DNA of 64,000 bases from Tetramitus jugosus (Eukaryota > Protista > Heterolobosea): positions 186,001 through 250,000 of the forward strand of contig OW569357.1 of NCBI GenBank assembly GCA_937625935.1, in the 5' to 3' direction. Below, in pieces: positions 1-64,000 of this stretch. The notes below the pieces were generated by a model. That model saw only the letters and a list, made by a program, of their open reading frames with translations, was not told the DNA's origin and did no database searches. The position numbers were made by a program, and so were the translations under genes. Position 1 is the stretch's first letter; each line of letters starts with the position of its first letter.

Positions 1-1252
1 TTTGCATGCCAATGGAGACTATTACATTCCATTGGCAACAACTGAGGCTGCTCTTGTTGCCAGTATCAGCAGAGGTATCAGTGTAATCAATCAATCTGGT
101 GGTTGTACTGCTGCTGTCATTTTGGAAGGTGTCAACAGAGATCCATGCTTCCAATTCAACAATTTGGTTGAAGTCGGACAATTCTTGGCATGGACCGCCA
201 CTCAATTTGACAATTATAAGCGTGCAGCAGAGAAGACGACTAGACACGGTAAGCTCTACGATATCAAGTACACGATCGAGGGAAGAGATGTTCACATGAA
301 GTGTGTCTATACCTCTGGTGATGCCTCTGGTCAAAATATTGTCACCATTGCCACTGAGAATATTGTTGAGTACATTGTGGAGAATTCTCCAGTGAAGCCT
401 GCTGCTCACTACTTGGAGGGTGGCATGTCTGGTGACAAGAAGGGAAATCACTCTGTCATGACCTATGTCAGAGGTAAGAAGGTGGTTGCTGAAGTTGTCA
501 TTCCAGCCAACGTTGTTCAAACCACATTGCACGTTACTCCACAACAAATGATTCAGGCTTGTGGTGTCGGTCAGAGAGGTCTCATGATGGCTGGTTCCAT
601 TGGTGGTTCTTGCCACTTTTCCAACGCAATCACTGCCATGTCGATTGCATTGGGTCAAGATCCAGCCTGTGCCGCCGAGTGCCACGTCGGTCTCGCTCGA
701 TGTGAACTCACCAAGGAAGGCAACATTTATATGAGTGTTACTGTTCCAAATATTTTGGTTGGTACTGTCGGTGGTGGCACAAAGTTGCCTTCTCAGAGAT
801 CTTGCTTGGAACTCATGGGTCTCTACGGTGCAAACAAGGCCAACGCTCTAGCAGAAGTTTTTGCTGCAGTGTTGATTGCCGGTGAGATTTCCCTGGGATC
901 TGCTGTCGTTTCTGGTGACTTTGCCAAGGCACACAAAATTTTGGCCAGAGACACTAGCGAACCAATCAATCTGGAAGTCGATTCGATCGGAGAAGCTTTC
1001 CAAAAGGCTCAAGCCTTGTTGGTGAAGATGTCGAACTTGCCATCAAAGGACGACATTATGAAGATTTATGGCTTGTACAAGCAATCTACTGTGGGAGATG
1101 TCAACATTGAGAGACCAGGTCTCTTCTCGTTCGATATCAAAGCAAAGACCAAGTATGATGCATGGGCAGCAATGAAGGGAAAGACAAAGGAGCAAGCAAT
1201 GCGAGAGTACATTGATCTAGTGCTTGAGATTGCAGCAGGTGGAAAGAAGTAA
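1..1252 (+). CDS. HMGR: Class I HMG-CoA reductase catalytic domain fused to a C-terminal acyl-CoA-binding (ACBP) domain; 5'-partial
   Basis: HMGR motifs PLATTEAALVAS, GDASGQN, GDKKG, GQD, GTVGGGT and GEISL, plus the C-terminal His (AKAH). The last ~90 aa have the ACBP pattern YGLYKQSTVG..ERPG..K..YDAW..KGKTKEQAMREYI. The frame is open at the window edge; stop TAA at 1250-1252. Confidence 0.92.
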   Translation, partial: LHANGDYYIPLATTEAALVASISRGISVINQSGGCTAAVILEGVNRDPCFQFNNLVEVGQFLAWTATQFDNYKRAAEKTTRHGKLYDIKYTIEGRDVHMKCVYTSGDASGQNIVTIATENIVEYIVENSPVKPAAHYLEGGMSGDKKGNHSVMTYVRGKKVVAEVVIPANVVQTTLHVTPQQMIQACGVGQRGLMMAGSIGGSCHFSNAITAMSIALGQDPACAAECHVGLARCELTKEGNIYMSVTVPNILVGTVGGGTKLPSQRSCLELMGLYGANKANALAEVFAAVLIAGEISLGSAVVSGDFAKAHKILARDTSEPINLEVDSIGEAFQKAQALLVKMSNLPSKDDIMKIYGLYKQSTVGDVNIERPGLFSFDIKAKTKYDAWAAMKGKTKEQAMREYIDLVLEIAAGGKK

Positions 1253-1514
1253 TTTCCGTTTTTCACCAATTTGTACCCAATTTGTATGCTGCTAGATATC
1301 GGGGTAGTGCTGAGAAGAAAACACTCACCACTCCCACATTCACATTCCATCACTTCTTCCTAGACGAGGCGATGACTCCATAAATAAAAACGAAACCTGT
1401 ACCATTCTACATGCCCCTTTGATTTGTTATGCAGTGCGGTCCTCATTTTTGGTTCGCCGTAATTGGTCGCCATAGCGACTTACAGTAAAACACAAACATT
1501 TTGCTCATCGTGTG

Positions 1515-2399
1515 ATGAAAGACCAGATGACGGATTCTGAGCAATTATCGAGTTGTAATCAAAATCTCCTTCAAAGGAGTGAGGACCACATTTCGGACAA
1601 TGTTAGTGTAGTTCTGGATTTGTCTGAGAAATTAATCAAGGAAGGAGGACTCAACATGATCAATGAGATAGTATGGGAAATGCAGAGTCAAGTGGAGAAG
1701 CTCAAGATCGATTACACTTCGCAAGAGCGAAAATTGACCCAATATGAGAGTATCATTCGAAAGCAACAAGCAATGATCGCCCAGCTAAAGAAGGAAAGTG
1801 TTTCTTTACCTCTAAAGATGACTGAGGATGAGAGGGAGCTTGGGGTAAAAGAAGTAATGAATACATCAGAAGTGACATCTCCTTCAACAACTCCAAGAGG
1901 CGAGAGACACACGCCAAGACCAGACGATCAAACAAACAAATTGAAACAGGAGATCTCAACCCTCGAGAAAAGATGTAAATTATTGGAGCGAGAGAATGCA
2001 CATTTAGTGCTACAAACACAAAGCAAATCCAACACCAAAATTCAAGAAGTTCTGTTAAAAGCGAATCAGAATCATAAGAGAGAACAGGAACGGTTACAGC
2101 TAGAAAGAATCAATGAAACCCAAATCTTGGAGAAGAAGTACCTCGAACTCAAGAGAACATCAAAGAAAGAGGTCGAGAAAATTCAACGTGACAAATCAAA
2201 GATTGAAGAGCAACTTAAACAAGAGATAAAGGTAACTACTACACTCAAGAGACAAGTTCAATCTCTAGAAAATGAGAGAGATTCTCTCTGGAAGCGAATT
2301 CAAGTGGAAACGAAGAAGATTCCAAGCCGTGCACAGACAGCCAAACCTCCGCTCATCTCTCCAAGACAGAGATTAACTAACAGTACATCAACACTATAA
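1515..2399 (+). CDS. Hypothetical coiled-coil protein
   Basis: 295-codon ORF with first ATG at 1515. E/K/Q/L heptad-rich with S/T/P-R linkers; no recognisable domain. Confidence 0.7.
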   Translation: MKDQMTDSEQLSSCNQNLLQRSEDHISDNVSVVLDLSEKLIKEGGLNMINEIVWEMQSQVEKLKIDYTSQERKLTQYESIIRKQQAMIAQLKKESVSLPLKMTEDERELGVKEVMNTSEVTSPSTTPRGERHTPRPDDQTNKLKQEISTLEKRCKLLERENAHLVLQTQSKSNTKIQEVLLKANQNHKREQERLQLERINETQILEKKYLELKRTSKKEVEKIQRDKSKIEEQLKQEIKVTTTLKRQVQSLENERDSLWKRIQVETKKIPSRAQTAKPPLISPRQRLTNSTSTL

Positions 2400-2581
2400 A
2401 GGGAAGAGTTCAATAACCTAGTGTCCGCAATAAAGAGGACCAAGAGTTCGTATAATTGTTCACATAGAACGTTCATCCGTTGTGGATACAGCCCCAAGCA
2501 GGCGGGGAAATGAACACCGTATTCGTTGAGTAGCCAAAATCATAGCAGAAACTAAAATCCTCAAGCACCTAGCATCAAAAT

Positions 2582-4583
2582 ATGGACCAGAGAGTGCTAT
2601 TGTTTATTCTCATTTGTACATTGTCACTAGTATTCTGTATTGAATGCCACACTCATAAAGCTCATATCCATTCGGGAGGTAGTCATCGATGCATCCATGA
2701 TGAACTCTTTGAGAAGGAAGCCAGAGCAGAGAACGGTATTGTTCATCAATTGAAGAAGCCAGCTAGATTCGAACCTCATATAGAACAGATGCTCCTCAAG
2801 AAGAAAAATTCCAGAGCTGTAAAGCAAGAAACTTTTTCTCCTCTGAGGATTGAGTTCAGAACTGATTACTTGGAGGGAAGTGTAGAATCAGCTTCAAAGA
2901 GAACTTGTTATCAAACAGGACAAGTATGTAACTGATTAATTTTCATGATTTCCTGATTCAATTAATGAACAGTTTGGATTGCAGAAATACAGGAAAGGAA
3001 ATCCCACTTCTGAATCTGTTTCTTGTTCCTCCACTGTCACGAGTGATTGCTGGGGAACTTGTACAAGCGATTTAGTAGTAACTAGCGCAATGATCAATAC
3101 AGTTAAGAATGTCTTGATTCCAGAGATTAAGGCAACATTTTCCAATTTGTTATCGACTAGGAAACTACCTGGATTCGCAGCCTGGCCCACTGGTTTTACT
3201 ATGTGTGGAGCTGAAGGGGGAGTTGAGCTTCCAAACGGCTTAAATGGTGTTGACCCTGAACTCTATGACACAATAATGTTCGTCACATTGAGACCTACAG
3301 ACCCAGGTGTATTGGGATGGGCTATCAACTGCCTTGCAGAGGCACAGTATGAAAGACCTATTGCAGGACAATTAAATCTCAGTCCATTGATTTTTAAAAG
3401 TCCCAAACTACTTCAGTTGGGCGTGATTCTTCATGAAACAACTCACGCTCTCGGTTTTAGCAGTAGTAGTTTCCCAAAGTTCATTGACGAGAACGGAATT
3501 AGAAGAACAGGGGTGACATCAACAAAGCAGAGCACCTTCACTGATTCAAGCGGAACTGCCCACTCGAAGGAGATTGTGTATTTGACGACACCGGAAGTAC
3601 TAAAGAGAACAAGAGATTATCTTGAATGCCAAACCGTGGATGGAGTCCCACTTGAAGAGTATGGTGGCTCTGGAACATCGGGCAGCCATTTCGAAAAAAC
3701 ATTTGTAATGAACGAACTTATGGTAGGCTCTGTTAGTTGGTTCAATCCAACTGAGACCTATGCTTTCTCTCAATTCTCTCTTGCAGTCCTCCAAGATTCT
3801 GGATGGTATCGATCCAATTTCTCTCAATCAACAGCAACAGTCTGGGGATCTAAAATGGGTTGCAACTTTATCAATACTAGATGTGAAAATTGGAACACAA
3901 ATCAGAATGCTGGATATTATTGCAATTCACCATTCCTGGAAGACGGGGCAACAAGAATTAACTACTGTACCTTCAACTATCGTTCAAAAGGATACTGCGA
4001 CATTACTACTTACTCCTCTAGGCTCAACTTCTATGAACACTTACCCAATCCAAACCAAGGAGGAAGTGATGACCTTATGAATTTCTGTCCCATTGTCTAT
4101 CGGTATGAAAATGGAAAATGTAATGATGTTGCTAACCAGGCTGTTACTGGTGAGAAATTTGGTGGTAATTCTGGTTGCTTTGATTCCAATTTGAGTCTGC
4201 TGGGAGCCAAGAAGAATACACAAGATGCTCGCTGTTTCCGTTATAGATGTAATGCTCAAGCTTACTTGGAGATTGTGGTGGATGCTCCAACAGGTGATAA
4301 GGTTTACGAATGTCCAAAGGATGAAAGTTATCTTCGGATTGAGAATGACGCACCCTATGGAATGTCTGGCTATGTCGTGTGTCCCAAGAATGGATACACA
4401 CTCCTGTGTAAGACACCCTTTGACGATCCTACAGTCACTGGCAAATTCCCGAATGTTGGAAAGAGTGGTAGCAACCCACTTTGTGATTGGTTTGGCCTCT
4501 GGTGCAGTCCTTCCAACAGAGTCACTTATTCGTTGTGGGTGCTCTGCTTGGCCATTCTCACTGCACTTTTCCTGTGTCATTAG
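2582..4583 (+). CDS. Leishmanolysin/GP63-like zinc metallopeptidase (M8), secreted and probably GPI-anchored; 2 exons
   Basis: Exons 2582-2923 and 2985-4583; the intron 2924-2984 (GTATGT..CAG, phase 0) joins them in frame. Signal peptide, propeptide HRCIHD, HETTHALGF zinc motif, SHFEK, NELM Met-turn, Cys-rich C-terminus and hydrophobic tail. Confidence 0.92.
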
Positions 4584-4780
4584 AGAAATGGACATATGCC
4601 CAAAACTACGTAATAAATCGACACAAACGTGAATTACAAAAGGATGCTCTTGAGGCCCAGCTCAGGAATTGGAACATTTTGGAGACTTCGACATCCCGCC
4701 CCAAAGAAGAAGAAAATGCGCGATCGTTCACATTCTCCAAAAAAAAACACCCAAAAAACAACAAACTAAGCAACCTTTTG

Positions 4781-5704
4781 ATGAACAGCAACAACAACAG
4801 CAGCAGCACAGTGACAAAAAGAAGTGCAAAACACACTGTCATTGCACCCACTCGTATTCTCTTTGATCCAAATCGTCATCATCATCATCATATCATTGCC
4901 AACAACAACAATCAACCAACAACAACAACAACAGCAATGAATAGTGGTGGTGACAGTTGTATCATTATTGAATACTCTGTGCATACGATTCCATTGCTGT
5001 TGAGAGATGATATTCGAACCATATTCCCAGCCATTCCCAGTGTTCAACCCAATCATCACTCACATATCCTATTCGTGATGCAACCATGCTCTCAATCATC
5101 AATAGAGTTTACAACAGAGTCCGAACAGGAGAAGAATCAATTGTTGTTCAATGTATGTGAGTGTGAGTGGGGGGCCCCTGACTGCTGCCCCTCTGCTTTT
5201 TTTTCTCTCCTCTGTGTGTTTTTATCTCGTGATATATTTTTTGTGTGAAATAACTAAACACTTGTATTGTATTTGAATTGTATTTTTATAATTCAACCAT
5301 CCATCCATCGTCATCGTCATTGTCACCGTCATCACCGTCATTATCACCGTCATCATTAGTTTGAATCGTTTGCAAAGGCATTGAAACAAGAGATTTGGAG
5401 AGAACAAGAGACATCAACAAGTGACATCAACAAGGATAGTTGGTGGTTCGATTATGCAGATCCAGTGAGTGGCTATCCTGCGACTACGTCACGTGGTGGT
5501 CGGTGCTTCAGTGATGTCGATGCATGTGAAGCAGTCTTGAGATACAGAGTGGAGACAGTGGGTGGTACTTGTCGCGTTCTTTCTCATCCCACATGGAGCA
5601 CATCAGTCTATCCCTCTGCCATTGTCACCAGTTACATTCCTCTTGCAGTGATACAACGAGCCCTCGAACATTTGTCAAACACACAAATTGAAGGTTCACG
5701 ATGA
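4781..5704 (+). CDS. MMADHC: MMADHC/CblD-like cobalamin trafficking protein; 2 exons
   Basis: Exons 4781-5152 and 5360-5704; the intron 5153-5359 (GTATGT..TAG) restores LLFN|FESFAKAL. Motifs IEYSVH, WFDYADPVSGYP and CRVLSHPTWSTSVYP match the CblD C-terminal domain. Confidence 0.8.
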
Positions 5705-5711
5705 ATAAAAA

Positions 5712-5725
5712 TTTTTGCGCCAAAA
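5712..5725. promoter_or_regulatory. E2F-like site upstream of RPB11
   Basis: TTTTTGCGCCAAAA contains TTTGGCGC on the minus strand, about 65 nt before the ATG. Confidence 0.4.
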
Positions 5726-5789
5726 CGAATAAGAAAACACAAATCTCCTTCTTCCGAATCGACACAAAAAAAAACAAACAAACGACAAA

Positions 5790-6170
5790 ATGAATAAGCC
5801 AGAGACGTATGAATTGTTTGATTTGGAGGATGATATCAAATTAAAAGAGGAACCCGTTCAAAAAATGATCAATGCATCCGTGTTTGACATCAACAAGGAA
5901 GATCACACCATTGGCAACATTGTTCGTGTCCAGTTGTTGGAGGATGAGACTGTCATGTTTGCTGGCTACAAGATTCCTCATCCACTCGAACATCGAGTGG
6001 AGATCAAGCTGCAGACGACGAGTGAATCCACTCCCAGGAATGCTCTTGCCAATGCAGTCGGAAAATTGACATCCCAATATGAAATGCTGAGAACAAAGTT
6101 TGTCGCAGAGTGCAACAGAGAAGAACAGAGACACATGGGATCTCAACAATATCAAGAGAGATCATGGTAA
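5790..6170 (+). CDS. RPB11: RNA polymerase II subunit RPB11
   Basis: MNKPETYELF N-terminus and KEDHTIGN..L..FAGYKIPHPL signature. Confidence 0.95.
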   Translation: MNKPETYELFDLEDDIKLKEEPVQKMINASVFDINKEDHTIGNIVRVQLLEDETVMFAGYKIPHPLEHRVEIKLQTTSESTPRNALANAVGKLTSQYEMLRTKFVAECNREEQRHMGSQQYQERSW

Positions 6171-6488
6171 TCATGATGATGATGATACTCAACAACAGCA
6201 ACAACAACAATATATAATCAACAACAATTGATAATATTCTTGATCCATGTTGTTGTTGCTGTTGGTGCATCAATCATTCATCATGTCTTTTCACTACACT
6301 TGTACAACAACACATATCAATATGGATATCGAACAATATGATGATGAAAACGATTAAAAATTGTAATTGCTAGAAATGTCAATGAACAATGAGCAGCCAA
6401 CAGAGGAATACAGTTTGTGTGTGATACTGATAAATATATTTTTTTGTACAATGGATACATGCATGTATTGTTGTGGATCTAGAGTCCT

Positions 6489-9400
6489 TTATCGACCATC
6501 AGCACCACCTTCTCCATTCATATCATGTGAAGCAATGTTGTGTTGTGTTTCTTGAGCCAGGTCGGAACAAGGTTGATGATGGACATGTTTGTGACACACT
6601 CTTTGAGTCATCTCATCCAACGCTCTCATGTCCTCTGTTAACTTTTGTCTCCAGTCTTGTTCTTCTTCTGATGTTGTGTCAATGACATCATTTCGGTTGT
6701 CTATTCCGATGTGTATGTCATCACCTCCATTGATCAGAGAGGAGAACGGAGCAAAGTTGTTATTGCTGCATGTGGAGAGGGCATCGTCTCGCGTAATGAA
6801 AGAGGGAGACCAATAGGGAGTAGGTTCTTGCGGTTCGGAGGATAGTGGAGAGGTTGGTTGCTGTGGAGAACTAATTCTGGGAATGGGCTTATCTGTTCGC
6901 ACAGATATCTTCAGTTGAGCGACGAATGAATCCTTTTGTATGTCTTGAATATGGTACCAGCCATCAATCTCATTCAGTCCATAGTACAGCCCACTAATAT
7001 CAACTTCACAATCTCCTATCAATATGTCTGCAATGGGAGTGACAGAGTGTAGGTTGGTTTGGTGCCACACTTGAAAAGTCAGTTTTTCAACATTGTCATA
7101 GATGGGAATCCGGCATTGGTAATGCCATCTCGGATGTGTTGTATTGACTGTAACTGGAGTTTGAGCCATAGAACCTGACAAAGGAGGTGTGGACTCTTCA
7201 CTTGTAGCTTCTCCTAAAGGTAGTAGAGTGACATAGCAGGATGGAACAGTCTTGCGATTACTGAAGGATACAGGTATCATAGGTAAATGTTGAGCCTCTT
7301 GGATGCATATGTTTAAATAGTTAATAGGATCCAAAGAGTAACTCTTATACCCCACAATTTCTTCTTGTATCTCTACAGAGGAGGTGTCGTCATCTTTGTC
7401 AGGAAGTTTTGCTGCTTGATTGGTGTGAATTGGCAGCTCGTCAATCGATTGAGCAGGAGAGAATGTTGTTACTACTTCAGCTCTGATTCGTTTCGTATTG
7501 CTTCGTTCGAGTTCTAATTCGAATGAATACTCATCACTTTGATCTGTTTCTTCTGTCACAATACATTCAGTTTCGGAATCGCTCCCATCTGGATAATCGA
7601 ATTTAGTGGCATCGAAGGGGAACTTGTGGTCACTATCTGGAGGTTGATCTAGAGGTACGTTGACTTCCAAAAGATACTGTTGTGCAGCTGTTCGAGAGAG
7701 GGTCTCACAACACACTTTCACCTTCATATGTCCTCCTGCTAGATTCGATGATCTCGGGTTGATGAGAGTATATATTCCAGATATGAACACTAATTTCTTC
7801 TTTGATACTTGTTGTCTCTCATACAATGGACCTAGATCGATGTATATCGAGCCAAGTAGCTTTGTGCTCAACGATTTCTTGTGAGCAGAACCTACTGACA
7901 TGTAGAGATTGATGGGCATTTTCTCGCAAGTTATTAAGTTGATGAATTTTTGGTTCATCATCCTCTTGTATTCCATTCCATATTCGAAATAGATCTTCCT
8001 TTGAGAGGTCGATGCTTGGTACCGTCGACTTTCCACTCGTTTTTCATCAAAGAATTTGTAGGAGATGTAGTAAGAGCACGATACATTCTCATTTTCTCTG
8101 AGCATATAGCTAGGGATAGCCTCCTTTAGTGTTTGCAAGGGGACATCTAACTCTTCAACGAACAGCGTAAAGCGACAAACATCATGAGGACTATCTGGTT
8201 CTCTTGTTTCATTCTTCGAAAATAAACAGCTGATCGTTCTTTCATCAAATTGGATAGACAACTCAACTGCACCCACCATGGTGCCAGACCCATAAATATT
8301 ATACCATCCGTTAATCCCTGATTTTGAGGTTGTCAGGTTTCGCAACGGGATAGAGCAAGATCCTAGAAATATGTTCCTACCCTTTCCATCATCTCCTGTG
8401 GTTCTTGTCACTGAAATTCTGTGATAGAAGTTCAGAATTATCTCGCTTTGCATGAGATGCGAATACACGAGTTCATCCACTACAACGTCCACATGCTTGA
8501 CGTAGTTCCACACGGGACAAAAAGTTCCTGCTTTTATCTTTGTTTCATCAGTCGTGAGTTCAGCTTCTTGGCCACCACTTCTGGTTGGTAGAATGTTGTT
8601 GAATTGGACAAATGAATTTACTCCGACTTGAGCTGCCAATTGCATTAAACTATTGTTCTTGCCAACTAATCGCGCAGCTTCCTGCAATCCAGTCGCTCTA
8701 CTTATCATGATTGAAATCCTGGAAACATGAGACAGGGGTAAGAAACTGGGTATGAAAACAGAAGAAGTGACTGCCGTTCGTTCTTCTTTCTCTTGAACGT
8801 GTTGCTTTTCATTGTTCTCTTCTATCGAGCTGTCATCAGTATCACTCCAATCAGACACTTCGACTTCGTTCTGTTTCGATTGATGCAATTTCGAAGTCTG
8901 AGGTGTTGGTGTTGTTACTTGACCAAGTATTTGATTCTTCAAACGTTCAGTTTGATCTCGCGACCCCAGAGAGACTAGAATCTTAAGTTTAGCGACATGC
9001 TTACTAGTGAGGGGATTTTTTACAATTACAAATCCGTCATAGCCAATTTCAGGGTATTCATTGTCATCCCTTGTGTATTGTCCGGTTTGCTTAGAGAATA
9101 GATGAGCAAAGTTCTTTAAAGGAAGGGTCGTAATTCCGATGAACGTTTCTCGCGATTCATCCTTAAACTCTATCACAAAGCTATATTCATTCATGATGTG
9201 AAACATGTCAATTATGGGAGTAGTAATTTCAATTTCTTCTATAATATCTTCCCACGTGTGCATCTTCTTTTTCAAATCAATGTAGTGAGGTTTGCTATGA
9301 CAATCGTTGATAGGAAGTTTGCATTTGAAAACTACTCCTAGTTCGTTTCCGAATGATTCAACATCCAACAGCTGAGACGACGATATTTGAAAGAGAAGAA

Positions 9401-10538
9401 CGAGATGATCTTGTCTGAGATGAACATGTGTATGCGTATGCCTCATAATCTTCTGTTCCTTGTTCTTCTTCTTTTTTGCATTGCTCTTGTGTTTCGTAGA
9501 TGACTTGTGATCGTTCTCCTGGGCCAAAATTTCATCTCGTTCCATCTCATCATCTCCATCTTCTCCTGTATTGTTTGCTGTTTGTTGATTGTTACTGTTG
9601 TGATTAAAGTGTTCTCGATTAATGATTTCATGTTCTCTGGCTCCTTCACTTGGTTTCTCTGCTCTCATCACAACTCTATGAACATTCTTATTGTTGTCAC
9701 TTTCATGATCATCCTCATTGTGCTCCAACGCATTTCCATACGACGATTCACGGTCATTTTCTTGTAGTTTACTCGGAGAAGTCTTAGTGCTATGGTAATA
9801 ATCAGGATGGTTGACCACTCTCATCATGTATTCATGAAATTGATGAATCGTGTCATTGGTTCTCTTCCAACTCTTGCTATTGTTTGCTGTTTTCTTATTG
9901 TTCTTTCGATTTAAAAGGTTGCGATTATTATTCTTTTTAGTATGATCATCAGATGATAATGACGAATATTCAATCTGATTCGTTTGTTCTTCTTCATCAT
10001 CATCTGAAGAAGAAGAACATGATGATGATGAGGAAGCAGATATGGAAGCTGAAAAATCACTGCCTAATTCATCATTGTTATTATCATCCTTGTAATTGGA
10101 TGATAAATGATAGTAACCATTGTCGTTGTGCGGAGGAGTAGTAGTCGTATAAGAAGGATAGTGCTGAGAAAGAATGTCATGATTCATATCATCAATGATC
10201 CTCAAATTGTTGTGTTCATTGAAATTGGGCTGTTGTTGAAACGATGACAGTTCAGATTGCAAGTCATCAATATTCTGAATCAATACATTGATCAGGTTAG
10301 AGTCGCTGCTGGGCATTGCTGGTTCCTTGATATGAACATTGGCATCGTGATTATTCGTGTCATGGTATGTTGTTGTTTGTGCTTCGTGCTTTAGAGTGGG
10401 GTTGGCACTTGCTTCGTTGCTACTACTCGCATCATGATTTTTGGTTGTTGTTGTTGTTGCTGTCACTCTTGGAGGAATGAACAGAGGTGTTGAATTGTGG
10501 GAAATAATGGGGTGATGGTGGTGGTGATGATTCATCAT
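6489..10538 (-). CDS. Multi-C2-domain protein, C2CD3-like (centriole distal end)
   Basis: Probable ATG at 10538 (the ORF track starts at a TTG). Several C2 repeats with C2CD3-type motifs: GVNSFVQF, FCPVWNY, SGINGWYNI, QEAQHLP, LNEIDGWYHI. The N-terminus is low complexity. Confidence 0.7.
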   Translation of the reverse strand: MMNHHHHHHPIISHNSTPLFIPPRVTATTTTTKNHDASSSNEASANPTLKHEAQTTTYHDTNNHDANVHIKEPAMPSSDSNLINVLIQNIDDLQSELSSFQQQPNFNEHNNLRIIDDMNHDILSQHYPSYTTTTPPHNDNGYYHLSSNYKDDNNNDELGSDFSASISASSSSSCSSSSDDDEEEQTNQIEYSSLSSDDHTKKNNNRNLLNRKNNKKTANNSKSWKRTNDTIHQFHEYMMRVVNHPDYYHSTKTSPSKLQENDRESSYGNALEHNEDDHESDNNKNVHRVVMRAEKPSEGAREHEIINREHFNHNSNNQQTANNTGEDGDDEMERDEILAQENDHKSSTKHKSNAKKKKNKEQKIMRHTHTHVHLRQDHLVLLFQISSSQLLDVESFGNELGVVFKCKLPINDCHSKPHYIDLKKKMHTWEDIIEEIEITTPIIDMFHIMNEYSFVIEFKDESRETFIGITTLPLKNFAHLFSKQTGQYTRDDNEYPEIGYDGFVIVKNPLTSKHVAKLKILVSLGSRDQTERLKNQILGQVTTPTPQTSKLHQSKQNEVEVSDWSDTDDSSIEENNEKQHVQEKEERTAVTSSVFIPSFLPLSHVSRISIMISRATGLQEAARLVGKNNSLMQLAAQVGVNSFVQFNNILPTRSGGQEAELTTDETKIKAGTFCPVWNYVKHVDVVVDELVYSHLMQSEIILNFYHRISVTRTTGDDGKGRNIFLGSCSIPLRNLTTSKSGINGWYNIYGSGTMVGAVELSIQFDERTISCLFSKNETREPDSPHDVCRFTLFVEELDVPLQTLKEAIPSYMLRENENVSCSYYISYKFFDEKRVESRRYQASTSQRKIYFEYGMEYKRMMNQKFINLITCEKMPINLYMSVGSAHKKSLSTKLLGSIYIDLGPLYERQQVSKKKLVFISGIYTLINPRSSNLAGGHMKVKVCCETLSRTAAQQYLLEVNVPLDQPPDSDHKFPFDATKFDYPDGSDSETECIVTEETDQSDEYSFELELERSNTKRIRAEVVTTFSPAQSIDELPIHTNQAAKLPDKDDDTSSVEIQEEIVGYKSYSLDPINYLNICIQEAQHLPMIPVSFSNRKTVPSCYVTLLPLGEATSEESTPPLSGSMAQTPVTVNTTHPRWHYQCRIPIYDNVEKLTFQVWHQTNLHSVTPIADILIGDCEVDISGLYYGLNEIDGWYHIQDIQKDSFVAQLKISVRTDKPIPRISSPQQPTSPLSSEPQEPTPYWSPSFITRDDALSTCSNNNFAPFSSLINGGDDIHIGIDNRNDVIDTTSEEEQDWRQKLTEDMRALDEMTQRVCHKHVHHQPCSDLAQETQHNIASHDMNGEGGADGR

Positions 10539-10610
10539 AGATACATCTGTGTGTTCAATTATTAGAGTTTTGACCCCTTTCGTAGTGTTCAACGCATGCA
10601 CAATCAAAAA

Positions 10611-10626
10611 GTGGCGCGCCAAAAAA
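10611..10626 (-). promoter_or_regulatory. E2F-like site upstream of the C2CD3-like gene
   Basis: TTTTTTGGCGCGCCAC on the minus strand, about 75 nt before the ATG, in a 115-nt intergenic gap. Confidence 0.4.
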
Positions 10627-10653
10627 TGGATACAATGGACCCAAAGCCCTTTA

Positions 10654-13600
10654 TTATTCTTCAACCATCAATTGCAAAAAGGGGTTGTGCAATAAATGAG
10701 CGTTGCCACTCTTTTGAGCTCTTGGTATCAATTGCTTCATAAACTTGAGGTATTCTTCTGGGAATTTGTTGGCCAACAGTTTCATCAGGAACTTTGCAGC
10801 AAAGAAGGCAACAGCTCCATTGCAATCCTCCAACAGTTGCTTAAAGAAGTGTATGCCAATGCTATCCAAAACTTGACGATTTCTGCTACACTTCTCAATA
10901 ATGAACAATATGCAGATGATCCTAACTCGCTCCACTTGCTCGACATCGGTGCCACGAATGGAAGAAGATGTGCGAGAGGATGGTGAGGACACAATAGCAC
11001 TCAATGATGTAAAGATAAAGTGTAGAATAGAGATGGATACTTCTTTGAGCAGTCTGAATGATACACATGACTTTCCAGAGAGGAACAGTGAGTACATGTC
11101 CATGTCGCACTCATTGACACTTCTGTGCGCATGGTTGGTTCGTTTCTTGTTGTTTGTTGTTGTGAGAGAATCGTCATCATGATCATCGTTATGATTGTAC
11201 ATGCAGTGATTCGTGCCATCGTCACACTCGCTGCCAATCATGAAGTTGTTTGCATGATGATAATGATCTTCGTTGCTGCATAAGCCACCGTGTATCATGT
11301 TATCATACGGACCATGTGATCGAGTATTGTCTCGTAGCTTGTTCTTGCCATTGCCTGCTGTTGTTGTGGATCCACTCGGGTTGGTCAACGAGATGGGATA
11401 CATGTGCACAAAACTCATGATAATGGAGAACATGTCCAACAGAACAATGGCAGACATGTTTGTATGACTCGTCAATCGCAACAAACTATTGTTCATCATT
11501 GTAAACAGTAGTTTGAGACGATCGGGATCACCATGAGATTGGAACTTTGACTTTTGGAAATGAATCAGACGATTGAGCGCACTCAAGTAGGCCAATTGAT
11601 CATGTTCGTCCTGTGATAAGCTCAAGTCGTTCATCAAAGTGTCCAATGATTGCTTCAATTTTTCAAAATAGGAGGCATTGGATTGATTGATGAGGCGTTG
11701 AGAGGAGGAAGTAGTCGGTGGCATCCAATACTGATTGTTCTTGTGAGGGCTGTGAAGCATATTCGCAGCACTACTGTTGTTGTTGTTGTTGTTGTTGGCT
11801 GATGCTTCATCCACCCACTTGAGCACAGAGAAAAACAAGTATTGTCCACTTCTCTGCTCCATTGAATCCTTGGATTTCAACAGAGAAGACAACAAATGGA
11901 TGCACGTGTGATAGTTGGACGACAATGAACCATCACTCTCATCATCATCATCACCACTACTACGGCTATTATTGTTGTTCATGGCAAGTCCAGTACTAAT
12001 GAGTTCATTGGCAATCTGAGAACACTCACTCTCCATGGCACAATAAGACTTTGCAATTTGATACATTTGAATACAAAAGGAGATAATGTTCTGTTGAATG
12101 GATTCTCTGACACTTGAATTGTGATAAAAGTAATTGTTGTTGTTCAATGTTAGTGGGCTATTGCTAGAGTTATTGTTATTGTTATTGCTATTGTTGTTGT
12201 TGTTGTTTGAAGTGTTATTTTGATGATATTCATTGAGATAGCACATGAATAGAGATTTGCTCAATGATTGAATCATGTCCAATGGTAGATAGATGAACAT
12301 TTGCTGCATGTGATAGGGAGCACTCACTTTGGCAAACAACTCAAACAACAAGTGATAGTAGTATGAATAGTGATAATCATTGTTGTTGCTGTTGCTGTTG
12401 TTGTTGTTGTTGGAAGAGGAGGATTGTTGTTGTTGTTGACTACTACTACTACTATTATTATTGTTGTTGTTGTTATTGTTGACCCATAGTTGATACCAAC
12501 AATACTCGTAAAGAATGACAAACAAATTGTTTCTGACATGAATATTGTGATATTGAATGTACATGTCAATGATGGATGAGATACCACCAATCATTTGCAA
12601 TTTAGTGTCATCCAAGTGATAACTGATGGATGTGTTTGTTGATGATTGATTATTGTTACTTATTGTACTACCGCTACTGCTGCCACCACCACCACCACTA
12701 CTACTACTATTGCTTGCATTATTCATGGGATCAATGACAGGGAGATCACCAACAGTGTTTGACATTCTCTTGCCCTGCAAATAAAAATGGTTCAAGTGAT
12801 GAATAGACATGATTGAATTGGTCATCCATTGAATCAACAATGACAGAGAATCGTTGCTACAATTGTTGTAATACTTGACTTTCATGTGATACTTCATATG
12901 ATGATGATGATGATGATGATGATGACCATGATGATTGTTATTGTTGTTGTTATTGTTGTTGTTGTTGTGATTGATATGAGTGTGAAGGTCTCTATTGCTC
13001 ATGTGATAAAGTTGAACAAAGTGATGAATGACTCTGACATCTAACATTTGAACCATGGACATGGGTATCATCATCGTTAGCATCATCATTGTTTGATTGT
13101 TGTTAGAATGGTTGTGATGATGATGATGATGAGAACCACTGTGATATCTATTGTTAGTACTGCTACTTCTACTTCTACTGCTACTGGAGCGATAATTGAG
13201 ATTCTGATGATTATTGTACAATTGTTGTTGATGCACACAATGATTGATAATGGTGATGAATGAGAAGAGACAGTGATAGGCACTGTTCCACACGAGTGCA
13301 TCTCTCTCATGATTCAACAACAAGAACAGAACCATATCACAATACTTTTGAAACAAATCCACGACAATCATCATGACATTCATGTGATTCATCACAGTGG
13401 AAATGGCAGCACTACCATTCACATTACTACTACTATTATTATTACTGTTATTATTACTGTTATTATTCTTCTGATGCTGACTCTTGTAGAGAGAGGAGAT
13501 CATGGCTTGAATCGTACCAGAGTCATCTACCCGTTCAATAGAATAGTGCAACAGATTGAACAGAAAATCAAATGAGTGAACCCTAATGTGAGCATGAGGT

Positions 13601-15864
13601 GATTCAATCATTTCCAAGAAGAAACTTGTCAATTGTTGTCTACTATGACTACTACTACTACTACTATTGTTATTGTTGGAATGAGTGGTGTACAGGGATG
13701 AAAAGTGATCCTTGATCAATCGAATCGATGATTGAATCATAATCTCATAATCAATCATATGACTACTACTACTACTATTGCTACTATCACCATCATGAGG
13801 AGAAGATTCATGACTATTGTTGTTGTTATTGTTATTATTGTTATTATGACTAGTAGTAGTAGTAGTAGTAGTTGTAGGAGTACTACTCTGATAATAATCA
13901 TTGGTCAGTAACATCATGTCCAACAATTCATTCAATGATGTTTGATCAGTCACATGTTGTTGTTGTTGTTGTGCATGATTCATCTTCACAGTACTATTAT
14001 TGTAAGGAATGAGAAACAAGTGTGACAAGATGCGATAGTAGAATGATGAAGAAGAAGCAGATGATGCCTCTGCTGTTGTTGTTGTGGCACCACTAGCAGC
14101 ACTAGTACTAGTACTAGTACTCACATGTGCAACATCAATACCACCACCATCCATCATTGAATGATTGTTGTTGTTGTTGTTGTTGTTGTGACTCATAAAA
14201 CCAGTGCTGCTGGATTTGGAATGATTCTTCTTCTTGCTTGGAGTGCTCTGTGGTGAATGCAATTGTTGTTGTTGTGTCTGTCTAGGTGATGACAATTGTT
14301 GTTGTTGTTGATTGACATCCTTCTTCTGTTTCTTGTATTGAATCACAGTATCAATTTGTTTCTGAAGTGAAGACAAGTGATTGATTTGTAGCATGTTGGT
14401 TGTGTCAATCTCTGGTGACTTGTCTTCAAACTTTGAATGTGTTTTGAATTGTGCACCCATGTATACATTGTTCTCCAACAAATGATTCTTGTTGTTATGG
14501 TGAGATGGTTGTTGTTGTTGTTGTTGTGAAGAAGAAGAATCAAATGTTGTTGTTGTTGATGATGATGATGATGATTGATACTTGTATTGCACTAGATCAT
14601 TGCTCATCATCATGGATAGCATAGTCATGTACAGGAGATGATTCTGTTGATCTGTTGTAGATGATGATGATGGCGATGATGATGATGGTGATGATGATTC
14701 CATGCTGAATCGATTGTGAAGATGATGATTCAATGATTGAGGTGATGATGAATCAAATTGACTATAGTACTGATTGGTACCACTGTTGGCAATGGCTGAT
14801 GATGATGATGACGGTACAGCAGTCGTAACAGTCGTAGTAGTAGTCAACACATCATTCACTGCATCACTAGCACTAGCACTAGCACTAGTAGTAGAATTGT
14901 TATTGTTGTTATTGTTGTTGTTGTTGGATGATGAGTAATCTCTAATGTACATGTTCCACTCTGTCAATGATGAATGATTGTTATGACTGGATGATGATAC
15001 TGATGATACTGATGATGATGACATGACTCTCTCAATATAATTCTTGATGAACACGAGTGTCTTGTTCAATAAAACAGGCAAAGTGATTTGTTGTTCGAAA
15101 GAGACACTAGCAGTCTTATTATTGTTATTGTTGTTGTTGTTATTGTTGTTCATCATGATACATTGATGACAAAAGGAGTGAATTTGAATCAGTACGGATA
15201 CACTGGGACGATAATTTTTCAAGAATTGTTTCATCAATTCCATACACTTGCTCATGATGATGACATGAGAATAATAGTAGGATGATGCATGTTGTTGTTG
15301 TTGTTGTTGATTGGTAGTAGTGGTGGTAGTGGTATTGGTGGTGATACTTGTTGATGAAGCACTCGTTGCATTATTGGTGGTACTTGTTGTGTCATTGGCC
15401 AACAACGAGATGTTGTTATTGTTGTTTGAATTGATGGATGATGATGATACGGATGATGATGACACAATGAGCATTTCTTGTTGTAAACATCGATTCAACA
15501 ACTCTACATAGACGACATCACACGTGTTCTGATTCATCAAATAATCTTCAATCGAATCATAAAACTGTTTGTATTCACTGTTGGGCTTATTGTCACAAAA
15601 GGTAATTTCTGTAATGAGGTCCTTGATGACATTCTGTACCATTCTGACACGGGAGATGGCCACTTGACCCATAAAGCTCATGGAAGAACGAGGAGTGCCA
15701 TTGTTACTGCCACCACCACCTCCAATGGATACTGATGATGATGATGATCCGAGCACAACATTGGGTGGTGGGGAAGGATGAGTGGGTGATGCGTTGTTGA
15801 CGGAGGAGGATGATGATGATGGAGAAGGAGAGGGTGGATTGGCGATGAGCAATGGCGTGGTCAT
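10654..15864 (-). CDS. Large helical protein with homopolymer inserts, resembling the plant CLoG1/At3g12590 family
   Basis: Probable ATG at 15864. Conserved-looking islands between poly-N/S/H/Q tracts: LEMIESP..IRVHSFDFLFNL, VWNSAYHCL, IGGI..RNNLFVILYEY, and C-terminal FFKQLLED..VAFFAAKFL..PEEY..AQKSGN..LLHNPFLQ. Confidence 0.6.
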   Translation of the reverse strand: MTTPLLIANPPSPSPSSSSSSVNNASPTHPSPPPNVVLGSSSSSVSIGGGGGSNNGTPRSSMSFMGQVAISRVRMVQNVIKDLITEITFCDNKPNSEYKQFYDSIEDYLMNQNTCDVVYVELLNRCLQQEMLIVSSSSVSSSSINSNNNNNISLLANDTTSTTNNATSASSTSITTNTTTTTTTNQQQQQQHASSYYYSHVIIMSKCMELMKQFLKNYRPSVSVLIQIHSFCHQCIMMNNNNNNNNNNNKTASVSFEQQITLPVLLNKTLVFIKNYIERVMSSSSVSSVSSSSHNNHSSLTEWNMYIRDYSSSNNNNNNNNNNSTTSASASASDAVNDVLTTTTTVTTAVPSSSSSAIANSGTNQYYSQFDSSSPQSLNHHLHNRFSMESSSPSSSSPSSSSTTDQQNHLLYMTMLSMMMSNDLVQYKYQSSSSSSTTTTFDSSSSQQQQQQPSHHNNKNHLLENNVYMGAQFKTHSKFEDKSPEIDTTNMLQINHLSSLQKQIDTVIQYKKQKKDVNQQQQQLSSPRQTQQQQLHSPQSTPSKKKNHSKSSSTGFMSHNNNNNNNNHSMMDGGGIDVAHVSTSTSTSAASGATTTTAEASSASSSSFYYRILSHLFLIPYNNSTVKMNHAQQQQQHVTDQTSLNELLDMMLLTNDYYQSSTPTTTTTTTTSHNNNNNNNNNNSHESSPHDGDSSNSSSSSHMIDYEIMIQSSIRLIKDHFSSLYTTHSNNNNSSSSSSHSRQQLTSFFLEMIESPHAHIRVHSFDFLFNLLHYSIERVDDSGTIQAMISSLYKSQHQKNNNSNNNSNNNSSSNVNGSAAISTVMNHMNVMMIVVDLFQKYCDMVLFLLLNHERDALVWNSAYHCLFSFITIINHCVHQQQLYNNHQNLNYRSSSSRSRSSSTNNRYHSGSHHHHHHNHSNNNQTMMMLTMMIPMSMVQMLDVRVIHHFVQLYHMSNRDLHTHINHNNNNNNNNNNNHHGHHHHHHHHHMKYHMKVKYYNNCSNDSLSLLIQWMTNSIMSIHHLNHFYLQGKRMSNTVGDLPVIDPMNNASNSSSSGGGGGSSSGSTISNNNQSSTNTSISYHLDDTKLQMIGGISSIIDMYIQYHNIHVRNNLFVILYEYCWYQLWVNNNNNNNNNSSSSSQQQQQSSSSNNNNNSNSNNNDYHYSYYYHLLFELFAKVSAPYHMQQMFIYLPLDMIQSLSKSLFMCYLNEYHQNNTSNNNNNNSNNNNNNSSNSPLTLNNNNYFYHNSSVRESIQQNIISFCIQMYQIAKSYCAMESECSQIANELISTGLAMNNNNSRSSGDDDDESDGSLSSNYHTCIHLLSSLLKSKDSMEQRSGQYLFFSVLKWVDEASANNNNNNNSSAANMLHSPHKNNQYWMPPTTSSSQRLINQSNASYFEKLKQSLDTLMNDLSLSQDEHDQLAYLSALNRLIHFQKSKFQSHGDPDRLKLLFTMMNNSLLRLTSHTNMSAIVLLDMFSIIMSFVHMYPISLTNPSGSTTTAGNGKNKLRDNTRSHGPYDNMIHGGLCSNEDHYHHANNFMIGSECDDGTNHCMYNHNDDHDDDSLTTTNNKKRTNHAHRSVNECDMDMYSLFLSGKSCVSFRLLKEVSISILHFIFTSLSAIVSSPSSRTSSSIRGTDVEQVERVRIICILFIIEKCSRNRQVLDSIGIHFFKQLLEDCNGAVAFFAAKFLMKLLANKFPEEYLKFMKQLIPRAQKSGNAHLLHNPFLQLMVEE

Positions 15865-16740
15865 GGTTTCAGTTTTGTTTGTTTTTTTTTGTTTTTTGCT
15901 TGTGTTATTCCTTTGTGACCAAAGCGAATCATCTTTCAATCAAGAGTTAGTTTGAGGCGCAATCACGGCATTGGCGACAGAATCACATGGTCCGTAGGTG
16001 AGCGTTCCCTGAGTGCAGCCAAAAAGAATGTGCAACGCATTGGGCAGACAACGAGACTGAGTCACATAAGATAGACACGACATTATTGATTTAGGGAAAG
16101 ATAGATTTAATAGATTAATACTCATGAGTTAACAGACTTCATTTCCGGAAATAACAATTTATAAACTATTTATATTAAAATTAATAATTAATCAATAATA
16201 AGTATTAAGGAGAGTATTAGATTCAAACTACATAGCATTATTTTCGAACTTCTGTTAGATATGTGAAATAAGATTACGTGCTTAATCTTTCATGATTCAA
16301 TCATCAGAATCGATTAACTTTCGGTATATTGTTCCTTATCATCCTCATTTATGTTGACTGTTTTTTATTACCAGCAAACACGATTTTTGGGTTTTGTTGC
16401 TCAGAGAACATTGTCAGCACTGCCGCGGTTAGATGGACCATTTTTTATGGTCACATCTTGAGCTTATGTGAATTCACATTGCTGTTCCTTCTTCATTCTT
16501 TCGGATCTTTGGCCAACCCCTGTAAATTCTCTAGGAAGATCCAAAAATAGTTTGACGGATACAATTTACTGAAAGGGATTCGAATACAACCTGATAAAAT
16601 GAAAAATAACAACTGTCAATTGTACAAGAATCTAATTCAATTCAGATTTGGAAAGATAAAAATCAAGTTGGTTGCCTTTGATACCAATTCCACAACAAAC
16701 CAAACCAAATTAATCTGAATAATCCTCTAATACCATTGAA

Positions 16741-17226
16741 ATGAAAGTTTTCAACATCATTGCCAGTTGCTTTTTCCTTTGCCTCATTTTGGGCACATTG
16801 AGTGTTCAAGGAACAGGTGTAGGTACTTGTCAACAGAAGGTTGCACTCTGCGCTGCTCAACCAAACACTCCATTGTGTTGCAGATGGACTCCCCCTCCAG
16901 TGAATGGAGTTCCAACTCCAACTCAAGAACAATGTTACAGCAGCACTCAATACAACTGTATCACTGATTTGTCAGTTGGTGATGCATGCTTGTGCCCAAC
17001 TGGTCTTCGATGCTGCAACAAGGCTTGTTATGATACTGCCATCCATACTTGTGCAGTCAACAATCAACCATCCTCTGGAGCACCTGCTCGTCAACTCTGC
17101 CCTGTCTCTGCTCCATTGTCTTGCAACGGTGCTTGCTACTCATCTCAACTCTTCCAATGTTGCCCAGGTGCTCCAGGTCAAGGTGGAAACTTGAGACCAG
17201 TTGGAACTCAATGCCCTGTGTTCTAA
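16741..17226 (+). CDS. Small secreted Cys-rich protein with CBM52/Carb_bind-like repeats
   Basis: Signal peptide followed by three C-x(3)-CY-x(6)-C-like units (CYSSTQYNC, CNKACYDTAIHTC, CNGACYSSQLFQC) with LCP linkers. Confidence 0.7.
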   Translation: MKVFNIIASCFFLCLILGTLSVQGTGVGTCQQKVALCAAQPNTPLCCRWTPPPVNGVPTPTQEQCYSSTQYNCITDLSVGDACLCPTGLRCCNKACYDTAIHTCAVNNQPSSGAPARQLCPVSAPLSCNGACYSSQLFQCCPGAPGQGGNLRPVGTQCPVF

Positions 17227-17702
17227 TCTCGTGATAGAGGAGAAGATTCTTCTCCGAAGAACTATTGATTGTAAATAGACTTGCCAAAGGAAACCAACTC
17301 AAGGACTAAGACGTTTCGGACCAGAATTCTGCAAACCAATAAATAGATCCTGTTTTTCGTGAACATTTTTTCTTGTAGATTGCGCCAGACGGAAACAGTA
17401 AACTGGAACTGGAACATGCGATTGTTCAACTACTACGAGAATATCAGAGCAGAGGATTATGAGCCCGAGCCTGAACACTTCCTAATATTCGAACAGGGAG
17501 CAATTACTCAACCAAAATGCAACAGAATATGCACGCAAATCCTTTAGTTGGTGAAATGTAAAAAGAACAGTAAAGGCACTTTAAGAATCCAAAAAGAGAG
17601 CTGTGGGTTTGCCAATGACTACTCAGTGCAGCAGCCGTTCCCAAATCACGCAAATCCCCAACCATTCTTAACTTTTTTTGCTTTCCTTGCCGTTTCCATG
17701 CA

Positions 17703-18137
17703 CACTAGTACGTAAGACGAGCAGCCTATCGATTAATACCCGTCAGAAGATTTTGGAAGCCAGTGACAGGTTATCAGGCGTTTCAACGATTGAGCTAGGG
17801 ATCAGACAATAAGAAACAGTTGAAATTAATTGAAGCAATGAGAAACACACTGATGGTCAGAGCTCAGACAATTCTTTAGTTCCATCTGTGGAGGTTCTGA
17901 GCAAGAGAGCTTGTTCAACAATGGGAAGCTGCGAGAGAACGTCAAATGAGTTTCCCTTCTGGATGTATGGTCGTCCATGGAGTTGGAGGAACAGAGAAGC
18001 TTGATTTGAAGGAGTTGCAAGTGTCTCATGAGGAGTCGTTTGATGCCAATTCTCGTGCCAAGGAGTTGGAGCAACAAATGATGAAATTGGCCAATGAAAG
18101 AAATACACTCGCAAGAAAGAAGATTATTGGGTTTTAA
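17703..18137 (+). pseudogene. Possible decayed coding sequence
   Basis: One frame reads like protein through scattered stops (RRAAYRLIPVRRFWKP..*..LKLIEAMRNTL..*..*ARELVQQWEAARERQMSF..KKIIGF). No GTATG intron was found to bypass the stops. Confidence 0.25.
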
Positions 18138-18289
18138 CAACCGCCAATCTCCGCTTCAAGAAAATGTGAAAAATGATGCAGCCCGCGCAAAAAAATTCTT
18201 GTGAGAAAAATATAAACACAAACACAAACACAAAAAAAAACAAAGTGTGCGAGCGTGTGTGAGGGGTGAGATCAAACAACAACAATATC

Positions 18290-21200
18290 ATGATCGTCGT
18301 GTGGAAACAAATTCAATTCTTCTTACTGTTATCGTTACTCATCATCGCATCACTATGTTCGATTCATGCCGCAAGTGTTGATGATGATGATCATCAATAT
18401 AAACTATCCCAACAGTCCATCTTGTTGCCCTACTATGGTAAACCATATGAATTGAAATTGGTCATGCACAACAACAACAATGATCATCAAGTGTGTGCAG
18501 ATTGGAAATCATCTGATGATTCTTCTCTTCACATTGTCAAGAGTGAATGCAATCGAGTATTCATTGAACCAGTAGTCTACTCCACTACTACTACTACTGA
18601 TTCTTCATCACATCATCATCACTTGATGAGAAGAGTGGCTCGCATTGTGGCTACATTGAACAATGGAGAAACATTGGAATGCACAGTGTTTATGGCACAA
18701 TTGAAGCGTATGTTGTTTTTTTTTACAGCCATTTTCAATAATCATATATATATATAGTTGTTGTTGTACTTGTACTTGTTGTACTTGTTGACTGACACAC
18801 ATTCACACACACACATGGCAACTCAATCACTTAGAGATTGAAATGGCAACTCAATCAAAGAAATTAACTGTTCTTCAACTGTGGGAAACTGTGTATTTGC
18901 AAGGAAGAGACAATGATGGTAATTTGTTTACGACTCTTGATGGATTTCATGTCAATGAATGGAAAATGTATGCGAGCGATATACACTGTTTTTTTTTATT
19001 GTATTCTCAACAACAACAAACACATGTGCTCACACAATAATCTTTAAAAAAAAAACAACAGAAACAACAACAAGATTAGAGTGATGGAACATGGTGCTAC
19101 ATGGGCAAAGTTGATGGGTATTCAAGCAGGTCACGTCAATGTATCGGTCACTGGTTCGTTTGATACCCAATCATCATCATCATCATCAGCAGTAGTCGTA
19201 CCAACAACAAGCTATGAAACAAGTGAATCATTCTTTGTCATGGATCAATTCAGAATTGCATCACCTACTTGTCACATTATCCTACCAGGCACCACTGTTC
19301 GTTATCAAGTAGAGAAATTATCATCAGTCAACAACAACAATAACAACAACAACAATCAACAGAATGAATTTGTTGCCATTAGTCACAGCAATGATGATTT
19401 CGAGTGGTCAGTAGAGAATGAATCCATTGGTCAAATGATTGTGGCAACAGGTGAGTTTGTAGCCATGAAACCAGGCATGACTCGCATCTTTTTCAGAGAG
19501 AAAAAGTTTGGAGATTTGAATGCTGCAGTGTTCCATGTGCGTGTTGCATTGCCAGACAAGACACACTTGTCACTCGACCATATCAACCACAACCATATCA
19601 ACAACAACAACAACAACAAGAAGCAACAAGACTTGGAACAACAACAACAACAACATGGCGAACATCTCATGATGAATGAGACGTATACTGCTACATGGAA
19701 CTTGTTGACCAGTGACAATCAAGTGATTCAGTGCTGGTCTCTCAACAATGACTATGAAATGAATTGGTCCATTGTGAACATGGAGGGACACGTCACTGGT
19801 CATGCACTGGAGAATCATAATGTCCAGATTCACACCAGTTTTGAACCATTATTGGATCAATACTCTTTCCAATTCAAGTCTCAACTCAAGCCATTGTCTC
19901 CCCATGCCATCAAGTATGGAAAAGAAGCAGTGGACAAGAGTGAGTCTACCTCTAGATTCATTGTGTATCAATTGTTGAGTCATGAACCCTCTTCTACTCT
20001 TATTATTCCACCCAATCACATTCATGTGTTGAATGTCAGGGGAGGATCAGGCAAGTATCACATGAGAGTGTTGGTGGATGCTGATCGTGATGTGTTGCAC
20101 TTGGATCATCACACCATGACCATTTCATCTCATGAACCGACACATGGATTCATTCCTGTGATGATTTATGATGCACATGAACCATTGAATCACATTACAA
20201 TTCAAGTCAATGTCATTGCACCAGGTGTGCCAAAGATTACTGGAATACGTGATGTGTTGGTGTCATCTACCACTGCATCTACTCTTGCTGCCTCTACTAC
20301 TACTACTACAGGTGTTGCGACTGTGACGACCACTGCCACGGGAGATGAAGTCTGTGTTCACATTGTTCCTCAGAGCAATGATCCACAATACTTGAACTAT
20401 ACCTCATTCAATTTGAAGGTTCTGATTGAAGAAACAAGAGAGAGAGACTATGGTGTGTTTGAATCACGTTGCCACAGCTCTTGTCCTCACTATCGTCATC
20501 GTGTCTCACCATCTCCATCACGTGACACTAGCAATGAATATGTGGCATGCTTCAAGGCCATGAGAAAGGGAGTCACCAAGTTCCTCATCTCCTACTTGTC
20601 CTATCCTGTAGTTGATATTGATACCTCATCAATCTCATGCGACACTGATGTCAGATCTGTTGCTGATCACAACAAGAAGAGAGCAACTACTGCAGTGAGC
20701 CGCGAAACTTCCAACAATTACAAGATTACATGTGGTGAATTCCTGTTGGGTGCCTATGAACCATTGAAATGGCTCCAATTCACATCTGCCACTGCAGATC
20801 ACCGCGATCATCAGGCCAGCACTGCAGCAGCCATCACTACCCTCGGTCTATCCAACAATCTGACCATTATCAATGGACCTGAGCCATGGGACGTGTACTC
20901 TGAAATCTCTGATCGCATGATTCACAACAAGAACCAATTGGCAACTCAACAATTGTCCAATCACATGAACAGAAGAATGTATGAGATGCAATGCGTGCAC
21001 ACTGGTGTTTCTCTTGTGGAGTTTGAAACGAGACACATTCATCACACCATTGATCAACCAATTGTGGACAATGTGAACACACTCGCTGCCATGGGACTCA
21101 AGATTAGCAAACAAGTCAACTGTCATCACCCATACAGCACAAAGTTGGTTCTCGTCAACAAGGAATCCAATCAAGTTATTGCAGATACAACTGGATCATC

Positions 21201-24180
21201 TGTGCTTCACAGAAAGACACATGATCAATTGTCATTGATGCTTCAAGTGTTTGTCAGAGATGGAAACAACTTGATTCTGTTGAATCGTGTTGAAAATTTG
21301 AAATTCAAGTGGACGATTGAGAATCAGGGCACCATGGATCAAAACTTGGCCACCATTGTTCACACATTCTCCAATCAGGCTACTGTACGAATTATGGATC
21401 ATGCTGGTCAATTCACAATCAAGTGTCAAATCGAAGGATATGACATTCCATTTATTGAGCACAACTTGATTCCATCTGCTCAAATCTCTACTTCGGAATT
21501 GAACTATTTGAATGACAAGAATCTTCATTCACTCGTTGTGATTCAAGTGGCTAATGAACTGGCTCTATCGCCATCCTCATTCCTCTTGTTCATGCCAGTG
21601 TTTGACAATGTGAACAGCCATTTGCTACAAAACAGAGTTCAATTGAGAGCAAGTGGAGGCAGTGGGTCCTACATTTTCAGTCACAACACATCAACCGTGT
21701 CAGATCATGACCTCTCACTGGTGCGTGATTCATCTGATGTTGCACTTGTGACACTCACTGCAAGAAACGGTGTTCCAGATAGAACAGGTACTCTCCATGT
21801 GACTGTGTCTGTGCGTGATGAGAATTTTTTGGACTCTATTGCCCAAAGTCACGGTATCATTAGCTCCATTGGTACCATTGTGCTTCGAGGTGAGTCTCAA
21901 GTGATTGAACAAGAACAATCCGTCATTGTTAAATTGCACGTGTTTGATCGATACAATCGTCAAGAATTTGCTCCAGATCAAGTTGAATTGATGAAGATTG
22001 AGTTGTCTGTCAGCAGAAACTCTATTATTTCCATGGAGAGATTGAATACGACCTCGTGGAGAATCACTGGTCTCCAGAGAGGAAAAGTTCACTTGACTGC
22101 CTCTTCCAAGTTTTCCGATGTTCAGAGTGCTCCATTCTCCATTACTGTCTATGATCGACTGAGCATTACACCTAGCCGTGTCACTGTTCTATTGGGTGGC
22201 AGTGCCAAGTTTGATTTGCAAGGAGGAGCACCATTTGCTCAAAAGAAGGTTGCTCTTGTGAACCAGAGTGGTTCCGCTAAGCTCATTCCTCATCATGGTC
22301 ACGACAATGCAAAGGGCGCTTCAACAGCACGTGTCCAATGTATGAAGGCTGGAATTGTTCAAGTTGTTGCACACACTGTCAACAATGGCCGAAATGTCAG
22401 TGCTATTGTTGAGTGTGTTGAATTGGCTGGTATTGAGTTGTTGGGAGGTGATTCGCTGACCATGTTTAGTGGCAACTCGATTCACTTGTCCCCTATTGGT
22501 CTCATTACATCATCAGATTCATCTTCTGCTGACTCCAACAAGATGGTGACTATTGATTTGTCCAACATGCAAAACCATGCTCTCACAATTAGCTATCATG
22601 TGAGTAACTCTAGTGTTCTTCAAGTTGCTCAATCGTCCAACAATGGCGGCACCACTGCTACGAGTGCCATGGTGAGAGCATTGAACATTGGTGACAGCAC
22701 AATTGAAGTGAAGGCACTGATCAACGGAAAGACTCTCACTACAAGAGCGACCGTTCATGTTCACGAGAAGCTCTATATTCTTGATTATCCATCCAGAGAG
22801 CTCATCATTTCTCCAAACAGTCAAATCCAATTGCATCCTACTCCTCAAGATGCCCTATTCACATTTGTGTGCACTGATGAGCAACTCGCCACTGTGTCGT
22901 CATCTGGCAAATTGACAAGTAAGACAAGTGTCGGATATGGAACAATCAAGGCATACACACCAGACAACGAACAAGTCAAAGTTCAAAAATTCTCTGTCGA
23001 GTTGCCAAGATACATTCACTTTGATGCTCACAAGGCTAGAAAGAGTGCAAGCAACAGCAACAATAATGCTGTGATGACTCATGTTCAAGTGCAAGCCAAC
23101 ACTATTACACCACTGGCCATTGTTGCCAAGAACAAGTATGGAGAAGTGTTTGCCAACACAATTGGAATACCTATTCAAGTCAACATCTTGGACGAAGACT
23201 TGATCGAGTGCTCCACTGACTCTGGTGTCATTCATCTCACAGCACTGGGCAATGCTGGACAGACCATTGTCCAAGTCACCAGTGAACATGCTGTGCCATT
23301 CTACTTTGTTGTGTCAGTTGTGGGCGCAAAGCCATATGCGTATCAACAACAGCAACAAACACAGCAACAACAAGTTCAAAATCAAGTGTTTATGCAACCA
23401 GGTGATATCTATCAAGTACAAGATGGTGTATCTGTGATCAACATTGACCGTGAAGATCTTATCCACTATAATGACTACAGAAATGAATTGGAAGTGTCTT
23501 CTGCTGCTCGTCTAAGTGCAACAGCGACAAGCCAATATGGAATCTCAAGAGTGTTCTTTGATGATGGCTCATTTGTGAACATTCGAGTGTCAAAGATTGA
23601 CAGCATTGAACCAAGAGATGATCGATCAGTGATTCGCTCCGATCTCTCGCTCAACAGAATCGGAATGAAACTAGTGGATATGAGAGGTGCTGCCATTCCA
23701 ATTCTGAGTCAATCGACCACCTCTGTCGTCAATGGTAAATTGCACAAGAGACACAGAATACGGTGCATTGGCACCAGTTCACCATTCTTCACCTGTGAGT
23801 ATGATGAAGCGACAGGAATGGTAGATATTGTTAACACAAGATCAATGATGGATCACGAAGTGCCATCCTCCGTTACACTGACCTTCGAAGTCAGTGTGTT
23901 GAATGAGCCAGCTGTTGCCTATCAAGTGAAGTCTGTGCCTATTTCAGTGATGAATCCAAGGGCTCCCGCATTCACTCAACCATCGACACCACCGTACTCT
24001 GGTGAGGAAGAAATTTGTGATACTGACAGATCCAAGAGCAGTGGCAGTACGCTCCTATTCTTGTTCACACTGATCATTGGCATCGTTTCCTTTGTTGGTT
24101 TCAATGCTCTGAGACAAAAGATGCAAGGAAAGCGTCTCTATGCTCGTCTGCATCACCGTAAGGTCAAGGACGAATTCTAA
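18290..24180 (+). CDS. NUP210: Nuclear pore membrane glycoprotein gp210/Nup210; 3 exons
   Basis: Exons 18290-18707, 18835-18967 and 19062-24180; introns GTATGT..TAG and GTATGC..CAG keep the frame. Signal peptide, ILLPY, C..WKSS, GRDNDGNLFTTLDG, repeated GGSG Ig-like modules, one C-terminal TM helix and a short basic tail. Confidence 0.85.
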
Positions 24181-24303
24181 ACACTAAGCAAAACAAAATG
24201 AATATATTCTCTTTATTATTATTATTATTACGATTGCTGCAGCTTTCTTCATCTGTCAGAGTGGTCTCTGAGTATCTATCTGTAGTATCTATCTGTTCAA
24301 CAA

Positions 24304-24920
24304 TTAGAACATGACATTGGACTGCATCAATTGCATCAATATCACATTCTGCACAACGTTGAACACCACTTTAACATTTTCCGTGTCGGTAGCACACGTG
24401 AAGTGAGAGTAAATCTTTCGTGTCTGTCTCTTGTTCTTGTCCAAATCCAAAAACTTTTTCTCAATAAATTTCATTGCCTTGTCAGCATGGCCCGTGCCCT
24501 GTGTGTACTCTGAGAAGCATACGTTGAGATTGACCTTTGCAATCTTTTCTTCAAACAGATCCTTCTTGTTGAAAAAGACGGCAATCGACGTGTCTCTAAA
24601 GTACCTACAATTACAAATCTCGTCAAACAACAGCAATGATTCCTTCATTCGGTTCATGGTGTGATCTTCAGCCAACTGTTGATCATATTCACTGAGACTG
24701 GTGACGAAAATGATGACACTGACTTCATCAAACACATGAATCCACTTTCTTCTCTCATTTCTCTGTCTGCACATACACATATACACATACACACAGGTGA
24801 TCCACAATCATCATCATCATCATTACAAATGACAAAATTACGAATAGTTAGATATTGAAAGAACAAAAAAAACATGTCACATGAAACCGCCACCACCACC
24901 ACCACTCAATCAATCAATTC

Positions 24921-24966
<46 letters not shown>

Positions 24967-25857
24967 TAATAGATACATACCCTCCAACATCAATCACTTT
25001 GAAATTATAATTGTTGACAGAGAAATCAGCTTCGGTAATGCCCACTGTTTTGACTCTACTGCGCAACACATCCTGTCTCGTCGGTTGATAATTCTCCTGT
25101 GCAATATGCTCCACCTGATCCAGAAAATAGGCAGCCGAATCAGACAATTGATACTCTGACCGTCTCTCATAAGCACTCTGAATACACTTGCTCTTCCACA
25201 CTTGAGCTATTTTTGTACTGAGTGGTATACTCTCACTTTCATTATTATTGCTATTACTGTTGTTGCTATTGTTGTTGTTGTTGTGACACAAGAGAGAAAT
25301 GGGGTCATTGGTAATTTGTGAATCACTCAATTCCATAATGTCATCACAGTGCGACTGAATGACACCATCAATGGCAATCTCCAATTTTTCACATGCATCA
25401 ATCAACACCCGAATCGCATGAATCGTATTCAAACAGATAATGTCCTTCATTTTCATACACTCTGCTGCATCGTATCCATCCTTGTGAATAATTTTCATTT
25501 GTTTAAAAATGGTACTCTTTCCTGATTCTCCCGTTCCTACAATTGTTGTTGTTGTTTTTGATTGATTGGTTGTTGGTTGTTGGTTGTTGTTTCGTAATGA
25601 TGATGATGATGATGAAAATGATGATAAATGTACATTGTTGTAGTTGTAGGGCAGTGCGATAATGAATGACGCAGTGTGTGAGCACATATGAAAAAAAAGG
25701 CAGTTGTTGAGATGAGATGAGACTACAAACCTAACAACAGTAATCTTGCGGTTGAACTGTTGACTTGCTTCTGTCGAGCCAAGTCCTGTTGTGCAAGCTT
25801 GTTGCGTTTCATTTGATTTTGTATTTCAGGGTCATTACTTCCACCAAAGCATGTCAT
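24304..25857 (-). CDS. Heterotrimeric G-protein alpha subunit; 3 exons
   Basis: Exons 25857-25731, 25536-24981 and 24766-24304. Splicing restores LLLLGTGESGKST and DVGGQRNERRKW; RVKTVG, NKKD and TCAT are also present. Confidence 0.95.
24906..24966. repeat. (TCAA)n tetranucleotide microsatellite in G-alpha intron 2
   Basis: About 15 TCAA units with one interruption, read directly from the sequence. Confidence 0.95.
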
Positions 25858-26248
25858 TTTCTAGAATTGATGATGATGATGAGGGATTGTGCAAGAACAA
25901 GTGCGTGGTGTGTGCGTGAGTGTCTGTTGTTTTGTGTGTGGTAGGATATTGTCGCGAAGAACGAACGAACGTTTTTTCAACGTGGAGGTTTGACATATTG
26001 CCGAAAATTGTTCCGGAAGCTTGACATCTGACACATCCTAGGCGGAGAAATCAAAAGCGGATTGTAACAAGCCAGATGGGGAATTCCGTATCTTTTTAAT
26101 TTTTCATTTTTTTATTTCATTTGTTATAAGGGGGATTAATCGAGAGAGTTGTTGTTGTTGGAGTTTGGTCGGTTATGGTGGTTAGTTGTTGTTGTTGTTG
26201 TTGGGTGGTGTTGTGTGTTTGTACATTGCGAGAGTCTCCTCGCGGTGA

Positions 26249-27203
26249 TCACAAGTAGGTGGTTGGACCATTGTTGTGCGACCTAATGTACATGCCGTTG
26301 CTGCTGTTTGGAGATGCGGTCGATCCGGATGAATTGTGGCCCACAATGAGTCCACCATTGGTGTTGTTGACTGGTGTTGATGGTCTCCATTTCGAATTTG
26401 GACTCGCAGTAAACATACCACCACCGCCATTGCTACTATTGTTGTTGCCACTGTTTGCAGATGAGGCTGCATTCATAATCAATAGTCCATTGGCCTCTGG
26501 ATTGTACTCCATCATGTAATTGTGATTGTTGGCAGTTGTTGGTGTAGAAGGTCCACCACCATTGGCAAACATCATACCATGATGACTGAGACCATTGCCC
26601 GATGTAGTGCCTGTTGTGGTAGTGGTAGTAGCAGTAGGCGTGTTGTTGACACTTGTAGTGCTTGTAGGAGTAGAGGGACCATTGTTCATCACCATTTGAG
26701 TATTGTCATAGCCTTGACCCAACCCGTACAGCACACCAATATACTTGGAATCACTGAAAATACTCTTGTCAAAGTACAGTTCCATAATGGCCCAGAAACA
26801 TGCACTTGTCAACAGTGAATCACTACCGGCTTGATGAGCAGGTCCAATACGCTGCACTTGCAAATCGACTGCAATCTGTGCGAGACCTCCCTTGAGTGCA
26901 TCACAACTCTTCATCAGATACTTGATGTCATAGATGCACGGAAAGTACGTGTGCAACAAATCAAAGAAATCTGCTTCTTCATCCGGTAGACTCGCATTCG
27001 TCAACAATTTCATCAAATAACCAAAGTCGTATGCACTGTGGAAAGATATCCATTTCACATCATCACTCAACACGATACCAGATGACATGAGCAATTCACC
27101 AAACAAGTGAACATCCACTCCCACTTGTTCATGTCTCTCAAAATCGATTCCACTCTCTGATAACAGGGCAATAGAGTCCTGTGCATACATGTCCTTTCTA
27201 TTA

Positions 27204-27239
<36 letters not shown>

Positions 27240-27920
27240 GTTGATTTGATGATGATGATGGATTTTGATGGTCGTGATTAATGTTTTTTTTTTGTATAGT
27301 GTCGTATGATGGATGGGCCAGGCAATTGTGTCAATAATCTGAATGAGACTTGATCATTCACACATAAACATGAGAAGAATAGACAATAATAATAAGAGAC
27401 AATAATAGGCCACACACACACACACATACTTTAGATTGAATTGAAAATTGAATTGCCATGTGCATTGTCCATCAGGTGGCAAATTTCCTTCTTCATCTGT
27501 GAAACATAGGCCCAGTTGAATGATTTTGAGCATGTTTACATTGCACTTTAGTGTTTGATAGTGATACTCTGATATCGTTCGAAAATTACCCGTAGGTCTC
27601 GCAACCACTCCAGGAAACTCCGTGTCCTAATAATTGATGGTTGTTGTTGTTGTTTGTGCATTCATACATGAGAGAGTCAGTTCATATATTGTCACTAGTA
27701 GTGTTGTTGAACAGCCATTTTCATCAAAATAAGAATACAAAAAGTTTTATCATACCATTGCGACACATGGATACCTCTCTACCAATTTCACGATTCGATT
27801 CATTTCATACTCTAGATTGTGAGCCCACACGTCCACAATTTGAATTTTATTCAAATCAGGTTTCTCTGACACTGGAATCAGTGTGGAGCTCAGAGTCGTA
27901 ATGTTCATTCTTGTCTTCAT
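26249..27920 (-). CDS. CAF1: CCR4-NOT deadenylase subunit CAF1/CNOT7 (DEDD nuclease); 3 exons
   Basis: Exons 27920-27756, 27626-27430 and 27197-26249. Spliced motifs [33 protein letters not shown] and HQAGSDS. Low-complexity C-terminal tail. An alternative start at 27908 is possible. Confidence 0.95.
27208..27237. repeat. (GAT)10 microsatellite near the 3' end of CAF1 intron 2
   Basis: Read directly from the sequence. Confidence 0.9.
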
Positions 27921-28469
27921 GTCTGTTTTTTGTTTTTTTTGTTGTTGTTGTTGCAATTTTAATTGTTGTTTATGGTAAAAACCGTTTTTGATTCTCTGCT
28001 GCTCTCAATTTCGTTGTTGTTGTAACCCAAAATACCCCAATGGATTGTTGTTTGTTTTGTGATGATGATGATGATATATAGTTGATGTTAATAGTGGATG
28101 GTGATGGTGATGGTTGTTGTTGCTTGCTCTCTCTTCGAAACAGAATCACACAATTTGGACAAAATGATTTGTGAATACCTCGCTTCTCTCGTATCTAACG
28201 TTTTCGATGGAGAAAAAACTAGAAGGACACAAAAAAGCGACACAAACAAGACAGCAACGACGAAGGATTGAACCATCGCACAGCTATTTTTATCACGAAT
28301 TTTTACAACAAACATTTTTTTGATTTGGTTGAAGGATCATACTTCACGCAACAACAACAGAATTGCACACAAGAGACAGCACAGAAGCGCGACTCTTGCA
28401 ATACAAAAACAAACATTAATTTTTTTTTGAACAAACAACATTGAGCTGCAAACAACAAACAACCGCAAT

Positions 28470-31109
28470 ATGAACTCTGACAACAACAGTAGCAATCAAG
28501 AACCACAACCACAACCACAACAACAACAACATGGTCTCATTCAACTCATGAACCTCATACAACAAACAGGTTCACTCATCAACACTCGATACAAGTTTGA
28601 ATTGTTGGTCAAGTGTTACTTTGATCTGTACAAAAATGGTTGTATCAACAACACTTGTGACAATACACGATTGCCATGTGCCAACAGCAACAATAACAGT
28701 AGTAGCAATACAATGATGACTGATGATGTTGTTGATGATACACAAGTAGCAAAACTAATGATACAAAGAGCAAGTCAATCACTCACTGACAATCAATACT
28801 ACTTTTGTAGTGGCAGTGTGCCATGTTTGACTATTCCTGACTATTTCACATCATCTTCATCATCATCATCATCATCATCTGCTGTTTCATTAGTTGAAGG
28901 AAAACAACAACAACAACAACAACAACAGATGAAACACTACATGACGATTCATTACTCTAGTTTCATCACATTGTATGACATGGCAAAGGAGAAGAATGAT
29001 TATCAATTGTTGAACACTGTGTTGCGATTGATTTTTTCAAGTGTAGAATCACTGTCTCATTCCTTTTATACGAAACAAGACATGATGACTCAATACAATA
29101 ACAATCAGAACAACAATCAGAATAGAGACCTCCTGGATGAAATGAGTATTGATTTTGATAGAGTAGAAGAATTTTATCGCTTAATCAACAACATCCCTGC
29201 TACTACTACTGCTACTACCACTACTACCAACACTACCACCAACACCACATCATCATCATCAAACAAATCAATCATGGAAATGCTCATTGATTCCATGACT
29301 TTACTCTTTACATCCAACAAGCAACAACCACAATCACAACAACAACAACAACAACAAAACAACAACAAGCAAAAACAGCAAGTACGATTGAGACATTTGA
29401 TCATTGTTCTCCAATGTCCACAACTCATGGACCCATCTCATCACTCACTACTCACACACATCATGACATGGATCTTGTCACTCGATGCACATGATCAACA
29501 TCGATTGATTCACAAGTATTTTTCATCTGTGCCCAAATCCATTTTTTCTCGCTTTGTTTCACTGTTTCAACAGTACATGACTGTCAAGTTGTACGTCAAT
29601 GGATACATTGATGAGAATATTGCGTATGCGACAAGAGTGATTGGAATGTTGAACGATGCAAATGAATACAAGTGTTATCACAGGGACAGAGTGCACTATG
29701 ATGAATTTTATAATGATGCAGTGAACAACGTGGTGGATCTGAGAGAGGACTATAAGCGATGGATACGATCTCTACAACAAGTACAAGACATGTACAATCA
29801 TCACAATCACACTAGTAGTAGTACTAGTAGTGGTGGTAATAATCGCAGTCATAATAATAATAGTAGCAGTAGCAACAATAGTACGACTGGTGCATTTGAC
29901 AAGAATAGTTTTGAAAATTTCTCCTTTTGTCACTATCCGTTCATTCTGGATCCACAGTCCAAATCTCAAATCTTGCAATTGGACATTGAAGATCAACAAC
30001 AGAGAGAATTGAGAAACGAGTTGTTGACCAGTATTTTTACACTGACAAAACCTAATTATTATCTCGAGTTGCGCATCAACAGAGACCGATTGCTCCAATC
30101 TGCACTCAACGAAATCAATTCGAAGCCAAATGATTTGAAAAAATTGTTAAAGGTTCATTTCGTGGGTGAGGAAGGTGTGGATGCAGGCGGTGTTCAAAAA
30201 GAGTTTTTCCAATTGGTTGTGCGCGATATTTTCGATGTGCAGTATGGCATGTTTGAGCATGATGAGAAGATGGGTACATTTTGGTTCAATTCCAACTCGT
30301 ATGAAAATGAAAACAATTTTCGATTGATTGGAACGATATTGGGACTAGCAATCTACAATGGTGTAATTTTAAATGTTCATTTCCCATTGGTCGTTTATAA
30401 GAAGTTGTTGGGTATGAAGCCAACGTTTGAAGATTTGAAGGACATGGATCCAGAGTTGGGTCACGGATTGCAAGAGTTGTTGAACTTTGAAGGCAATGTG
30501 GAAGATGTCTTTTGCAGAACGTTCCAAGTCGAAACAGAGGCATTTGGTCAAATTGTGAAACATGACTTGAAACCGAATGGTGCAGAGATTCCATTGACCA
30601 ATGAGAACCGTCAAGAGTATGTGGATCTGTACGTGGACTGGAAGCTGAACCGGTCCATCAAGGATCAATTCTCTGCCTTTTATCAAGGCTTTAGCATGGT
30701 TGTGAACAATCAAAACATTTTGCACTTGTTTAGACCAGAGGAGTTGGAGTTGATGGTGTGTGGTAGCTTGAGTCTAGATTTCGATGCTCTGGAGAGAGTA
30801 ACAAAGTACACTGGTGGCTTCTCAAAGGACGATCCACTGATCAAGGAATTCTGGAATATTGTCAAGGGATTATCAGAGGAAAACAAGAAGAAATTCCTCA
30901 GTTTCTGCACAGGTAGTGACAGAGTGCCCATCAAGGGACTTGGTTCTATGCCATTTGCAATCGTAAAGAATGGTGATGACTCGGATCGGTTGCCGACTGC
31001 GCACACGTGCTTCAATTACCTGTTGCTGCCCAGATACAACTCTGGAGCCAAGCTCAAGGAGCGCTTGCTCACTGCAATTCAAAACTTCCATGGATTTGGC
31101 TTACAATAA
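28470..31109 (+). CDS. HECT E3 ubiquitin ligase, UBE3A/E6AP-like, with an N-terminal AZUL zinc finger
   Basis: GCINNTCDN..C AZUL-like motif; FYNDAVN, FSFCHYPFIL, FVGEEGVDAGGVQKEFF; catalytic LPTAHTCFN; C-terminal GFGL. Confidence 0.93.
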   Translation: MNSDNNSSNQEPQPQPQQQQHGLIQLMNLIQQTGSLINTRYKFELLVKCYFDLYKNGCINNTCDNTRLPCANSNNNSSSNTMMTDDVVDDTQVAKLMIQRASQSLTDNQYYFCSGSVPCLTIPDYFTSSSSSSSSSSAVSLVEGKQQQQQQQQMKHYMTIHYSSFITLYDMAKEKNDYQLLNTVLRLIFSSVESLSHSFYTKQDMMTQYNNNQNNNQNRDLLDEMSIDFDRVEEFYRLINNIPATTTATTTTTNTTTNTTSSSSNKSIMEMLIDSMTLLFTSNKQQPQSQQQQQQQNNNKQKQQVRLRHLIIVLQCPQLMDPSHHSLLTHIMTWILSLDAHDQHRLIHKYFSSVPKSIFSRFVSLFQQYMTVKLYVNGYIDENIAYATRVIGMLNDANEYKCYHRDRVHYDEFYNDAVNNVVDLREDYKRWIRSLQQVQDMYNHHNHTSSSTSSGGNNRSHNNNSSSSNNSTTGAFDKNSFENFSFCHYPFILDPQSKSQILQLDIEDQQQRELRNELLTSIFTLTKPNYYLELRINRDRLLQSALNEINSKPNDLKKLLKVHFVGEEGVDAGGVQKEFFQLVVRDIFDVQYGMFEHDEKMGTFWFNSNSYENENNFRLIGTILGLAIYNGVILNVHFPLVVYKKLLGMKPTFEDLKDMDPELGHGLQELLNFEGNVEDVFCRTFQVETEAFGQIVKHDLKPNGAEIPLTNENRQEYVDLYVDWKLNRSIKDQFSAFYQGFSMVVNNQNILHLFRPEELELMVCGSLSLDFDALERVTKYTGGFSKDDPLIKEFWNIVKGLSEENKKKFLSFCTGSDRVPIKGLGSMPFAIVKNGDDSDRLPTAHTCFNYLLLPRYNSGAKLKERLLTAIQNFHGFGLQ

Positions 31110-31297
31110 AAGCTCAAACAAAGATAGGTCTTCATATTCACATGTGTCTTTATGAAAAATATGCTCTCTTCCTCTCTCAGCGGCGGGCAACGGAGCAGCC
31201 TCTAATTCACTTCATGTACACGGCATTTTCTCGAGGAAGCTCGAATGAAGCAATCATAACAATTTCATTTCCAGATTTTAGAAATGACAACATCCAC

Positions 31298-32296
31298 TTA
31301 CCGCATTGTTATCATTGACGATGATGACGGAATTCGGTTCATCATATTAATTACAGAATCATTGTCTCTTTCTTGACGCGTCATTTGATCCAACAGACGA
31401 TTGTTATTGTAACTAGTATTGTTGTGATTCGTGTTGTCATGATCATCATTGTGTGAACGAACAATCACAGGATACTGTTGCTGTTGTTGTTGTGTTTGAA
31501 TCGATCGACCAGTAATAAACACCAGAATAGCACTCTTGACCAACATGAACTCTGTGCGTGAAAACAATTGTGTCATCCATGGCAGAAAACTCAGTGGAGA
31601 TTTCTTGACGGTTCTCAGTTCAGAGCTCACTGCAAATGCACCGACATAGGCCGGTTCATTCTCCTTCAACAAGAGTGATGTCTGAACGGTAAAGTGTTTC
31701 TTGAGACGCATGGATCTCCATTTACTACTACCACTGTCTAGCATGCTGTTGGACAAGTCATTGAACATGGAATCATTGTCAATCATTGTCATTGCATTAT
31801 CATCATTGTATTCATCATCATCATATCCGTCATTATCATAGTACTCTTGATTGTTGTTGTTGTTGTTGTTGCATGGATTGGGAATGATGGATAGTGAAGA
31901 ATTGTTGAGTGATTGTTGTTGTTGTTCATGATCAATCTTCTGGTGGTATTGTTGTTCTTGTTGTTGTTGTTGTTCTTGTGACTGTTGATGTTGTTGTTGT
32001 TGTTGTTGTTGTTGTTGGTGATATTGTTGTGAGTAGAGCTCCAGTAGAGTCAATGGTGGTGGTTGTTGTTGTAGTTGGGGAATGACATGGAGAGTTGGCA
32101 TGGATCCATGATTGGTTATTGTTGTTGTTGTTGTATCATTCGATTGCTGCTGATTGTTGTTCTTGTCAGGTGGTGCATGTGGTACAACAGGCGAAGAAGA
32201 GGTTGATTTTGATGAGGAAAAGAGTCGTGAGAGCAACCTTGTGATGAATCGAATGATTTGCATCACACTGTGATCAATGCGCAAGAGCAGCCGCAT
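31298..32296 (-). CDS. Low-complexity protein carrying a secretin (GspD-type) C-terminal segment; candidate mitochondrial T2SS-related protein
   Basis: 31690-31499 encodes TVQTSLLLKENEPAYVGAF-x11-SPLSFLPWMTQLF..KSAILVFITGRSI, collinear with the secretin signature. The R/L/S-rich N-terminus resembles a mitochondrial presequence. Confidence 0.6.
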   Translation of the reverse strand: MRLLLRIDHSVMQIIRFITRLLSRLFSSSKSTSSSPVVPHAPPDKNNNQQQSNDTTTTTITNHGSMPTLHVIPQLQQQPPPLTLLELYSQQYHQQQQQQQQQHQQSQEQQQQQEQQYHQKIDHEQQQQSLNNSSLSIIPNPCNNNNNNNQEYYDNDGYDDDEYNDDNAMTMIDNDSMFNDLSNSMLDSGSSKWRSMRLKKHFTVQTSLLLKENEPAYVGAFAVSSELRTVKKSPLSFLPWMTQLFSRTEFMLVKSAILVFITGRSIQTQQQQQQYPVIVRSHNDDHDNTNHNNTSYNNNRLLDQMTRQERDNDSVINMMNRIPSSSSMITMR

Positions 32297-32437
32297 TTTT
32301 AAACAACAAAATAGGACACAGTTGGTATCTTACTGGCCAGTGTACGTCGTATTTTTTTGATTAAATATCTTTGAATGTTGCGGGAGGTGAAATTCTAGTT
32401 TGTTGTTTTGATTTTTGTTTCTCGAGAAGGAGAAATT

Positions 32438-33322
32438 TTAATTCAATACAACGTTATCCAGGAGACGAGTTCCAGACAACTTTATGACAGCAGATAGAAC
32501 TGAACCTCCTGGTGGTAATGGGTCCAGGCTGTTATCAAGTATTTTTCCTGAATGAGCACAACAGAGACTCACGTACTCCAATGAGTAGTTGGGATACTTG
32601 TGCTGGGAGAGGTCATTCCTCACCATATCTACCAAGTCTTTACATCTAATTTCTTTACCCATAGATTTACTTTCAACATAATAGGATTGAGCTTTAAGAA
32701 GAGCTTGGTACATCACTGGAGCGACTAGTCTATCCTCCTCTGATAGGTATCTGTTACGAGAACTCATGGCTAAACCATCTGGTTCTCTAACAGTCGGCAC
32801 AATGTGCACGATTGGATCCATGTTTAGATCATTGACCAGTTTTCGAACAACTATACATTGAATGGCATCCTTTTGACCAAAGAAAGCGTCAGTTGGCTTG
32901 ACAATGTTGAACAACTTGGTTACAACTGTGGCGACACCATTGAAGAAACCAGGTCTTTGTTTAGCTTCTGGTTGATCTTTCAAGAAGCATTCCTGGTCAA
33001 AAACAACTCTGGTGCAAAAGTCTGAGGCATACATATCTGTAGGCTCAGGAGCAAACAGGATATCCACACTCTTTGATTGTATCATCTTGTCACAATCTGA
33101 ATCAAAAGTGCGGGGATATCGGGAAAAGTCTTCATTTGGTCCAAATTGAGTCGGGTTGACAAACAGGGAAGCGATAGTGACTTCTGTTTGAGCTTTGGCC
33201 TGTCTCATTAAGGTAAGATGACCCTCGTGCAGAGCTCCCATTGTTGGAACAAATCCAACGGAGGAGTTTTTCAGGGCTGATCTCAAAACCCTAAACTCCG
33301 AAATTGACTTTACAATCTTCAT
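32438..33322 (-). CDS. panC: Pantoate--beta-alanine ligase
   Basis: GFVPTMGALHEGH, FVNPTQF, RPGFFNGVATVV, FGQKDAIQ, REPDGLAMSSRN and RLLDN. Confidence 0.97.
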   Translation of the reverse strand: MKIVKSISEFRVLRSALKNSSVGFVPTMGALHEGHLTLMRQAKAQTEVTIASLFVNPTQFGPNEDFSRYPRTFDSDCDKMIQSKSVDILFAPEPTDMYASDFCTRVVFDQECFLKDQPEAKQRPGFFNGVATVVTKLFNIVKPTDAFFGQKDAIQCIVVRKLVNDLNMDPIVHIVPTVREPDGLAMSSRNRYLSEEDRLVAPVMYQALLKAQSYYVESKSMGKEIRCKDLVDMVRNDLSQHKYPNYSLEYVSLCCAHSGKILDNSLDPLPPGGSVLSAVIKLSGTRLLDNVVLN

Positions 33323-33735
33323 TGTATCCTTGTTGTTTTGTTTTACTTAGAAGAAAACACAGGAAGAACTCTTCTTTTATCAAGGCACACGGAAAATTTC
33401 TCAAGGGGAAAATAAAATAATAGGCGCCTAAACCAGTTCATTATTATGACGTCAGCAGCACGTCTTCTTGAAGTTTCCATATTTTTGATTCCAACCGGGA
33501 GAACTGGTTGACTACAATCAGATCATGAGAGTGAAAAAATGGGCAGCGACCTCAATAGTTCACGGAATAAAATCAAGCTGGCAATTTCTGTTGTGTGTAG
33601 AAACCCAGGTCAAGATCTGACATTGGTGCAGTCAGAGAAAGTGAATAGATGACGACGACGTAGTGAAATCTTGGACATTTTGACGTCGCCCAACCTGACG
33701 AGGAGATATTCGGAATAACTAATCGTTCTGAAAAA

Positions 33736-34650
33736 ATGATCACACGCGCCCTGCTTGTAATCTCGAGTGTGATTGTGTTGTTGTTGCTTGAGGTTTATGC
33801 CAGAAACAACAACAACAACCAGAAAACATCCATGGTTTGGATGTGTCTCGAAAGATGTCAAGAGAGTAAATCAGAAATATTGGCCAATTTGCAAACGATT
33901 CAAACTGTGGCTCACAGATCGTTGACTGCGGTGTCCTTTGAACTGTACAATATTGGCGCAAACAGTTCATTGATCAAGAACAATGACTTGTCGAATGTGG
34001 CTCCAGTGTTGCAAAAAGTGAGGGCATTCGGTGGAGAACCATTGAAGCTCTATCCAATGATCAGCTCCTATCCATACCCAAAGGAGCTCATTGATTGGAT
34101 GAGATACTTGTTTAAGAATCCACAGCCATTTATTGAAGCTGCTCTGAGAGAAGTAGATCACAATGCCTATGATGGCTTTAATTTGGATTTGGAGCCTGTG
34201 ACTGGTGTAACGACTCAAGATGCTGCTGATTATGCTCGATTTATTGGTTTGTTTGCTCAGGCATTGCATTCTAGAGGTAAGAACTTGAATGTTGATACGG
34301 CGGCTTGGTCTATTTTGTGGGATTATGGTCTCATTAGCAAATCATTGAGTGCAGAGTCCGGTGACATCATGATCACAATGGGAACTTACACACAAAAGAA
34401 TACAACATGGTTACAACAACTACAAAAGGTTGTGTCTGAGTCTGACTCCCTACAGAAAGTTGGAATCGGATTGATGCCATGTATGAATGACGATACGACA
34501 CCACTGCCAATCGAAGATGTCGATTTTCGCTTCAATAATATCAAACAATACGGAGTCCAAAACGTTGAGGTGTGGACCATGAAGCAAGTATGGTTGGGAG
34601 ACAGAAGCATCTGGTGGGATAAGTTAGAACAATTTTTGTTGGACAATTAA
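33736..34650 (+). CDS. Secreted glycoside hydrolase family 18 (chitinase/chitobiase-like)
   Basis: Signal peptide; DGFNLDLEP catalytic motif with Glu retained; length fits a TIM barrel; MGTY. Confidence 0.75.
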   Translation: MITRALLVISSVIVLLLLEVYARNNNNNQKTSMVWMCLERCQESKSEILANLQTIQTVAHRSLTAVSFELYNIGANSSLIKNNDLSNVAPVLQKVRAFGGEPLKLYPMISSYPYPKELIDWMRYLFKNPQPFIEAALREVDHNAYDGFNLDLEPVTGVTTQDAADYARFIGLFAQALHSRGKNLNVDTAAWSILWDYGLISKSLSAESGDIMITMGTYTQKNTTWLQQLQKVVSESDSLQKVGIGLMPCMNDDTTPLPIEDVDFRFNNIKQYGVQNVEVWTMKQVWLGDRSIWWDKLEQFLLDN

Positions 34651-34770
34651 ACTTGAACCATTTGCTGCCAAACCATCTCAATAAGCTACAACGCGTCTGT
34701 TTCGACACCATCAAATCAGAATTGTCTAAAAATAGATACCAGTAGAAAAGTGATTTTTCACTCATAACAT

Positions 34771-34843
34771 GGCTCCTTAGCACAGGTGGCAGTGCGCTGT
34801 CCTAGTAAGACAGAGGTCACGAGTTCGAGTCTCGTAGGAGCCT
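34771..34843 (+). tRNA. tRNA-Thr(AGT)
   Basis: 73-nt cloverleaf: acceptor GGCTCCT/AGGAGCC, D-arm GCAC/GTGC, anticodon stem CTGTC/GACAG with loop CT-AGT-AA, T-arm ACGAG-TTCGAGT-CTCGT. A T-run follows downstream. Confidence 0.95.
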
Positions 34844-34910
34844 ACGGATCAACTTTTGCTTCTCTCGGTTTGTGGAAATGCAACAACAAACCTCAATCCA
34901 CACAACAGCG

Positions 34911-35249
34911 ATGATACGCAAGGCATTATTAGGCATTCACAAACAGCGAGGAGTCACCAGCCATCTCCTATCTGGCCATTGGACTGAGTCCGCGATCAAC
35001 AAACAATTTTCGTCATCCACCAACCTCACTGCCCAGAATCATGATCAACAATGTTCGACGTCGGATATCCTGAAAAACAACCAGGAAATAACAACCAGCA
35101 GCGAGCATCATACAAGTCAAGTTGTTGAAGAACCTGAGATGCCAACAAATTGTTGCGGAAACAATTGCTTTCACTGTGTTTGGAATGACTATTTTGAACA
35201 AAAACAAAAGTATGATGAGTACGTAGCCTCTCTGAAGGGAGAAGAATGA
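34911..35249 (+). CDS. Oxidoreductase-like domain protein (OXLD1-like), probably mitochondrial
   Basis: PEMPTNCCGNNCFHCVW..Y motif and a presequence-like MIRKALLG. An upstream ATG at 34878 is also possible. Confidence 0.8.
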   Translation: MIRKALLGIHKQRGVTSHLLSGHWTESAINKQFSSSTNLTAQNHDQQCSTSDILKNNQEITTSSEHHTSQVVEEPEMPTNCCGNNCFHCVWNDYFEQKQKYDEYVASLKGEE

Positions 35250-35443
35250 TGATGCCTATATACGGTCCAAGTAGTATTGCTAGGGAATCAGTTGATCTCT
35301 CATCAGATTTTTATCACACAGATCATGGAATGCGAATGCGAGAACAGAGCAAGCGGCTGAAAGTTTCTTGAGCCAAAACAAGCCGCAAAAAAAAACAAAA
35401 GAACAATCAAAGTTGTGTGAATAATAACACATCAAATCCAATC

Positions 35444-38400
35444 ATGGACAGTCATAGAACCATGTCATCCTCACCCTCACCACCACCCTCACAACAATCG
35501 CAATCCACTTCCACTCATAATAATAGCAACAATAGTCCTAGTAGTAGCAATCACAATGTAGCAATGCACTCGGCCACTGCATCAACAACCGCAACTACTG
35601 CAGTGCTCTTTACCACCACCACTACTTCATCATCATCATCCTGCAACCCTTCTTTGATCAATCAACTATCGAATTCTTCTTCTTCTTCTTCATCAACTGT
35701 CTCTCATCACACTACCGCTACTGCTACTACTGCCACGACGACTACCCCTACTGCTACTACCAATATAAACAACATCCATGCTACTACTAGTGTGAATAGT
35801 AGTAGTAGCAGTAGTTTATCCAATCCAAGTTTGATTGGCAGCAGTAGTACCGGTAGTAGCAGTAACATCACTAGCAGTGTCGGTAGTGTCGGTAGTATCG
35901 GTAGTAGTGGTAGTAGTAATACTCCATCAATCAATGATCTCGTATATGCAATGATTGACAATATAGTGAATGGAGTGTATGATGAACAAGTTTGGAGACA
36001 ATCACAAGAAGTGTGCGCAATGTCATCTTCAAACAAAACCAGTTCACTCCAAGTGTCGTCTCTCTTTGTTCAAAAATTGGGTATTCTATGGAAACAGCAT
36101 CAACAAAAGATGGAGAATAGAACGACGTGCATGAACCATTCACAGTTGAGAGTATTGTGTCTCTACTTGATTCATTTCAAAACGATTCTAGGTGCCAGTA
36201 TTCACTCGGATCCATGGCACAGTTTACTGTTGAACAACACGTTTCACATCCGGTCACCAATGACCAATGAACTGTTGGATCTGTATGGAAAGTTGTTTGC
36301 AGAGATGGGAAAGAGTGATTCGCAGTGGAAGGATTTGTTATTTTCCACGTTTGAACAAAAATCAATGCATCGATCATGGATGTCAATGAACAAAACGGGT
36401 GGTGGTAGTAGTGGCGGTGATCATTCACCACAAAGTGGGAACAACAATAGTAGTAGTAGTAATGGTAGTAGAAACTCGTCCAATATCAGTAGTAATAATA
36501 TTCATCAATTTTCAATCCATGAAATTCAATTGCAGATTGTTCATTGTAAATCCTATTTGAAAAGTTTTGCAAAATCCGCTATGCTTCAATTCTTGGACAA
36601 GATGTATCAGACTATGTTTCCGTTGATATCTGGTCAACCATTAAATCATACCATCAAGCAAAAGTTGGTCATCTATTCCAACCTTTTGTTTGAAGTTGTG
36701 GTTGACCAGCGTCACAATTTGAACATGGCTGAAATTATGGATACAAATCTGTTCAAGTTGATTGTACATATATTGAGGAGTGTTCGATCTGTGGATATTT
36801 TGGCTCCGCTATTGAGAACTCTGGTTGTTGTTGTTCCGGTGTTGATGAAGAAGCAGCGATTAGGCACAGAACCAAAACTGTTTTGTCAGACATTGTTTTC
36901 TGTAGTCAAGTCCATTATTGTTGATTGGCCAAACATCATATCGGATGAATCAAAGGGTAGTAGCTCTGAAGTCCTGCAATTATCGTCTGATATTGATCAA
37001 ATTTACTCCTTTTCACATCCAATAGGACGCAATTTGCACTTGGCCATGCAGGAATTTGTACAGTTGAATTATATTTTATTCCCAAGATTGTTCTTACGGA
37101 ATGTTAGAACTCAAATTCTATCTCAAAACAATCAACGAACTACAGGCATGTCGCAAGCAACACTCTCTGCTATTGCTGAAACGCTTGAACAATATCTAGA
37201 ACATATGAAATTTAATACGTATTTGCTACATAGTCTTGAGTCATGTGAGTTGAACATGGAGAGATGGAAAACAATGGACATTGACCGGTGGATACTAAAC
37301 TTTAAAACGTACGGATCACGAGGCACACAGCAAGAATCAACTCTTCGGAAAGCTTTATCTTCAGATGATTTAGAAAATGTTCCACGAGGCGACGATGATA
37401 GCTACTCGCAATTGGAGCAACTATTTCAAGAGAATAGACCAAGAGAGTTTTGGTGGCAGAGAATCATGGGAGTACAGAAATGGATTGAAACATCATTCAC
37501 AAATGAAAATACAATCAACAAGGAACGTTTCACATCAGATGTGACAGAACTTCACAAGAGCGTACTCTTGCTGAAGAATGAACTGTTGTATGAGAAATGT
37601 TTACGACAGGAGCTTCAGCAGCATTGCCAAAAACTACGACTAGAGCAAGTTGATTCATGGAAAGAGAAAGCAATTGTTGACTCTTTGAATAAGAAAATTA
37701 AGATGCAAACTGTTGAAATTCACAGACTCCAGGAGGAGGTGAAAATATGGAAGAAAGCCGATCGTGAAGCAAGAGATAGACTGAACCATTGGGACACAAC
37801 CCTCCAATCGAATCTTCAATCAGCAAACAACACTATCAAAAAAGTTACTGAAGATTGTCTGACATATTCTGAGAAGGTTGACACACTGCGATATCAGATA
37901 GATGAACTGAAAAAGGAATTGAACGTGAAATCGAGCAGAATCTACGAACTGGAAACGATTGTTTCAGAGAGTTCATCAAGAATGGAGAAGGCTAGAGAGC
38001 AAGAAGTGAAATTGGAGGCACTAATGAAGGAGGTACACTTGTGGGAAAGAAGTCACAGCAAACTGATTGCTACAATCAAGCAAAATCGTGAACTTAATGA
38101 AGGTATCATCTTTAGAAACAAGATTATTGATGGTATATCGCGCAAGTTAGAGCTGAGTCAAGAGAAACTTCAGGATGCATCTGCCTGGATACACTCGAAA
38201 ACAGAGTATATATCGAGCTTAAAGACAGAGCTCTTACAATCCAACAAAGCGATAACCAAGTGGAAAGAAGTACTTCAGCAACAAGAGGTTGTTCATGCTG
38301 AAAATCAACGTGTTCTGCAACAAAAGTATGACACAATCAAACACTTGAACACTATCCTGCAAAACAAGATTACAGAAATGCGGTTCAGACAAGATAGTCT

Positions 38401-38449
38401 CTCTCTGAGCCAGATGGATTCCCATGCAGCCACCGAGCTGCCCGTGTAA
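35444..38449 (+). CDS. Hamartin/TSC1-like protein
   Basis: S/T-rich N-terminus, then a helical domain with YILFPRLFL and ELNMERWK, followed by LLLKNELLYEK..R and a long C-terminal coiled coil. The order matches TSC1. Confidence 0.65.
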   Translation: MDSHRTMSSSPSPPPSQQSQSTSTHNNSNNSPSSSNHNVAMHSATASTTATTAVLFTTTTTSSSSSCNPSLINQLSNSSSSSSSTVSHHTTATATTATTTTPTATTNINNIHATTSVNSSSSSSLSNPSLIGSSSTGSSSNITSSVGSVGSIGSSGSSNTPSINDLVYAMIDNIVNGVYDEQVWRQSQEVCAMSSSNKTSSLQVSSLFVQKLGILWKQHQQKMENRTTCMNHSQLRVLCLYLIHFKTILGASIHSDPWHSLLLNNTFHIRSPMTNELLDLYGKLFAEMGKSDSQWKDLLFSTFEQKSMHRSWMSMNKTGGGSSGGDHSPQSGNNNSSSSNGSRNSSNISSNNIHQFSIHEIQLQIVHCKSYLKSFAKSAMLQFLDKMYQTMFPLISGQPLNHTIKQKLVIYSNLLFEVVVDQRHNLNMAEIMDTNLFKLIVHILRSVRSVDILAPLLRTLVVVVPVLMKKQRLGTEPKLFCQTLFSVVKSIIVDWPNIISDESKGSSSEVLQLSSDIDQIYSFSHPIGRNLHLAMQEFVQLNYILFPRLFLRNVRTQILSQNNQRTTGMSQATLSAIAETLEQYLEHMKFNTYLLHSLESCELNMERWKTMDIDRWILNFKTYGSRGTQQESTLRKALSSDDLENVPRGDDDSYSQLEQLFQENRPREFWWQRIMGVQKWIETSFTNENTINKERFTSDVTELHKSVLLLKNELLYEKCLRQELQQHCQKLRLEQVDSWKEKAIVDSLNKKIKMQTVEIHRLQEEVKIWKKADREARDRLNHWDTTLQSNLQSANNTIKKVTEDCLTYSEKVDTLRYQIDELKKELNVKSSRIYELETIVSESSSRMEKAREQEVKLEALMKEVHLWERSHSKLIATIKQNRELNEGIIFRNKIIDGISRKLELSQEKLQDASAWIHSKTEYISSLKTELLQSNKAITKWKEVLQQQEVVHAENQRVLQQKYDTIKHLNTILQNKITEMRFRQDSLSLSQMDSHAATELPV

Positions 38450-38642
38450 AATTAGTAAACTTGCTTTTGTTGAGAATCATTTTTTGCGATGGAATACTAA
38501 CGACAGTTGACATCCTTCGGTGAAACAAATCAGCCAAACAAAATTGAGAACTGAACTTCAGAACCACAACAACAGCAAAACAGCAACAAGGCCTCTATCA
38601 CATTCAATTTTTGAACACAGATTCTATCTCATTCATATAACA

Positions 38643-41600
38643 ATGGTGACTGAAGAAGATTCCCCAAGCATGAACAACAACAACAATAATAACACGAACA
38701 ACACGAGTCTTTCAGTGACCAATTCGAATAGTAGTAGTGGTAACAGTGGTGCTAGAGCCATTCGTATTCGCAAAAGAGCTCTCATGTCTCCACTCTCAGC
38801 ATTCAAATCACCTCCCTCTCCCACACAAGCGTCTGATCCATCCATCACACCTACCACACCACTATCATTGACTCTGGACACAGAATTGTCATCCTCTTCT
38901 GCTGCGTCATCACCCTCTTCATCACCAACCATTGCCGACAATGACACAACACAACAACAACAACAACAACAACAACCAGAATCATCAACATCATCAACAT
39001 CAACCACACCAACCACACCAACCAGCAATGAATCAAACAATAGCACTAATGAAACGAACAATAAGACATCACCATCATCATTGTCAGTTGCTTTTGCTGA
39101 TGCAGATATTGTTCAACCAGATGCATCATCCCCACATGCATCACCCACATTGATCCAACTGCACACGAGAGCGAGAACCGTCAGAGCCAAAACACCGCCC
39201 ATGCTTTCACTGTCTAGCTCAATTCACAATCATCATCAACAACAACAACAACAGCAACAACAGTATAATGCACCTCCTACTCCTCCACTGACACTCTCAC
39301 TCAAGAACAAGACAATCTATAGTCAATATCCATCTCCATCTTCTGTCATCTCCTCATCCGTTTCCCCTCATCATCATCATTCATCGTCATCTCCGCCCAA
39401 AATGGTAAAAACAAGGACCAATCGTGCCACATCCATCAAATCGTTTACTCCTGCGAGCATCTCTACATTGAACAGTCATTCATTGCGTATTCCATCAAAC
39501 AACAATAACAATCATACAGCAGCAGCAACAAAAGATGTACAGAAGAATGAACAACATTGTCATGACAATAGCAACAAGAGTGATGATGATCATGATGAAG
39601 ATTACTATGAGGATGAATCGGTCAGTTGCGATGATGACATGATGAGTCAAGATACCATGACTGATGGTCAAGAGGACGATCCTTGCAAGGACAATGAACA
39701 CACTGGCACAACAATCATGGACAACAATTGCTCATCTCATCATGATGAACAAGTTCAGAAGATACACTTGTTGCTCGAGAATGTCAAGGGTATTGGTGCG
39801 AGGAATCAGCGAAGTGATAGCACAAGCAGTGTGACATCTACTTATTCGAGCAATGAAATTTCAAAGGGCACTGTATGGAGAACGATTGAAGATTTGAAGC
39901 GACAAATTGAAAGGAAGGAACACGAGTTGGGACTGTTGAAATCCGAGTTGAAATTTCAATGTGAGCTGTACTTGAACATGAAGGACAATGAGATTCAGAT
40001 TGAACACCAGTGTACAGAAGCTCAACAACATGTTGACAATAGAGGAACGGACAATCATCAAGATAGTAACGACGGTAGTGGTGGAGGAGAGGTGACAACA
40101 CCGAGAACATTGAAAGCAAAGCAATGGAAGCACATGTCCGTGGGTGAATTTGAGCACGAATTTACGAATCCTCTGTATGATCCTCGTGATACAAATCGTA
40201 TCGTGTGGCGCAAGTTTGAACCACAGGAGGACACTCTTTTCACTTATTATGAGTCGTGTCATGACACTCTCTCATTGACGCCGCTGTTGAGTGAAGAGTA
40301 TAACAGAATTCATGGACTGTCGAGTACATTGGATGAATATGACTCCTCTAGTGGTATAGTAGATGAAAATGAAGTGTTGTATGGCGATTTGCATGTGAGT
40401 GGTGATTCATCATTTGGTTTACAAGTGATGGGTGATGATGCTTCCTCGACAGACTTGCTAACAACTCATCGAGACGGGACGAGCAGTGAACAATTCTTGA
40501 CAGCCATCAACACTAGCAATACGAGTAGTGCAGATTCAATTTCACCACGTGCTAGAATGTTGAGTCCCAGACATAACACTGAGCCCACAGTCGAGATATT
40601 ACGAGATGATAATGGGGAAGTGAGAGCTGCTACTTTGTCAAAACTGGTTTTTGAACTGACGAATCATCAATCATTTGATAACGAATTCTTGCACATCTTC
40701 TTATTGACATATCGCAGCTTTATGAGCCCATATCAATTGTTGGCACAGTTAACTGCGAGATACAATCTCGTGCCACCATTTATTGAAGCACAAGCTGCCA
40801 AATTACCCATGACCGTTTCAGATTTTAGTCTCATTCCTATCCAGTATCCAGAAGATATGAATGCTGTGAAAGATTTTATTAGGAACACTCTAACACCGAC
40901 GAGATTAAGGGTGTGTCAAGTAGTGAAAACCTGGTTGCAGAATCATTTTACAGACTTTAGAAATGATGAAAAATTAAGTCAGTACCTTCGTACTTTCTTT
41001 TCAATGCTGAAGCATACACATATGAGCAATTTGAGTCAGCAGTTGAAACAAATTTGGACAAATTCAAGCAACAGAAGAGATACTTTCTCGACTCAACAAG
41101 TCCAGGAGCTGCTAAAACAAAATGCACTGGAAGAATCAGCAACAAAGAAACATAACGCAATCGAGTCACTGCACATGTACAAGAAGGTTGTCTCTGGAGA
41201 TAAGCTACATGAACAACCATTGTACAAGTTTAAAACCAGTTTACTCGCTCAAGAGTTAACAATGTTCACATTTGATATATTCAAAGCCATATTGCCCAGG
41301 GAACTCCTGAATCAAAATTGGACCAAACCCAATCGACATCTGGTAGCGCCTAATATCATTCGAATGATTAGCCGATCTAACATGGTTGGAGCCTGGGTCG
41401 CAACAGAAATCCTAAATATTTCTGACCTGGAAGAACGCGCCAAGTTGATCAAACGATTTATCAAGCTTGCGTCAAAGCTTGACAAAATTAACAACTTTAA
41501 TACTCTTGTCGATGTTGTCTCTGGTTTAACCTGCAATCCAGTTCATCGATTAACAAAGACATGGACCCTCGTTTCTGAGAGGAAAAAGATTGAGCTACAA

Positions 41601-41963
41601 CGACTACAAACATTAGTTGATCCAAGACGCTCCTATGTAAATTTAAGAAATGCCATGAAGGAAAGAGGTCCACCATGTATTCCAGCACTCGGAATATACT
41701 TAACAGATGTCACCTTCATTGAAGACGGCAACAAGGATGAAGTACAAGGCCTCATCAACTTCTTCAAAAAGAGACTGCTTGGTTCGGTAATCAGAGATTT
41801 ACAAACCATTCAAAACACACCATACACAACCAAAGGACAACCACTTCTCCTTTTACGTTCAAGACTCATCAAACTCCCAGCCAAAGACATGAAAGAACTG
41901 TATGATATTTCTGTTGTCCATGAGCCACAGAAGAAGACAACGAAAAAGATTGTTTTCGACTAA
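38643..41963 (+). CDS. RasGEF (REM + CDC25 domains)
   Basis: ATG at 38643. REM motifs VRAATLSKLV and FLLTYRSF; CDC25 motifs LAQELT, WVATEIL, NNFNT, RLTKTW and PCIPALGIYLTDVTFIEDGN. Confidence 0.93.
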   Translation: MVTEEDSPSMNNNNNNNTNNTSLSVTNSNSSSGNSGARAIRIRKRALMSPLSAFKSPPSPTQASDPSITPTTPLSLTLDTELSSSSAASSPSSSPTIADNDTTQQQQQQQQPESSTSSTSTTPTTPTSNESNNSTNETNNKTSPSSLSVAFADADIVQPDASSPHASPTLIQLHTRARTVRAKTPPMLSLSSSIHNHHQQQQQQQQQYNAPPTPPLTLSLKNKTIYSQYPSPSSVISSSVSPHHHHSSSSPPKMVKTRTNRATSIKSFTPASISTLNSHSLRIPSNNNNNHTAAATKDVQKNEQHCHDNSNKSDDDHDEDYYEDESVSCDDDMMSQDTMTDGQEDDPCKDNEHTGTTIMDNNCSSHHDEQVQKIHLLLENVKGIGARNQRSDSTSSVTSTYSSNEISKGTVWRTIEDLKRQIERKEHELGLLKSELKFQCELYLNMKDNEIQIEHQCTEAQQHVDNRGTDNHQDSNDGSGGGEVTTPRTLKAKQWKHMSVGEFEHEFTNPLYDPRDTNRIVWRKFEPQEDTLFTYYESCHDTLSLTPLLSEEYNRIHGLSSTLDEYDSSSGIVDENEVLYGDLHVSGDSSFGLQVMGDDASSTDLLTTHRDGTSSEQFLTAINTSNTSSADSISPRARMLSPRHNTEPTVEILRDDNGEVRAATLSKLVFELTNHQSFDNEFLHIFLLTYRSFMSPYQLLAQLTARYNLVPPFIEAQAAKLPMTVSDFSLIPIQYPEDMNAVKDFIRNTLTPTRLRVCQVVKTWLQNHFTDFRNDEKLSQYLRTFFSMLKHTHMSNLSQQLKQIWTNSSNRRDTFSTQQVQELLKQNALEESATKKHNAIESLHMYKKVVSGDKLHEQPLYKFKTSLLAQELTMFTFDIFKAILPRELLNQNWTKPNRHLVAPNIIRMISRSNMVGAWVATEILNISDLEERAKLIKRFIKLASKLDKINNFNTLVDVVSGLTCNPVHRLTKTWTLVSERKKIELQRLQTLVDPRRSYVNLRNAMKERGPPCIPALGIYLTDVTFIEDGNKDEVQGLINFFKKRLLGSVIRDLQTIQNTPYTTKGQPLLLLRSRLIKLPAKDMKELYDISVVHEPQKKTTKKIVFD

Positions 41964-42262
41964 GCGAGCAACAAAGAGCCACTTCTCGTTGTATGAAAAA
42001 CAAAAGAGTAAATGAATAACGTCGTCCGTGGTCTTAGAATCTTTCAACTTTTACAATATCCTGTGGCTTCACACAGAAATGACTGCGTTAGCTAACCCAA
42101 CGAAGAAGCAGAAGAACATTTTTCCAAGTATGTTGTGGCACCTTCAGATGCTGATTCCGTAGCCGTCCAGTTGTTAATTTTTCCTGATTTTTTTCGAACT
42201 CCCGTTGTTCGAACTCTTCCTGTAATTGCTCGAAGTGCCTTCTCAACACATCAAGAACATAA

Positions 42263-43621
<1,359 letters not shown>

Positions 43622-43668
43622 ATAATTTTTACCAAACTAGAGTTGTACATAAAACATTTTTCATTTCC

Positions 43669-45338
43669 TCAAACGTTTATTTCTTCCGTGTAAAGCGATA
43701 GCAACTGATCCAAGCCAACTACGTCCTCCATTCCAGAGTTGACCACTAGATTCATCTCGTCCATAATCTGTTGCCTCAGGCATTCTCTTGGTCTGTACAA
43801 TAGGTTGCAATCCTTTCGATTAATCCGTGATGATATGTTAAACAGGGCCATGTTTCTCATCGTAATCAGATCGAACAATTGATTCCAATCCTCCAACTCG
43901 GCATCATCAGCACAAGCAAACAGAATAGATTGCAAGAAGGACGAGTTCTCAGACTCCTCCCGTTCTTCTTGTTGCTCCGATACATTCGTCTCATGATTCT
44001 CCAATATGAAAGAGAACACGTTACAAACCACTCGTTCCTTGTCCACCTTATTCATGGTTCCATGATCCTTTCTTCTATCTTTTGCTGTCATTGCTGATTT
44101 AACCAAAGGTTCCTTTGATACTTGTATTGGAAGCCTTGCATTGAAAAAAATACAACGGTCAATCACAGTGAACAAATACAAAAAGCAAATGAACATTGCA
44201 ATACATACCTTCCTCTGTGATTCACACTAAAGTGCTGTGTAGGAAGCATCTTACAATGACTCACAATTGTCTCATCACTCAACACTCCACTCTCACTCAC
44301 TGTCCGAATCATGACACCACCCATCTCATCCAAACTCACATTCATCAACACATAACTCTTCCAGTCAATCAATTTCACATAGAGCTTTCCTCTCTTGTTC
44401 AACAAGTTTCGACAAATGTGACACGTGATTCTCACTCGAGTATCAAACTCTTCTTCAATGTTTGATATGGGTTTGTCCATGGATACTGACTTGCTTGGTA
44501 AGTGATGATGATGATGATGATGATGATTTTGTTGTTGTGATATTACAATTTGACTATGATTCAAGCTATTTCTATGATTCACTGCAGTGTTTGTTGCTGT
44601 TGTTGTTGGTGTTGTTGGTGAAGTAGGTGAAGTTAGTGTATTGAGAGTAGCTACTGGTGTCGTAGGTGTTGCCGATGAAGGCGACAGCAAAGTGGATGGA
44701 TAAGTGTACACCATTGAACTTCTCTTGACATTGTGATTAGTATTAGTATTTGGATGATTGACTTGTAATTGCAATGATGAAGATGGATGATTATTCGCAT
44801 GATTGTTGCCAGTTGTACTATTGCTGTTACTGCCATTGTTATTATTATTATTGTGTAGACTCTGCTGATAGAACATGGATCGATTCATGAGTGTCATATC
44901 AAACGAGTCCATGTGCTTCAACTGTGCTGCATGATGAGATTGTGGTGGTGAAGTTGACAATGATAAGGGTGTTGTTGTTGTTGTAGGTGATAGCGTTGCT
45001 GACTGTTGTTGCTGTTGTTGTTGTTGTTGATTCTTGGACTTGTTGTTGCTCAACAGTGGTGCCAACAAGCGAGCAAATCTCGAACCTCCTGAAGATGACG
45101 ATGATGAATGATGATTGCCATTGTTGTTATTATTATTATTATTGTTATAGTTGGTAGTGGTGGTGGTGTTTGTGGGCGAAGAAGGAGATGATGACAACAA
45201 TATGGCATTGTTGTGTTCTGTGCTGTAGCGCGGCAATAGTCCATCACTGCCCGACCGACCAACACGTCCATTGTTGTTCGTGAGCATGAGTGAATGGACA
45301 GATTCCATGCTACTCGTCTTTTTCTGATGTTGCTGCAT
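43669..45338 (-). CDS. Low-complexity protein with a C-terminal PH-like domain; 2 exons
   Basis: The intron 44208-44135 (GTATGT..AAG) joins the two ORFs as NHRGR|LPIQ. PH-type boundaries: KRGKLYVK..W, NVFSF and LFACADDAELEDW. Confidence 0.6.
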
Positions 45339-45831
45339 TAATGATATGTGAGAGATTGCGATTTAAAATGGACAAAGAAAAGGCCGTGATGACGATGTTG
45401 TGGTTGCAATGTTTGTGTTTTGAAGCGTTTGTGGCCATGAGCTATATCTCCTCCAGTTAACCCGACAGTTAAAAATGAATGATTGACAGGTGAATTGAAT
45501 TTAGGCGACATGTGAATCGTGAAGGAAACCGAGCGCCAAGTGCCTTTCCTCTTGTGGTGCTGTGGGGAACTATGGAGAATGAGATATTCTACTAGAGTTT
45601 CATATCGCATGTTATTCGAATTACAGATTGAAACGGATTCTGGCTGTCTCTCCCTGTAAAAAAACGCCATTCCTTGTCGACACAACAAGCTCTCAGTTAT
45701 TTTTACACGAGATTCGCGTGCCAATCCACAACACCGCCAAGAGCAACACGCAAAAAAACGAAATCCACACACGAACAACAACAACAACATTAGTAATTAC
45801 TAAAAAAATCAATCATTAGCTGCTGAATAAA

Positions 45832-47777
45832 ATGGATAAAATCAGGAATAGATCAAGATCCACTTCCACATCAGCCAACTCTGCCACCACAAAAGTCTCC
45901 AAAGTTTTGAAGAGAGTGGGAGACAAGGTTCGTGTCGGTGTAGCCCTGTTTGACGACGTTGCCAAAAGCTTAGCAAAAGCAACGAATCATGACAAGGTAC
46001 CACCAAAGGAAAAACATGTGAGAAGTATGTTGTCGTGTGTTCAAAGGAGCACTTTTTTTTTCATTGTTTTATCAACCGTCGCCATCATCACCACCACTCT
46101 GAGAGAATAGTGTTTGACTCACCACTCACTCACCTCAATAACCAATAGAAATTATCATGGCTACAAATGGACCATCGAACGAACTCAATTTTGGAGAATT
46201 GGTTGATGCAATGAGCAGAATTGTGACCCAGAGCAAAGATTGGCTCGTTTCACTCAAGGGACTTCAACTGTTCCATCGATTGGTCCAAGAAGGATCAGAA
46301 GAATTTGTAGAAACAGTGTTGAGACATCATGTGAGCAAAGTGTTGAACATGTCTGCATGGAAGGACAGAAGCACTGCTATTGCTATGGAACAGAGTCCAT
46401 TTGTGAGACAGTATGGTCGTTATGTAGAGGAGAGATATGTTTTGTACAGAAATATTCAAATCAAGTACCTGGACAAATCAACACAGTTGCCAGTGATTGG
46501 ATCAGTGAGAGGTCGTGAAGAAGAATTGTTCAAGACCATTTCTTCATTGCAGAGAGTGTGTGAGGAGCTGATTGAGTGCTCTGTGTTGTTGGCAGAGAAG
46601 AGATCAAGACTGGACAATGGAGCTACTGTTGGTGCTTTTAATTTGTTGTTGGATGATGGATTGGTGTTGTTCAAGTTGTTGTCTGGCGCAAATTTGCAAT
46701 TGTTGGGTATGTGATGGTTGTTTTTTTCTCTCATGATGTTGTAATTTGTTGTTTGTTGCTCCATGGTGTTGTACACAATGTGAAACGAATTTTGTGCTGA
46801 CCATCATCTGTTTGAATGTTATCACAACAGATTCCTATTTTGACATGGATAAACCAAATGCACAGAAAGCATACAAGCTCTATGAGAAACATTGCAGACA
46901 ATCTCTCGGTTTGCTCGATTTCTTCAAGTTTGCAAAGAAGACTGGACTTTCACGAAGAAACATTCCTGCCTTGAAATCCACTCCAGATTCCATTTTGGAG
47001 GCAATGAAGGAATTTTTGGGTGGTGAAGTGACAGACACTGCAAGAAGAGCATGGGCAGAGGTGGATCACAACTTTGATGACATTGAAGTCGATGAGGTAC
47101 CAACCATGAATTTGTCTGATTTGTTGTCTCAACAGGAAATGGACTTTATTCAAACAACTGCTGCAAACAATAGCGAAGACCAATCAAACAAAAGATTATC
47201 CAGAAGATCAGAAGCCAATGCCTCACCAGCCATGCTTGAATTTGATGACTTTTTGCCACCACCAACCAACAATCAACCTTCTCGCAGCAGAGCAAGCAGT
47301 GGTGCCAGCAAAACGAATGCCAACAATATGATCAACTTTGATGACTTTTTAACAGATGCAATGGCTTCTCCCTCATCGCCCCAAGTTCAACAGAATATGA
47401 ATGTGCAGTACAATGGACGTTCACCTCAACAACAACAACAATATCAACCATCTCCAAATGCCAACAACAGGAGCTCAATGACATCAAATCCATACTACTC
47501 TGCTCCTCAAATGGTGCCTCCATATCAACAGCAACAACAAGGTTGGAATACTCCTCCTCCTCAATATTCACCACAGCATCAGCAACAACAACCACCTCCT
47601 CCTTACTACAACAATCCTAATATGCCGCCACACATGGTCAACCAGATGCAAAAGCAACAAGAAGTGACTCAAAAACAACAATTTTATAGACAGCAGTACC
47701 TCCAGGCACAACAACAACCGCAACAACAGCAACAGCAATCACCAAGCAGTTCAAATCCTTTTGATGATCCATTCTAA
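45832..47777 (+). CDS. ANTH-domain clathrin adaptor (AP180/CALM-like); 3 exons
   Basis: Exons 45832-46024, 46149-46706 and 46831-47777. KATNH..PPKEKHV, WLVSLKGL..HRL and FVRQYGRYVEER; FDDF, DPF and NPF motifs in the tail. Confidence 0.9.
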
Positions 47778-47956
47778 TACTCCCAGTAAAGTAAGAGAGC
47801 TCTCACATCAATGAATAGGTTCAAATGAACTATCACAATACAATAAAAAATGAAACCAGTTCCTCATGAGGGAACACGTCCAATCTGACCCATGTGTGTC
47901 ACACATTATCTCCGATTTCCTTCTTCCCACAGAAAACAGCATCATCACACAAAAAA

Positions 47957-49393
47957 ATGAAGTCAAAGTCCTGTATCATCCTTCTCTTATGTCTCCTGCT
48001 GTGCGTGTTGTGTTTGCTTTGTGCACATGGTGCCACCACCACCACCACCGCAGAGACTGCTGTTCCTGTTGTCGACATGAACAATAATGACGCCACCACT
48101 GCCACCAATAATGATGCCACCACCAACACTGCAACAACTTCAAACAATGCTGCCGCTGACAATAGCAGTACTCATAAATCAATGATGATGATGATTGATG
48201 CAGAGTGGCAAACGAGCAAGTCCAAGAATGTGACCAAAGTCAAAGTGAGTCGCTCAGAGCACAAAAAGTACAAATTTAAACCGATTGTGATTGGAGAGTC
48301 AAAATCCATCAAGTTGATGAATGCCAAGAATGTAGAGTACTATAATCGTGTGCTAGAGTCACCAATTGCCACACTGTGGTTGTTGACTGTGGGTGGAAGA
48401 GGCAAACGACCCATTCATCTCAATTACACAATGAAGAGAATATTTGAGAAGGCGTACAAGATGAATATTCAAGTGGAGTTCAGAGAGACTCACTTGTTTG
48501 ATCTCGTGGCAAGTCAAGAAGGTTTCGAACAATTGATTTACAAGGGAAAGCCTGTCAAGAAGTTGCCTGATGCTGTGTTGAGCAGACTCGGTGCAAAGAT
48601 TGATTATTTCGGGTTGGCTGTTGTGAGACATTTGGAGAAGATGGATGTTTTGGTGTTGAACAATCATATGGCTCTCGAGATTAGCAGAGATAAATTGCAC
48701 ACGGTTCAAGATTTGGCCTCTCATGGAATGCCTATTCCAAAGACAATGATTGCCAAGTTCCCAGCCGATGCTGAATCAATTAAGCGAGAATTCAAGTTCC
48801 CACTCATTCTCAAGCATAGTTCAGGCACTCAGGGCAAGGGAGTAATGCTCATTGAGACAGCAGAACATTTGAACGGGTTGTCTGATATGGTCGATGTCTC
48901 AAAGCCAATGATCTTCCAAGAGTACATTTCCAATAGTGCCGGTAGAGATATTAGAGCTATTGTCGTGGGAGGAAAAGTTGTTGGTGCCATGATGAGAGTG
49001 GCGAAATCAGGATTCAAAGCCAACTTCCATCAAGGAGGATATGTGAAGAAGATCAAGTTGTCTCCAGCTGTTGAATGGTTGGCAATTGAGGCAACACGGT
49101 TGATTGGATTGGATGTCGCAGGTGTCGATATCTTGATTGACAAGAACACGTACAAGATTTGTGAAATTAATTCGAGCCCTGGATTTAATGGATTCGAACT
49201 GGCTACAGAAGTCGATGTTCCACTCCACATTTTGGACTTTGTGAAGCTCAGAACAGGAGTTTGGCAAAAGAGAAAGCAAAAGAAAGCGCCAGTCCTTGTG
49301 CCTGTACAGGAGGATCATGTGCTGAAGGTTGAGGTTGACATTGATGGATCCCAGAAGGAAGCCTCTCTCAACTCTACTTTGATCAAAGAGTAA
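47957..49393 (+). CDS. RimK-family ATP-grasp amino-acid ligase with an N-terminal signal peptide
   Basis: ATG at 47957; hydrophobic leader ending AHG; Thr/Ala-rich stem. RimK motifs RDK, PKT, GTQGKGV, QEYI..GRDIR, FKANFHQGG, AGVDIL and ICEINSSPGF. Confidence 0.85.
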   Translation: MKSKSCIILLLCLLLCVLCLLCAHGATTTTTAETAVPVVDMNNNDATTATNNDATTNTATTSNNAAADNSSTHKSMMMMIDAEWQTSKSKNVTKVKVSRSEHKKYKFKPIVIGESKSIKLMNAKNVEYYNRVLESPIATLWLLTVGGRGKRPIHLNYTMKRIFEKAYKMNIQVEFRETHLFDLVASQEGFEQLIYKGKPVKKLPDAVLSRLGAKIDYFGLAVVRHLEKMDVLVLNNHMALEISRDKLHTVQDLASHGMPIPKTMIAKFPADAESIKREFKFPLILKHSSGTQGKGVMLIETAEHLNGLSDMVDVSKPMIFQEYISNSAGRDIRAIVVGGKVVGAMMRVAKSGFKANFHQGGYVKKIKLSPAVEWLAIEATRLIGLDVAGVDILIDKNTYKICEINSSPGFNGFELATEVDVPLHILDFVKLRTGVWQKRKQKKAPVLVPVQEDHVLKVEVDIDGSQKEASLNSTLIKE

Positions 49394-49564
49394 AAATGAA
49401 TTTTCCTACCAATGTATTCTCTGTAGGAGTAATTGTTGTGTCGGTGTTTTACAATCATGATTGAACGTGCAAGCAATTTGATGAAACAAGAAATTTTTCA
49501 CATTAGCAACGCAACAACAAAACTCTCATTTCCAATCACAACAACCAACCACAACAACAGAATC

Positions 49565-50635
49565 ATGTCATCATCATCCTCAAAAACAGAATTGGTGTTT
49601 GAAGAAACACACAACACACCTAGTCATGGTATCTATGAAGAAGAACCAACTGCCTCCTCCAGAAGCAAAGAAGACCTTCCCAGTGGCACCGTAGAGCCAG
49701 CACACGTCGGACAAATGGCTCGTTCCTTTATTAACAAACAGAGAACTCTAGTGTTTGCTGCGAGAGGCATCTATGCGCGTCATCGTCACCTGCTCAACGA
49801 CATTCGACTGTTGTTGCCCCATGGCAAAACAGAGGGCAAATTCCATGAGCAGAATGCCACTACAAAGCAACTACAATCCGTCAATGATATCTGTAGAATG
49901 AAAAAATGCCCCAACTGCATCATGTTTGAGTGCACGAATCAGAGTGAATTGTTTATGCATTGTTTGAAGACACCTCAGGGCCCTAGTGTCAAATTTGCAG
50001 TGACCAATGTCGCGACAATGAACGAGTTGAAGATGACTGGTAATTGTCTCAAGGGATCCAGAGCGATTCTTCACTTTGATAAACAGTTTGATCAGGCACC
50101 TCATTTGCAACTGATTCGCGAACTGTTTACTCAAATATTTGCGACACCAAAGGGTCATCCAAAGACGAAACCATTCATGGATCATGTATTTTGCTTCTAT
50201 GTGCTGGATGGAAAGATTTGGTTCCGTCACTATCAAATCACACTGGACAATGCACAGGAGACAAAATCGTCCAAGCACTCTGCCAAGAGGAAGCTTGTTG
50301 AGATTGGACCAAGATTTGTTTTGGAGCCATTGCGTATCCTGAGTGGTGCCATGGAGGGAGAAGTCCTGTACAACAATGATCACTGGGTATCACTCACTTC
50401 TCAAAAGAGAGAGAAGGCCATTAGAGAGAGAGACGCAAAGGAAAAGAAGATTAAGAACAAGAGAAGGAGAATTGATATGCTTCAAAAGCTGAGAACAACA
50501 AGCGATCCTGTCAACAGTGCAAAGAGCGTGTTCCACGATGAGGATGGAGAGGAATTAGAGGGAGTCGAGGAAGACAATGTCAACTATGTTTCAGTGGATG
50601 ACGAAGATGATGAATTGTCATCTGATGATGAATAA
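49565..50635 (+). CDS. BRX1: Ribosome biogenesis protein BRX1 (Brix domain)
   Basis: NKQRTLVF..RG..RHRHLL, GPSVKF, ELKMTGNCLKGSR, PFMDHV and LVEIGPRFVL; acidic tail. Confidence 0.93.
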   Translation: MSSSSSKTELVFEETHNTPSHGIYEEEPTASSRSKEDLPSGTVEPAHVGQMARSFINKQRTLVFAARGIYARHRHLLNDIRLLLPHGKTEGKFHEQNATTKQLQSVNDICRMKKCPNCIMFECTNQSELFMHCLKTPQGPSVKFAVTNVATMNELKMTGNCLKGSRAILHFDKQFDQAPHLQLIRELFTQIFATPKGHPKTKPFMDHVFCFYVLDGKIWFRHYQITLDNAQETKSSKHSAKRKLVEIGPRFVLEPLRILSGAMEGEVLYNNDHWVSLTSQKREKAIRERDAKEKKIKNKRRRIDMLQKLRTTSDPVNSAKSVFHDEDGEELEGVEEDNVNYVSVDDEDDELSSDDE

Positions 50636-50813
50636 ATATATATACTATATATATAAAAGTAGTCGGTCGTAATAGTAGTATTAGTCGTACAATTGCAGGT
50701 AGTTGAATTTTATTGTGTATTAATCAATTCGTGGATTGTCCATTCTAGCTTCTGTGCAATTCGCGCCCGTTCTTTACAGTTTTTGTCGAGATTGCAACAA
50801 TCTCGTAGTGAAA

Positions 50814-51758
50814 ATGTCGAAACTAGCAACGAAGCGAGAAGAGAATCTTGTGGCTACAGATCGTGGAAGTATCAGTATTTTGAATCCTGAGCTGTATGCA
50901 GAGTTGGTAGAATCGATTCCAAAGAGTGAGAGTTCGATCCTACAACAATTCTATCACCAACAATCACTTGAAGAAGCCAGAGGAGATCTGAAGAAAGAAC
51001 CGCTGATTCCACACGGGAATGAAAATGAACAATTAATGAGACGTAGAAGAGAAAAGGAAAGAGATGAATACTTTGCAAAAATTCAGCGAGAGTTCCAGAG
51101 ACGGAGAGTGGCCCATCAGAATCTCAAGGACGAGCAATTTGTACAATTATACAATTCTTTAATCGAAGATAGGTTACACGTCCTGCATAATTTATCTCAT
51201 ACTTTATTTATGGAAGCAGAACACGATGAAAGGAAGAAGCAAGAGGCTTATGAGGAGTGGTTAGAGAAAGTGTTCAACCCAATTCAAAACCAGATTGATG
51301 AGAAGATTCGTTGTACTTCAATCGAAACCATAGAGAAGAGGAGAAGAAAACTCTTTGAAGAGTTTCTTCAAATGTCCAACAAGAAACCTCTTTTTAGAGA
51401 TATTATTCTCCCACAGGATCATTACAATCCTTTGGAACACAATGAAAAGCACACAATTCGATACTCTTTTGTGACAAATAGGAAAGGGAAGGATGAAGAT
51501 TTAGTTAATATCTCAGCAGGAACGAATCCCAGGTCGGTAGATAGACTAGATGTCAGAATGTGGGATAAAATGGATGCAACACCCTATGGACACTACGAAC
51601 AAGCTCAAAGACCTAGTTCTATCTCTAAAAAGAAATTTCAATCCAAGGTCGAGTTCGATCACTATGATCGGCCCAAATCAGATGTACCAAAACCAGGAAA
51701 AAGAGTGAACTATCCCTCAGAGAGGAAAAATTTTGCACAACTCTCTGGAATGGAGTAA
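50814..51758 (+). CDS. Conserved hypothetical protein, FAM228-like
   Basis: ATG at 50814. EEWLEKVFNPIQNQI, LFRDII..YNPL and LDV..W..TPYG motifs recall FAM228-family proteins. Confidence 0.5.
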   Translation: MSKLATKREENLVATDRGSISILNPELYAELVESIPKSESSILQQFYHQQSLEEARGDLKKEPLIPHGNENEQLMRRRREKERDEYFAKIQREFQRRRVAHQNLKDEQFVQLYNSLIEDRLHVLHNLSHTLFMEAEHDERKKQEAYEEWLEKVFNPIQNQIDEKIRCTSIETIEKRRRKLFEEFLQMSNKKPLFRDIILPQDHYNPLEHNEKHTIRYSFVTNRKGKDEDLVNISAGTNPRSVDRLDVRMWDKMDATPYGHYEQAQRPSSISKKKFQSKVEFDHYDRPKSDVPKPGKRVNYPSERKNFAQLSGME

Positions 51759-51764
51759 TTTAGT

Positions 51765-54700
51765 TTAGTACTGTCTGTGTTTTTTCACCTTCGAGTAGTG
51801 ATCTTGGATTGTCACAGCTCTCTTTTGGACGGTTTGTTGTAGTTTTTCATGTATTGAGTATTCCTCCTGAAGAGTTTCCGTAATAGCCTGAGAAATAAAG
51901 ACATCGTTGAGTGGATTATCATCTTTGTGGAAACCTTCAAGTAATAAGGATTCATCTCCTAAGATTGGATTTTTGTTCAACCATTCGATCCTTTCCTTTA
52001 GATTTGATTGATTGTGGACAGCTCTGTCATAAGAATCTAAAATATCGATCAACTCTATCACATCCTGGACAGAAGTAGTCATGGCTAACAATTCCTTCGC
52101 TTTATCGAGAGAATTATTGAAAACGGCAATGACTCCTTGGATATGATCATCATAAGTAACTACTGAAGCATGTTCTCTATTACTTGTTCCAACGATGGAC
52201 TCTTTGTAGGTCTGTCTGTTCTGGGCTGTTTCTCTTTTCAACTGTTCCCGCTTTGCACATAAGCATGCCTCCACTATTATCTCTTCTGTTGAGCAGAGAA
52301 CAGATACTATCTCATCAAGAATTTTCATAACAGTTCTGACTTCTTCTTCATCAACGGAAAGAACTAAACTTCTTTCCACGAATTCTTCGGTCAGTTGTTG
52401 GCAAACTTCGAAACTTAAGGGTCCTTCGATTAGCTCCTTCATGCACTTAAGTTCTTCAAAATTGGTGTCGATACAAGAGTAGGTGGCTGGAGATTCATCC
52501 TCTTCAATATTTAGTTCTGTAATGAACGGCGAATCATTTGAGATGGTAACTTTCTTTTTCACTATGGATTGTGTGTTACTCATCGAAGAGGTTCTATGTC
52601 CACTGTTGGTAATCATTTGCTTCCAGAGTACAACGCGAGTTATCCATCTTTTAATCATCCATGAAGTTTCGTTGTTACAATACTCAATTATTGATTCATC
52701 TTGGCTAATTCGTTGAATCTCATCTGTTGAGTATCCCTTCTCAGTGATCGCTTTGATTCCTCTGGAGAGATTAAGATTTCTTTCTTGAAGTTGTTGGCTG
52801 GATAAACGACAAAAAGAAAAAGAATTTGAATTCTCGACAACATCTAGCCTCCTCCAAACACTATCTCTCATCCTTGATCGATTCAAATTCCTCGATTCCA
52901 CATTCTCTACATAAGCAACTATTGCTATCTGGTTGTTCTCATCTATGGTTATTTGATCTTGGTACAACATACCCAGAGACTGTATAGATAGTTTATCTTT
53001 CAGTTTCTCCTTAGCCCGAAAGAATGAACTACTAAATGGCTCGAGATATCTCCCATTTTGGTTTAATTTTTTCAACCAAGTCCATTCTTCTTCAGATATG
53101 ATACTGTCTTGGATCTTTTCAAACGGAGGCATCATTCTCACATTATCATCCACTAATAGGGAGTAGCCATCGAAGTCAGCACAGAACCGAATATAACAAA
53201 GATATGTACCCTTTTCCAGGGGACATATATGATGTTGATCATAATACAGCACACTATTCTCCAACCATCTTTCTCCAAGGAAAGAACAATCCATGAGGTT
53301 CAACCGCGCAGTTGGATCTATATTTTCTAGTCCTTGGTACAACTTGTGCTCCGAGATCTCACGAGACCGCCATGTGTATCGTTCACTCGTTAATACTTGA
53401 GTTTTTTCTGTTACTCTTTTCACAGAAAGTATCAGAATGCACTTAGTGTTTGGAATTGAAATGAATCTATCATAGAGGAGTCCAAGATCTGAACCCAATC
53501 TCTTTGTCAGTACTAGAGAGGCCTTAATAATTTCACTTGACAAGTTATGTTTCTTGCTCCCTCTGCCTAAATAAGGTGATAGCGACCAGCTTTCCCCTAG
53601 ATTGAATAACCAATCCAAACCTTCCCAATCTTCTTCATTGCGTTCCATCTTCTCGAAGGATATGTTGGAAAGTTTTTCACTTGGTAAACGACCATTTGCA
53701 TCAGCAATGATTTCTTCCCCACACAAACAAACAGAGCACAAGAATACTCCTTGAGATTCCTTTTGGTGTATCATTCTTAACTTTTCCTTCTCGCGGTCAC
53801 ATCTTCTACTAACTTTTATCCCTCGAGGAATGTATGTGAATTCTGAAGGGAAGTCCACTCGAGGAAGTATATCTCTCCCCCTCCATTCTTTCAACACCAA
53901 ATACACCACATCCAATTGATTCTTCAACAACTTGGCATGTTCGAGCAAATCTGGTCCCCTATGCGATTCATCACTTCTTGGAGAACTTGGAGAAGAAAGT
54001 TCTGTATCTCTAAGGCCAAATGTATCACTAAATGAGTCTTGGGTAGTGAAAGATTTTATGAAACTCAATCTAGAAGATCTTGTCACAGAATCCCTTTTCT
54101 TCGACAGGTCTGAAGGAAAATAAAACCGGTCCAACAAGAAAAGGGGAGGTCCTCCTAAACTTCGGTTTGTCTCCTCTTTTTCAATTATCAGGTCAAATAT
54201 CTCGTGGAGATCTACCTGGTGATTAAGATACGATGTCGGAGTGAGAGAATACATGCACTCTTGATAGATTTCAATGAATATAGGATACTTCTCTCTGTGG
54301 AACGAACCAGATTTTCCTATGCTTACAAGTCTCGATAAAATATTGTCCCGAACGGGGCCATTCCGCAACATCCCTTGTAATTCCATTAGAGAGGTTCGTA
54401 AGTCAACTACTGTTCCCTCTATTAATGAGTCGAAAAGTTCATTCGATGATTCAGCTCTGTTGACACTATTATCGATCGTTCTTGCAAAATCTACTGAAGC
54501 TAATCTATAATACAACATATCTTTGTCGCCTATGATCTTTCCAATCTCGCCAAAAGAGTAATTCAAATACTTTTCTAATTTCTCCCTAGATTTCTGTCCA
54601 GAGACAAGTACAACCACCACACTATCAGTTATTAACATAAATTTACAGCCTTGTTTGTTCGATTCGAGAATTCGGAATTCAAACCTTTCAAGCAAAGGAT

Positions 54701-55355
54701 ACACTCCTATCAATGATGTTTCTCTCTTTGTTCCCGTTAGACCAGATGTCTTGCTCTTCGATATGGATAGGACAAATGCTCCAGTCCAATCTCGAGCTAT
54801 AGAAACATTGACTAACTTTCGCTTCCTCTTGTGGCTTTTCTTCAGAAGATAACATTGAATCGTTGCCACTACATGCACCTCTCCTGAATTAATTCCACAA
54901 AATATTTCATATTCTACTGACAACTCTAACTCTCCTCTCTCCTTGCTAATCTGTTCGTTTGGTAGGTTCCACATTGTTGTCTTGCCGAGGAACGTACTCC
55001 TTCGGGAAGAGTCATTTGTCGACTCCCAATCATCTAGATTAGCTAACTTTTTAAATTCTAGTTTCGGTCTTTGGAGCTGTGCTTGTTCGTTTATATCAAC
55101 AGCAGAATAGCTGAAATCTCCAAAAATATCATCAATATTTTCCATCTCATTCTCTTTTGGGTTCTTCTCTTCGAACGACTTGAGATCATTTTCTCTTACT
55201 CCTGTAAGAATTGGGTCAAGAAAACTCTCTGAGAGAGAGATACTGTCTTCCTCTGTCTCTTCCAACTCATTATTGTTCGTTGCTTCTGATGAATCTTCGA
55301 ATACTGGTGCCATGATTTCCTCAAACCTTGTGTCATTTGGAAAGTATCCCTCCAT
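51765..55355 (-). CDS. Large protein containing an ANKFN1/wide-awake-type C-terminal conserved region
   Basis: First ATG at 55355. Two related blocks, GVFLCSV..GRLP..DWLFNLGESW..LGLLY and LEKGTYLCYIR..LLV..KI..ISEEEWTWLKKL..LGMLY, resemble the region of ANKFN1 after the FN3 domain. Confidence 0.5.
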   Translation of the reverse strand: MEGYFPNDTRFEEIMAPVFEDSSEATNNNELEETEEDSISLSESFLDPILTGVRENDLKSFEEKNPKENEMENIDDIFGDFSYSAVDINEQAQLQRPKLEFKKLANLDDWESTNDSSRRSTFLGKTTMWNLPNEQISKERGELELSVEYEIFCGINSGEVHVVATIQCYLLKKSHKRKRKLVNVSIARDWTGAFVLSISKSKTSGLTGTKRETSLIGVYPLLERFEFRILESNKQGCKFMLITDSVVVVLVSGQKSREKLEKYLNYSFGEIGKIIGDKDMLYYRLASVDFARTIDNSVNRAESSNELFDSLIEGTVVDLRTSLMELQGMLRNGPVRDNILSRLVSIGKSGSFHREKYPIFIEIYQECMYSLTPTSYLNHQVDLHEIFDLIIEKEETNRSLGGPPLFLLDRFYFPSDLSKKRDSVTRSSRLSFIKSFTTQDSFSDTFGLRDTELSSPSSPRSDESHRGPDLLEHAKLLKNQLDVVYLVLKEWRGRDILPRVDFPSEFTYIPRGIKVSRRCDREKEKLRMIHQKESQGVFLCSVCLCGEEIIADANGRLPSEKLSNISFEKMERNEEDWEGLDWLFNLGESWSLSPYLGRGSKKHNLSSEIIKASLVLTKRLGSDLGLLYDRFISIPNTKCILILSVKRVTEKTQVLTSERYTWRSREISEHKLYQGLENIDPTARLNLMDCSFLGERWLENSVLYYDQHHICPLEKGTYLCYIRFCADFDGYSLLVDDNVRMMPPFEKIQDSIISEEEWTWLKKLNQNGRYLEPFSSSFFRAKEKLKDKLSIQSLGMLYQDQITIDENNQIAIVAYVENVESRNLNRSRMRDSVWRRLDVVENSNSFSFCRLSSQQLQERNLNLSRGIKAITEKGYSTDEIQRISQDESIIEYCNNETSWMIKRWITRVVLWKQMITNSGHRTSSMSNTQSIVKKKVTISNDSPFITELNIEEDESPATYSCIDTNFEELKCMKELIEGPLSFEVCQQLTEEFVERSLVLSVDEEEVRTVMKILDEIVSVLCSTEEIIVEACLCAKREQLKRETAQNRQTYKESIVGTSNREHASVVTYDDHIQGVIAVFNNSLDKAKELLAMTTSVQDVIELIDILDSYDRAVHNQSNLKERIEWLNKNPILGDESLLLEGFHKDDNPLNDVFISQAITETLQEEYSIHEKLQQTVQKRAVTIQDHYSKVKKHRQY

Positions 55356-55550
55356 TGATTGTTCCGCAACATCTCGTTCCAAGTCTCTGTTAGATCCTAA
55401 TTACAAGATTAACTCGTGTGTTTAGAAGAAATAAATAAGTTTAGAAATTATCAAAGAAGTTTTACCATTGTGCATTTTTGATTCCTTTTTCGATTTCTTA
55501 TTTTACTTCCAACCGTAGACTTCAGCGGGAATCAACAAACAAAATATTTG

Positions 55551-56775
55551 ATGACAAGCACAGGAGAGCTGGAGACTCTTGGTGGAGAAGATTTAAATGA
55601 TGCAGTGTTCTATGAAGCGAATAGAATAGCAGCTAGGATCGAACGCTACAGGGCCGAAATAAAGTTGCACAAGGACAAAGAGAGAGAGCTCGAAAAACTA
55701 ATATTTATGCATGAGAAAACCATTGAGAAGCTCATACTACAATTGGAAGGTATGTAATTGAGAAGAAATTGTGAATTAAAGTCGAATGTGAAATGACCTG
55801 ACTTGAAGGCCAGAAAAGGATGATATGAAGAGTTCTTGCATCAATCAATTGGAATTAGAAGTTCAACGACTTCAGTACGAAAATGAACTGAAAACAATAG
55901 AGATGAATGAGATGAAAACCTTGCTGAATAGCAAACAAGTTGAAATAGAAGTCCAGAATAGAAAAATTGAAGCTTTCGAGAAGGAGAGGTCAAATCTCGA
56001 GAATCAAGCTGCCGAAGTGAAGAACATTTTCCGACATGTCGATATCGAACCAATATACGAGCAAGTAGTCGAATTATTTGCTCAATTCTATCCCGACGAG
56101 GAGAACATTGGAGATTTCCTTGTTCAACAACATGGAGATGCATCGTGGATGAAGGAGGATGCACTAGAACAATCTACAGTGAAGTCGTCGGGAATGGAAT
56201 TGACGCTTCCAGAGATAAGTAAATCTATCTCCTTTGCAACTACCGTCAAATCACCGTTGCGACCTACGACTCCACCTGCAACCTCTCACTCAATAAGATC
56301 TAGCTTCACTTTCCCTGGCTCCATACTCTCCAGACAGGACACACAAACTTCCTTTTTAAACGAGGGAAATCGATTCACAGAAGTTGTTGCTTCCCAGGAA
56401 GAATATTTCTCAAACATAGCAATCGAACGTACAAAAGTTAGCGTTGGTGTTCAAGCCACAGAGCCCTGGAAAGCTCCTTCAAGATCGTTGTTAAACAGTT
56501 CCAAAGATAGAACTACGCTCGATCCTTTCAGGAACCCTTCAAACTCTCCCTCAGCCACCAGTGCGCTTCTTTCACAAATTCTGGAAAGACACACCTCCAA
56601 CAAGAAGCCAATATCAAGCAAGAATCGAGTCAAGAGCAAAACAAGCCTCGGCTTCACTGAAAGAGAGGAAAAATCTTCACCTCAACGAAAGAGGCTATAT
56701 GGTACTCCACCTCAACCAATCATCAAAAACCTAAGAATGGATCTCTCTCCGATTTATCGAAACCTCTCGCCATAG
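55551..56775 (+). CDS. Hypothetical coiled-coil protein; 2 exons
   Basis: The intron 55750-55813 (GTATGT..CAG, phase 1) joins the two ORFs in frame. Coiled-coil N-terminal half and S/P-rich C-terminal half. Confidence 0.7.
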
Positions 56776-56880
56776 TCGTTTGGTATTTTCTCCGATCTTG
56801 GTGTGAACAATTGTTGATTCTGGATTTGACACAAAACAAAATCAATTGATTGACACAAGTACAAAGACCTTTGGAGCCAA

Positions 56881-57342
56881 ATGACAGACCCTTTTGAAAT
56901 TAGAGTGGCTATTGCAAGTGATGCACCCACAATTACTCATTTTAACATTGCCATGGCCAAAGAAACTGAAAATCGAGATTTGGATCATGAAACAGTGAGC
57001 ACAGGAGTGCAGCGCGTGTTTGACAATGCACCACACTATGGTTTCTATCTGGTGACACAGGAGAAGAGTACAGGAACAATCGTAGGAAGTTTAATGATCA
57101 CATATGAGTGGTCTGATTGGAATTGCAAGCAATATTGGTACATTCAGAGTCTCTATGTGTCTCCGGACTTTCGCAGAAGAGGCATCTTCAAGTCCATGTA
57201 CAACCATTTGGTTCAAATGGCCAAAGAGCAAAACTGTGCAAGCGTACGATTGTATGTCGACAAGGACAATCAAAAGGCACAATCCACCTATGAATCACTT
57301 GAAATGATCTCTCATTACCTCATGTACGAGTATACTTTGTAA
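56881..57342 (+). CDS. GNAT-family N-acetyltransferase
   Basis: ITYEWSDW, IQSLYVSPDFRRRGIF (motif A) and RLYVDKDNQKAQSTY (motif B). Confidence 0.92.
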   Translation: MTDPFEIRVAIASDAPTITHFNIAMAKETENRDLDHETVSTGVQRVFDNAPHYGFYLVTQEKSTGTIVGSLMITYEWSDWNCKQYWYIQSLYVSPDFRRRGIFKSMYNHLVQMAKEQNCASVRLYVDKDNQKAQSTYESLEMISHYLMYEYTL

Positions 57343-57460
57343 ATCGTCATCCATATTGATGTCAAAAATTAAACTTGACGTATACCAAACATATAATGTT
57401 TCAATAGCTGCTTAATCCATCCAATCGTACAATAAACAACAACAATAGCTCCAAAATCGA

Positions 57461-58051
57461 TCATTGCATGGACGATAAAGATGGCGATGAAGAGGAGGAT
57501 GATGGTGAGACATGATGGTAGTCTTGATTGAGAGACAGACTCAAAAATTCCTTCACCAAATTCAAATCCACATTTCTCCAGTCTTCCTCTGAACTGTTCA
57601 AACGACTTTGATAATCAGAATACGTGTTGTTGTCTTCATTCACTTGTTCCTCTTCATCACAACAGTGAACATGAGTACGATAGGTGTTATTGTTGCTATA
57701 CTCTTCTTCCTCATCATTGTCTTCAAACGAAAGTAGACTGGGCTCATCATTTCTCCACAGTTGCTTATTAATAATATTCACAACAACATCATTGTCATAA
57801 GTTTCTTCTCTTTCTTCTTCCTTGTTGTCTTCTTGAGTTGAGACTTGTTCTTCTGCTTCTTCGTGCCTTAAGTGAGCCAAATCGAACATGATGGACATCG
57901 ACGACGATGACTCATGTACGTGAGGAACGATAATTGAAGTCTCTGACGATGATTCAACACCAATAACAGTAGTCGTTGTTGTTGTGATTCCTGTTGTTGT
58001 TGAATGATGAGAAATTGGAGCTGTAGGTGCAGTCGATGTGGATGATAACAT
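57461..58051 (-). CDS. Hypothetical acidic low-complexity protein
   Basis: ATG at 58051, about 196 aa, S/T/E-rich with no domain. The microsatellite polarity matches a minus-strand gene. Confidence 0.45.
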   Translation of the reverse strand: MLSSTSTAPTAPISHHSTTTGITTTTTTVIGVESSSETSIIVPHVHESSSSMSIMFDLAHLRHEEAEEQVSTQEDNKEEEREETYDNDVVVNIINKQLWRNDEPSLLSFEDNDEEEEYSNNNTYRTHVHCCDEEEQVNEDNNTYSDYQSRLNSSEEDWRNVDLNLVKEFLSLSLNQDYHHVSPSSSSSSPSLSSMQ

Positions 58052-58249
58052 GATGGAAAATGTGGCGAAGGTATCTGGTTGTTGCGAGAGTTCGTACGAT
58101 GGCTCGTGTTGTAAGTCAGATGATTCCCGCAATGGGATTCTATTTCGTGTTGTGAACTTTCCCAAAAACAAAGAATAATGGGCGATTTATTACTCCGAGA
58201 TATCATCTGATCTGATGCGTTCTCGAGGATGTAGAGGTAGACTCACGAC

Positions 58250-60568
58250 TCAGTAGACGTAGAAGGGAGCGCTGGTCTCTTCATAGGAATTCTCTAACAC
58301 ATCTGAGCTTCCATCCTCACTCATAAATGTGTCTTGATCATCATTCGGTGTATACACCAAAAGCTGCATCGTCGTTGGTTCCTCTGTGTCTTGTACAGGG
58401 AAAAAGTATTCAGGTGGTAATTGAAGCCACCCTTCTTCCTCAAAATCAAAGTATCGAACTTCAGAGATGACAGATGGTGATACACAAGAGTCGCCCAGTA
58501 TCGTTTGACATACACTCGAGGCAGATATTCCCTTCTTTGATGTAATAACGGGCAGTTGTTTCTTGATGAGGCGATAGTTTTCATCTGACTCACTTGTGAA
58601 CCGATAACGTATATATACAAGACAGTTTTTGTGACTGTCGAGCTCCTTTGTGGCTTGCATCTGATCCATGTACGAAAATGTTGGGATAGGAGGAGACGCA
58701 ACAAAGTGTGAGCCATATTCCTGAGAACTGATTGGCATATATTGAATCGGTCTCTGGAAGTCGGTTGGATAAGTATGTTTTCCTGAAACCGCACGACTAT
58801 AAATCTCCTGACTTAACTGGCTCAATGGTGTAATAGGAGTAGCCTCACCATCAGATTCGGTATCCTTTTCTTCTACTCTTCTAACCTTTCTTCGCTTTGG
58901 TTCATGAGGAGTCTCAACTTCATCATCAGAATAGTTCTTTCTCGATCGGACAAATCGTTGATGCGCTTTGCTTTGTCTCTTTCTCTTGTCAGCGGCTCTG
59001 CTGCCTGCTGGTTCGTTACCCTCCTTCAATAATTGTAATATTGTCTGTAATCCATCGTCATCGTTATCAATAGAAGCTCTAGATCGTCTTGTTCTTCTAC
59101 CTCGTCTACTATCGGTGGTATTCAACAACGTTTCGTTCTGGAACAGTTGAAACTCACCAAAATTTGATTTCGTCAGCTGACTCCAATAATTACGAGCAAA
59201 TATACGACGAACTGGATCAACTGGGCGTATTTCATCATCAACTGTTGAAATGTGTTGATCAATCTGGTCAATCTCGTCGAAATCATTTTGCATCACAGTA
59301 TCATAGTCGTCTCCCTCCAAAAAATTGTCAGCATCATTCAAATGATCCAATTTTTCTCTTCCCTTGCCTTTTCTATTCTTGACACGTTCTGATACACGAG
59401 GAACCTGTACTTTTACCTTCTTCTCTGCGGTTGGCTTCCTCTCGCTTGTCTTCTTTTCTTGAGAAGATTTTTCAACAACTCTTGGCTCAGTGCCCTTCTT
59501 CTCCACTTTCTCCGTCTTTTCTTGCTTCTTTTCTTGTTTCTTGTCTGGCTTCTTGTCCGATGCCTTATCGGATGAAGCTTTTTTCCTTTCATTCTTCTTT
59601 TGCTCCTCTTTTTTCGCCTTCTCTTGCTCTTGTGCAAGCTTCTTTGCTTGACATTCCATACAGAACCATTCACCATCAGGAATTGCTTCTAATGGAGGAC
59701 TAGCACATTCACAATGACAAGCATTGTTGCAACCATCACACAGAATGAGTAATCCACCTTGACGACAAACATAACACACATCCATGTCTTCCAATGGCAC
59801 TTGTTCCACAACTGGAGCTGCAATCGTTTCTATTGGAGGTGCCACCTCAACCACAGACTTATCGGAAGGTGTTCTCTTCTTTAATCTCCGTCTTGTTACA
59901 CCTGTTCTTCTTCGACTGGACTTTGGATTCTTTTCGGAACCATCATTTGGGTTTTCACTTGATTCCATTGGAGTACTTTTGTCCTCTGCTTCTTCATTGT
60001 CCCCTGCTGTTGCAGTCAATGTATCGACAGAAGTACCAGTTTCTGTAGAAATTGCATCCTTGTTATCACCATTGCTTTCACTCAACTTTTCATCAACCGA
60101 GGAGGACGATGGTAGTGATGAAGATGAGGCACCACTCTTATTTTCTTCGCCCTCATGATCACTTTTTTGTTTTTGCTGTGGATCCGAGTTCATCTGACTC
60201 AACTCTTCGAGTGCTTCTCGAATAGCTTCCAGTAGTCCACTCTCTTCCTTGGCATCTCCCTTTGCAAATTCCTTGGATTTGGATCTCATCCATTGAGCAC
60301 TTTCCTTGTTGAACAATCTTGCTTGATCCACTCGAATGGATCCCCATTTGCCACACGATTCGGGACCAAAGAATCGAACGTAAAATTTCTTGTTCGTATA
60401 ACTGTCATTTAGGATCATGGCAGGCCATGGAGCATAACCTTCGATTGTAGCCCATACGATTTGACCAGGTTGGTTTGTTTCATCTGTCAATGCCGGTGCA
60501 TGTTGCCGAAGTTGTGATTTCCGGAGAGAAACTTGGCGTTGTGAAGAATCACTTCTGTTGCTAACCAT
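58250..60568 (-). CDS. PWWP and PHD finger chromatin reader
   Basis: GQIVWATIEGYAPWPA..YVRFFG (PWWP) and CYVC..GGLLILCDGC..HCEC..IPDGEWFCMEC (PHD); basic NLS-like tracts. Confidence 0.9.
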   Translation of the reverse strand: MVSNRSDSSQRQVSLRKSQLRQHAPALTDETNQPGQIVWATIEGYAPWPAMILNDSYTNKKFYVRFFGPESCGKWGSIRVDQARLFNKESAQWMRSKSKEFAKGDAKEESGLLEAIREALEELSQMNSDPQQKQKSDHEGEENKSGASSSSLPSSSSVDEKLSESNGDNKDAISTETGTSVDTLTATAGDNEEAEDKSTPMESSENPNDGSEKNPKSSRRRTGVTRRRLKKRTPSDKSVVEVAPPIETIAAPVVEQVPLEDMDVCYVCRQGGLLILCDGCNNACHCECASPPLEAIPDGEWFCMECQAKKLAQEQEKAKKEEQKKNERKKASSDKASDKKPDKKQEKKQEKTEKVEKKGTEPRVVEKSSQEKKTSERKPTAEKKVKVQVPRVSERVKNRKGKGREKLDHLNDADNFLEGDDYDTVMQNDFDEIDQIDQHISTVDDEIRPVDPVRRIFARNYWSQLTKSNFGEFQLFQNETLLNTTDSRRGRRTRRSRASIDNDDDGLQTILQLLKEGNEPAGSRAADKRKRQSKAHQRFVRSRKNYSDDEVETPHEPKRRKVRRVEEKDTESDGEATPITPLSQLSQEIYSRAVSGKHTYPTDFQRPIQYMPISSQEYGSHFVASPPIPTFSYMDQMQATKELDSHKNCLVYIRYRFTSESDENYRLIKKQLPVITSKKGISASSVCQTILGDSCVSPSVISEVRYFDFEEEGWLQLPPEYFFPVQDTEEPTTMQLLVYTPNDDQDTFMSEDGSSDVLENSYEETSAPFYVY

Positions 60569-61967
60569 TGTTTTTTTTTTGTTTGAGCTTTGGTGACCGA
60601 AGGAAGGAACGCTTCGTATCGCGCATTTTCCAATGAGAGGAGAGAGCGGAGAATGCCACCATGGTTGACCGTGTCTACATGAGTGATAGGTATGACAAGA
60701 TAGGTGGAGTTGTGCTCACACAATACTAGAAGAGAGGGAGACGAGATGAAGAAGGGAAATGACAGGGTGAAAGGGAATTGGAGACGAGAGGGTTGTTCGA
60801 GCACAAGAAAGGACACCTTTCACCATACTTGTGGTCATTGAACAAGTAGCCATTCATTCATCCTTAAGGACAACGGTTCAGTAGAATATGACACATCCTG
60901 AGAAGAGTTTTTTGATACGTGTTGTAAAGAGTCAGTGGAAAAGAGATGGCTATTGGGCCAATGAATAGCAAATCATGTAAATTCGATGAACAACTGCCTA
61001 CTCCTTGAACCACCATGACACTCGATCGAGAAAGTTTATGAGGTTGGAGTTCTGTTGATCTCAATTTGCTCGTCATCTGCCAGAATTTACAATGACCATA
61101 CTGTAGGTAGCCAAAGCAGATACAAACAGATTGGAATCTTGATCAGTAACTGAGAGCATCAATGGTATCGTATTCTCCAACAATCACAGGAAGGCCATGT
61201 CGAATGTTCAGCTTCACTGGAGCTTGTCAGTTGGTCGATACTGGTATTGTTTTTCTTCATCAAACAGCTCCTTGTTGGTTACGAACGACCTCTTTTCCGG
61301 AAGTCCCTTTCCACAATACTGGAACATACATTGCAACTAACGAGATATGATTCTTCAATGTCAACACAACCCAAAAAAAGAGATCTTGAGAAAGCACTAC
61401 GGCAAAGTAAGAAACATGACCAGCCAAACAAACCAAAAAAAGGAGACAATGATCTCCATCTTCAAAACTTGGACGAGATGAGATTATTCAGGTTGCACTC
61501 TTTCTGTTCTTCTTGAATCGTTAATGAATTCTGAAGAAAGTGAACAAGTAGTGCAATAACTTCAAACAGCACAGAGCTTCATTGTGGGGATCAAACGCTG
61601 GCTCGTACGATTCAGAAATATCAAGAAGGAATCGATATCAAAACCCTTGGCAATTTTCTATTCCCAAGCAGCTTATTTTATGGAGAAAATAGTTGCTCTG
61701 CTCTTGACAGGGTTGATTCAGAAGCGAGTTGGCATTGACATGAGAATTCAACCTTAAACATTACTAGGACATTAAGATAGAAACCTATGCTAAGTCCCCA
61801 ATAAAAGAATACAATAACATTTTATCAGTCTCAATTTTGTTACAACCTTCAAAAAAATACATTGTTTCTTGAATTGAATTTCGAGTTTTTTCTTGAAATG
61901 TCAATTTCACACGCGCAACAAAAAACAAACACAATCATCATCGGTACCAACAACAAATCCCAAAAAC

Positions 61968-64000
61968 ATGATGGACAATCAAGTTCTGCAACAGATTTTG
62001 CTTGCTGTTGAGGTGACTCACAACCCTTCCTCAAATCCAATCGAAAGAAAAAATGCTCAAGACGTACGTTCAATTTTCATCATTCTTTTTTTTTCTTCGT
62101 TTTAAAAAAGCCATCGTTGCTGACACACCCAATACCATCATGAATATTTCTACGTTGTTACTACTAGTATCTAGAAAATTTTAAAGTTTCCAATGCCATC
62201 AACTTGGGTGCCTACGCCATTCATATGATTGCCAAGGAACACAGTGATGTTGTGCGATACTTTGGTTTCCATTTGATCGAATACATGATCAATAATCAGT
62301 GGGGCGTCTCATTGCAAGCACCTCAAAAACTCGAAGTGAAAAATGTCTTGTTAAACTATGCTGCATCAGGTACCAAGGGCGTCATGGAAGAAAAACAGTT
62401 CATAAAGACAAAGTTGTGTTCATTGATTGTGGAAGTGATGAAGAGAGAGTGGCCTCAGAATATGCCTGATATTTTGGACAAGGTGGTTCAGTTGGCATCC
62501 ATGGGTATGACTCAATCAGAGTTGTCAGTCATGGTCATCAGTACATTGGCACAAGATGTCTCTAGTGATTTCTCAAGGTATGTTGTTCTCGTGGGTCACT
62601 ATTGGAGGAGCTGGGTGATATATGTTGTGAATGGTGACTGACATGATACGCGATTGTGTGTGTGTTTTTTGTTGCTTATTGTTTGTTGACTTTGTTTAAC
62701 ACATTTCATTTTTGTTGATTATGGACACTCATTAGTGATATGGACGTGGAGCGAAAAAAGGAAGTGATTGAAGGCTTGAAAAAGTTTCTGGATCCAGTAT
62801 TTGGTTTCCTCTTTAATATGTTTGACAGTCGATACAAGGATTATACGAATGCATCGAACAATGAAGTTCGGTCGATGAATGAAAAGATTTTGAACGAGTT
62901 GTTGCAGACGAGTGTTTCGTTGATCAACGATTGGATTTCACCAAACGTCTTTTTCCAACACAATTTCATTAATATATGGTGCTATTTAATCTCAGAGAGT
63001 AATTTGAAGGAGACTGCTGCGGAATGTCTATTGCTTTTTACGAATAGAAAATGGGCAGACACTGGTATTGAAGTGAACAATATTGTGAACTTTTTGAACG
63101 TGTTCTGTACGAAATGTGTGGAAATTATGCGAAAGATTGATGATGATACAATTTTGGATGATTACACATTCCATAAGACCTTGGCGAAGATTGTCGGTGG
63201 ATTCGGCTCAACAAACATGCATTTGTTGAAGAAGGAACACTCACAATTTGCTGAAATCTTTTATGATCTCGTCTTGGAATTCACAAAGTATCCATCACAA
63301 GTGATTTGCGGAGAAGTGACACCTGTTTGGGCTGTTGCTTTCGAACCAAAGAAGGAAGAAGTGGCCATTGCGTTCACTAGTGAACCATTCTTTGATAAAT
63401 ACTATGCTCCACTATTAGAAGCATGCAGCAATAAGATGCTGCGTGAAATTGGTAACCCAGATAATGAGGCCTTTTCGGAAGCAATGATGAATCAAACATC
63501 ATCACTCGAATTCCAGGACAAGAATGAATATACTCAATACTTTGGTTCATTTAGATCAAAGTTGACCCATATTGTGAAGTCTATTGCAGATAAGAAACCT
63601 GATGATTGCCTATTGTTTGTAGCAAGAGGCATTGAGGGCGTTTTGAAGAGAAACGCTCCTGCGCCAAATGACAAACGAACACCAACAGGTCTCCTAGATA
63701 TTTCCAGTCATACATACGTCATTTGGGAAGGTGCATCGACGATGCTCGAATGGGTGATTCAAGGAATTGCATTCAACAAAATGAAACCCGATAATCAATG
63801 TTTTAAAGTGTTAGAGACATTGTTGCAAATGTTGTTGTCATTCCAGACCAAAGATCCGCTCATTCAAGCAAGATATTTGCATTCGATCCAAGTGCTCACT
63901 CCACTGTATAAATTCAATCATGCTGCATTGGATGCCACCCTGAATCATCTATTTATGCAAATGCAATTCCGTTTGGACAATGAAGTGAATATCTCCCTAT
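61968..64000 (+). CDS. XPO5: Exportin-5-like karyopherin; at least 3 exons, 3'-partial
   Basis: Exons 61968-62063, 62168-62577 and 62736->64000; introns GTACGT..TAG and GTATGT..TAG. IBN_N region (ERKNAQDYLENFK, VRYFGFHLIE..W) and EVMKREWPQ. The frame stays open to the window end. Confidence 0.8.

Follow-up and report, generated by a model that had tools for sequence, protein, structure and literature searches.

The question raised by this locus is whether a short, secretin-like stretch embedded in a glutamine- and asparagine-rich open reading frame (ORF) belongs to a type II secretion system (T2SS), and what role such a protein might play in a eukaryotic cell. The ORF lies at positions 31298-32296 of the window, the 64,000-nucleotide stretch of DNA from the heterolobosean Tetramitus jugosus that was analysed here. 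It is encoded on the minus strand, as are all features of the gene given below. The frame is intact, with an ATG start and 332 codons followed by a stop codon that is included in these coordinates, and ~24% of the residues of its product are Q or N. The initial annotation had proposed that it harbours the C-terminal module of a secretin from a mitochondrial T2SS. This proposal is borne out, in that the ORF is an orthologue of published mitochondrial GspD. We estimate a probability of about 0.86 that it is the amoeba's single nuclear gene for this protein, a truncated secretin of the mitochondrial T2SS (miT2SS) and a probable subunit of an outer-membrane pore, with location, oligomerization and pore function attributed to it by orthology.

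A secretin C-terminus in a low-complexity protein

Positions 31690-31499 encode residues T203-I266, which is exactly the peptide quoted in the initial annotation. When this segment was excised and compared with Pfam, it matched the Secretin family (PF00263) with an E-value of 0.003 and a score of 17.6 bits, below the gathering score of 27.5. The match extends over profile positions 104-166 of 169, covering 63 positions; residues 203-266 thus represent the last third of the family profile, in keeping with the earlier remark that only the last part of the secretin domain is recognizable. The same segment also matches the PilQ model TIGR02515 at positions 363-425 of 428. For the full-length ORF no Secretin match was returned by Pfam, the match being seen with the excised segment only, nor was a periplasmic N domain (Secretin_N, PF03958) found in the ORF. 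Matches of the full ORF to TFIIA, DnaX and TolA in Pfam and NCBIfam are low-complexity noise. When the whole ORF was compared with the PDB, the best matches other than noise were to the C-termini of PilQ proteins, for example residues 650-716 of 6ve2 (E=0.34).

Taken alone, the single-sequence match to secretins is weak and not significant genome-wide, since it scored 14.5 bits, with an E-value of 0.3, when all 26.35 Mb of the genome were scanned in six frames. It is the family-level evidence that raises the match well above chance. When the modules of 14 orthologues were scanned singly against Pfam, nine matched Secretin, with a best E-value of 8.7e-7, and no other family recurred. A profile built from the 14 sequences and compared with all PDB chains gave five matches, every one of them a secretin: the PilQ structures 9x0w (1.3e-3) and 6ve2 (1.4e-3), 3jc8, 6w6m, and GspD 5wq7. 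Each of these matches sits at the extreme C-terminus of the secretin domain. The family profile therefore matches secretins, and only secretins in the PDB. On these sequence comparisons, the ORF is a remote secretin homologue and not a Pfam-level member of PF00263.

The conserved mini-secretin module spans residues 191-264 (positions 31505-31726), and can be written SKW..MRLKKHF..YVGAF..SPLSFLP..LF..FMLVKSAILVFITGR. It is supported by the Pfam and PDB profile matches and by columns that are invariant in the family. Collinear HMMER alignments to PilQ C-termini, together with an AlphaFold2 (AF2) model, indicate that the C-terminal secretin signature is present, comprising a GET-type turn, an amphipathic helical loop (AHL) and a terminal hydrophobic strand. 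The AHL equivalent, residues 233-247 (SPLSFLPWMTQLFSR; positions 31556-31600), lies between two predicted membrane strands and aligns with the VP.LG.LP.LG.LF motif of PilQ. The segment between the prolines had been described as one residue short, and the HMMER alignment indeed places a one-residue gap there relative to PilQ.

In comparison with bacterial secretins (GspD/PulD and PilQ; PF00263; PDB 5wq7, 6ve2 and 9x0w), the ORF retains the last strand, the helical loop and the strand that follows it. The common elements are a GET-like turn, an amphipathic helical loop of the form P-x-L-x-x-x-P...LF, and a terminal hydrophobic strand ending in F-I-T. In contrast to its bacterial counterparts, the gene is nuclear and eukaryotic, and approximately two thirds of the secretin domain is missing, as judged by unmatched profile positions. 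Signature glycines have also been replaced, GG by AF, and LG..IP.LG by LSFLPWMT.

Outside the module, two further conserved pieces can be distinguished. The N-terminus had been described as amphipathic and rich in R, L and S, and AF2 predicts an amphipathic helix here at residues 2-27 (RLLLRIDHSVMQIIRFITRLLSRLFS; positions 32216-32293) with pLDDT values of 79-92. A comparable hydrophobic or basic N-terminus is found in all full-length family members, and this helix is a probable targeting or anchoring segment. It is followed by a low-complexity linker, residues 28-186 (positions 31739-32215), which is composed of S/T, poly-Q, poly-N and D-rich stretches and has a pLDDT below 50. Within the linker is a second conserved family motif, LTLLELYSQQY, at residues 82-92 (positions 32021-32053). 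A regular expression search found an equivalent ahead of the module in 11 of the 14 family members, namely this ORF and 10 others, where the counterparts include VTSLDMLANQF, ISALNMAANAF and FSELNILSEKF. Beyond the module is a Q/N/D-rich C-terminal tail, residues 266-332 (positions 31301-31501; pLDDT below 50), which falls outside the secretin homology and can be aligned, in part, solely to the closest relative (P0002). Everything outside helix 2-27, motif 82-92 and module 191-264 is predicted to be disordered.

An AF2 model of residues 182-275, built with the family alignment, has a mean pLDDT of 71.7 and contains a strand at 216-230, a short helix at 234-237 and a second strand at 249-263. 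This hairpin with an amphipathic helical loop is the arrangement that has been described for GoGspD (PMC8134430). Residues V162 and F166 of GoGspD, which were highlighted in that work, map to M241 and F245 of the ORF, such that both positions are hydrophobic, and the position equivalent to F245 is F or W in all 14 family members. In the model of the full-length protein, the mean pLDDT is 46.9 and the N-terminal helix alone is confident. Fold searches proved uninformative because the lone hairpin is too small: a Foldseek search of the PDB with the 94-residue domain model returned beta-hairpin pore toxins and similar proteins (best E=0.41) and no secretin, while a wide VIA-align search with the monomer model returned levivirus coat proteins (best Z=3.2), again with no secretin.

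Orthologues and partner genes

The mitochondrial GspD of the miT2SS was described by Horvathova et al. (2021, Nat Commun 12:2947; PMC8134430). Examples used for comparison here are N. gruberi XP_002679919.1, N. fowleri KAF0973463.1, A. godoyi KAF0852335.1 and Pharyngomonas GECH01012900.1. In BLASTP, the ORF is 54% identical to the Naegleria fowleri protein (E=5e-30), which answers the suggestion that it be compared with Naegleria GspD, and 41% identical over 97 amino acids to that of Andalucia godoyi (E=3e-27). When 5.8 billion proteins were searched with residues 190-285, six relatives were identified. One of these, P0005 (75% identity), is GECH01012900.1 of Pharyngomonas kirbyi, a sequence entered under 'Core Gsp subunits / GspD' in Supplementary Data 1 of PMC8134430. 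The closest GspD relatives are metagenomic, with 82-84% identity.

In an exhaustive HMMER search, a five-sequence profile matched just 25 of 1.84 billion representative proteins at E<=1e-3. Four of these, P0008 (Malawimonas), P0009 (Gefionella), P0012 (N. fowleri) and P0013 (Andalucia), are GspD entries of the PMC8134430 table, and the Percolomonas sequence of that table is also among the 25, as is P0025, a C-terminal fragment of a bacterial-type secretin (E=3e-4). The module is thus conserved across heteroloboseans, jakobids and malawimonads. When the GspD family profile was run against the genome from which the window derives, it found exactly one copy, this ORF (E=2.1e-47), and neither a second GspD nor GspDL was reached. 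From the BLASTP matches, the table entry for GECH01012900.1 and the one-copy profile scan, it follows that the ORF is the single-copy orthologue of published mitochondrial GspD. Together with an N-terminus that aligns with those of its homologues, this identifies positions 31298-32296 as a complete single-exon coding sequence for a mitochondrial-type GspD. The exact sequences of the ORF and its neighbours are absent from a collection of 15 billion proteins; the predicted proteome of this genome is evidently not part of that collection.

The ORF shares with mitochondrial GspD an N-terminal hydrophobic or amphipathic helix, a motif resembling V-T-x-L-D/E-x-x-A-N-x-F, and a C-terminal secretin module of ~75 residues. 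The module is 41-75% identical to those of mitochondrial GspD proteins, and the partner genes found in the genome (GspE, GspF, GspG, GspDL and GspDN1) are also the same. The host, however, is a heterolobosean that is absent from the species of PMC8134430. Moreover, the ORF encodes 332 residues, compared with 158-270 in mitochondrial GspD, owing to a poly-Q/N/D linker of ~160 residues and a Q/N-rich tail of 67 residues, both of which are absent from most orthologues, and its second motif (LTLLELYSQQY) is slightly degenerate.

Database records of Acrasis kona and Willaertia magna hold homologues of GspD or GspDL that are unnamed or misnamed. An example is P0006 (Acrasis kona KAL0489463.1, 220 aa), which is recorded as 'mannose-1-phosphate guanyltransferase beta'. 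Its residues 1-145 are clearly GspD, with the N-terminal helix, a VTSLDMLANQH motif and the module as far as SPLS, beyond which the sequence is unrelated. This record is likely to represent a mis-modelled gene, with a missed intron or a frameshift, to which a name has been wrongly transferred.

A search for other Gsp genes had been proposed in the initial annotation, and GspE, GspF, GspG, GspDL and GspDN1 are all found in the same genome. Of the grounds for refutation given there, a lack of other Gsp genes and a lack of a profile match to secretins therefore both fall away. GspE (T2SSE, 71.3 bits) is on contig C11; GspF, with two T2SSF domains in one frame of 486 amino acids, is on contig C5; and GspG is on contig C6, where the match scores 24.2 bits, above the cut-off, and the ORF has a pseudopilin-type N-terminus (NMIEILIAISIIVTFSG). 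These other core Gsp genes are intact open frames. The GspE match (L002, G000:C11:236944-240639) falls within a 271-aa ORF at 1393-2208 on the minus strand of that locus; directly upstream, on the same strand and 6 nt away, is a 168-aa ORF at 2215-2721. This pair may be one GspE gene split by a stop codon or a tiny intron, or the N-terminal region of GspE may be encoded as a separate ORF. A weaker T2SSE match on contig C20 (28.4 bits; L003, G000:C20:231357-231617, minus strand) covers profile positions 187-273 within a 277-aa frame. It is possibly GspEL, and the frame is a candidate for this catalytically degenerate GspE-like paralogue of the miT2SS.

GspDL constitutes a distinct family with a signature of its own, ANPDFGNF..KKGY.AEVWLNDGETVVLS..YRTHYSPE..LDRLFGLH.DTVK. 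A degenerate pattern for this signature located a 179-aa GspDL on contig C21 (L014:1351-1890, minus strand), which carries the block ANPDFGNF...NDGETVVLS...YRTHYSPE that is absent from the GspD ORF. Its homologues include an A. godoyi protein named GspDL and proteins of N. gruberi, N. fowleri, Willaertia and Acrasis, with identities of 73% (Willaertia), 61% (Acrasis) and 60-64% (Naegleria). The similarity between GspD and GspDL in hhalign is marginal (E=0.066, probability 0.8%). A scan of the genome with Pfam Secretin_N gave only two sub-threshold matches, both within large unrelated frames. An N-domain homologue, the 119-aa GspDN1, is encoded as a separate gene on contig C18, where it was located with a degenerate DNA pattern for the conserved C-terminal motif.

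Expression, constraint and probable role

The gene is covered by Logan contigs from four RNA libraries that belong to four separate studies; one library was prepared with oligo-dT and the other three are soil metatranscriptomes. The contig L013 (1247 nt, SRR8449811) is collinear with the genome, extends from 107 nt 5' of the ATG to ~150 nt beyond the stop codon, and encodes a full-length protein of 325 amino acids. It aligns in two blocks, 31147-31841 and 32032-32397, and the gap between them corresponds only to a skipped CAA repeat. Its extent, 31147-32397, probably reflects a monocistronic, unspliced transcript. The neighbouring HECT ligase and panC genes are covered by other contigs, and coverage is interrupted in the intergenic region on either side. 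This pattern fits RNA rather than carried-over DNA, although metatranscriptome contigs are assemblies, which do not prove transcription and to which carried-over DNA may contribute.

No credible intron joint was found in the RNA contigs across the GspD gene, which agrees with the earlier statement that no intron supplies more of the domain. Candidate joints at 31496/32111 and 32077/32109 were rejected, as they lie in CAA repeats, have sides shorter than 30 nt and lack intron ends. The CAA/CAG (poly-Q) repeats at window positions 31474-31496 and 32111-32135 draw many unrelated metatranscriptome contigs, and neither the depth spikes to ~900 nor the false joints that occur there should be taken as biology.

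The genome of the window and L013 represent two near-identical strains, in both of which the ORF is intact. They differ at 20 aligned codons. All eight non-synonymous differences lie within residues 36-187, as do all in-frame insertions and deletions with the exception of one poly-Q indel in the C-terminal tail. Within residues 1-35 and 188-332 there are eight changes, all of them synonymous, seven of which fall in residues 188-332; the mini-secretin module 191-264 has three synonymous and no non-synonymous changes, and helix 2-27 has one and none. The amino-acid changes are confined to residues 36-187; purifying selection acts on the conserved pieces, whilst the linker is free to vary. Together, the strain comparison and the environmental RNA libraries suggest that the gene is expressed and constrained.

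Several properties of GspD orthologues have been established experimentally. NgGspD enters yeast mitochondria without a requirement for membrane potential, and binds to itself and to GspDN1 in a yeast two-hybrid assay; when purified, it exhibits pore activity (PMC8134430). GoGspD forms a urea-resistant complex of ~200 kDa in liposomes (PMC8134430). Outer-membrane location and pore formation are known only for the orthologues from N. gruberi and G. okellyi (PMC8134430), and by orthology the most likely role of the ORF product is that of an outer-membrane pore subunit of the mitochondrial T2SS.

The protein may be viewed as three conserved pieces, helix 2-27, motif 82-92 and module 191-264, joined by spacers of poly-Q/N/D that evolve rapidly. 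In the module, the predicted order of elements is a strand, a GET-like turn, a strand, the amphipathic helical loop and a final strand. By homology with the Naegleria and Gefionella proteins, GspD would enter the mitochondrial outer membrane without the need for a membrane potential. It would then oligomerize via the beta-hairpin and helical loop, each protomer contributing one of each to the pore. Such a pore would probably act in concert with GspDL and GspDN1-3, which are encoded separately, and would sit above an inner-membrane platform of GspF and GspE and a pseudopilus of GspG.

A more elaborate arrangement is also conceivable, in which GspD and GspDL form an obligate hetero-oligomeric channel. 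Each would contribute only the outer hairpin, and the linker and tail of GspD would act as a disordered collar with a gating or tethering function, in place of the missing inner barrel, gate and N-domain rings. A secretin pore of this kind would have no bacterial equivalent, and we consider the arrangement speculative and rather unlikely. A prediction for a 1:1 pair of the GspD module and GspDL residues 78-179, made without controls, gave no verdict (score 0.00) and is evidence neither for nor against binding. A 2023 mBio review has proposed a channel of up to five separate GspD-derived proteins (PMC10128026).

The alternatives to a pore subunit differ in how much of the homology they accept. 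The most generous would see a genuine GspD homologue that has lost the ability to form pores. The pore would then consist mainly of GspDL or of some other protein, with GspD as an accessory subunit, a modulator or a targeting factor; or else GspD would act in another compartment, for example in that part of the pathway which is linked to peroxisomes. Retention of just ~75 residues of the secretin domain would be compatible with such a role, as would the presence of the paralogue GspDL in the same genome, and the literature leaves open the composition of the pore (PMC10128026). Yet orthologues with the same truncated architecture oligomerize, enter liposomes and form pores in vitro (PMC8134430), the highlighted positions of the helical loop are kept as M241 and F245, and the module is under strict purifying selection, all of which makes a loss of pore formation improbable.

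That the gene might be a decaying relic, a once-functional GspD drifting towards a low-complexity, non-functional ORF, is brought to mind by the composition of the protein, over half of which is made up of poly-Q/N/S/D spacer with insertions and deletions between strains. Some lineages, such as Percolomonas, retain only a subset of the system (PMC8134430). Such decay is very improbable for a frame that is intact in two strains and present in RNA libraries, in which residues 1-35 and 188-332 show eight synonymous and no non-synonymous changes, and which is accompanied by other core genes that are all intact. Finally, a low-complexity eukaryotic protein could mimic the C-terminal motif of secretins by chance. 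The lone sub-threshold Pfam match and its E-value in the genome-wide scan would by themselves permit this, but the conservation of the module from heteroloboseans to jakobids and malawimonads, its repeated and exclusive matches to secretins, and its co-occurrence with GspE, GspF, GspG, GspDL and GspDN1 effectively refute it.

As a probable outer-membrane pore subunit, the protein adds a GspD from a heterolobosean outside PMC8134430 and not a new kind of component; the notion of a 'hidden' or half-secretin in need of partners, put forward in the initial annotation, was already in print. What is specific to this GspD is its length, with a low-complexity linker of ~160 residues and a tail of 67 residues that vary between strains. 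The locus provides a genome-level case of a mitochondrial T2SS-derived system, with six genes found (GspD, GspDL, GspDN1, GspE, GspF and GspG), and supports broad retention of the miT2SS in Heterolobosea. It should also be of help to annotation, since short Gsp genes embedded in low-complexity sequence escape Pfam thresholds. The current picture of the miT2SS is unchanged, a truncated and split secretin having been described before.

Host and neighbouring genes

The window is eukaryotic; the genes in the neighbourhood of GspD include those for a HECT E3 ligase, CAF1, Rad51 and a Brix-domain protein. The Gsp proteins of the genome are closest to those of heteroloboseans, and the sequencing runs that carry the locus derive from soil and groundwater samples.

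Immediately upstream of GspD is panC, encoding pantoate-beta-alanine ligase (window positions 32438-33322, minus strand). It has two close relatives, with 98% and 71% identity, whilst its best named homologues, from ochrophytes (Triparma and diatoms) and Chloroflexi, are only 45-50% identical. No panC of Naegleria or Acrasis is present among the best 120 matches.

Elsewhere in the window, a single ORF of 417 amino acids on the plus strand (positions 42368-43621) is an in-frame fusion of ubiquitin and RAD51. Ubiquitin occupies residues 1-76, ending in LRLRGG, and is followed in turn by an acidic linker, an HhH domain and a full Rad51 domain, the Pfam matches having E-values of 1.5e-122 for Rad51 and 1.5e-31 for ubiquitin.
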